40,645 nt of DNA. Source: Bacillota bacterium. GTDB lineage: Bacteria; Bacillota; Bacilli; Tumebacillales; Effusibacillaceae. The notes under the pieces were generated by a model that had not been told where the DNA came from, did not search any database, and worked only from the letters and a program-made list of their open reading frames with translations. The stretch covers positions 1 through 40,645 of the forward strand of contig JAGVBM010000338.1 in NCBI GenBank assembly GCA_020059765.1, in the 5' to 3' direction. Position numbers and translations under genes: made by a program. Positions 1 through 40,645 of the stretch are shown here, piece by piece (within the stretch, counting starts at the first letter, position 1; every line of letters begins with the position of its first letter).

Positions 1-28
1 GTCTCTAGTGCTAAGGCTCCAAGGATTC

Positions 29-394
29 TTATCCCCCTGTACCCATTATCTTCCTCCGCCCCTTCACGCTATTACAGCGAATGCAGGCAGGCTGATGATT
101 TTCCGGGGCCCAGAACCTCGGATCATCAGGTCCGTTCGGTGGGTCAATGTGATCGACGCACTTTGATAAATGAGTACATCCCGGGAGTTGCAGCCTGCAA
201 AATACATTCTCTGGTTGTCGAAGAAACCACGTGCTGTATCGTCTCCATCTCGATGTGTACCCGCGTTCATGTGCCGTCCCCCGCACCCGGTCATGCTTCG
301 CTGCCGCCTCTCGTTTATGCTGTTCGCAGTAACGCTCTCGGGTCAGGTTCGGACAGCGTGGATAGCTGCAGGGTTTTTGTGGTTTCACGGGCAT
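29..394 (-). CDS. HNH endonuclease (terminase-associated, cos phage type)
   Basis: CSYPRCP...YCEQH N-terminus, RGY..RW, VDHIDP...ENHQPACIRCNSVK; adjacent to terS across the genome end. Confidence 0.92.
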   Translation of the reverse strand: MPVKPQKPCSYPRCPNLTRERYCEQHKREAAAKHDRVRGTAHERGYTSRWRRYSTWFLRQPENVFCRLQLPGCTHLSKCVDHIDPPNGPDDPRFWAPENHQPACIRCNSVKGRRKIMGTGG

Positions 395-495
395 GTCACT
401 TCACCGTCCATCCAGTTCTGTTCACACACCGCCAAAAGGGGCACACAACCTTCGTTCCAGCATCACTTTTCCAGACGCGCCAGTGGAAACTGCAG

Positions 496-816
496 TTAGT
501 CCGATTTACTTAAGCAACTACAAGGAATACAAAACTCAAAAGAAACTTTGTCTCCTGCAAAGTACAAAGATTTTATGGAGGTCGAATAATCGACCTCTTT
601 CTTTTTGGCAAAATCATCAAAGCACGCCAGGCATACTACTCGATTTTGGTATTTTGGCGGTACGACACGATGCCAAACCTGATCATCTACATTAAAATTA
701 AATTTATCTCTGCAACCGCAAACTTTACACCTTTGACGTAATGTAAACCACGCCTTGTAATGTATCCGAAACCACCTGATCGGTAGTACAAAGAAATGTT
801 CTACCCAACGACTCAC
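496..816 (-). CDS. Cys-rich hypothetical protein (CxxC...CxxC), AT-rich moron-like
   Basis: GTG start with GAGGTG RBS; CKVC and CLAC pairs; lower GC than flanks. Confidence 0.6.
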   Translation of the reverse strand: MSRWVEHFFVLPIRWFRIHYKAWFTLRQRCKVCGCRDKFNFNVDDQVWHRVVPPKYQNRVVCLACFDDFAKKKEVDYSTSIKSLYFAGDKVSFEFCIPCSCLSKSD

Positions 817-887
817 ATGATTCACCTCATCATATTTATTGCTCTTTTGACAACTAAACATTCACATTACTTTGGTTCGATTAATAT

Positions 888-1010
888 CGGGCGATTGTTC
901 CGCTCGCCCGGGCGCCCGCGATCCGGACCTTACACCGATGCGGTCACGGTGTAAAGGGAGGAGGGGCCGGGCACTACGATCACCCTGTCGCCCTCTTTAG
1001 CAGGTCCGGC
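888..1010 (-). ncRNA. Candidate structured RNA in late-operon leader
   Basis: Stems CCGGACCT/AGGTCCGG, GAGGG/CCCTC, TACACCG/CGGTGTA and CGGGCGA/TCGCCCG in an ORF-free GC-rich island. Confidence 0.5.
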
Positions 1011-1089
1011 GTAATCTATGTTGTTTCCAAGTTGTCGCAATCATGACAAGTTTTCTCAGCTTGTCGCATTTTGAGAAAGATATACCCTC

Positions 1090-1575
1090 TTACATATAGG
1101 TGGCAAACGGGCGACAAATCTTTTTGTGTTTGAGTAATTTCTTGTCTGCCCTGGTCAAAATGTTGTTTACAGTGCCCTTCTCAACTCTCAAAAGCCTTGC
1201 AATTTCACTTCTTGATAAACACTGCCCGCGGGCCATGAGAAACACTTCTCTTTCCAGTTTGGAGAGGCACTGTAAGGCTGCCTCGATCCGTTCTCTCTCG
1301 GATTCCGTGATCGAACCTGCCTGCCCAATCACATTTGCAATAAAATATTTTTGGTATTTCAGCGGGTCATCAGTAAGGACCTCACGTTGATAGGCTGCTC
1401 GTCTTTCAATGCCGCGTTTGTTTCCCGGTCTTCGTCCAGTCTGCATCCATTCAATCGCATATTGCAGATCACTAGTCATACTTTCCAGGTGTTCACGATC
1501 TTCGAAATTCGCTTTCAGTTGCAGCGCCCGAACAATCTTCAACGACTCCCGGTATTGTTTTCTCAATTTCTTCAT
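1090..1575 (-). CDS. Xpf-like phage late sigma factor / positive control factor (sigma-70 region 4)
   Basis: DLQYAIEWMQTGRRPGNKRGIERRAAYQR and C-terminal HTH LSRSEIARLLRVEKGTV resemble PBSX Xpf; last early gene before the late operon. Confidence 0.82.
   Translation of the reverse strand: MKKLRKQYRESLKIVRALQLKANFEDREHLESMTSDLQYAIEWMQTGRRPGNKRGIERRAAYQREVLTDDPLKYQKYFIANVIGQAGSITESERERIEAALQCLSKLEREVFLMARGQCLSRSEIARLLRVEKGTVNNILTRADKKLLKHKKICRPFATYM
1092..1120 (-). promoter_or_regulatory. Putative Xpf-dependent late promoter element TTTGTCGCCCGTTTGCCACCTATA
   Basis: At the 3' end of the xpf-like gene; resembles, from recall, the TTGTC..CGTTTGCCACCTATA sequence following PBSX xpf. Confidence 0.5.
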
Positions 1576-1609
1576 TCCCATCACCCCGCATGTTATAATG
1601 GGTTTGATA

Positions 1610-1623
1610 GGAACGTTCGTTTG
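1610..1623. promoter_or_regulatory. Putative LexA/DinR box upstream of the late sigma factor
   Basis: GGAACGTTCGTTTG, near match to Bacillota GAAC-N4-GTTC. Confidence 0.5.
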
Positions 1624-1656
1624 CCCTGGCCAACCTCTCCCCAGAGATCCGGGGCC

Positions 1657-2163
1657 TTATTTTTGATCAGTCATAAACTTGATGGCTTGTTCAGACGCGT
1701 CCTTCAGTTTTTGAAAGTCCTCCACGTTGCCGCCGGCATCCGGATGTAACTGCTTTGCCAACGTCCTGAACCTATCCCTGACTTCTTCAACGCTATCCGG
1801 AATCCGATCGAAACCCAAGAATCTTAAAAAACTCGGTACCTCAATTGCTGGCGGCAGAAACTTCATTCCAGCAACCCACGTGCTTAAGTCATAGATCCCA
1901 CGTTCCACCATTCGTGCCAAGTCTTCGAGGGCTAAAACAACCTGCGCAAATACATCCGAACCGTATCGGAGTTCTATCCCCCGTGATTTCGCCTTTTCCA
2001 CGCTGTGTTCGAAACGGTATAGTTCCCCTTTGTATCGGAACTCGATCCAGCAACCATGGCGGTCCCAATTGAAATTAAATTCTTTAATACCTAAGCGTTC
2101 CATCACTTTTTCCAGTTTCTTTTCATAGGTTGCCGCATCACCGTATTGTTTCTTGATTGCCAT
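1657..2163 (-). CDS. J-domain (DnaJ-like) containing protein
   Basis: C-terminal FRTLAKQLHPDAGG...FQKLKDA with HPD motif; ATG at 2163 with GAGG RBS. Confidence 0.8.
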   Translation of the reverse strand: MAIKKQYGDAATYEKKLEKVMERLGIKEFNFNWDRHGCWIEFRYKGELYRFEHSVEKAKSRGIELRYGSDVFAQVVLALEDLARMVERGIYDLSTWVAGMKFLPPAIEVPSFLRFLGFDRIPDSVEEVRDRFRTLAKQLHPDAGGNVEDFQKLKDASEQAIKFMTDQK

Positions 2164-2929
2164 CCCTACCCTCCTCGCATTTCTGATCAGCGATATAAAA
2201 GTTTCCCCATTCGTCCCGGGTCGGAAATCCGTCTGGACCAGCCGCTCGAACCTGATGTGCAGTACCGCACCCGAAGCAACCGATGATCTTGATTCCCTCC
2301 GGGATGTACATATTGGCTTTCTTACCACATCCCTGGTTCTTGCAATACAAACGCACCTTATAATGCGGCGCTCCGTTTTTCATCTTAATGCCGGTTCTCC
2401 AATATTCCGGCTCCGCCGCCGGTGCAACGGATGCATCTTCCGCAGCCGCCTGCTCCCGGAACCAGAAGTATTGGCATTGACCGTCTGGAACCGGATCCTC
2501 AAGCGACGGGACACCGGCCATCATCATCGTCTTCCTGGCCGAACAGTCTGCATGTCCCGGCTTGTCCCCGATCCGGCAAGTCTTACAGTGAACCTCGATG
2601 TATGTCTCGGCCAGGTTACCCCAAGCTTCCAGCGGGATATGCGCTACGGTTGCGCTTTCTGCGAATTTCTTGTATTCTCCTTTGGGGATCAGTGTCAGCG
2701 ATGAATCCCGATAGAGTTTGGCGACCTTCAGGAACTCTTCGTCTGCACACTGTCCCTCAATCAGATTGTTGGCCCTGGTTAAAAAACTTTTCGTCTTTTT
2801 CAATTCCGTCAGCCACTCTTTTGGCCTTCCGTGTTCGGTCCAGTCCTCAATGATCTTGGCCAGTCGTTCTTCAAATGCTGACAGGTAGATCATCGATTCC
2901 CGATCCACTTTGGTGAAGTACCGCGTCAT
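2138..2929 (-). CDS. Hypothetical protein with Cys clusters and C-terminal Zn-ribbon
   Basis: 263 aa; CKTC, YCKNQGC, CFGC; RBS GGGGTG. Confidence 0.7.
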   Translation of the reverse strand: MTRYFTKVDRESMIYLSAFEERLAKIIEDWTEHGRPKEWLTELKKTKSFLTRANNLIEGQCADEEFLKVAKLYRDSSLTLIPKGEYKKFAESATVAHIPLEAWGNLAETYIEVHCKTCRIGDKPGHADCSARKTMMMAGVPSLEDPVPDGQCQYFWFREQAAAEDASVAPAAEPEYWRTGIKMKNGAPHYKVRLYCKNQGCGKKANMYIPEGIKIIGCFGCGTAHQVRAAGPDGFPTRDEWGNFYIADQKCEEGRDGNQETIR

Positions 2930-2945
2930 TGAAATTCACCCCTTC

Positions 2946-3107
2946 CTATGCGCACCTGGTGAGTGTCCGAATCCTCATTTCCCTCTGTACATATTGCTCG
3001 AACGTCATCTCCAAGATCCACGGTTGATTTTTGGCAACGTACTCACTGCTGTAGAACTCACCTAAGCTGTTCAGGAGATCATCCGGAATCAAAATCAGAT
3101 CGTTCAC
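2946..3107 (-). CDS. Small hypothetical protein
   Basis: GTG start with GGAGG RBS, overlaps the upstream stop; ...MTFEQYV motif. Confidence 0.6.
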   Translation of the reverse strand: MNDLILIPDDLLNSLGEFYSSEYVAKNQPWILEMTFEQYVQREMRIRTLTRCA

Positions 3108-3289
3108 GCTGTCCCCTCCTTTCCCGTGTGCAATTTGAACAACAATCCATACGCATCCGACTTTGCTCGAACACACGAGTGACAGAGTCGTTCGGGTTCT
3201 ATCAGCTCCACCCATCCGTTACGTCCTTCCGGAAGCGGGATGTGTTTTACTTGGTGCGCATCCGGTCCGCCGCATTCCTGACAGATCAT
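3104..3289 (-). CDS. Small Zn-finger hypothetical protein
   Basis: CQEC...CHSC; ATGA coupling to upstream gene. Confidence 0.65.
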   Translation of the reverse strand: MICQECGGPDAHQVKHIPLPEGRNGWVELIEPERLCHSCVRAKSDAYGLLFKLHTGKEGTA

Positions 3290-3498
3290 TCAACCACTCC
3301 TTTCGAAACAATCGGATCCAACTTCTCGATCGCAATCTCCAAGTGTTCTCTAACGTCTGAAATCGTATGTTGAACTTCCAAATCCCGTCCGTTCACAACC
3401 AAGTAAACATTGAGAGTTTCGATAGACTTGATTGTCTTCTGCAGCTGCCGGTGAATCGAATCAATTCGCCCCTGTTCGTGTTTGTTCGGTTGGCTCAC
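3286..3498 (-). CDS. Hypothetical coiled-coil protein
   Basis: 70-aa ORF in a tightly packed operon. Confidence 0.6.
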   Translation of the reverse strand: MSQPNKHEQGRIDSIHRQLQKTIKSIETLNVYLVVNGRDLEVQHTISDVREHLEIAIEKLDPIVSKGVVE

Positions 3499-4267
3499 GT
3501 GAGATCCCCGCCTTCCAGTCCAGATTTTTATATCCCATCCGTTCCAACTTCCCGCGAACTCCTAACGCACTTTTTCCGAGTTTCGCGGCAATCGTATCGA
3601 TGCTGTACCCTTTCCGGAATAACTCAAGCAGCTGCTCAATCTCTTGCTCCGTATACTTGACGTGATTGTTCAGTCTTACCGGTCGGGCTTTGATGTTGAG
3701 ATCTTGCAGTCTCCGTTTCACCGCTCCTTCCGATCGTCTCAAGGCTTTTGCAATTTCCGGATAGGTGTACTGATAGGCTTTCACCATGCTGATCAATAAT
3801 CGATCATCCTCTTTGGTCCACGGTCGGCAGCCTTTGTTGTACTTCAACTGGTCCGCTTTCCGCTTTTCTTTTACCCATTCCGGCTCCGGGCCCAGAATAT
3901 TCGGCTCCACTCTTGCAAAGTTCAGCAGATGCTTGTATTCTTCTGCCCACTTCCAAAAGTCTTCGTATCTGACAACCAAGATCGGTTTCTCGTTGGCAAA
4001 CACTTTACTCTTGGCGGGGAATCCGTATCGTTTAATCCAATGCTTTACCAGGCTGTAGGACGTGTTGATTGCCAGAGCCAATTGGTTCACTGTGATCCCA
4101 TCGTAGGAAAGAAGATTTCGACCCAATCCAAGGCGATCAGCTTTTATTTTGACAGCATTCACGCTTTTGCCTAAGTATTTTGCGATCGCCTTAATGCTCA
4201 CAGCTCCCCATCTTTCCTCGAGATACTCGACCTGATCTTTTGGCCATGCTGCAGGCATTTTGATCAC
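3461..4267 (-). CDS. Multi-HTH / Myb-like repeat DNA-binding protein
   Basis: Repeated W/YTxxE...IAxxLGKS/RS...V...LG units. Confidence 0.7.
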   Translation of the reverse strand: MIKMPAAWPKDQVEYLEERWGAVSIKAIAKYLGKSVNAVKIKADRLGLGRNLLSYDGITVNQLALAINTSYSLVKHWIKRYGFPAKSKVFANEKPILVVRYEDFWKWAEEYKHLLNFARVEPNILGPEPEWVKEKRKADQLKYNKGCRPWTKEDDRLLISMVKAYQYTYPEIAKALRRSEGAVKRRLQDLNIKARPVRLNNHVKYTEQEIEQLLELFRKGYSIDTIAAKLGKSALGVRGKLERMGYKNLDWKAGISREPTEQTRTGAN

Positions 4268-5676
4268 CCCTCCCTCTCCGTTACTCTCGAAATTCTTGCC
4301 TTCAATGCGCTCATCAATCGGTCTTGCGTACCGCTCTTATCCTCCAGCGCTGAGATCACGTCCTCATCGACGCCACCCTCGACAGCCAGATGGTGCACGA
4401 TCACTTTTTCCGTTTGCCCCTGCCGATGCAGCCTTTTGTTGGCCTGTTGATACAACTCCAACGACCAGTTAAGCCCAAACCATATCACGTGATTGCCGCC
4501 CTGCTGCAGGTTAAGGCCGTAAGCGGCGCTGGCCGGATGCGCGAGAAGTATGTCAATCTTCCGGTCGTTCCAGTCCGTTTCGTCCTGCGGCCCTTTCAAT
4601 TCTCGGACCCGCAGTCCGGATCCCGATAACGCTTTTTTGATTCGGGCAAGATCATGCTGGAAGTTATAAAATACTAATGCTGGTTTTCCGTTCAGCCCTT
4701 CCACAAGCTCCAAAAACGCCTCGATCTTGCTCCGGTGGATCTCAACAACTTCTCGGTTTTCGTTGTATACTGCCCCGTTGCACAGCTGTAGCAGTTTGTT
4801 CGTCAACACTGCCGCAGTGCCAACGTCGATCGTCGTCTCGTCCACCTCAAGCAGCATTTCGCGTTCCAGTGTTTTGTACGCTTCCTGGGCCTTGCTGTCC
4901 AACACGACGGGTACAGTGATCGGGAGGTAATCCGGTAACTCCAGATAATCCTCTGCCTTCATGCTCACGCAGATATCACCGACCAGCTGCTGAATCACAT
5001 CGTCGGCTCCCGGTTTTGGCGCGTAGCTGAAAACATGATCCCGATCGCGCTGGTCCGGCTCAAAGTACCTCTCCCGGAATCCACCGATCGTCTTACCCAA
5101 CCGCTCACCTTGATCAAGCAGGTACACCTGCGCCCACAGATCCAGAAGCCCATTCGGGGCCGGGGTACCCGTCAGCCCAACAATCCGCTTTATGTGTTTT
5201 CGTACCCATGTCAGCGCCTTGAATCGCTTCGCCTGATGGTTCTTGAAGGACGAAAATTCATCCACCACAACCATGTCAAACGGCCAGGCGTTGCGGTAAT
5301 ATTCCACCAACCACGGTACGTTTTCCCGGTTGATGACGTAGATGTCTGCCGGTGTATTCAACGCCCGAACTCTCTTTTGCCAAGGTCCAAGTGCCGGAAC
5401 GATCCGAAGCAATTGCAGGTGTTCCCACTTTTCGGCCTCTCGGCTCCAAGTCGACTCGGCCACCTTCTTTGGGGCGATAACCAGCACTTTGTTCACGGCA
5501 AATCGGTTGTATTTCAGGTCGTTAACGGCAGTCAGCGTAATGACAGTCTTCCCAAGCCCCATGTCGAGAAAAAGTCCTAAAGCCTCGTCGGTCAGCAGCC
5601 GGCTGATGCAATACCGTTGGTAGGCGTGCGGAATGAATTTGATTCGCGGTTTGATGTTTTGTGCGGTTGCAGCCAT
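4264..5676 (-). CDS. SNF2-family helicase
   Basis: DMGLGKT Walker A, VVVDEFS, LTGTP, GLNLQ, RLHRQGQ. Confidence 0.93.
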   Translation of the reverse strand: MAATAQNIKPRIKFIPHAYQRYCISRLLTDEALGLFLDMGLGKTVITLTAVNDLKYNRFAVNKVLVIAPKKVAESTWSREAEKWEHLQLLRIVPALGPWQKRVRALNTPADIYVINRENVPWLVEYYRNAWPFDMVVVDEFSSFKNHQAKRFKALTWVRKHIKRIVGLTGTPAPNGLLDLWAQVYLLDQGERLGKTIGGFRERYFEPDQRDRDHVFSYAPKPGADDVIQQLVGDICVSMKAEDYLELPDYLPITVPVVLDSKAQEAYKTLEREMLLEVDETTIDVGTAAVLTNKLLQLCNGAVYNENREVVEIHRSKIEAFLELVEGLNGKPALVFYNFQHDLARIKKALSGSGLRVRELKGPQDETDWNDRKIDILLAHPASAAYGLNLQQGGNHVIWFGLNWSLELYQQANKRLHRQGQTEKVIVHHLAVEGGVDEDVISALEDKSGTQDRLMSALKARISRVTEREG

Positions 5677-5687
5677 ACTGATTCCTC

Positions 5688-5987
5688 CTACTGGACGGCG
5701 CTACTGTACTTCCGGATAAACTCATCCACACCTTGCTTGCTATCGATCACAACCACTGGGAAACCGAGTTTCCGGATCTTCTCCCCCTGTGCTTGCTGCA
5801 GCAAGGTCGGCTTTTTCCCGGGCGCTTTCAACTCTGCAAAAGCCGCCCGGCCACCCGGGAATAACACCAGCCGGTCAGGCACTCCGGCGTTACCGGGCGA
5901 CACGAATTTATACGCCCGCCCCCCTGCAGCCCTGACTCGCTCCCGGAGATATTGTTCGATGCCTCGCTCCCGCACGATCGATTTCAT
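5688..5987 (-). CDS. VRR-NUC domain nuclease
   Basis: KFVSPGNAGVPDRL...AELKAPG. Confidence 0.92.
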   Translation of the reverse strand: MKSIVRERGIEQYLRERVRAAGGRAYKFVSPGNAGVPDRLVLFPGGRAAFAELKAPGKKPTLLQQAQGEKIRKLGFPVVVIDSKQGVDEFIRKYSSAVQ

Positions 5988-6013
5988 CCCTTGATACCCT
6001 CCCATGCTCACAT

Positions 6014-6275
6014 TGACACTTTGACGAAAAATCCCTATATATACGCGCGTATAGGCGTATTAGGCGTATGGTATAATACTTTCTCTTTGTTTTTTATGTT
6101 TAATAGATTAAGTGTCAATAGTGTCAATAAAATAGAATAATCCTTTATTTCATGCAGTTTTTTCGATTGACACTTTTATTGACACTTCGATTGACACTTT
6201 AAAATCTGTCAATAAATATTCTGAAAATTGATTGACACTTTAAAATCTGTCAATCGCGAAGTGTCAAGTGTCAAT
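6014..6275. repeat. Iteron-like TTGACA(CT) repeat cluster; putative replication origin
   Basis: About 11 direct/inverted copies of TTGACA/TGTCAA; 25-bp direct repeat GATTGACACTTTAAAATCTGTCAAT at 6189 and 6230; AT-rich; just downstream of the primase-helicase. Confidence 0.7.
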
Positions 6276-8678
6276 AAGCTGTTTTCTCTTGAATCCACGC
6301 TGCACATTATAGGGGCCGAAAAGTCCTCTATAGGGTTCCCATTCTGGAATCGAGGCCAGTATTCCATTGATCTCGCGTGCATCCGCCTGCTTCATGTATT
6401 TGATATCTGCTCGGAAACATTCGCACCAAATCTCTGCGGCGCATATTCGGTCGCGCGGCCCCGTAGGGCTTTCATGGGGCTTTCCGAACTCTCCAGACCA
6501 GTGCAGTAGTCTCGTCGCTATGTCTCTTTTGTCCCAATCAGGAGGAATCGGTCTTGCCGCGAAAGCCCTGATAATGCCCTCCTTGGTACTCGTTTCCCTG
6601 TGCGCTTCCTGTTGTTGCTTCGCTATTTCTTCTGCATCTCCGGATAAATATAGAGGCTCCCCCAGCTGCCAGCGAACAAAAGCTTCCGCATAGATCTGAT
6701 CGACTTCACCTTCCAGATCACGAAAAACGCTCTTTGTTGGCGTAAGCAGTCCGACATCTACTGGCCAGAAACGCCTGTTTCCAGTGCGATCCCGGAGAAA
6801 TTCGCTGTCATTGGTTGTACCGAAGAAGACGCACCGGCGCGGATATGGCATCGTGCGCTTGCCATATGCCTCCCGGAATATATCTTCCGTTCGGCTGAGA
6901 AATTGCTTGACGGCGTTCGCTTCAGATTTGGTCATCCCGGTCAATTCCCCGATTTCGTTGACCCAGATGCCCTGGATCATTTCGGAAGCTTCTTTGCCTT
7001 CGAACGTTTGCAAACTGTCGGAGTACCATCTCTTGCCCAGCAGTCGTAAAAACGTGCTTTTCCCTAGTCCCTGCGGCCCGGCTAGAATCGGCATATAATC
7101 ATATTTGACGCCCGGTTGCATGGCTCTGGCGACGGCTGCAGTGAATGATTTACGAGACACGGCCCTCGTGTAGACATTGTCCTCCGCGCCCAAGTAATCC
7201 CGCAGTAATGTATCCAACCGAGGCACACCGTCCCAGCTTAATCCTTCCAAGTAACTCTTGACGTCATTAAACCGATTCTTATGCGAAACCAGCTTTAGCG
7301 CGTGATTGATTTTAGTTTCAACACCGAGCCCGTATACTCTCTCCAAATAGTGATAGATGCCGGAATCATCAGTATCACTCCACACCCTTCGCTCATTTCG
7401 GTCATCCCACGGAAGCGTACCCAGCACAAGTCCTCGGTTTGAAAATTCGTCATACGCAATCTTCCCCTTCAGCAGCGGATCATTTTCTAGGATGATCAGT
7501 ACATTGTCTGTCGTCTTGGCTGGAGTGCCGGTGGTTTTGCTGACGGCTAATTTACCGATCCAGTTAGCGTTATCATCCGGTAGTGTGGAAAACTCCTGCG
7601 TAGCTTGTTCGTATCGTTCCTGATTCAGCAGAGCCGTCACAGATGCGTCACTCACAGCAAACTCACACATGGCTGTGTAGGACGGCAGTTTGTTTGTTGG
7701 TGTGTCTTGTTTCGCGTCGTCGTCCAGATCCCCAAAGCGATGCAGCCGGATCAGATCAAACGCGTTGACCAGCCGTCCGCTGCACGGATCTGTGGCATGA
7801 TGAGAGTAGAGGAAAGCGCCGTTGTCGTAAATCACGGCCCCGCCTGTTGTGCTGCCGCCGGTATATGTAAGCCTTCCTGTTCCGTCATCGGTCGGCGCGT
7901 ATTCACCAGGCAGGAAGATTTCCACGGCCCTATAAATGTCATACGTTTTGCAGAAAGCACCGACGATGCCGTTTTTCGTCGTCGGGTCCCCTTGTTTTGC
8001 TGCGAGCCGGACATGCGCTTGCTGTACCCCCGGAACCTCCGGCCATTCGGCCACGTTGCGCCAGTCCGTATACATCGCCAGAAGGCCGTCAGCATCCAGG
8101 AATGGTTTGTCCCCGAAATGATAGATATATTGACTGTCCGCACTACAGGAGGGCCAATACATGAGCCGTGACGCCTCAAATGTGGTCGGATCGCACAGTT
8201 CCATGCCGATAATGCTTGCCAGCTTTCGTGCCAGCGGCTCATACTCGTCTGCCGTGGCCGTACGGTTGAGCGGAACGAGAACCCGAAGCCTGGGCTTTGC
8301 TTCCTCGTGCTTACGGGTGGAGTATAGCGCGTAAGCGCACCCCAATCCGTCTATCCTCCGGAGGGCGTCTTGTGTTCCTCCCGGTTGAATATTGTCCAAG
8401 TCCAGGGTAATGATGTCTCTTCCCGAGACGTTGCTTGCCTTGCGCCGGTTTCCCGCCAGCGTACCGGCCACGAAACCTCCAACGTCTTTCAGGTCATCCT
8501 GTTTGGATTTTGGTAGTTTAAGATATTCTGCCAGCGTTTCAGTTCCTCGCGCGGGAGTGCGCAGCCGTTCGACAAGCTCCGACCAGTAGAGCCTTTGTGC
8601 AGGCCAGTGCGTCGCCTTGCGGCTGCCAGCGGCCGATATCGTTATTTGTCTGTCATATTGCAAAGCGATCACCTTCAT
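6264..8678 (-). CDS. Primase-helicase with virulence-associated protein E (VirE) ATPase domain
   Basis: N-terminal LDLD and YSTRKH...PRLR primase-like motifs; GPQGLGKST; GTTN...LRDRTGNRRFWP. Confidence 0.9.
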   Translation of the reverse strand: MKVIALQYDRQITISAAGSRKATHWPAQRLYWSELVERLRTPARGTETLAEYLKLPKSKQDDLKDVGGFVAGTLAGNRRKASNVSGRDIITLDLDNIQPGGTQDALRRIDGLGCAYALYSTRKHEEAKPRLRVLVPLNRTATADEYEPLARKLASIIGMELCDPTTFEASRLMYWPSCSADSQYIYHFGDKPFLDADGLLAMYTDWRNVAEWPEVPGVQQAHVRLAAKQGDPTTKNGIVGAFCKTYDIYRAVEIFLPGEYAPTDDGTGRLTYTGGSTTGGAVIYDNGAFLYSHHATDPCSGRLVNAFDLIRLHRFGDLDDDAKQDTPTNKLPSYTAMCEFAVSDASVTALLNQERYEQATQEFSTLPDDNANWIGKLAVSKTTGTPAKTTDNVLIILENDPLLKGKIAYDEFSNRGLVLGTLPWDDRNERRVWSDTDDSGIYHYLERVYGLGVETKINHALKLVSHKNRFNDVKSYLEGLSWDGVPRLDTLLRDYLGAEDNVYTRAVSRKSFTAAVARAMQPGVKYDYMPILAGPQGLGKSTFLRLLGKRWYSDSLQTFEGKEASEMIQGIWVNEIGELTGMTKSEANAVKQFLSRTEDIFREAYGKRTMPYPRRCVFFGTTNDSEFLRDRTGNRRFWPVDVGLLTPTKSVFRDLEGEVDQIYAEAFVRWQLGEPLYLSGDAEEIAKQQQEAHRETSTKEGIIRAFAARPIPPDWDKRDIATRLLHWSGEFGKPHESPTGPRDRICAAEIWCECFRADIKYMKQADAREINGILASIPEWEPYRGLFGPYNVQRGFKRKQLIDT

Positions 8679-8681
8679 TCA

Positions 8682-9071
8682 TCAGGGCATGGGACCAAGG
8701 TCAAACAGTTCGAGCGTTCCGCGTCCGCCATGTTTGGTTGTATATTCCATGACATACGTTCCACCCGATCCTCCAATCACTTGCGAGGATGTGATTTCAA
8801 TTCGTTTCCCGATCTGCTTCATGAAACCGTCCAGCACTCGCTTGTGGATGTATATAAGCTCCCCAGCATGGGCGGACGGCAGCTCTGATCGAGGACGAGA
8901 GCGCTGTTTCTTCAGCCATTCCCGACGTTTTGCTTCTTCGCGCCGCCGGGCCGCCATCTCTGCTTTCTCGTGATCCCGTTGTTGTTTGATCCGTTCTCGT
9001 TCGGCCTTTTGTTTTTCCCGCTCCGCCCGCTCCTGATCGAGCTGCGCTTTCGTTTTCCGCTTTGCCTTCAT
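8682..9071 (-). CDS. Hypothetical protein with basic coiled-coil N-terminus
   Basis: GGAGGG RBS; packed between polA and primase. Confidence 0.7.
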   Translation of the reverse strand: MKAKRKTKAQLDQERAEREKQKAERERIKQQRDHEKAEMAARRREEAKRREWLKKQRSRPRSELPSAHAGELIYIHKRVLDGFMKQIGKRIEITSSQVIGGSGGTYVMEYTTKHGGRGTLELFDLGPMP

Positions 9072-9093
9072 CCTATCCCCTCCGGGTCTCTTA

Positions 9094-11067
9094 TTAATCC
9101 TTCATATAGTAACCCGTCACGAACCCGGCGGCTTTCAGCGGAAGTCCCGGCGCCCAACTGATTGGAGCCCCCATGATCGCGTTCACCGCGTCGATGTCGG
9201 CTCTACTCTCTGGCGCGTCCAGCACTACTTCGTCATGGATATGCATCACAGTCTGGTATCCGGTTGTTGCGAGACGGGTCAAACTTTCGGCGAGGCAATC
9301 GCGTGCGATCGCTTGTGTCACGTTCTCCACCAGCTTTCCACCGTATGTCGGGACGACTTCCCATTTCCGGGTTTTTTGGTTGACGCCGTGGTAATGGAGG
9401 GCTTCGCGTCCCAAATCGTTTTGATGAAGAAACGGCCGGGCGTAGAACAGTTTGCGCCCGCTGGGCAACGTGATGGTTAGGAAATCCTGTTGTGTATCGT
9501 AGTCACCCTCTCGGGCGAGTATTAGCCCCCGGACTCCGACCGGATACCCGGAACGCATAACATCCAATGCTGCGTTTTCCAAGCTGTACCACAGGTCCAT
9601 AATTCTACGGTTTGAAGATCGCCACCGCCGAACGATGTCAGGAAGCTCATCTTCCGTTAATCCCATATCCAGTGCACCCATTGCGATGAGCGCCCCGGGT
9701 CCGCCTTGGTAGCCGAGGGCCAATTCCGCCACCTTTCCCTTTTGCCGCAAATCGTATTCTGGATTCCCTTTCGCTATTAATTCGATCGGCACGCCGAACA
9801 TCTGAGATGCGGAAGCTTCATAAATTTTTCCGTGTGTTGCGAATACGTCGAGCCGCCATTGCTCCCCGGCCAGCCATGCGAGAACGCGTGCTTCGATCGC
9901 AGAGAAGTCTGCAACAAGAAACACATGTCCTGGCGACGGTACAAATGCTGTCCGGATAAGCTGGGACAAAGTGTCTGGTACATTACCATAAACGATTTTG
10001 AGAACGTCGACCTTTTTGGCCTTCGCACACTCCCGTGCGTGGGAAAGCGTCTCCAGGTAGTTGCGCGGGAGATTTTGCACTTGAACAAGCCGGCCGGCCC
10101 AGCGCCCCGTCCTGTTGGCTCCATAGAACTGTAACAGCCCTCGGATCCGTCCGTCCGAGCAAACGGCCTCGCGCATAGCTTGATACTTTTTGACGGAAGT
10201 TTTGGCCAACTCCTGACGAATCTCCAACACTCTTTTTACTTTGCCTTCCTCAACCGATTCGATCAGTTTTGATACCGTGCCCTTCTGCAGGTTATCCACT
10301 TCCTCACCGATCTCCTCGGTCAGCCATTCTGTCAGCTGCTTAACGCTTTTCGGGTTGTCTAGTCCAGAGAGCTGAATAGCTTCTTCCATCAGCTCTGCCG
10401 TAATATCCTCATCAATTTGCAACGCTCCCTCAACTACGCCTATGTCCACGGCAACACCGAATGCGTTGATCCGCTGATCCAGCTCCCACAGCCGTTGCTC
10501 TTGCTCCGGTACCGGAAACGCCGACAACCGCCGCTCGATCTCCATTTCAGTCACTACGTCCTGTCGGCAGTAATCTTTGAACAGTTGCCATTTCTCCGGC
10601 TCATGATGCGGCAATGTGCGTGTGCGATTTCCGTTTGATTTGGTTGGCTTCGTAGGTATGCAGAATGTCCGGATCAGCGCGGAGCCGATACCCATTTTAC
10701 GTTTGTCTTCCGGAAGTCCCAATGCCACGGCTGTAGCAGCCAATCCTGCCGTGTATCCGCAGTAGAGTCCATGGACCATGGTGCAGCTCCACTGTTCGAC
10801 TGGCGAGTAATAGAACCTGTTCAGGCAGTACCATTCAAAAGAAGCGTTGTACGCGTGCTTGATAACGTTCGGATCTTGTAACGCGACAACGATCTCTTGC
10901 GGCAGCTGTTCGCCCTGCGTCAGATCAATGACTTGCACCGGTTCACCGTCCCAGGAGTAAGCGAATAAAAGGATCTGGAAGTCGGCGGACTGCACATATT
11001 TGTACAATCCCGCTTTTTTAATGTCGACGCTGCTAAACGTCTCAATGTCAGTGGATAAGTGTCTCAT
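9094..11067 (-). CDS. Phage DNA polymerase, family A (3'-5' exonuclease plus polymerase)
   Basis: DIETFS and HAYNASFE exonuclease motifs; TGRW, DFSAIEAR, KVAELALGY, HIHDE. Confidence 0.95.
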   Translation of the reverse strand: MRHLSTDIETFSSVDIKKAGLYKYVQSADFQILLFAYSWDGEPVQVIDLTQGEQLPQEIVVALQDPNVIKHAYNASFEWYCLNRFYYSPVEQWSCTMVHGLYCGYTAGLAATAVALGLPEDKRKMGIGSALIRTFCIPTKPTKSNGNRTRTLPHHEPEKWQLFKDYCRQDVVTEMEIERRLSAFPVPEQEQRLWELDQRINAFGVAVDIGVVEGALQIDEDITAELMEEAIQLSGLDNPKSVKQLTEWLTEEIGEEVDNLQKGTVSKLIESVEEGKVKRVLEIRQELAKTSVKKYQAMREAVCSDGRIRGLLQFYGANRTGRWAGRLVQVQNLPRNYLETLSHARECAKAKKVDVLKIVYGNVPDTLSQLIRTAFVPSPGHVFLVADFSAIEARVLAWLAGEQWRLDVFATHGKIYEASASQMFGVPIELIAKGNPEYDLRQKGKVAELALGYQGGPGALIAMGALDMGLTEDELPDIVRRWRSSNRRIMDLWYSLENAALDVMRSGYPVGVRGLILAREGDYDTQQDFLTITLPSGRKLFYARPFLHQNDLGREALHYHGVNQKTRKWEVVPTYGGKLVENVTQAIARDCLAESLTRLATTGYQTVMHIHDEVVLDAPESRADIDAVNAIMGAPISWAPGLPLKAAGFVTGYYMKD

Positions 11068-11840
11068 AACCCCATAACGCCGCCGTTAAGAGGCTTGCCA
11101 GTGATCGGATCGTATTGGACCGGTTGCTGCGGTTGTTGTGGATATGCCGGTGGTTGTTGGCCGTAGCCCTGCTGCGGTGGATAAGCAGGAGCTGCAAACG
11201 GATAACCAGGTTGCGGATATGCCGGCTGTTGTGCAGGCTGCTGCGGGTATGCGGGAACTGAGGGCGCATAAGCCGGAGCCGTGGCAGCTAAGCTGGCGAA
11301 ATCTTCAGCAGCAGAACGTCCCCCAGCCAACGGCTCTCCGTCCTCAAGTTTCTGCACGTTACCAAGTCCGCAACCAACACCTTTCTTACCGTTTGAGTTA
11401 TAGGCAAAGAAACGGATCGAGACGCGGCCATAGCATCCGGAATAAATTTCAGATTGATTCATAATCGGATTGAGATTGATGTCGACGATATCAGGTCTGC
11501 GATCAGCTTTTGAGGATGCCGTCATTACCCAATGTCCTTTGCATTCAGGTCCAAAAGGCATACCGTCAGACGGTTTCACGCCATCTCCGTCATGGATCGG
11601 GAAATGGATTTGCGGAGGGCGAACGCCGTTCCATGGTTTTGAAATTCCCTCTTGGATTGCGGCGTTAATTGCGGCATCAATCCGTTGCTTCGTTGCGATG
11701 TCTGACTTAGGGATAAGCAGTGTCACGCTATATTTCGGTTCTTGTCCTTGCTGCTTCGCATAAGGTGTAAACAGGTGAACAAAGCTCAGTCTTACTTTAC
11801 CGGTTACTACTCGTTGCGCGTCTTGGTTACTCATTCTCAT
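11064..11840 (-). CDS. DUF2815 / gp2.5-like ssDNA-binding protein with Pro/Gln-rich tail
   Basis: TGKVRLSF, KYSVTLLIPK, YSGCY, GLGNVQKL..GEPL. Confidence 0.88.
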   Translation of the reverse strand: MRMSNQDAQRVVTGKVRLSFVHLFTPYAKQQGQEPKYSVTLLIPKSDIATKQRIDAAINAAIQEGISKPWNGVRPPQIHFPIHDGDGVKPSDGMPFGPECKGHWVMTASSKADRRPDIVDINLNPIMNQSEIYSGCYGRVSIRFFAYNSNGKKGVGCGLGNVQKLEDGEPLAGGRSAAEDFASLAATAPAYAPSVPAYPQQPAQQPAYPQPGYPFAAPAYPPQQGYGQQPPAYPQQPQQPVQYDPITGKPLNGGVMGL

Positions 11841-11864
11841 TACCTCCTAAGGTTTGGTCTGAAT

Positions 11865-13085
11865 TCACTCTTGTGAATTAAAATCGCTCCAAGCAGAATA
11901 CTTGTCATCCTTAGCAAAATCATCAGCTGCTGTTACTCGTGTAATCGCATCTCGTTTGTCACTCATCAACGCAAGAGTCGGTTTGCCGGGTTCCACTTTA
12001 ACAAGTCCTGGTTCTTCGAGTAGTTTTCGGTATTCCGCTTTTCCGAGTACCTTTTCAACCTGAGCCACGGTCAACGGCTTGCGTTCGTAAAGCATGGCTT
12101 CTTCAATTCCGTTTTCCGTAAGTCGTTTGAACGCATCATCGATGTTCGTGTACTGGCGCGATCCGCGTCCCTCAACGGCTTTCCAGCCGGTAACATCACC
12201 TCCCTTGAGGATCTCAGCCAGCGCATATTCCTCCAGGTCGGATACCCACTTGGCGAGTCCCCGGGCCCGCTCCAGGATCTGCCCCACTTCCTCGTTGGAG
12301 ATCAGCGGCGGGACCATCTTATTGAAATCCTCCAGCGCCGTGTAGTGTTGTGTGCGTGCTCTGCAGGTGTGCCGTGCCCGGCAAAACCGGCAGTGATCAC
12401 CAGGTACAAAGTCCCCCTCGCCAGCGAAAGCTTTTTGCGCGATAGGTTTGATAGACTCGCCCCACTCGAGGAGTTCAGCGATCGACATCTCATCCTCTGA
12501 AATGTCATCCAGACGCGGTTGAATGATCGCCATTTTGACCTTCTCGATCGGATACAGGAAACTGTACTCTGTATAGGCTCCCAGCGCGTACAGACGCATT
12601 TGCGGGTTGCCCACAGCCGAAACCGGTACGCCTTTTCCGTACTTCAGATCGTTGATGTACAGAGTGTTTCCCGCGATGATCACGCAGTCGCCAGTACCGA
12701 ACCCTTCCGGTGCATAAAAGCTGTAATCAAGCCGTTTTTCAATCGCAACATAAGGCGGCGTTGTGAAACCGTGAACGATACCCTTGATATAGTCCACATA
12801 GGTGTCCGTATGCCGCATCATTTCATCCTGGTACAGATCGTCCGCTTGCAACTCTTTCAGTTTTTTGTTGAAGGTCCTTACTCCCATCGGCTCGACGAAA
12901 TGCTTGCGCAGCTTAAGTTCGGCGATCGCGTGTGCCAGCGTGCCTTCCGCAGCGTACTCAGATTCTTGGTCAGGAAACTGCTCTTCTAAGCGCGCGGATG
13001 GCGTACAATGCAACCATTTGTGCGAGCTGGAGGCGGAGAGCAGTGCATGCGCTCTCTCGCCTGCTACCGGTACTGCAGTGCTCAC
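11865..13085 (-). CDS. DUF2800 Cas4-like PD-(D/E)XK exonuclease
   Basis: HALLSASSSHKWLHC, EGTLAH, FGTGD, DLKYG, NPQMRLYA, CRFC...C. Confidence 0.9.
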   Translation of the reverse strand: MSTAVPVAGERAHALLSASSSHKWLHCTPSARLEEQFPDQESEYAAEGTLAHAIAELKLRKHFVEPMGVRTFNKKLKELQADDLYQDEMMRHTDTYVDYIKGIVHGFTTPPYVAIEKRLDYSFYAPEGFGTGDCVIIAGNTLYINDLKYGKGVPVSAVGNPQMRLYALGAYTEYSFLYPIEKVKMAIIQPRLDDISEDEMSIAELLEWGESIKPIAQKAFAGEGDFVPGDHCRFCRARHTCRARTQHYTALEDFNKMVPPLISNEEVGQILERARGLAKWVSDLEEYALAEILKGGDVTGWKAVEGRGSRQYTNIDDAFKRLTENGIEEAMLYERKPLTVAQVEKVLGKAEYRKLLEEPGLVKVEPGKPTLALMSDKRDAITRVTAADDFAKDDKYSAWSDFNSQE

Positions 13086-13423
13086 AGGACAACCTCCAAT
13101 CGTTCACTGACTTTCGGAACGGATGTTTCGCCGAGAATGAATTGAACATCTATCACATCGCCAGTTTTGAGATCGTGGAAATGGCTCTCGATATACTGAT
13201 GCGCGGTGTACATGGTACGATTCGTCCATTCATACGGATCATTCGCAGACAGACAATCATGCAAACGTGTCACCATGATGGAGGTGGGATCGACATAGTT
13301 TTGATATCCCGCACGCCCGATCAGATAGGCTTCTTCATAGATATCTGATGTAAGCAGTGTCGCCATGACCGGGATGAAGGTTCCAGCGTCTCTGATCTCA
13401 AACAGCTTGGTTACGACACTCAT
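13082..13423 (-). CDS. Hypothetical protein
   Basis: 113 aa, translationally coupled on both sides. Confidence 0.7.
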   Translation of the reverse strand: MSVVTKLFEIRDAGTFIPVMATLLTSDIYEEAYLIGRAGYQNYVDPTSIMVTRLHDCLSANDPYEWTNRTMYTAHQYIESHFHDLKTGDVIDVQFILGETSVPKVSERLEVVL

Positions 13424-13842
13424 ATTTTCGCCCCCATCGCGCGCAGCTGCGTGGCGAATGCGCCGTACTGCTCTTTGTGCAACGCGGTTAATGCTTGTAC
13501 ACCGAACGAAGCGAGCAACGAAACCAGTTCAGCTCTACGTCCGGCATCGACAAGCTGCGTTGCAGCTACTGCCAGTTGCTCCATGGTGTAGGTTTGCGCT
13601 GCAGTGGGTACCACCGGCGCTGGTGCCGGGGCTACAGGCGGCGCCGCATAAGTTGGTGAAGGCACTGCAGACATCGGTATGACAGGCGGTGCGGCAGGTG
13701 GCGGTGTTACAGGTGTAGTTGCAGCAGCCTGTTCAGTTGCCACAGTTGCTGCTGCAGCCGCCACGTTTCCAGTTAAGGCCGTGGCCAGGTTGTTGATCGC
13801 TTGCGCCAACTCCGGCGCTTGGATATGGATGGTGATGTTCAT
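13420..13842 (-). CDS. Conserved hypothetical preceding DUF2800 (Ala/Pro linker, C-terminal helical domain)
   Basis: GGAGG RBS; LLASFGVQALTAL..EQYG motif typical at this position. Confidence 0.75.
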   Translation of the reverse strand: MNITIHIQAPELAQAINNLATALTGNVAAAAATVATEQAAATTPVTPPPAAPPVIPMSAVPSPTYAAPPVAPAPAPVVPTAAQTYTMEQLAVAATQLVDAGRRAELVSLLASFGVQALTALHKEQYGAFATQLRAMGAKI

Positions 13843-14040
13843 TAAATGACCTCCTCATTCTTGGCACATGTATTACAAAGACCATGAATACGGTCCTCGT
13901 CGGTCAGTTCATCCGCACATACGATGCAGTTGGGTTCCAGGTTTGGTTTGGACAGTGCGCTCCCCTCCCCTTTGTGATAAAATAGAAACGTAGATTTTCT
14001 CCTTGACGGAGAATCGAAGGCTTAATCGTGTATAAGACGA

Positions 14041-14163
14041 TTAGGCCATTTTCTTTTTTCTGAGCTGCATCCATTTCCACTGAGTAAGCCTTGCTTTGAC
14101 TTCCAGCATCTCCAGCTGTTCATCGATAGATAAAGAACGCCATTTCCAGATAATCACGTTCAC
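14041..14163 (-). CDS. Small hypothetical protein
   Basis: GTG start with GGGGGTG RBS: MNVIIWKWRSLSIDEQ... Confidence 0.55.
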   Translation of the reverse strand: MNVIIWKWRSLSIDEQLEMLEVKARLTQWKWMQLRKKKMA

Positions 14164-14318
14164 CGATTCACCCCCAACCTGGCCTCCATAATCACTTGAA
14201 TCACCTTTTCGCGCTGTTGATGGATCGGACACATCGCGCAGACAACGCCACAGTTCTCCATCTTGTGGATCTCACATCGACCGCAAGCCATGTTCAAAGC
14301 GTTCAGCTGCTCGTCCAT
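14160..14318 (-). CDS. 52-aa Cys-rich protein (not in ORF track)
   Basis: MDEQLNALNMACGRCEIHKMENCGVVCAMCPIHQQREKVIQVIMEARLGVNR; GGAGG RBS. Confidence 0.65.
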   Translation of the reverse strand: MDEQLNALNMACGRCEIHKMENCGVVCAMCPIHQQREKVIQVIMEARLGVNR

Positions 14319-14446
14319 TCCATTTCCTCCACGCGCTTGACGTGCTCTTTGGCCTGGTTTTCGGTGTCGTATGCTCGCAACACGATGTCACCAATAAGCA
14401 CAACCCATTTCTTAACCCTGTCATCCCATGCATATCGAACCGGCAC
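14303..14446 (-). CDS. 47-aa hypothetical protein (not in ORF track)
   Basis: MPVRYAWDDRVKKWVVLIGDIVLRAYDTENQAKEHVKRVEEMEWTSS; GGGGAG RBS. Confidence 0.6.
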   Translation of the reverse strand: MPVRYAWDDRVKKWVVLIGDIVLRAYDTENQAKEHVKRVEEMEWTSS

Positions 14447-14450
14447 TCGA

Positions 14451-14945
14451 TCACTCCCCTTTCAAATACCCTCTTTCCTTCAGTTTCTGTCGGTGCTCCC
14501 GCCAGATCCCGACCCATGAGACCGAGTATTCCTTACAAACAACTGCTACAAAGTGGCTGAGAGCGACAATCGCATCGATGGATTCCAGCAGGACCTTCTT
14601 GATTTCTTCTGAGGTATTTGACTTGTTAGCGATTGACGTCTTCCGGATCCACTGAGTCGCCTCTTCCAGTTCTTCGAGTGACTTTTCTTTGACAGCTGAT
14701 CGATGCAAATCCACATTGTTAAGCTTTGTCACCCAGCTGCCGCCGGTCATTTCCGCTGCGACCTCCATCGCATAGAACCCGGAATCCAACGTCTTAACCG
14801 CTCTTGGTGCCACGTCTCTTGGCAACTTCCGCCGGCCGGCCTCAATCTCCGCAACCATCGAGCGCGATAGATTGATATGTTCAGCAAGTTCTTTCTGTGT
14901 CACGCGGCTCCCACGCTCTTCCGCTTGGATAGTTCCGATGCTCAT
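14451..14945 (-). CDS. XRE-family HTH transcriptional regulator
   Basis: TQKELAEHINLSRSMVAEIEAGRR. Confidence 0.82.
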   Translation of the reverse strand: MSIGTIQAEERGSRVTQKELAEHINLSRSMVAEIEAGRRKLPRDVAPRAVKTLDSGFYAMEVAAEMTGGSWVTKLNNVDLHRSAVKEKSLEELEEATQWIRKTSIANKSNTSEEIKKVLLESIDAIVALSHFVAVVCKEYSVSWVGIWREHRQKLKERGYLKGE

Positions 14946-15099
14946 TCCCTTCCCTCCTTCCAATCTGTGACATCGACTTGGTTCTATGTCACTTCTCCGA
15001 GTAGTACGATAGGCTTGTCCTCAAAAAAGCCCCGCAAAATCCTATCACTTCTCCGTACATCACTCCTTTCGCGTGGCTGCTCGGCCCCTCACCGGGCAG

Positions 15100-15495
15100 C
15101 TATATTTTCACAATGTCAATCCCGACAGTGCGAAGTGCTGCGATACAAATCGCCTCCGGAGCAGTTGCCGCGTCCGCTGAAAATTCTTCAATGTCAAAAT
15201 CATCATGTTCATGATTTTCAAAACCGTGAAATCGCGTCAAATTACAATGCCATTTCCCGTCTGTCCCGTATAAAAGGCTCACGAATTCGAATTGATCTTT
15301 GATCTTCTCTATCACTTGCCAAGCGTATGATATTAATTCCGATGGTTTCCAAGCATCGTTCCAATGAACAAACTCATCGTTGGTGTTATACCAAAATCTC
15401 CCTAACGCTGTATCATGAACCTGCCACCCCATCACCTTTTCGGCGACGAGTGCATTCCGTTCAACCGGTGCCAACCGATCCCATTTATACATCAC
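15100..15495 (-). CDS. Phage ABA-sandwich-like domain protein
   Basis: VAEKVMGW...WKPS..ISYAWQVIEK...APEAICIAAL. Confidence 0.7.
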   Translation of the reverse strand: MMYKWDRLAPVERNALVAEKVMGWQVHDTALGRFWYNTNDEFVHWNDAWKPSELISYAWQVIEKIKDQFEFVSLLYGTDGKWHCNLTRFHGFENHEHDDFDIEEFSADAATAPEAICIAALRTVGIDIVKI

Positions 15496-15686
15496 GCAGT
15501 TTCACCACCCTCCAAAATCGCCGCGCGCTCCTTCCGCAGCATCTCAACTCGATCCATGATGTCCACCCTACGCCATGGAGATGTTTCTTTTCGTCCGAAT
15601 TCAGCTGCCAATCTCGCATGCTCGCGCGCAATATCGGAAAGGCGCCTCAGTTGGTCGTCTGGTAGCTGGTGGAGTTTTGTGTTCAT
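15492..15686 (-). CDS. Hypothetical protein
   Basis: 64 aa, ATGA-coupled. Confidence 0.6.
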   Translation of the reverse strand: MNTKLHQLPDDQLRRLSDIAREHARLAAEFGRKETSPWRRVDIMDRVEMLRKERAAILEGGETA

Positions 15687-15886
15687 GCTGGCTCACCACT
15701 TTTCCAATTCTGGTTTTCTTGCGAAGCCATCCACGCATCCAGCGCGTCACGGCGGAATAGGATTTTTCGACGGACCCGGACGTGCGGGATCTGCTTTTGG
15801 CGGACCATATTGTAGATGGTGTCCGGGTGGCAGCCGATGTAGGCGGCGGCATCGGTGACGGTCATCGTGACTTTATCCATGATCAC
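15683..15886 (-). CDS. Excisionase-like HTH_17 DNA-binding protein
   Basis: MTVTDAAAYIGCHPDTIY..VRQKQIPHVRV...FRRDALDAW. Confidence 0.85.
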   Translation of the reverse strand: MIMDKVTMTVTDAAAYIGCHPDTIYNMVRQKQIPHVRVRRKILFRRDALDAWMASQENQNWKSGEPA

Positions 15887-16602
15887 CCCACCTTTTGGTT
15901 CAACATCTTGTCTGCCACCCGGATCGCATCTTCCAGGCAGCCTGTTTTCGCGAGATATTCCGGGACCGATAGATCACGCAGCCCGTTTTTGAGTTTGAAG
16001 TTTTCGACCAACATCGTGATGTTCGTCCGATACGCTGTATTGTAGGCCGCCCGGAACTCATGCCAGGCTTGCGAAAATGTCAAACCTCTGTTGGCAGCAT
16101 ACTTCCGGATCATGGCGTTCAGCCGCTGCTGCAGATTGCCGAGGATATCGATCTTATCCATGTTGTCGATCCGGTGATGTGCGGCTTGCGCACGCTCCTC
16201 GATCTGTTCGACCTTGGTTTTCAACTCTTTGACAGATTGCGCTTGCATGATGATCAGGTCTTCAAGAGAGGTAGGCACCACATACACACCAGTTTTGCGA
16301 ATGTCCGGCAGAACTTCATGAGTAACCCACCGTTTGAACTGCTTCGCTTCTTGTTTGCGGCTGCCAAGCACCAAAGAATAGAGACCTGGTTCATTGACTG
16401 CGGCCATTTGTTGTGTTCCGCCAGGGGTGTCGGTTAAAACTACACCCTTTTCATCCTCATCAATCCGGTTAAGAGCATCCCGGCCGTTTGCAATCTCCAG
16501 AATGTCGCACACATCCCGGGCCACGAACCACGGTTCACCGTCTTTGATAACGGTGCGGAGCCGGGAACCGTTGTAATGGAAGATGTTTTGAAGTTGGTTC
16601 AC
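15883..16602 (-). CDS. BRO-N domain phage antirepressor-like protein
   Basis: GEPWFVARDVC, NEPGLYSLVLGSRK.EAK.FKRWVT.EVLP. Confidence 0.92.
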   Translation of the reverse strand: MNQLQNIFHYNGSRLRTVIKDGEPWFVARDVCDILEIANGRDALNRIDEDEKGVVLTDTPGGTQQMAAVNEPGLYSLVLGSRKQEAKQFKRWVTHEVLPDIRKTGVYVVPTSLEDLIIMQAQSVKELKTKVEQIEERAQAAHHRIDNMDKIDILGNLQQRLNAMIRKYAANRGLTFSQAWHEFRAAYNTAYRTNITMLVENFKLKNGLRDLSVPEYLAKTGCLEDAIRVADKMLNQKVG

Positions 16603-16692
16603 GCTCTCATCTCCTTTCAAGGATTTTCCACCTTCCGCGCAGAATTGGTTTGTTGTCCAGACTTACCAATCGAAAGGGAAGGGGGTGACGAA

Positions 16693-16932
16693 ATGTACAA
16701 GTGCGCGTTGTGCACACACGAATTACAAAAGCTTACTCGTGGACCTTTTGAGGCCGAACACTTCTATGCTCTTCCGGCGCTAGAAGTCGATGACCAGGGA
16801 AGCTACTACAGATCTCAGGAAAGAAGTCTGTATTTGACCGCCTGGATGTGTCCCAACTGTAAAAACGTTCAATTCTTTGCTGCAAAAGCCACAGGAGAAA
16901 TTCAAGAAGGGCGTATTCGTTACAGCAAGTGA
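16693..16932 (+). CDS. Antisense moron, Zn-ribbon protein (79 aa)
   Basis: GGGGGTG RBS; CALC...CPNC; own promoter-like leader. Confidence 0.75.
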   Translation: MYKCALCTHELQKLTRGPFEAEHFYALPALEVDDQGSYYRSQERSLYLTAWMCPNCKNVQFFAAKATGEIQEGRIRYSK

Positions 16933-17288
16933 TACCCATCAACCTGTGCAGCTATTGATTCCGAATCGACCAAACATTGTCCGCAAACTGGGCAAAACTT
17001 GAACAATGGGCTGTACTCTTTATTGCAAGATACACAGCTTTTGATAGCCGTCGTTGCAGCGGCGGCTTTTTCTTCCCTCAGCGAAATTTCCAATTGGTTC
17101 ATCTCACCCAGGAGCCGCTTTTCGACCTCTTTCGCGAACGCTGATTCAAAAGAGTTTTTCGAACGCATATACAACTCGTAGACAGCGTCTCTGGCAGCCC
17201 CGTAAGTGAACGAACTTTCTTTGATCTCTTCGAGCTTCCGCTGAACCAACTGATCGAAATGATTTTTTAATTCCTCCAATCCCTTCAC
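16920..17288 (-). CDS. Hypothetical protein with C-terminal Zn-ribbon
   Basis: CVSC...FKFCPVCG; convergent and overlapping with 16693..16932; exact start uncertain. Confidence 0.7.
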   Translation of the reverse strand: MKGLEELKNHFDQLVQRKLEEIKESSFTYGAARDAVYELYMRSKNSFESAFAKEVEKRLLGEMNQLEISLREEKAAAATTAIKSCVSCNKEYSPLFKFCPVCGQCLVDSESIAAQVDGYHLL

Positions 17289-17291
17289 CCC

Positions 17292-17310
17292 CTACGCCGT
17301 GCTGGCGGAT
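17292..17310. repeat. Direct repeat copy 1 (duplicated cro 3' end)
   Basis: CTACGCCGTGCTGGCGGAT, identical to 17738..17756. Confidence 0.85.
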
Positions 17311-17382
17311 TGATTAGCAGGCAATCCTCCCTTGGTGTCTAATCTTATAATTAGGGCACCGTGTCATAAGGAGAGATGCCGT

Positions 17383-17535
17383 TTGTCAAAAGAAGTGATT
17401 TGTGCACAATGCGGTAAAACTTTCAGCCCTCCTGAAATGCTTTACCCGAGCGAAAATTTATTCCCAAGCAGTACCCTGTATCCAGTAAGCGAAGAATCAA
17501 AAACGACCTGCCCTGACTGTTTGAACCAAAAGTAG
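17383..17535 (+). CDS. 50-aa Zn-ribbon protein displaying an LYPSxx repeat (tail-hub mimic)
   Basis: TTG start, AAGGAGA RBS, TATAAT at 17346; CAQC...LYPSENLFPSSTLYP...CPDC. Confidence 0.75.
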   Translation: MSKEVICAQCGKTFSPPEMLYPSENLFPSSTLYPVSEESKTTCPDCLNQK

Positions 17536-17562
17536 GAATCACCCGACACGGTGCCCTACTTG

Positions 17563-17721
17563 TTACTTAACTTGCAGTTCCGCTATTGCCCGGTACAGCT
17601 CCGCGATTGCGTCTTCAATCTTTTGCAAGCGTTCCGGTGTAACAGGCGTTCCCTCTCGGATGACTTCTCCGTTTTCTCCAACAATGCGATCTTGCCATTG
17701 TGTCGGCTCATAGGTTTTCAC
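17563..17721 (-). CDS. 52-aa stand-alone tail-fibre N-terminal-like protein (not in ORF track)
   Basis: GTG start, GAGGGGTG RBS; MKTYEPTQWQDRIVGENGEVIREGTPVTPERLQKIEDAIAELYRAIAELQVK. Confidence 0.75.
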   Translation of the reverse strand: MKTYEPTQWQDRIVGENGEVIREGTPVTPERLQKIEDAIAELYRAIAELQVK

Positions 17722-17737
17722 GTTTATTCACCCCTCT

Positions 17738-17983
17738 CTACGCCGTGCTGGCGGATGTTGCGGATTGATCATTATGTCCTGATACATCACAATTGGTTTC
17801 AAAAAAAATCGTCCAGCTACAACCAACAGCAGATGCGATCTTTTTTGCGGTCTTGACGCTTACAGAATTTCCGTTTTCAGCTTTGGTAAGAGTAGATCTC
17901 TCCACACCCGCCCTCTCGGCTAATTGTTCTTGGGTTAAATCCATCTCATTCCTAAGATCAATCAGCCATTGTCTCCGCTTCAT
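17738..17983 (-). CDS. Cro-like XRE HTH regulator
   Basis: LTQEQLAERAGVERSTLTKAENG; first gene of the leftward operon, divergent from the repressor. Confidence 0.88.
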   Translation of the reverse strand: MKRRQWLIDLRNEMDLTQEQLAERAGVERSTLTKAENGNSVSVKTAKKIASAVGCSWTIFFETNCDVSGHNDQSATSASTA

Positions 17984-18022
17984 AATTCACCACCTTCTTT
18001 CAAATAATAGATATGGTTATTT

Positions 18023-18118
18023 TGTTCTGTATAATCACATTATATTGTTCTGTTTTATCACAGTCAATGCTTTTTGATATTTATCAGCACAAATATTTTT
18101 TTGTGACGAAAAATCACA
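18023..18118. promoter_or_regulatory. Putative repressor operators (17-bp TGTnn-N7-TCACA)
   Basis: Sites at 18023, 18046, 18102 (TGTGA-N7-TCACA), degenerate 18075, plus 17775 inside cro; they overlap both promoters. Confidence 0.65.
18039..18067 (-). promoter_or_regulatory. SigA promoter of the early lytic (cro) operon
   Basis: TTGACT-17 bp-TATAAT on the minus strand. Confidence 0.85.
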
Positions 18119-18149
18119 TATAATAAACAAGCAAAGGGGGTAGTACGTA

Positions 18150-18503
18150 GTGAGTTTGGGGTCGAGGTTAAAAGAATACCGCCGAATAAAAAAGGTGACT
18201 CAGGAACAATTATCGAATGACCTGAAAATTAACAGATCAACCTACGCCAAATACGAAACAAATGAAAATGAGCCTGATCTCGATACAATACAGAAACTTG
18301 CTGACTATTTTAGTGTTTCCATTAATGATTTGGTGGGAAAAAAACCAGAGAGTAACGTCTATGAGCTGTCCAAACAAAAAACTGAATTCATCATCAGAGA
18401 GATTGTGAAAAAGTACAACTTGGATCTAACAGAGGAAGGAATCAAGGAGAAGCTCGAAGCGATCATAAAGCTAGTCGTCGATGATTATAAGAGAAATAAT
18501 TAG
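18150..18503 (+). CDS. CI/ImmR-like XRE repressor without a peptidase domain
   Basis: TQEQLSNDLKINRSTYAKYETNENEPD...LADYFSVS; 117 aa; TATAAT at 18119. Confidence 0.88.
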   Translation: MSLGSRLKEYRRIKKVTQEQLSNDLKINRSTYAKYETNENEPDLDTIQKLADYFSVSINDLVGKKPESNVYELSKQKTEFIIREIVKKYNLDLTEEGIKEKLEAIIKLVVDDYKRNN

Positions 18504-18587
18504 TTCGCGGAGTTGATCGGGGTTCAAGTTTGATAAGCATTCGGATGTCTCCATGATTTCACTGATTTTTGCCGAACATTCTGTCAT
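18471..18587 (-). CDS. 38-aa riboswitch-controlled peptide, convergent on the repressor (not in ORF track)
   Basis: AAAGGAGG RBS; MTECSAKISEIMETSECLSNLNPDQLRELIISLIIIDD. Confidence 0.55.
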   Translation of the reverse strand: MTECSAKISEIMETSECLSNLNPDQLRELIISLIIIDD

Positions 18588-18602
18588 TTATGTACATCCT
18601 CC

Positions 18603-18690
18603 TTTGGCAGTTGGCTGGCCTGTCCGAACTGGAGTTAGCCCCTTTAACTTTGCGTCCCTGCCTTTCGGCAGGTTTGCCTTTTGGTAAGTT
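18603..18690 (-). ncRNA. c-di-GMP-I (GEMM) riboswitch
   Basis: Minus strand AAAAGGCAAACCTGCCGAAAGGCAGGGACGCAAAGTTAAAGGGGCTAA...CAGCCAACTGCC: GCAAA bulge, GAAA tetraloop, GACGCAAAG junction, CTAA receptor. Confidence 0.88.
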
Positions 18691-18725
18691 TTGATTAAAA
18701 CTAAATATCACAAGAAGGTGTCTAT

Positions 18726-18974
18726 GTGGCTTTCAAAGTCGGTAGATGCCTGCTCCGGAAGCACCTGAGAGCAAGGGGTATGACGCAGCAAGATTTGGCG
18801 GATAGACTGGACATGCCTCGTTCGCAGATCTCCCAGTACAGCACGAACAGTCGAACCATGACATTGGAAACTGCAAAAACAATTGCTGCTGCTCTCAGAT
18901 GCGACATCGATGATCTGTACGAATGGATCGAGGTTCGGCCGACCAATCAGAGACGGGGCAGGCGCAATGAGTAG
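18726..18974 (+). CDS. XRE-family HTH protein
   Basis: MTQQDLADRLDMPRSQISQY...TIAAALRCDIDDLYEW; AAGGTG RBS. Confidence 0.85.
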   Translation: MAFKVGRCLLRKHLRARGMTQQDLADRLDMPRSQISQYSTNSRTMTLETAKTIAAALRCDIDDLYEWIEVRPTNQRRGRRNE

Positions 18975-19154
18975 GTGTTCCTACTCTCCGACGAATGTTA
19001 CTAGGTAGTTAACATTAAAAGCCACTGGCAAAATATTCTTTATTTATATTGTGGAATAAGTATAATACCGCTTGAATGAGTTTGCTAGTCCTAATTCATG
19101 TCGAAAATAGTCGAAAATACTGGTAATTTCGTCCAATCTGTCGGCTGTAATACG

Positions 19155-19183
19155 ATTATATGCGAACGTTTGTTCGTAGTCAA
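19155..19183 (-). promoter_or_regulatory. LexA-boxed leftward SigA promoter
   Basis: TTGACT-17 bp-TATAAT on minus strand with consensus-matching SOS box CGAACGTTTGTTCG (19163..19176) in the spacer. Confidence 0.82.
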
Positions 19184-19222
19184 CCGAATATTTTATGGTA
19201 TTTTTTGTATGGAGGGGTATAT

Positions 19223-20443
19223 ATGGCAAGCGTTCAAAGGCGAGGAAAAAATTCTTTTCTTTTGGTTGTTGAGGTTGGCTACGATGCGGACGGCAATCGG
19301 ATCAGACGGACAAAAACCGTGCACGTGAAGAAAAAGAGCGAAGCTGAGAAAGAGCTTGCAAAATTCGTGGCCGAGATCGAGGCCGGTGAGTATATCGCGC
19401 CAGAGAAAATGACGTTCCGATATTTCGCGGAAAATGAGTGGTTGAAAAAGTTTGCGGAAAAGAAATACTCTGCCAGGAACTTGAAAAATGAAATGAGCCG
19501 GTTGAACGCGCATATCCTTCCTGTTTTCGGGCACATGAAACTGGATCAGATCAAAACGATCCATATCGTGAACTTCATAAATGATCTCGAAAATGAAGGT
19601 CGAAAAGATGGGAGAGGCACACAATTGTCTGGTTCCACTCTATTGAACATCTATAAAACACTGGGTAGTATCCTTTTCAAAGCCACCGAATGGAGATTGA
19701 TACCTAAAAACCCGATGGAGGGCGTGGATCGTCCTAAAGTTCAGAAGAAGAAAATGAACTTTTACGATGAAAAAGAAGCGGCTGCCGTCATCAATGCACT
19801 CTATCAAGAGCCGGATACATGGCGGTTATTTTTTCTCGGTGCTATGTTGGGAGGATTTCGGCGCGGAGAGTTGCTTGCTTTGGAGTGGCCGGATGTGAAT
19901 TTCGAGGAAAATACCATCATGGTCAACAAAAGTATTTCGTTGACGGAAAACGGACAAGCCGTTGAAGGGAAGCCAAAAACAGAGGAGTCTGAAGGCATAG
20001 TGATTATGCCGGAATGGTATATGCAGGAGTTAAAAAGTTTTCACCTGACATGGGAAAAAGAAAAATCGGATGCCGGTGATGAATGGGAGGGTGGGAATAG
20101 GCAATTTATTTTTCATAACGGACTCGGCGAACCGTACTATTTCACGACACCAACATCGACTTGGAGAAAGTTCTTGCAACGTCATGGACTCAAACCGATT
20201 CGTCTGCACGATCTGAGGCACACTGCAGCTACATTGATCATCGAAGCAGGCATACAGGCGGGAGCAGATGCAAACATCACTCTAAAAGCCGTTCAGGAGC
20301 GTCTGCGACATACTAAGTATCAAACCACTGCAGATTTTTATGCGCACGTCTCTAAAAGAGCAAGCAAAGAGGTTGCGGCAGCACTTGATAAATTCAATCC
20401 GAAAAAATCCGTCAACAATTCGTCAACAAACGGAAAATCGTAG
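19223..20443 (+). CDS. int: Tyrosine integrase
   Basis: GFRRGELLAL, PKT, HDLRHT, RLRH...TADFYAH catalytic residues; GGAGGGG RBS. Confidence 0.95.
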   Translation: MASVQRRGKNSFLLVVEVGYDADGNRIRRTKTVHVKKKSEAEKELAKFVAEIEAGEYIAPEKMTFRYFAENEWLKKFAEKKYSARNLKNEMSRLNAHILPVFGHMKLDQIKTIHIVNFINDLENEGRKDGRGTQLSGSTLLNIYKTLGSILFKATEWRLIPKNPMEGVDRPKVQKKKMNFYDEKEAAAVINALYQEPDTWRLFFLGAMLGGFRRGELLALEWPDVNFEENTIMVNKSISLTENGQAVEGKPKTEESEGIVIMPEWYMQELKSFHLTWEKEKSDAGDEWEGGNRQFIFHNGLGEPYYFTTPTSTWRKFLQRHGLKPIRLHDLRHTAATLIIEAGIQAGADANITLKAVQERLRHTKYQTTADFYAHVSKRASKEVAAALDKFNPKKSVNNSSTNGKS

Positions 20444-20472
20444 ACATTCAGCCGTTCATACAAAAAAAGAAA

Positions 20473-20495
20473 AAACCTTGATTCCTCAAGGGTTT
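20473..20495 (-). terminator. Intrinsic terminator 3' of the tRNA fragment
   Basis: AAACCTTGA-TTCC-TCAAGGGTTT hairpin next to an A-run (U-run on minus strand). Confidence 0.6.
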
Positions 20496-20500
20496 AACGG

Positions 20501-20551
20501 TGGAGCGGGTGATGGGAATCGAACCCACGCCGCCAGCTTGGGAAGCTGGTG
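20501..20551 (-). other. attP core: 3' part of tRNA-Gly(CCC)
   Basis: Minus strand CCAGC-TTCCCAA-GCTGG anticodon arm, GGTTCGATTCC T-arm, acceptor strand ending CCA; D-arm and 5' acceptor strand absent. Confidence 0.88.
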
Positions 20552-20683
20552 AGGTACGTCTGTTTGCGGATGACAAAATCCGAATATCGTTGATATATCA
20601 GTGTTTTTAAGCTTTGTAATCTGGTGTAGTTTGCTCGTTTCGGATGGTTGTTGACGAATTCCGTCAACAGTTCGTCAACAGGA

Positions 20684-20938
20684 TCAATTTTTCTGCCTGC
20701 CTCCCGGCAATAATCTGAGATGCGTCATCGGCATATTTATCGCTTCCGCCGTCGCTCGATCCAGACTTTCACCAAGCGCTTGTACCCTTGTCTCCATGAT
20801 CATCCAGACCATTTTTCTTTTTGCATCGTCGATCGGGCAGCCCTCGCACGCCCAGTTATGAGTACATTCCGCGCAGTAGCCATCGAGCTCTTGCAGTACG
20901 GCTTCCATCTGTCGCGCCTTTTCTCTTACGTCTGACAC
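20684..20938 (-). CDS. Cys-rich hypothetical protein
   Basis: CAEC...CEGCPI; GTG start with GGGGTGG RBS. Confidence 0.65.
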   Translation of the reverse strand: MSDVREKARQMEAVLQELDGYCAECTHNWACEGCPIDDAKRKMVWMIMETRVQALGESLDRATAEAINMPMTHLRLLPGGRQKN

Positions 20939-21203
20939 GCTTACCACCCCTTTCTTCTGCATCGTTTCTTGGGGTCAGGAATACAATATCAGCAGGTTTG
21001 TTTTTCATGAGTCGGTGTTCCGTAGGGAACCCGGCTTTTTTCTGTTTCTGAAAAGTGCGTTCGGTGATCGGCCGGGGTCGGGTCCAGTAGAGGGATTCGA
21101 TGTTGTTCCAGGAGCCCATTGTCACCAGCTCCTGCTTGAAAAAAAGTTTCCGGCCAGATGGGTACTCCTCAACGATATACTTCACGGTCTGTTTGCTGTG
21201 CAT
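20856..21203 (-). CDS. Hypothetical protein
   Basis: ATG after GAGGTG; MHSKQTVKYIVEEYPSG...; 3' end overlaps the next gene. Confidence 0.55.
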   Translation of the reverse strand: MHSKQTVKYIVEEYPSGRKLFFKQELVTMGSWNNIESLYWTRPRPITERTFQKQKKAGFPTEHRLMKNKPADIVFLTPRNDAEERGGKRVRRKRKGATDGSRTARARWLLRGMYS

Positions 21204-21382
21204 CACTTCATCACCTCGACCGTAATCCGGACGTGCGTGTAGGGGATGACGTTTTGCAGCACGTGTTCGAGCCATGCGTCGATGAGTTCGTCTTTGACAA
21301 AGCGCTCATAAATGATCTCCGGCTCATCGATCCGCTCGTAGCTGTACGGGCCCTGCAACTGAAAGATAAACACCGGAATCAA
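21203..21382 (-). CDS. Hypothetical protein (59 aa)
   Basis: TTG start with GGAGGTG RBS: MIPVFIFQLQGPYSYE... Confidence 0.55.
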   Translation of the reverse strand: MIPVFIFQLQGPYSYERIDEPEIIYERFVKDELIDAWLEHVLQNVIPYTHVRITVEVMK

Positions 21383-21525
21383 AACCCAAACACCTCCCCG
21401 ATCATCTTCGGCAGCAGGTAAAACGTTGCCCATGCGACGAAGCCGACTGAAATGCCGATGCCAACGAGCGCCAGCAGATCTCCGGCGACTTTGGTCAACA
21501 ACCAGAGTTTCACCAGGTCTTTCAT
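21379..21525 (-). CDS. 48-aa membrane peptide (not in ORF track)
   Basis: MKDLVKLWLLTKVAGDLLALVGIGISVGFVAWATFYLLPKMIGEVFGF; AAAGGA RBS. Confidence 0.6.
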   Translation of the reverse strand: MKDLVKLWLLTKVAGDLLALVGIGISVGFVAWATFYLLPKMIGEVFGF

Positions 21526-21621
21526 TCGTACCATCCTTTCTGTTTGGGATGGTATATCTTATGCACGACATAGCATCTTTGATGACACTTTTTTATGCGT
21601 ATGAGACAAAAAAATTAGCCG

Positions 21622-21810
21622 CTATATTTGCGGCCAGATGTCGTATACGGAAAGTCCTAATGTTTTCGCTATAGAATACGCTTTATCAAGGGAAGGTACT
21701 TTCCCGTTTATGTATGAATGTATCGTGTTGCGGTTTACACCTGAGCGCTCTGCAAGCCATTTGATCATTATACCGCGGTCTTCCAGTATTTCCTTTAGTT
21801 TGCATTCCAC
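21622..21810 (-). CDS. Small XRE HTH regulator
   Basis: KLKEILEDRG...WLAERSGVNRNTI...PSLDKAYSIAKTLG. Confidence 0.82.
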   Translation of the reverse strand: MECKLKEILEDRGIMIKWLAERSGVNRNTIHSYINGKVPSLDKAYSIAKTLGLSVYDIWPQI

Positions 21811-21884
21811 ATCCCCCACCTCACCACGGATATTTCGGCAGCGGACTTGTCGAATCCTTTGGCGAAGCGTGGGAGGTTTTGGCG

Positions 21885-21912
21885 AAAAAAAAATCCCGCC
21901 CGAGGGCAGGAG
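21885..21912 (-). terminator. Intrinsic terminator
   Basis: TCCTGCCC-TC-GGGCGGGA followed by T8 on minus strand. Confidence 0.7.
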
Positions 21913-21919
21913 GCGTACT

Positions 21920-22681
21920 CTAGTTTGTCTGGATCTTACGTATAACTGGGTGTTCCCAGTAGTTCTCTGCGACCTTCGGGATACCGCTCCAAGAGAAGTT
22001 TTCCCAAACGATCTTTCCTCTCGTTTCAGACCCAAACTCCATCTTCATCACGTTATCATTTGAAGTCTTTCCATACGCATCTTGCAGTGGTAGCACGATA
22101 TTAAAAGCGACGGTCTTAATTTCTTTGTTGTCATTCAAAGCCTTTAACACATCGTAAGCATCCATCCACATACCTTGCTTGATCATTTTCTCGCTGAAAT
22201 TGTCTTGAGCGAACACACGGATGAGCAGGAACCCATTGTCCTTATTGAAGTTCAATTCCAGAATGCTGTCTTTTTTGTCATAAGAGTTAGTTTCACCGAA
22301 AGCCTTATGCACAGCCGTCTTTGCAGCATTTTCCGGTTTTTTGGCTTCGACATCCGTTTTTGCTTTCGCTTCTGCTTCAGCCTTCGCTTTTGCCTCAGCT
22401 TCCGCTTGGGCTTTTGCTTCTTCCTCAGCTTTCTTCTTATCCTGTTCCGCCTTCACAGCTGTGTCTACCGTTTGTATTTGATTTGTTTCAGGGGCAGTTG
22501 TTTGACTTGTTTTTTCTGGATCAGAAAAGATTACAAAAAGTGCGATGACAGCCCATGCCGAGACAAGTGCTCGCAATCCTTTTGATTTTGTTCGTTTCCA
22601 CAGCAGGAAAATACCTATGTACGGAGCGAAGATGCAAAGTAAAATGATGAACCATTTCCTTTGATGCCATTTTTCTTCCAT
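21920..22681 (-). CDS. Membrane-anchored surface protein (post-lysin moron)
   Basis: Two N-terminal TM segments, AEAEAKAK linker, globular C-terminal domain; own promoter and terminator. Confidence 0.8.
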   Translation of the reverse strand: MEEKWHQRKWFIILLCIFAPYIGIFLLWKRTKSKGLRALVSAWAVIALFVIFSDPEKTSQTTAPETNQIQTVDTAVKAEQDKKKAEEEAKAQAEAEAKAKAEAEAKAKTDVEAKKPENAAKTAVHKAFGETNSYDKKDSILELNFNKDNGFLLIRVFAQDNFSEKMIKQGMWMDAYDVLKALNDNKEIKTVAFNIVLPLQDAYGKTSNDNVMKMEFGSETRGKIVWENFSWSGIPKVAENYWEHPVIRKIQTN

Positions 22682-22749
22682 CAGTAATTCCCCCTTTCAA
22701 GGTTGCAATAAATAGTATTCTTCTCTTGGAAATAAAATCCTTCCCAAAC

Positions 22750-22777
22750 AAAAAAGCCCCGGCCGAAGCCGAGGCGA
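22750..22777 (-). terminator. Late-operon terminator after endolysin
   Basis: GCCTCGGC-TTCG-GCCGGGGC followed by T6. Confidence 0.8.
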
Positions 22778-22780
22778 GTG

Positions 22781-23884
22781 TCACTTTTCCACCATATTTT
22801 TGAGCACCGCACAAAGCGTGCCCATATCTATTATTTCAGCCGGATCGTGGTCACTGGTCAGGAAACCTTTTGACCTGGCCCAATCGACTGCTTCTTGTTT
22901 CCAGTCTGTTTGCACCTGCAGACTGCACATCTCTTTCCACATAGCGAGGATGGATTGACCGTATCCATCGCCAGGTACCGCCCATTTGCCGTTCAAGTCC
23001 TCCCAATTCGGTGCGCTTCCTCGCTTTCCAACCTGCGCCAAGAGATCAAAACGAGGATCCACAAGAACAATACCGGCAGGTAGAGTGTCAGTCGTTGCGT
23101 AGCCCCAAAGATGCTGAAACTGCGCTTCGATGCCTTGCTCTGGTGTTCTGAATGATGCACCGGCCGCACCTCCGTTTGTAGCCCCAAGTCCAGCGAAGTT
23201 GTTTTGTTCAGGCTTCACCTGTCCGCCGAAATGCCAAGCGCCGGTCTCTTTGATGGATTGGCAGAAAGCCAGGTCGCCGGTGATTCCATATTTCTCTCCT
23301 ATATCAAGGTAAAGCTGTGCATAATCAGGCGCGTTGGGATTCTTACGTTTCAGATATTCCCTCATCTGCGCGACTGTGGCTGTTGCCTGCCCAAAGATTG
23401 ATGTCTTTTCAGTGGCGCTACGATACTGCCCGTATTTCATTTCTTCCAGCGGGAAATTCTTCCCGGGGCATGCATTCGGCTGCCAGTGTTTGTGGCCATC
23501 GACCGCTTTCACATTTTTAAAAATGCCTTTCAAGTAGCCGATGAGCCAGATACCGGCATTGAACTGTTCGTCCGACATGGCAGTGTCTACATTCTCAAAG
23601 TCTCCCTGAAAGCCGATGTGTACCAAGTGGTCGTTGTGATTCAGGATACCGGCCCCCATATACGTACCGCGCCCGCGGTAGACCTCCCCTTTTTTGCTGA
23701 TCCAGTAGTTATACCCGATCCCGGACCAGCCCCGGGAGATATGCCACTGGTGAATGGTTTGAATATCTGCCGTAGGGTGCGCCATGTGATGCAGCGCAAT
23801 GCCATCTACACGATCCGGATCCAACCAGACGCGGAACTCATCGTTTGCCCAGGTGAGGTTGGGATTGAGAATCTGGTAGTTCAT
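22781..23884 (-). CDS. Endolysin: Amidase_2 plus GH73 glucosaminidase plus short C-terminal binding domain
   Basis: LHH...GWSGIGYN...GHK...CPG; then QSIKETG...QNNFAGLG...GKWA...YG. Confidence 0.9.
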   Translation of the reverse strand: MNYQILNPNLTWANDEFRVWLDPDRVDGIALHHMAHPTADIQTIHQWHISRGWSGIGYNYWISKKGEVYRGRGTYMGAGILNHNDHLVHIGFQGDFENVDTAMSDEQFNAGIWLIGYLKGIFKNVKAVDGHKHWQPNACPGKNFPLEEMKYGQYRSATEKTSIFGQATATVAQMREYLKRKNPNAPDYAQLYLDIGEKYGITGDLAFCQSIKETGAWHFGGQVKPEQNNFAGLGATNGGAAGASFRTPEQGIEAQFQHLWGYATTDTLPAGIVLVDPRFDLLAQVGKRGSAPNWEDLNGKWAVPGDGYGQSILAMWKEMCSLQVQTDWKQEAVDWARSKGFLTSDHDPAEIIDMGTLCAVLKNMVEK

Positions 23885-24357
23885 CTCGAATCATCTCCCG
23901 GTTGCCGCTGCATCGATCGCGACATTTTCGCTTTCAACTCGGATTCCACCGAATTGAAAATGAATTCTGGAATCCATTTCCCCCAACCGGCCCGGATTGA
24001 ATTTGCCGTGAAACTTTGCCACGTGTGATAGATCAGAGCTGTGACGATACCATAAAAGATAACCCCGGGAGTCCGAAAGGCAAGATCAAGCAGATTGGCA
24101 AATGCGGGCAGAGAAAGGATCACTACGGTTCGCAGAATACCCGCGATCCCATACTCCGAGGAATATGTCCCGTCTTTCCGCGCAGCTGCGATTCCTGACA
24201 TCCAATCATAACCGATAGCCGCGAGCAATACCGCCACAAACATGAGATGATCCGGCCCATACACCAATTCAATCACCCCGCCGAGTCCGCCTCCGATCAA
24301 TGCCGCCACCCCCGTTTCAATCCTGAATACATTGTCCAGATTCAAGTCTTTCAGCAC
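23881..24357 (-). CDS. Holin (phage holin 4 / TcdE-like)
   Basis: Several TM helices; DWMSGIAAA...SS..G..GI.R motif; coupled to endolysin. Confidence 0.85.
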   Translation of the reverse strand: MLKDLNLDNVFRIETGVAALIGGGLGGVIELVYGPDHLMFVAVLLAAIGYDWMSGIAAARKDGTYSSEYGIAGILRTVVILSLPAFANLLDLAFRTPGVIFYGIVTALIYHTWQSFTANSIRAGWGKWIPEFIFNSVESELKAKMSRSMQRQPGDDSR

Positions 24358-24399
24358 AAAAATCACTCTCCTCAGTTTTTTGGTGCAAAACAAAAAAGC

Positions 24400-24594
24400 C
24401 TACTCTAAAAGAGCGGCTCGTAAATCTTCAAGCAGTTGGTTCTTTTCAGCAGTTGTCATTTGTGCGACCGGCTTCGCTTGCTGAATTCGTTCCTTGGCCG
24501 TAAGCGGCCGGGAGAAGTTTACTGTCTGGCCTGTTCCCTTCGGATGGTTCTTTGGCTGCGTTCCGATCTCTGCATTGAGATGCCTCATAGTCAC
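24400..24594 (-). CDS. Small tail-associated hypothetical protein
   Basis: 64 aa, coupled to the upstream gene; followed by hairpin plus T-run at about 24391..24419. Confidence 0.6.
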   Translation of the reverse strand: MTMRHLNAEIGTQPKNHPKGTGQTVNFSRPLTAKERIQQAKPVAQMTTAEKNQLLEDLRAALLE

Positions 24595-25061
24595 ACCGCC
24601 TTCACTGATACTTGGTTCTGGCCGTACTTTGTAGTGGACTTCGCGATTATCACGATGTCACCCGGTACGGTCGCGGTCACTGGCAGCCGCGCCTGACCGT
24701 TTACGCAAATGACGGTCTGAATGAGGGTTCCTGATCCGTCACGGAATTCGATCGGCTCTGTGCTGGCCGGATCGTCGACCGTGGCCGTGATGGTTGCCGT
24801 ATCAATGCCGTTTGCGGTGATTTGCGGCTTATCTACTGTTACGGTAATGCGTTTGAACACGTTGACGGACTGGACGACTCCGTTGACGATGACGCCTTCC
24901 ACGCTACCCGCGGCAAGTATCTGCTGTACAAGCGGGTCGTTATCGTTGATCCGGAAAACGAGTTCGCCTGGCTGCGGGTCGTAGGGCACGCCGTCTGGAT
25001 AAAGCGAGTTCGTGCCGAAATCGGTGATTCTTTTACCTTGTTGATCAAAAATTATCAACAT
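24591..25061 (-). CDS. Tail-associated protein with C-terminal Ig-like (Big_1-type) domain
   Basis: VDKPQITANGIDTATITATV...NGQA...TATVPG. Confidence 0.7.
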   Translation of the reverse strand: MLIIFDQQGKRITDFGTNSLYPDGVPYDPQPGELVFRINDNDPLVQQILAAGSVEGVIVNGVVQSVNVFKRITVTVDKPQITANGIDTATITATVDDPASTEPIEFRDGSGTLIQTVICVNGQARLPVTATVPGDIVIIAKSTTKYGQNQVSVKAV

Positions 25062-25077
25062 TATTTTCACCATCCTT

Positions 25078-26214
25078 TTATATAAAGGCTGTATAGTTAA
25101 AAACAACACCGTTTTCGTTCGATGTATCAGCAAATGAGCCGCTATCGCCAACGATGAAACCATTCGTCGTTATGTCGACCAGATAATATGGAGACCCACC
25201 ACCAGACTTATATCCAGTTACACTATTTCCATCTCCAATAATCCTTATAGTGTGGTCAGCTGCGTTGCCCACAAGTCCGATATAGGTTACAGGTGTTGTT
25301 CCTCCAGATACAATAACCATTTTAGGGGTCGCCCCAATATTTATCGTTCGACTAGCTGTCCCATCACCTGTATATGATCCCGTGATTTTGGTGACGGCGG
25401 AACTTGCAAGCGCAAAAGCGCTCGCATGTTGGCCGTCTAGCATGTCGGCATCCAACCCGCTTCCGGATCCGTCGTTTCCGGCGTGCCATATGGTACTCGT
25501 GCCTACTCTAGCTACTGCTCCTGATATTTCCGGCATAAACTGAAAATTACCGCTATTGTCGATACCGAAGTATCCTTGTCTATCTCCTTGGCCATCAAGA
25601 AACTCAACATAGTTCCATCCACCTTCTTTGGTTCCTGCCGTTGACCCTGCATCTGTTTGCTTGAGCCTGAGGATGCCGTCCGTTGAGCTTTCGATAGTAA
25701 GACCACCTGTCATCGTATCCCCAGCCCTATTGACGGGTCTAATTCCCGCCAGCATCAATATCGCCGATACCAATCCGGGCAGAAGATTCGCCTGCCGTTG
25801 CGCAACGTCTGTCACGGCCAAAATATTCCCACTTGCATCTGTCGTAACTTGATAGAGAGCAATATAATTCGCCTGTGCGCTGTGAGCAGTTCCCCATGAG
25901 AGCGTCCCGTCAGGATTGAGATCGAGATAATACGTAGTCGACGCGACCGATGTCGTAAAAGTTGTGCTCGCCGGATTTCGTTTACGAAGTGTATTGTCTG
26001 TTTGTTTCGGATAAGCCGTACCGCCCGTAAAATCAAGTTGATTGGCGATCGATCCATTTTTGACTGCCGTACAACCCGAGAGGACAAACGGGTCAAACAA
26101 GCCTACTGGATACGATTGCACAGATTCGTCGTATTGAGTTTCCATCCTGTTTAGTTCTGCTGCTGAAATACCTGGTGCCGCTCCTTCGTTCCAGGTTGTT
26201 TTCGTATATGGCAT
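25078..26214 (-). CDS. Tail fibre / receptor-binding protein
   Basis: N-terminal YTKTTW...LNRME, VNRAGDTMTG knuckle, WHAGNDGSGSGLDADMLDG, GSYTGDG C-terminal domain. Confidence 0.85.
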   Translation of the reverse strand: MPYTKTTWNEGAAPGISAAELNRMETQYDESVQSYPVGLFDPFVLSGCTAVKNGSIANQLDFTGGTAYPKQTDNTLRKRNPASTTFTTSVASTTYYLDLNPDGTLSWGTAHSAQANYIALYQVTTDASGNILAVTDVAQRQANLLPGLVSAILMLAGIRPVNRAGDTMTGGLTIESSTDGILRLKQTDAGSTAGTKEGGWNYVEFLDGQGDRQGYFGIDNSGNFQFMPEISGAVARVGTSTIWHAGNDGSGSGLDADMLDGQHASAFALASSAVTKITGSYTGDGTASRTINIGATPKMVIVSGGTTPVTYIGLVGNAADHTIRIIGDGNSVTGYKSGGGSPYYLVDITTNGFIVGDSGSFADTSNENGVVFNYTAFI

Positions 26215-26218
26215 TTGA

Positions 26219-26689
26219 TCACACCCTTCCTATCGTGTCAGTTCGGACGATATTGATCGACTCCAAGTTCGTCTTATCCTTCGTCCACAATACCCTCGAA
26301 ATGAGAATACCTGTGTTCGGCGAACCAGTTGCCCCAGCCCCCGCAAAAATCCCAATCTCGCGAATACTGATATTCGCCTCTGTCGGGGCTATATAGCAGG
26401 TACTTTCCAATACTCCGGTTCCTTGCACGGCCTGTTTCGTAAACGCCTTTCGAAACGCTTCTGCGCCGAGCTGCGTATTCGTGTTTACAAGTGGCAGGAT
26501 TGTTCCGTTGTCCGTGCCTAGAGCCAGGTATTTGAGTGTGAGGTCTGTCACCGTGCCGTCGAGCGCATCGCGGATCAGGTTGAGCGCGCCGTCTGTTATC
26601 AGGTTTTTGATCTTGTGAACTTCTGTCCCGTTTGGCCCAAAGACATGGATTTCATATTCGCCCAACCAGCCAAAGATATTATCAACCAC
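26219..26689 (-). CDS. Tail-tip / baseplate adaptor protein
   Basis: KNLITDG, YLALGT, LGAEAFRK, EAN..IREIGIF motifs; GTG start with AAGGAG RBS. Confidence 0.75.
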   Translation of the reverse strand: MVDNIFGWLGEYEIHVFGPNGTEVHKIKNLITDGALNLIRDALDGTVTDLTLKYLALGTDNGTILPLVNTNTQLGAEAFRKAFTKQAVQGTGVLESTCYIAPTEANISIREIGIFAGAGATGSPNTGILISRVLWTKDKTNLESINIVRTDTIGRV

Positions 26690-26702
26690 AAAACCACTCC
26701 TT

Positions 26703-28115
26703 TCAGCAGGGATAAAGCGTAGAACTCGGATAAAGAGTAGCGGACGGAACCGGGCACGCATACACCGTCTGTGTCTGATTTTCCGTCCATCCCCACGATT
26801 CGAACTGAGTGACAAGCCGGACCAAGATCTCGTTCTCGCGAATCACGAATGTCTGACCGGCTTTCACGAGCTTCCGGAAGAAGTTTACCCATCCGCCAAC
26901 CACTTCACCATCCACAGCCTCTACGCTGTAGCGAATGACGTTGCCGGACACATTGTCAATATTCACCCGCTGAATCAGATATTGCCCGGTCAGGCCCCTG
27001 GATGGAAGGTCGATGGTCAAGAGTTGACCTGCTTTCAGACCGCTTTTGAAGGTCGTAAACGTCACCCGCTTGTCGATCTTTCCGTATCGGCGAAGTCGGC
27101 CTTTCGCGTATTCGAGAGCCGCATCTGCATCATCGATCGATGCTTGCTGTTCGACAGCTTCGTAGACCCCTGTTCCGCCCTCCTTGGTCTTGCGGTCTTG
27201 TATCCCGGCGGCATCTTCGGAAACGACGATGATCGGGAAAAAGCCTTTGTATATGATCTCAAATACATCTGTTGAAGTCAGCAACGTACCTGCATCGTCC
27301 TGCTTGATCTCTGTTTTGCCTTTGTTCCAGTAGAAATCCTTGCCACTGTCCAAACCGCCGATTCCTACTGTCTTAGGAACGGTGTTCACTGTGATCGTCG
27401 GCACTTCAGCAATTGGATAAAAGACATTGAACACCCGTTTGTCTCCGTCCCCTTTTTGTCGTTCAGTCTGCGGGTCAGTCACGTCCTGACCAGCTCGGAT
27501 GTATTGCCGGTTGCGGTACTGACTCCGGTCATGCGTGACTTTCAGGTCGCGCGTCGGTTGACTTGTCTCTGTGATCGACCAAGGTGCATCGTTTGTAGTA
27601 CGCTCCAGGAAGTGCAGCACCTTGTTTGCGTCGATATAAAACATGAAGCCTGTGAGCTCCGCAACGTCCTGCAGGGCCTCACTGGCTCGGTCATAGTTGA
27701 ACACGGCTGCCGACACAGTTGGCCCGGTTTGGATTGTACCGGCTGTGACTCCTTCGTCAGCAAGATACTTCGTCAAGAGATCGTTAACGATGAATCCCGC
27801 CGTCTGGTTCCGATACGTTTCCGCGACGATCTTGCGGTCAGCGATCTGATGCCAGTCAACGCACGTGACCGAATATACCAGGTCCGTTCGAGCGATCAGG
27901 TCGGACTCTTCCACCTCGTCGATCGTCCCGCCGAAGATCCGGACACCAGCATCGTCCTCGATGATGATTTCCATGCCTTCCTCCGGTGCGCCGAGACCGG
28001 ATAGATTCATCATCTCGAATGTACACACGCTTCGCTCGTTGATCTGGTCGGTGATCCGCAGGGTTCCGTCTGAAATATCAGCGCCTCGATTTACACCAGC
28101 AATCTTGACGATCAT
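26703..28115 (-). CDS. Tail-tip hub protein ending in PVPSAT-LYPSST-LYP repeats
   Basis: Directly after tape measure; IFGGTID, ALQDVAE..GF.FYID hub-like motifs. Confidence 0.75.
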   Translation of the reverse strand: MIVKIAGVNRGADISDGTLRITDQINERSVCTFEMMNLSGLGAPEEGMEIIIEDDAGVRIFGGTIDEVEESDLIARTDLVYSVTCVDWHQIADRKIVAETYRNQTAGFIVNDLLTKYLADEGVTAGTIQTGPTVSAAVFNYDRASEALQDVAELTGFMFYIDANKVLHFLERTTNDAPWSITETSQPTRDLKVTHDRSQYRNRQYIRAGQDVTDPQTERQKGDGDKRVFNVFYPIAEVPTITVNTVPKTVGIGGLDSGKDFYWNKGKTEIKQDDAGTLLTSTDVFEIIYKGFFPIIVVSEDAAGIQDRKTKEGGTGVYEAVEQQASIDDADAALEYAKGRLRRYGKIDKRVTFTTFKSGLKAGQLLTIDLPSRGLTGQYLIQRVNIDNVSGNVIRYSVEAVDGEVVGGWVNFFRKLVKAGQTFVIRENEILVRLVTQFESWGWTENQTQTVYACPVPSATLYPSSTLYPC

Positions 28116-30988
28116 GTCCGGACACCCGCCTTCGCGAGATACCGGATCAGCGCCGGGCCAACGCGATCCACAAGGTCACGTTCCCCATAAAAGGTATTGC
28201 CGGTGATGTTGATCGTGAGCCCATTACCGCCACTCGCTCTTGCTCCGCGCGGAAGTACAACCTCTCCCTCTTCCAGGATCGCCGGAACTTCACGGGGGCC
28301 AAGTTTTGAAACAAGTCCGCCGGAGTGATATCTTGTCGGTTCGTTTTGGAGTATGGCGTCCACGTTCGCCTTTGCCTTGTCCATGATGATGCCTACATCT
28401 TCCGTTGATCCGGATCTCCGCGCCTCGTCAATGAGCCGTTCATACTCGGACTGGACGGCGCCTTGAACCGACTTCCAGCCCTCGTCATTGGCAACCAGAT
28501 CAAGGTTTCCTCCGGCTGCCGCAGACTGGCCAAACCGCATACGGTCGATTTGCTCCTGGGACATGCCGAAGTTGGCCCCGCCTGGTTTGAAGGAGTCTAT
28601 GAGCTGTTTGGTGCGATTGACTTGTTCCTCGACGGCGCTGGCCATATCCTTTGCGGCTGATTCGACCTCACCCGTTTTGTTGCGGATACCTTCTGCAAGT
28701 CCTTCAGCAGTGTACTCCCCGATCTCCATCATGACTTTGGACGGCGACGCGATCCCCAATACTTTTTTTGCCCAATCGACGGCCTTGTTGAAAAATTCGC
28801 TGATCTTTGTATAGAGCCACGCGGCCATATTCGTGATACCTTCCACAAAACCCCGGATGAAGTTCTCGCCCATGCTGAGCGCATCTGACTTGATTTCTTG
28901 CCATTTTTGCATCATCTGAGTTTTCAGTTCAGCAAGTTTTGCTGCGATTTTGCCCGGCGCTTCAGCAAAGAATGTGACAACCGAATTCCACATGTTCGAA
29001 ACGGTTGTTTTGACTGCCTCAACCGCATCCCAGAAGGTTTGTTTGATCCCCTCCCACATGCCCGATGCTATAGAGGCAATCTTATCCTTGGCAAACTTAA
29101 ACAAAGTTTTAATATAAGTCAGCATAAATTCTGTCCGTGCTGCTATAGCAGCGAAAGCACCACCCCATATTTCCTTGAATCCTTGCATTAAGTTCAGAAT
29201 GATGCTAACGATGTTTTCTTTGAAACCTTGGAACGTCTTCCCTAATAGCTTCCAGTTGCCTGTAGCGATGCTGTATACCGCCAAGAATGCCGTGGCAAAA
29301 ATCGTTTTGATGAAATTCCAGGCTTCATCAATTACCATCACAATCGTCTGCCAAACTGCGCGGAAAATCGTCTTAATATTTTCCCATCCCGTCATAACGA
29401 TTGGCCCGAGGACATTCCAGACGGACTGAAATATGCCGGTGATTTTGTCCCATGTGCTTCGGAAAAAGGAGACAATGCCATTCCACACGGCGGTTGCAGT
29501 TTGTTTGATACCTTCCCACAATCCAACAAAAAATCCACTGATCCCCTGCCATACGCTGATGGCTGTCTGCTTGATGGAATCCCAGGTGGCTGCGGCTGTT
29601 TCTTTGATCCATTGCCACGCGGCACCTAAAGCGTCTTTTATTTCGTCCCAATGGGATATGATGAGCGCTCCAATGGCTATGACTGCGACAATGCCAGCTG
29701 TCACGGCTGCGATGATTCCAGCCCACGGAGCAATTATTGCCCATTGAGCAGTTGCGACGGCCCCCAATGCCACGGAAAGGAATCCCAAAGCTCCGACTAT
29801 TAAAAAGATAGCTCCGGTTACGGCTGTGCTGATTGCGATAAACCGTTTTGTCTCTGGAGATAGTTTGTTAAATCCATCTACTAAACCTTGTAATACATCT
29901 GCAAGCCACTTCAATGCCGGTGATAACGCGTCACCGATGCTGATCTGAGCAGTTTCAGCGGCCCCGCTAAGTTCTTCAAGAGCTCCTTTGAGATTGTCTT
30001 TCATTTTTGCCGCTGCCTCAGCTGAGGCTCCACCGGAGTTCTGTAGTTCCGCCGTAAGGGTTCGTAGTTTCTCAGGCCCTTTTTCGACAAGCGTCAGCAT
30101 ACCTGTCATAGCTTCGGTGCCGAATATAGTCGATAGCGCCTGGGCTTTCTGCGCGTTTGTCATGCCCTCGGTGGACGTGCGTAATTGAGATATGATTTGA
30201 TCAAACGGCAGGAATTTTCCACTTGCATCGGTGATGGAAACGCCAAGATCTCGTAATGTGTTCTGAGCTTCTTTCGGAGGATCTACGAGTCGCAAAAGCG
30301 CGGCCCTGAGCGTCGTGCCTGCTTGCTCCCCTTTCATCCCTGCATCGGCCATAATTCCAGTCGCAGCTGCCAATTCCTCCAGGCTAATTCCTAATGATTT
30401 TGCAACTGGAGCGGCGAATTTAAATGCATATTGTAAATCATCTACGCCTGCAGCAGAACTGTTTGCCGACATTGCAAGCACGTCGGCAACCTTGGATGCC
30501 TGAGAAGCTTCCAAGCCAAACGCATTGAGGGCTGAGGCAACCGTATCCGCAACCAACGCCATATCTTGGCCGGATGCTTCAGCGGCGGCAATCACTCCGG
30601 GCATTGCGGCAATAATCTGCTGTGCGTCGTATCCTTTGGCCGCCATCAATTCCATTCCAACGGCAACTTCTGCGGCACTTTTTGACGTTGATGCCCCGAG
30701 ATCCAGTGCTGATTGGCGCAACGCCTGCAAATCGGAGTCGGTAGCCTGCGATATCGCTCCCACCCGACTCATCTGTGCATCAAAGTCCATCGCTTTGTTG
30801 ACCGCAAAACCGAGTCCAGCCGCGATCGCTCCACCTGCAGCTGTGAAAGCCGTTCCGATCTGCTGTCCTGCCTGAGAAACTTGTTTACCCAGCTTACCCC
30901 AAGTTCTATTAAACTCTTTCATGTTCTTTTCAAAACCGCTAATGTCCGCTCCGATCCGAACGGCCATACTCGCGATAGTTTCTGCCAT
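28112..30988 (-). CDS. Tape measure protein (TP901-family core)
   Basis: 958 aa; FDAQMSRV, G.KGEQAGTTLR, Trp/Phe 11-residue repeats, LGIASPSK. Confidence 0.95.
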   Translation of the reverse strand: MAETIASMAVRIGADISGFEKNMKEFNRTWGKLGKQVSQAGQQIGTAFTAAGGAIAAGLGFAVNKAMDFDAQMSRVGAISQATDSDLQALRQSALDLGASTSKSAAEVAVGMELMAAKGYDAQQIIAAMPGVIAAAEASGQDMALVADTVASALNAFGLEASQASKVADVLAMSANSSAAGVDDLQYAFKFAAPVAKSLGISLEELAAATGIMADAGMKGEQAGTTLRAALLRLVDPPKEAQNTLRDLGVSITDASGKFLPFDQIISQLRTSTEGMTNAQKAQALSTIFGTEAMTGMLTLVEKGPEKLRTLTAELQNSGGASAEAAAKMKDNLKGALEELSGAAETAQISIGDALSPALKWLADVLQGLVDGFNKLSPETKRFIAISTAVTGAIFLIVGALGFLSVALGAVATAQWAIIAPWAGIIAAVTAGIVAVIAIGALIISHWDEIKDALGAAWQWIKETAAATWDSIKQTAISVWQGISGFFVGLWEGIKQTATAVWNGIVSFFRSTWDKITGIFQSVWNVLGPIVMTGWENIKTIFRAVWQTIVMVIDEAWNFIKTIFATAFLAVYSIATGNWKLLGKTFQGFKENIVSIILNLMQGFKEIWGGAFAAIAARTEFMLTYIKTLFKFAKDKIASIASGMWEGIKQTFWDAVEAVKTTVSNMWNSVVTFFAEAPGKIAAKLAELKTQMMQKWQEIKSDALSMGENFIRGFVEGITNMAAWLYTKISEFFNKAVDWAKKVLGIASPSKVMMEIGEYTAEGLAEGIRNKTGEVESAAKDMASAVEEQVNRTKQLIDSFKPGGANFGMSQEQIDRMRFGQSAAAGGNLDLVANDEGWKSVQGAVQSEYERLIDEARRSGSTEDVGIIMDKAKANVDAILQNEPTRYHSGGLVSKLGPREVPAILEEGEVVLPRGARASGGNGLTINITGNTFYGERDLVDRVGPALIRYLAKAGVRT

Positions 30989-31012
30989 GTCATCACCCCC
31001 AAAAGAGGAAAT

Positions 31013-31042
31013 AAAAAATCCCCGTCGAAATTCGTAGGGGAC
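31013..31042 (-). terminator. Terminator-like hairpin just upstream of tape measure
   Basis: TCCCC-TACGAATTTCGAC-GGGGA followed by T6 on minus strand. Confidence 0.55.
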
Positions 31043-31094
31043 TGTAAATTATTTCAACTGAATTCGTATATTTATACCGAAAGGAGAGATCTCT

Positions 31095-31400
31095 GTGACT
31101 AGTGGGTTAGCTGCAAAACAACGCCAGCCAAGACGCCACAGCTTAGCTATTGCGGCAAGTATATTTGCTCTTGGAGGAGTAATTTTTACGCTTACTCTTC
31201 TGGGCGCTGTAATTGGAATCCCTATGCTGATTATTAGTGGAATTATTTTTTTGATCCGCTCTCGAATTAAGATGAATTCTATCGAATGCCCATCTTGCAA
31301 AACACCGAATAAGATCGAATTATCCGTCCAGTATTTTAATTGCGAACAGTGCCTAAAAACAGTACGAAAAGAACAAGGGGAATGGGTGGCTGCTGGTTAA
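31095..31400 (+). CDS. Antisense moron: 2-TM membrane protein with C-terminal Zn-ribbon
   Basis: AAGGAG RBS, GTG start; LLGAVIGIPM hairpin; CPSC...CEQC; AT-rich. Confidence 0.8.
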   Translation: MTSGLAAKQRQPRRHSLAIAASIFALGGVIFTLTLLGAVIGIPMLIISGIIFLIRSRIKMNSIECPSCKTPNKIELSVQYFNCEQCLKTVRKEQGEWVAAG

Positions 31401-31705
31401 AGTTCAAACTTTTTCTGCAGCTCCTTCCATTCCCGATCTCGTTCCTCTTTGCTGAGCTTTTTGGGCTCGGCATTTTTGTTCAGTAGCTGCTTAATGCTCG
31501 GCAGCTTCCTGCGGCGTTCGAGCGCCGCTGACAGCCAAGCGTGATAGACTAATAGCTCTGTCTCCTGGTCACGCCTCCACACATAACCTGATACCAGTTC
31601 TTCAAACTCCGACAGCGTCAAATCCCAGAACTCATCCTGCCGCAATGCAAGGGGGCCGAAGGCCAGCTTTCTTAGTTCTGACCAGTCGGCCCCTTGGAGT
31701 TTTTT
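31397..31705 (-). CDS. Tail assembly chaperone extension (gpGT-like, -1 frameshift product)
   Basis: The -1 frame is open from slippery A AAA AAC (31699..31705) through ...LRQDEFWDLTLSE. Confidence 0.8.
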   Translation of the reverse strand, partial: KKLQGADWSELRKLAFGPLALRQDEFWDLTLSEFEELVSGYVWRRDQETELLVYHAWLSAALERRRKLPSIKQLLNKNAEPKKLSKEERDREWKELQKKFEL

Positions 31706-31986
31706 GCTGACTTTGTAAATGCCTCTGTGATTTTCTGGCTGACATACTCCATATTTTCGAAGTCAACCAAGTTACCGACTTCCTGCTCGGTGATATCAGG
31801 GGCTTCATGCAGCAAACCTGCCCACAAAAAAGTACGAATCTGCTTCATTCCCATTGGGACATTCGTCAACTCCGAAACAGAAACGCCCAAGCGATCTTCC
31901 AGTTCTGCGAGGGCGTTTAGCGTGTATCGAAGTGTGCGCTTTTTGTCGAGTTGAACCTCCACAAATCCGCGTTGTTTGTTGGCCAT
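31672..31986 (-). CDS. Tail assembly chaperone (gpG-like)
   Basis: LRYTLNALAELED...IRTFLWAGLLH; lies between tail tube and tape measure. Confidence 0.85.
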   Translation of the reverse strand: MANKQRGFVEVQLDKKRTLRYTLNALAELEDRLGVSVSELTNVPMGMKQIRTFLWAGLLHEAPDITEQEVGNLVDFENMEYVSQKITEAFTKSAKNSKGPTGQN

Positions 31987-32315
31987 TACGGAACCTCCAC
32001 AACCGCAACAGTTACTGTGGTAACCGCGCTGTAAGTCACTTGTGCTGATCCCGATGCATCATTAAATCGGCTTTGTGCAAACGGACCGATAATCGTTTCT
32101 GCTCCTGCCGCCACGTTTACGACCGCATCGTGGTCAAACCCATAATTGCAAGCGGTTTGACTGTTCACAGTCACCGTGATAGCCGCAGCGCTTCCGTTTT
32201 TCACATGCAAGTAAACACGTCCCGAGTTGACGAACGAATCTCCACCAACTGCGGCTCCTGAAAAAACAGGAGCCAGACCAGTCAAAGCTGTTCTCTGCAC
32301 TGTCAATACTGCCAT
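31986..32315 (-). CDS. Beta-rich virion protein, possible tail decoration
   Basis: GDSFVNSG...LHVKNG...IGPF...RFN; follows the major tail gene. Confidence 0.6.
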   Translation of the reverse strand: MAVLTVQRTALTGLAPVFSGAAVGGDSFVNSGRVYLHVKNGSAAAITVTVNSQTACNYGFDHDAVVNVAAGAETIIGPFAQSRFNDASGSAQVTYSAVTTVTVAVVEVP

Positions 32316-32329
32316 CGTTCATTCACCCC

Positions 32330-32737
32330 TTACGCCTTAGTCAGCGCGCCGGTTCCAGTCAGCGAACCGCTGGCCGTCGCCTCGCCGTCGTGCGGGCCTT
32401 CGTAAGAAAAGTCGGTGAGTGTCGCTTTGCCGGTATACGTGTTTGCAGCAGGAGTCGACAACCGAACTTGTACTTGTGTTTGATTCATAAACATATTTTC
32501 CAAGGCAGTCAAACCAGCATCACCTTGGATGAGCAAAGCATCAAAGTCCAGCGACCAATTCCGAATCGACGGCAGACCCTCATGCCAATTGTTACTATCT
32601 TTGCTGGTTGTATCAATTTCATCGGTACCCATGTTCAGCGTTGCTCCGCGCTGGCCGCCGACTGCCGTCCAAACAGGGGCTGCTTCAGTCCCCGTATTCA
32701 CTTGCACAATAAAGTCAACACCACTTACTGCTGGCAT
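32330..32737 (-). CDS. Major tail tube protein (TP901-1 family)
   Basis: GGQRGATL...IDTTSKD...W...SLTGTGAL. Confidence 0.88.
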   Translation of the reverse strand: MPAVSGVDFIVQVNTGTEAAPVWTAVGGQRGATLNMGTDEIDTTSKDSNNWHEGLPSIRNWSLDFDALLIQGDAGLTALENMFMNQTQVQVRLSTPAANTYTGKATLTDFSYEGPHDGEATASGSLTGTGALTKA

Positions 32738-32740
32738 GTA

Positions 32741-33151
32741 TTACACCTCCGGTTCAATGTCTTGGATTTTGAATCTGAAACGCAAAACGCCGTGCCTTGT
32801 AGTGCCATCCGGATCTCGGAAAGTTTCGTTGAGGTCGAGACTGTGCACGATGGCCTTGAACTTATCCGCCGACATGTCAAGCGGGCTGATTGTCAGCGCT
32901 TGAATCACTTGGTCGATCAGGTCTTTTACCTCGGTCATCCCAATGTACTGACTCCAGACATGGAGCGTGTGCGTGACTTCCTGGCCGCTTGTCAGTTTTG
33001 TAGACCAATCTACCGACGTATCCTCGCCGATCGTCACATACGGAAAAACCGCACTCTCCGGGACGGCATCGTAGATCGGTACGGTCAAGTTGCTTTTGAG
33101 CCGGTTATAGACGGCTTTCTGCAAAGGCAAAAGCGGAGATCGTTTTTTCAC
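32741..33151 (-). CDS. Tail terminator (DUF3168, SPP1 gp17-like)
   Basis: LQKAVYNRL, YDAVP...FPYVTIGE, RHGVLRF. Confidence 0.88.
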   Translation of the reverse strand: MKKRSPLLPLQKAVYNRLKSNLTVPIYDAVPESAVFPYVTIGEDTSVDWSTKLTSGQEVTHTLHVWSQYIGMTEVKDLIDQVIQALTISPLDMSADKFKAIVHSLDLNETFRDPDGTTRHGVLRFRFKIQDIEPEV

Positions 33152-33531
33152 TTTTTCACCGCCCCTCTGATTGCTTGTTTGACACCGGCGATATAGTTAG
33201 GACGTTCTTGTTCCCATGCGGGCATCATATATGGATGGGCTGCCATCTTCAAGGTCCCGAATTCAATAAAATGCGCCCGCCATTTGAGGCCAGGTGCAAT
33301 CTCAGCCGAAAATCCGTCGCTTGAATACCGCGCACGAATGCTCTTTTTCAGACGTCCGGAATCCACGGGTACTCTTTGCTGCGCGCCTTTTCGAATCGCG
33401 TTCGCGGACTTACGAACCTGAGTTCTAACTGCCTTCCGAGCCTCAACATCAAACTTGTTCAGTTTGCCGATCACTTCGTCCATACCCACAATATTCACTT
33501 TCAATTTGATGCTGCCGCCAGGCCTTGCCAT
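33148..33531 (-). CDS. HK97 gp10-like tail completion protein
   Basis: VPVDSGRLKKSI...FIEFGT..MAAHPYM.PA. Confidence 0.88.
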   Translation of the reverse strand: MARPGGSIKLKVNIVGMDEVIGKLNKFDVEARKAVRTQVRKSANAIRKGAQQRVPVDSGRLKKSIRARYSSDGFSAEIAPGLKWRAHFIEFGTLKMAAHPYMMPAWEQERPNYIAGVKQAIRGAVKK

Positions 33532-33848
33532 CACACCACCTCCGAACACATCAGAATTAATTCCCGGTGCCGTTCTTCTGGATCAATTACGGCTTCAATC
33601 ACTAATGTTCGAGTACCATATGACAGTCGCATGGACGGATTCACGTCGGCGCGGTATCTGATCGTCACTCGATGCGATAGGTTCGCCTGTATCTGTTGCG
33701 CATCGTACCGTTCTTGCCCTTTTAGCGGGTATACATCAGCATATACGGTTCCCGCGCTAGCCCATGTCTCCGTATAGCCCCCTGCGCCGTCATCGATTCG
33801 GGCTATTTGTTGAATGGTGATACGGTGTCGCAAGTTCCCTATACGCAA
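33531..33848 (-). CDS. Head closure / head-tail joining protein (SPP1 gp16-like)
   Basis: TTG start with GGAGGTG RBS; GNLRHRITIQ...IRYR. Confidence 0.88.
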   Translation of the reverse strand: MRIGNLRHRITIQQIARIDDGAGGYTETWASAGTVYADVYPLKGQERYDAQQIQANLSHRVTIRYRADVNPSMRLSYGTRTLVIEAVIDPEERHRELILMCSEVV

Positions 33849-33861
33849 GAGGAACACCTCC

Positions 33862-34416
33862 TTACACTGGGACAACCCTGTCGGGCCAGAGTAGCAAATG
33901 TACAGCCTCCGGTACGTCCTGACTATCGGGATTCTCGAATCGATGGGCAATAAACAGTTTGACCGCTGTTTGGTATAGGGGAGGCACCGCAGATATGTCC
34001 CCATATCCCGACGTAAAACGTATACGAACCCCGTTCATGGACTGCAAAGTAATGCTCGGCCAGCTTTTTCCGTAAGCAAGATCTATTCGCCCCCGCTCAG
34101 AGGCGTTATCAACTATATAATTTGATGGGTCCCAGATAGTCTCGACACCGGATTGATCGACAAACGTAATACTGTCTACAGTCTGGAGAGGCGGCCTCGG
34201 AAGATTCAACGGTAAATCCGGTAACTCATCCAAGATCAGTTCCCATGTTTCCGTAACATAGGATCTATTCTGAAATTCCCGACAGTACCTGCATGCAGAA
34301 TTAAGCAGATCAGTTAGCAAAGTATCAAAGTCGGTTCCATCGATCCGCAGATACGCTTTGACCTCCGACAGCCAAGCGGGAGGCGTGGTCGGCGGGGTGA
34401 TTAATTTCAGCGCCAT
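33862..34416 (-). CDS. Head-tail connector (gp6-like)
   Basis: EVKAYLRID...LPRPPLQ.V..I...AHRFEN. Confidence 0.88.
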   Translation of the reverse strand: MALKLITPPTTPPAWLSEVKAYLRIDGTDFDTLLTDLLNSACRYCREFQNRSYVTETWELILDELPDLPLNLPRPPLQTVDSITFVDQSGVETIWDPSNYIVDNASERGRIDLAYGKSWPSITLQSMNGVRIRFTSGYGDISAVPPLYQTAVKLFIAHRFENPDSQDVPEAVHLLLWPDRVVPV

Positions 34417-34422
34417 TCGTCA

Positions 34423-34587
34423 TCACTTCCTACGCTTCGGCTTTTCTTCATCCTCCGGCTCTTCGACCGCTTCTGCATAACCGCCGTCAATCAATTCTTT
34501 TGCTTCTTTCAAGTCGGTATCAACTATCTGTCCGGCCATGCGAATGCCATCCGGTCCTGCTGATGTCGTTTTCATCTTGATCTTCAT
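34423..34587 (-). CDS. 54-aa conserved head-region protein (not in ORF track)
   Basis: MKIKMKTTSAGPDG...EAKELIDGGYAE; AAGGGTG RBS. Confidence 0.7.
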   Translation of the reverse strand: MKIKMKTTSAGPDGIRMAGQIVDTDLKEAKELIDGGYAEAVEEPEDEEKPKRRK

Positions 34588-34607
34588 ACGATCACCCTTT
34601 CTTAAAG

Positions 34608-34638
34608 ATAAGAGGCCAAGCGATTAGGCTTGACCTCC
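34608..34638 (-). terminator. Terminator-like hairpin after capsid genes
   Basis: GAGGTCAAGC-CTAATC-GCTTGGCCTC then TTATCTTT. Confidence 0.6.
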
Positions 34639-34651
34639 ATTCTTAATCAAT

Positions 34652-35053
34652 TTATACAGGCTGCTTACGGGGACCACCACGAACCACGACTGCGCTTGTC
34701 GGCAGGCTGGGAGATGTCCCTGCAATGGCTGTAACCGCTACGCGAATATATCGTTTACGTCCAATATATCCGCGTTCGTATGTCGTTTCGTCGTTAGTCG
34801 TATCAATCGCTGGCAATACCCCGCCCAAAAGATCCGCAGCAGCCACATCAGTAAAGGTCGTATTGTCGTCCGATTCCTGAATCTTAATCGTGGCCGTAGG
34901 GGTTGTTCCACCGAAAAGTCCCAAGTCAAGCAGTACCAGTGCGCCCTCAAAACCTTGAAGATCTACTCCGGTTCCATTCAAGGTTGCTGTTACAGCCTGC
35001 GCCCGGATTGAGGACGAAGGAGAATTGACATTATACATGTCCATCGTTGCCAT
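34652..35053 (-). CDS. Probable capsid decoration / cement protein
   Basis: Follows MCP; GVDLQGFE...IQESDD...YIG.KRYIRV beta-sandwich pattern. Confidence 0.65.
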   Translation of the reverse strand: MATMDMYNVNSPSSSIRAQAVTATLNGTGVDLQGFEGALVLLDLGLFGGTTPTATIKIQESDDNTTFTDVAAADLLGGVLPAIDTTNDETTYERGYIGRKRYIRVAVTAIAGTSPSLPTSAVVVRGGPRKQPV

Positions 35054-35084
35054 CGTATTTCACACTCCTTTTTTAATGGTCAAA

Positions 35085-36314
35085 TTAAGCCAATTTTACG
35101 CGAATGAACGCCTCTTCCAATACAGGCATTGCATCCGTTTCAAGCCGACCGATAAATCCAATCTGATTCGTCTCAGCATACAATTCCACAAGGCGCTGAA
35201 CCGACAGTGCCAGAGAATCAGCAACCCAATACTTGCTGAAATCCCCGATCATACCGACATATTGACCTGTCGTGAAAGTATTCGGAACGTATTCCGAATT
35301 GACAACCGGAATTCCAAGCAGCCGATCTGCAGGACCGTTTTGCAAGTTTGGTTGAATCAAATACTGCCCGTTTGTATCCTTCAATTTGTGGATTTGTTCC
35401 ATGGCATTCCGATGGAATAACCAGCGTGCATTCATCCAATACGGCTCTTTAAGCGTATATTTCGCGGAGATCAGCCCATCAGTTTGAATAGACGTGGTTG
35501 TATTTCCATCGCTTACATCGCGCCCCGTGCTGATTCCGTTGGCAGAAGCAACAAAAAGTCCGAGCGGCTTGTCTACACCGTCCCCGGTCATGTAGGCTTT
35601 TTCCATCGCGACTCCAAACTTATAAGCCAACCGATCGCGTACTAACTGATCGATATTAATGGCAGATTGGGCGAGCAGTTTGTTAGAAACCTTGATCCGT
35701 TTTGCAAGCGGGTGTGGTTTCAACTCCCGCTTTCCGAATTTCATTGCCGTATCTTCCGCACCGGTTGCCAGTTCACTTGTCCAGTCAGCATCTGAGATAT
35801 CACTGTCAAGTGTGGGCACCCCCAAACTTTCAGCGCTGCCCAACGGAAGGACGGTTGCCAATTGGCGGATAACTAAAGCATTGTCAATCGCTTTAAGCAA
35901 ATCATTAACAAATTGCTGCGGAGTTACAACGAAGCCCCCCAGTGTTTTGTCGGTTACTTGCAAAGCCCGCGATTCATCCGCAGACAAAAAGTTGAGTCCG
36001 ACTTGGAGGTAATGGTTAAACGATGTCCGGTATTCTTCTGTTTCGCGCGGATCGGTGCCACGTTGAACCGGTGAACCAGGTTCCGGACGGTGTGCCGGAT
36101 GCGAAACCGTGGTTAACCCACGCTCCAGCTCGGCTTGTCGTTCCTCTGTCTCGATGCTGTCGCCCAATTCGTTAATCTCTTTAAACCGGCGATCGTATTC
36201 CTGCTTTTCTTCTGCGGTCAAAGAGCGGTTTTCTTTTTCCGCTTTGTCCAGGATATCGCGTGCATCCTTGATTAATTGAGCACGCTTTTGACGCATTTCA
36301 ATAATTTTTTTCAC
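35085..36314 (-). CDS. Major capsid protein, HK97 fold with delta domain
   Basis: Coiled-coil N-terminus, GGFVV.P, GDG..KPLG, LKDTNGQY, GDFS. Confidence 0.95.
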   Translation of the reverse strand: MKKIIEMRQKRAQLIKDARDILDKAEKENRSLTAEEKQEYDRRFKEINELGDSIETEERQAELERGLTTVSHPAHRPEPGSPVQRGTDPRETEEYRTSFNHYLQVGLNFLSADESRALQVTDKTLGGFVVTPQQFVNDLLKAIDNALVIRQLATVLPLGSAESLGVPTLDSDISDADWTSELATGAEDTAMKFGKRELKPHPLAKRIKVSNKLLAQSAINIDQLVRDRLAYKFGVAMEKAYMTGDGVDKPLGLFVASANGISTGRDVSDGNTTTSIQTDGLISAKYTLKEPYWMNARWLFHRNAMEQIHKLKDTNGQYLIQPNLQNGPADRLLGIPVVNSEYVPNTFTTGQYVGMIGDFSKYWVADSLALSVQRLVELYAETNQIGFIGRLETDAMPVLEEAFIRVKLA

Positions 36315-36329
36315 AAAATATCACTCTCC

Positions 36330-37286
36330 TTAAAGTTTAGATAAAAGATCAAGCTGTTTTCTTTGCAAATCAAAATCCGGCGGCTCTTCCGTACTAGGTC
36401 GAGAATTAAATATTTCTTGCAACGATCTAACGGATACATCGGTTGCTGGGTAAGCCGGAAAGGTTACCGGAGATACATCAAACAATCTGACTTCTTTTAG
36501 GACGCGAACAGGATTGTTCATGTCTCCTTCCCAATCCTCGCGCAGCGCCTGAAACCCGAAAGACATCTGGTCGACATCCCCGCGCTTAATGGTTTCCATG
36601 AGGTCGCGCGCCCATTGCGTGTTGGGCGGTGTAATCTCAATTGCCAGGCCCTTCTCATCTTCGGAAAGTTTCAACGTCCCACTTTTCGTTCGACCCAGGA
36701 CATAATTAGGGTCATGGTTCCACAAAGCGCGCACGTCAGCTTCTTTAATCGTCTTGCTGAAAGCACCGGGGGCGATTTTTTCCCTGAAAAAGAATAACTC
36801 TTCGGACAAGGAATTGAAAATCGCCGCATGACCTACGATTTTAGGATTTTCTGCGTCATCTGCTCGAATTTCTATACCCGCCAGCGTGAAAGCCCTATGT
36901 TCCATCTTTGTGTCGGAAGATCTTGATTTTAATTCCGGCGGTTCTACCTCAGCGTCCCGTAAATGAGCAGCCAAGTGGTTATACACTCCTTGTCTGTCGG
37001 CATCCGGGATTGTAGTACCTCCCCGTGCGCCATTCAGTACGGCTATGCCGGTTGTACAAGCGCGAATATTCGCAGCACCGGGATTGCCGTCACTGTCTAC
37101 TTCATGGTGAATAAACTTATAGGCATTCTTTTTTGTTTCATCACCATCGGGATCTCGCCACGCATATGCTTTGCGGTAGAAAGCATAATCATGATCTGTT
37201 TTTAATCGGGCCTCATTGGCAGGACCATCCCATGACGCATCACTCGTTGGTGACCTATGTGTAGGTATCGAAGGCATGTACATCAC
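36330..37286 (-). CDS. HK97-type prohead protease with extra N-terminal domain
   Basis: GHAAIFNS, LWNHD, MSFGF, DVSPVTFPAY. Confidence 0.93.
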   Translation of the reverse strand: MMYMPSIPTHRSPTSDASWDGPANEARLKTDHDYAFYRKAYAWRDPDGDETKKNAYKFIHHEVDSDGNPGAANIRACTTGIAVLNGARGGTTIPDADRQGVYNHLAAHLRDAEVEPPELKSRSSDTKMEHRAFTLAGIEIRADDAENPKIVGHAAIFNSLSEELFFFREKIAPGAFSKTIKEADVRALWNHDPNYVLGRTKSGTLKLSEDEKGLAIEITPPNTQWARDLMETIKRGDVDQMSFGFQALREDWEGDMNNPVRVLKEVRLFDVSPVTFPAYPATDVSVRSLQEIFNSRPSTEEPPDFDLQRKQLDLLSKL

Positions 37287-37294
37287 TCCTTTCT

Positions 37295-38515
37295 TTATTC
37301 CGGTTGAGTTTGACCCACTGGGGCCATGTTCAACGGAACGAGGAATTCATCCAGTCCATCCTGCGGGTTCAGGTTTTCTTTTTCGCGGACCTCATTCCGA
37401 TTCATCCATCCTTTATCAATGGCGATCCCATATGCCTCAAACCTTGTTTTGACATCCCCGCGAAGCAGACCATCCACAACAAACTCCGCAAAAAAAAGCC
37501 TCCTTTCGGTAGGCGTAAAAAGCTTGAATTGTATACTTTGTTCCAATCGAACCAACCATGGCCGGATTGTATGAACCACAAAATCAATAGACTGCTGTTC
37601 CACATTGGAAAAGGTTGCGCGTTCCAAATCACCGATCATATGCGGCGGTATTCGGAAAATACGGGCAATCTCATTGAGCTGGAACTTACGGGTTTCCAGA
37701 AATTGTGCATCTTCCGGCGGAATGCCAACCTGCGTATACTTAAGCCCGTTTTCAAGAACCATCAGCCTATGGCTTTTCCCAAGTCCTCCATAATTTTCTT
37801 GAGCATCTTTTTTGTACCGTTCATAAGCTACATCGCTGAGTGTGCCCGGATATTCAACAATGCCCCCAGGGTGAGCGCCATCACCAAAAAAACGTCCCCC
37901 AAATTCTTCAGTAGCCTGAGCCAAGCCAATTGCCTGCCGGGTCATCGCAATTGGAGAGTAACCCACAAGGCCATCAAACCCAAGCCCTGGAATATGCAGC
38001 ACCTGCTCTTTTGATAACAGAGCCAGAGTACCATCCGGCAAAACAGTTTTATACTCCAATTTCTTCGTGTTTTTGTTCCGTTCCGGCCATGTTCGATCCG
38101 GAAGAAGAGGCCATAAGGCTACAATATCCCCCGCACCATTCCGCTCAATCTCCGCATAGGCGTTTCCCCATAAGGCGATATGCCCCATCATGGTTTCGCG
38201 AAGTGTGAATGAGGTCATTTCCTCATTTGCGACGTCATGCAGGATACTATATAGCGGATGATCAGGAGCACGGGCTTTTCCTCCGCCAGATAAGCGGCGA
38301 TACACCGGAAACGGGAGTGATGCGATGGTTTCTGCGAGAATTCGCACGCAAGCATAGACCGCCGTTGTTTGCATCGCTGTCTTTTCGTTAACTGCTACCC
38401 CTGTATAGGTCGTCTGGCCGATACCAAGTAGATCAGTCAACCATTTTTCGGGATTCGACGGATGGGATCGTTTCTCCAGCCACTTTGATAAAAGCGGAAT
38501 TCTAATACTGATCAC
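37295..38515 (-). CDS. Portal protein, HK97 family
   Basis: AVYACV, LWGNAY, G.SPI, IARIFRIPPH. Confidence 0.95.
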   Translation of the reverse strand: MISIRIPLLSKWLEKRSHPSNPEKWLTDLLGIGQTTYTGVAVNEKTAMQTTAVYACVRILAETIASLPFPVYRRLSGGGKARAPDHPLYSILHDVANEEMTSFTLRETMMGHIALWGNAYAEIERNGAGDIVALWPLLPDRTWPERNKNTKKLEYKTVLPDGTLALLSKEQVLHIPGLGFDGLVGYSPIAMTRQAIGLAQATEEFGGRFFGDGAHPGGIVEYPGTLSDVAYERYKKDAQENYGGLGKSHRLMVLENGLKYTQVGIPPEDAQFLETRKFQLNEIARIFRIPPHMIGDLERATFSNVEQQSIDFVVHTIRPWLVRLEQSIQFKLFTPTERRLFFAEFVVDGLLRGDVKTRFEAYGIAIDKGWMNRNEVREKENLNPQDGLDEFLVPLNMAPVGQTQPE

Positions 38516-38520
38516 CCCCT

Positions 38521-40086
38521 TTACAGAGTTCTAATGCCGCGCGTTTCGTACACAGACTCGGCATCGACGTTTTCAAACAATAACGCCGTCGCCATGGAGT
38601 TGATTAATGCAACGGTCAAGTCAATGCGATCCATGGAACGGTTCTTCATCGGCTTGATATTTTCGTTGCCATCGACCGCAACGACGACGTTCCCCCAACA
38701 CCAACGAGCGAGTGGGTTGGCTTCATGCGTCATCTGACCGGACTTCATGAGGCGCTCAATGGTTTTCATGGCTGGACTCATCTGCGCCATCGTTTGTGGG
38801 ATCTCCACTACTTCCATGCCTTCCCGCATCAGCCGTTGCGTAAGCATTCGGCTGTTCCACGGGTCAGTTCCCAGTGTTGCGATGTTGTATTGTTTGTCGG
38901 CCGCCAGCAGCCGGGCCTCGACGAAATCATAATCGATGACGTTTCCCGGCGTGGCGTGTAAATATTTTTGATTCACCCAGCGATCATAAGGAACATGGTC
39001 CCGCTTTACGCGCTCCGTCATGTTGTCTTCCGGGACCCAAGCATCATGGATAAACCGCCAGTCTGGAATACCTTCCTGGGGTGGGAAAAGATAAACGACC
39101 CCGGTAAGGTCCGTCGTGCTGGACAGGTCAAGTCCTGGATAGCACCGCTTGCCGATCAACTCAGACAAATCCCATTTTCCCGTCGTCTGATCCCAGAGCG
39201 TGAGCGGCTGCCATCCGACGCGTTTGAGCGACACCCATTGATTGAGCCTGAGCCAACGAAAAAGACGCTCGGCAGCTTCGCTATTGCGAGCTGTAAGCGC
39301 CTCTTGCCTTACACTTTCTATGCTGATCGTATGGCCGAGCGATGGGTTTGCCTTATACCAAGTCTCTTCGTCGAAAATGTCGGCGTCCTCGGGAGCCGAA
39401 TAAATCTTCACATACCAGTATGGATCATCCTGTTCTCCGGAAAGTATCTTCTGGGCCTTCTCGTGGATCTCCCATCCGATCGATTTCCGGTCCGGATCGT
39501 CGCCAGCCGTCGTGATAACCCACCATATTGGTTCTTTCCGAGCTGCCCCGGCGCCAAACGTCATCACGTCCCAAAGATCGCGGTTAGGCTGCGCATGGAG
39601 TTCATCGAATATGACCACGGTCGGGTTGATGCCGTGTTTGGTATACGCCTCAGCCGAAAGTACTTTCATGGTCGTTCCGGTCTCGCGGTTTTTGATCTCT
39701 TTTTTGCTGTCTGTGACCTTGAGAGTCGCTTCAAGCTCAGGCTCTTGCTCGATCATCCCACAAGCCGCCCGGTAAACCAATTCAGCCTGTTGTCGGTCAG
39801 CAGCACAACAGTATATCTGACCGCCGGGGCCATCACAAACAAGATGATAAAGAGCAATGGCGGCAATCAGAGATGTTTTTCCGTTTTTCTTTGGGATCTC
39901 CAAGTACGCGTATCGATACTGCCGATAGTCGTCATCCTTTACCGTGCCGTATACATCCCACAGTACGTTGTATTGCCAATCAAGCAGTTGGAAAGACTGC
40001 CCGTAGAAGTCATCGACGGCATGGAGCATCTGGATAAACTCGATCGGTTCTAAGGCTCTCGCTTTATCATGCGCCATTGCCACCAC
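38521..40086 (-). CDS. terL: Terminase large subunit
   Basis: PKKNGKT Walker A, IFDELH, ITTAG, GLDLS, RID...A. Confidence 0.96.
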   Translation of the reverse strand: MVAMAHDKARALEPIEFIQMLHAVDDFYGQSFQLLDWQYNVLWDVYGTVKDDDYRQYRYAYLEIPKKNGKTSLIAAIALYHLVCDGPGGQIYCCAADRQQAELVYRAACGMIEQEPELEATLKVTDSKKEIKNRETGTTMKVLSAEAYTKHGINPTVVIFDELHAQPNRDLWDVMTFGAGAARKEPIWWVITTAGDDPDRKSIGWEIHEKAQKILSGEQDDPYWYVKIYSAPEDADIFDEETWYKANPSLGHTISIESVRQEALTARNSEAAERLFRWLRLNQWVSLKRVGWQPLTLWDQTTGKWDLSELIGKRCYPGLDLSSTTDLTGVVYLFPPQEGIPDWRFIHDAWVPEDNMTERVKRDHVPYDRWVNQKYLHATPGNVIDYDFVEARLLAADKQYNIATLGTDPWNSRMLTQRLMREGMEVVEIPQTMAQMSPAMKTIERLMKSGQMTHEANPLARWCWGNVVVAVDGNENIKPMKNRSMDRIDLTVALINSMATALLFENVDAESVYETRGIRTL

Positions 40087-40594
40087 GCCGTTTCATGAAC
40101 TGCGCCATTGCAGATTCTTTATTCTCCTCCGGCGGCGACTTTGGAATAGACTTGATACGGGCAGTCGGATTCAGGAACATGCGATCCTCCAATTTGAGCA
40201 ACATGTCTCGCGTCTTCATGACCTTGTCCGTTACCCCGGCGATTGACTCGTAGATTCTCAATCGATCGTCTACGTCATTGACCTCGTCGATGTCCTGCCG
40301 CATGTGTTCCGTCATCTTTGCGAGTGCCTGCTCCTGGCTAATGAGCAAGCAGTACCGGTTGATGATCTGTTCGTCCAGTCCGTCAACGTACTGGATGGTC
40401 TTGTAAAGTTTTTTGAGTCGCGAGAACTCTCGATGCGCAATCGGGTCAGCTTTCACGGCGGGCGACTCTTTAAACGTCGTTCCGGTGTAAAGAGATTTCT
40501 CCGCCTTGCCCCGATGTTCGAGTTCCGCTTTTGTCCGGTGGCTTTTCCCTTCCAACTTGAGCAATTGAACAGGTTTGCTAGGTCTTCCCGCCAT
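40067..40594 (-). CDS. terS: Terminase small subunit (P27-like)
   Basis: MAGRPSKP start, LNPTAR motif, GGAGGTG RBS, upstream of terL. Confidence 0.9.
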   Translation of the reverse strand: MAGRPSKPVQLLKLEGKSHRTKAELEHRGKAEKSLYTGTTFKESPAVKADPIAHREFSRLKKLYKTIQYVDGLDEQIINRYCLLISQEQALAKMTEHMRQDIDEVNDVDDRLRIYESIAGVTDKVMKTRDMLLKLEDRMFLNPTARIKSIPKSPPEENKESAMAQFMKRRGGNGA

Positions 40595-40645
40595 GCGATC
40601 ACCTCCTGAAAAAGTTTCATTTTGGGAAAAAATCTCGCGCGAAGG

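Follow-up and report, generated by a model that had tools for sequence, protein, structure and literature searches.

The window analysed here, 40,645 nucleotides in length, is an entire contig (C113) of a 2.7-Mb genome and contains a temperate siphophage with an integrase, cI, cro, an antirepressor, a tape-measure protein, a baseplate hub, a tail fibre and lysis genes, as well as a tRNA-like attachment core at 20500-20549 that is a 90% match to a host tRNA. Next to cro lie two small open reading frames on opposite strands, A and B (Table 1), boxed by an exact 19-bp direct repeat that coincides with the bounds (17284..17769) given to this cassette in the first-pass annotation. Within the cassette, A and its ribosome-binding site (RBS) lie between the arms of an exact 14-bp inverted repeat; these arms are paired in the predicted fold of the A transcript (z -3.6), which gives a long-range stem with a possible role in processing or translation control. 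The inverted repeat was also considered as an inversion site and rejected, as no second site beyond chance was present in the window or in the genome, and Rfam gave no match within the cassette. In related phages, the content of the post-cro slot varies and often includes opposite-strand genes, some of them with CxxC pairs.

Table 1. Features of the cassette after cro and of the immunity and tail genes to which it is compared
Feature	Position	Strand	Remarks
Left copy of the 19-bp direct repeat (cro 3' end)	17292..17310		RBS follows on the - strand
Left arm of the exact 14-bp inverted repeat	17352..17365	+	Directly before the RBS of A
ORF A, 50 aa, candidate decoy of the tail-tip loop	17383..17535	+	CxxC, three L[YF]P, CxxC
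Right arm of the exact 14-bp inverted repeat	17545..17558	-	Separates the stop codons of A and B
ORF B, 52 aa, tail-fibre N-terminal module alone, candidate antidote	17563..17721	-	First gene after cro
Right copy of the 19-bp direct repeat	17738..17756		Last cro codons
cro-like HTH gene, head of the early lytic operon	17738..17983	-	Promoter-like site 18067-18039, 11/12 matches
cI-like repressor	18150..18503	+	
Tail fibre with short-type N-terminal module	25078..26214	-	
Small adaptor-like gene, hub-fibre interval	26219..26689	-	phrog_1780, phrog_4176; PF12571 weak, E 0.019
Baseplate hub; two LYP repeats and a degenerate one at the C-terminus	26703..28115	-	phrog_196, E 1.9e-7

The tail of this phage has both an LYP-ended hub and the adaptor-like gene, relatives of which stand ahead of the fibre module in loci lacking LYP. 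The genome also contains another prophage fragment (C252), which encodes a hub that is 89% identical over the last 65 residues; the region concerned (G000:C252:7998-10699), in which this closely related hub and an adaptor are combined with a different fibre body, is a natural target or partner for A. Two further genes of the window are moron candidates with weak library matches, namely a membrane and CxxC gene at 31095-31400 (+), on the strand opposite to the surrounding tail operon, and a membrane-anchored gene at 21920-22681 (-) behind the endolysin. Behind the same cro-end repeat lies a second convergent pair, 16693-16932 (+) and 16920-17288 (-), which encodes a 79-aa CxxC protein and a 122-aa zinc-ribbon protein and includes a + strand terminator at 17046-17067; this pair is replaced in the second phage described below and is another candidate moron/antidote pair. 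Between cI and the next HTH gene, a c-di-GMP-I riboswitch aptamer was detected at 18603-18688 (-) with 76 bits against a cut-off of 35, followed downstream by GGAGG and a 38-aa ORF (18471-18587, -) that overlaps the 3' end of cI in antisense. Control of the lysis-lysogeny switch by c-di-GMP through this aptamer is possible; the 38-aa ORF has no Pfam match, and the literature search returned nothing specific on a c-di-GMP riboswitch at such a switch.

The description of A as a CxxC...CxxC reading frame with LYP-type repeats, as given in the first-pass annotation, is confirmed. The ORF has a TTG start with AAGGAG 9 nt upstream, CxxC motifs at residues 7-10 and 43-46, and L[YF]P at residues 20, 26 and 32, thus displaying the three repeats at a 6-residue period that define the triple-LYP tail-tip loop class; the chance expectation for a triple L[YF]P at this spacing is 3.5e-6 per window, for a motif chosen post hoc. 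A is not embedded in a tail-tip protein preceding a module gene, but is a free-standing, CxxC-flanked protein encoded outside the tail operon. No tail protein with CxxC pairs flanking an LYP triple was found in the loci retrieved with CxxC-plus-LYP DNA patterns or in the genomes with weak hits, which argues that A is not a simple tail fragment. As regards the four cysteines, Pfam zinc-ribbon matches were below cut-off, the structure model had a pLDDT of 65 and a pTM of 0.32, and 4/4 Cys are kept in the second allele; given the low confidence of the model, the zinc staple of A is putative.

It had also been claimed that A copies the C-terminus of the phage's own hub. The heptapeptide PSSTLYP is indeed common to both proteins, with 6 of 7 codons differing, but derivation from this particular hub is not borne out, since the A loop resembles it in 10/15 residues and the loops of other phages in up to 12/15, and the replacement S30N in the second allele abolishes the PSSTLYP identity. 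On a tail-loop matrix of 28 loops, A scored 41.7 bits (leave-one-out range 29.5-49.3; own hub 29.4), a score that is partly circular because the loops were chosen by a pattern taken from the fixed positions of A. As A scores as a family loop and lies closer to some other loops than to that of its own hub, it is likely to mimic the three-repeat family loop and not specifically the hub of this phage. Of the promoter and RBS that A was said to possess, the RBS was recovered and the promoter was not: the only promoter sign is a TATAAT at 17346-17351 (+) with no -35 match, the promoter scan lists none upstream of A, and the hexamer is broken in the second phage, where one base is missing and one is changed. 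A function of this TATAAT as the promoter of A is doubtful.

The cassette occurs in a second phage at approximately 92% DNA identity, with its flanks replaced. A contig of run X1 spans 17288-17701 and differs from the window in 32 letters and two indels, both outside the ORFs, and in its left-hand DNA the neighbouring genes are replaced. In A, 5 silent and 3 replacement changes (Q9K, S30N and K40Q) correspond to a pN/pS of 0.15 (P about 0.01, with 29/32 changes listed), and all Cys and all motif L, Y, F and P residues are kept. The corresponding ratio for B is 0.57 (P 0.14), which is not significant alone, while A and B together give P 0.006; the changes of B in X1 are those of P0002, a full 52-aa protein with the first 21 residues unchanged. 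Where covered, the starts, stops and RBS of both ORFs are intact in the second allele, the RBS of A and both arms of the inverted repeat are unchanged, and the left copy of the 19-bp repeat is unchanged at the listed positions, with one base inserted at its edge. The antisense mirror frame of A carries the same silent-site signal, but contains a stop. The pattern of changes supports purifying selection on A in the second phage, with both selection and co-retention resting on two known alleles, a thin basis.

B had been missed by the ORF track and was proposed as the first gene after cro. It is a real ORF with a GTG start behind a purine-rich RBS. The tail-fibre N-terminal module to which it belongs follows the pattern Y-x4-W ... 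TP ... N.[MI]E and has no Pfam family; B scored 38.5 bits on a module profile built without B or its homologue, matched phrog_9010 with E 1.8e-6, and was modelled as an arm, a beta-hairpin and a helix (residues 29-51) with a pLDDT of 90.5. Membership of the fibre-start family, as first proposed, is thereby upheld, but the suggested match to the phage's own fibre is not, since pairwise alignment of B with that fibre start is not significant (p 0.245) and the two are linked only through the family profile. B has no fibre body, ending at 52 aa, and lies after cro, not in the tail operon. Module matches were present in 14/400 genomes of the class, and all 19 places found share the hairpin of B and lie in open frames of 167-621 aa, which makes the isolation and position of B unusual. 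Module-only proteins do exist elsewhere: a profile search yielded 67 short module proteins, many on short contigs, and in the two contexts examined (L346 and L127) they stand among late or structural-looking genes.

Within the family, B belongs to a hairpin subtype, scoring 52.7 bits against 26.2 for the short type, although the hairpin-subtype sequences were found with B. In 8/8 extended loci of this subtype a baseplate J or sheath gene is present, and in 0/8 an LYP pair, from which the subtype of B is judged to originate from contractile tails that do not have LYP. A search of the genome (95.5% complete, 423 contigs) gave no contractile-tail module, the only module matches being B, the phage's own fibre and the fibre of C252.

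The two motifs mimicked in the cassette travel together in tails. The triple L-Y/F-P DNA pattern occurred in about 1100 IMG/VR stretches, 120 of which were listed and 80 of these with flanks; 62/80 flanked loci, among the matches listed, have a frame of at least 150 aa, and most triples are located within long proteins, or at their ends, and these proteins are tail-tip-like by context. A module gene was found on the same strand within 2.5 kb in 45/62 long-frame loci and in 0/18 short-frame loci, a comparison that is partly circular because the module profile was partly seeded from the same loci, which are redundant. Selection on the module gave the same picture: among 80 short-type loci, 69 of them with at least 4 kb upstream, a same-strand LYP pair was present in 47/69 and an opposite-strand pair in none, while among distinct modules the same-strand pair was found in 15/23, with a strict pattern that misses some. 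The LYP loop and the fibre start module are thus genomically coupled in tails. The module also stands behind an adaptor-like gene of ~100-120 aa without LYP, both in contractile tails and in four close siphophage tape-measure relatives (L277-L280), and LYP is therefore not the only or the proven partner of the module. No solved structure covering either the LYP motif or the module was found by sequence or by fold. From sequence we infer docking of the LYP loop onto the fibre module, a step that these data support.

LYP-type repeats were also encountered in other settings. Small proteins that consist for the most part of four to five repeats are encoded directly before a module-bearing fibre gene (L210:2902-3126 and L191:2806-3063), and P0015 contains many; these repeat-rich proteins are possible branching adaptors. 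In L088:2171-2656 and L072, LYP triples occur in a non-hub protein upstream of head-connector-like genes, which suggests that the loop is also used outside the tail tip.

Searches for relatives of A were largely negative. A word-index search gave no homologue, five IMG/VR matches were attributable to chance, and comparison with GenBank phages gave weak matches only (best E 0.1). Of the 50 matches among 1.84 billion representatives, 48 had a C2H2 pattern and the shortest was 191 aa, and they were discarded; the 86 loci retrieved with CxxC-plus-LYP DNA patterns included no in-frame case. No A-like protein was found among 400 genomes of the class or 400 of the phylum, where 20 and 13 genomes, respectively, had weak matches, and in the Atlas A matched unnamed clusters alone (score 0.91-0.92). 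Pattern scans for B in viral, metagenome and genome data returned none or chance matches among the matches listed, and a weak match on contig C1 proved to be out of frame in a housekeeping gene. The best structure match among viral models, to a minor tail protein of a Gordonia phage (E 0.44), is a lead only. Neither A nor B matched a defence family in PADLOC 2023, Pfam or PHROGs.

Since the motifs that A and B resemble are coupled in tails, the cassette is most simply read as a decoy with its antidote. The layout shared with tested defences, the coupling of the motifs in tails and the purifying selection on A all favour an assembly-blocking defence with a built-in antidote, for which a probability of roughly 0.4 is estimated. 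A would probably be made in the lysogen and would use its zinc-stapled loop of three LYP repeats to occupy the N-terminal docking module on the new fibres of superinfecting LYP-type siphophages. On induction, B, likely to be made first after cro, would sequester A and leave the fibres of its own phage free to attach; antisense damping of A by convergent lytic transcription may contribute. Trimerization of the module, docking of LYP onto it, binding of A to fibres and to B, and protection are all steps that we infer. A more specific version, in which defence and antidote are cut from the two halves of a single undescribed tail plug-and-socket, such that the LYP plug strips rival siphophages of their fibres and a socket-only protein of a foreign tail type disarms the plug on induction, is put forward slightly more tentatively. 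Against the decoy and antidote stand the origin of B in LYP-free contractile tails, the occurrence of the module without LYP and the broken promoter sign of A. An antidote shaped like a fibre start could, moreover, also block the phage's own hub; it is a matter of speculation that such self-harm is avoided by the foreign-type socket, together with the reduced LYP tail of the phage's own hub and its adaptor.

The arrangement of the cassette, in which a small gene opposite to the lytic operon adjoins a partner in that operon, has counterparts in characterized prophage defences, of which the following particulars are taken from the accessible parts of the respective reports. TERi of Listeria prophages blocks virion assembly by targeting the terminase; the 65-aa TerI is encoded on the opposite strand in the early lytic module after cro, and two proteins, anti-TerI1 and 2, are encoded in the lytic operon, one of which binds TerI (10.1101/2025.02.27.640495). 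The post-cro slot, the small opposite-strand gene and the partner in the lytic operon are common to TERi and A/B, whereas terI overlaps its antidote gene and its target is the terminase, and the word 'mimic' is absent from the main text on TERi. In Tai/Ati, tail assembly is blocked, escape mutations map to tail-tip proteins and an adjacent counter-defence gene lies in a non-contiguous operon (PMC11364771). Tai differs from the present cassette in being enterobacterial, in its late-operon site, in the size of the protein (tagged TaiEcA, 26 kDa) and in giving tailless particles, and in the text consulted it is not described as a copy of a tail motif (PMC11364771). In Tab/anti-Tab of Pseudomonas phage JBD26, the system originally named as the parallel, a constitutive opposite-strand blocker with its own promoter is bound by a lytic antidote (PMC10884400). 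Tab differs in that it sits between the terminase genes and targets the tape-measure protein (PMC10884400), and for this reason, while the parallel in layout is sound, Tai and TERi are closer than Tab. The likeness of A/B to all three is one of layout.

For the docking step itself, the monocin proteins FtbK and FtbN may provide a model of how a three-repeat loop docks: according to the part of the report available (PMC11830787), a loop of the tail tip reaches into the upper end of a fibre rod that is a helical trimer. This is an analogy only, with no sequence or fold match of either protein to A or B. Nothing further on loop insertion into a fibre top was present in the accessible portion of PMC12917162. 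Neither a dual-mimic system nor an LYP docking motif was found in the literature searched, which was mostly open-access and covered at title and abstract depth. Within that scope, the first-pass view that the dual-mimic form had no prior description stands: the decoy/antidote logic is known from TERi, Tai and Tab, and the dual-mimic form is apparently new.

Among the alternatives, the cassette may be neutral or unrelated cargo of a moron hotspot and play no part at the tail interface; it would then consist either of captured tail-gene fragments or of a small zinc-ribbon moron whose loop is LYP-like and whose neighbour is an unrelated fragment. The variability of the post-cro slot in relatives, with its opposite-strand genes and occasional CxxC pairs, is in keeping with this, as are the duplication that boxes the cassette, the rarity of the latter and the lack of conservation of the promoter. 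Cargo of this kind is considered unlikely in view of the silent-site bias and kept motif residues of A, the preservation of starts, stops and RBS, where covered, in the two alleles, and the lack of a tail protein with a CxxC-flanked LYP triple among those retrieved; it is also improbable that two motifs coupled in tails should meet by chance in a single cassette.

A little less probable still are two separate weapons with no binding between A and B, A being a decoy against LYP-type siphophages that is silenced in lysis by the cro transcript and B a fibre-less dominant-negative protein that would poison fibre trimers or adaptor sockets in phages with contractile tails, whether co-resident or co-infecting. 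The nearest kin of B are fibres of contractile tails without LYP, B shows no significant similarity to the start of the fibre of its own phage, and in Tai the defence protein is lowered by lytic transcription, as stated in the accessible text (PMC11364771), all of which such a division of labour would accommodate. The lytic neighbour is nevertheless the antidote in Tai, Tab and TERi, as far as their reports could be consulted, and no contractile-tail module was found in the genome at the completeness given above. Self-directed assembly control, with A and B acting on the phage's own tail tip as a fibre-start chaperone or a fibre-number tuner, would suit a phage with an LYP-ended hub and a module-bearing fibre, and small module-only and LYP-only proteins do exist as late genes elsewhere, but A is encoded on the lysogenic strand, at a distance of ~7.5 kb from the fibre gene and not within the late operon, and no such mini-gene was seen beside related hubs and fibres (C252, G490, G696 and G510) in the tail regions viewed. 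This is the least credible of the explanations.

Assembly-blocking defences known to date were found by screens and, in the accessible parts of their descriptions, are not presented as copies of their targets. If the decoy and antidote proposed here are real, each would be recognizable from sequence as a mimic of a virion interface, and the target range of the defence, phages with LYP loops, could be predicted in the same way; the LYP loop and the fibre start module would then constitute a widespread and structurally unsolved fibre-docking interface. Regardless of the defence, the two form a common coupled pair for which no Pfam family or solved structure was found, and pinning down the interface between LYP and the module would help to explain how fibres are attached and swapped in these phages.
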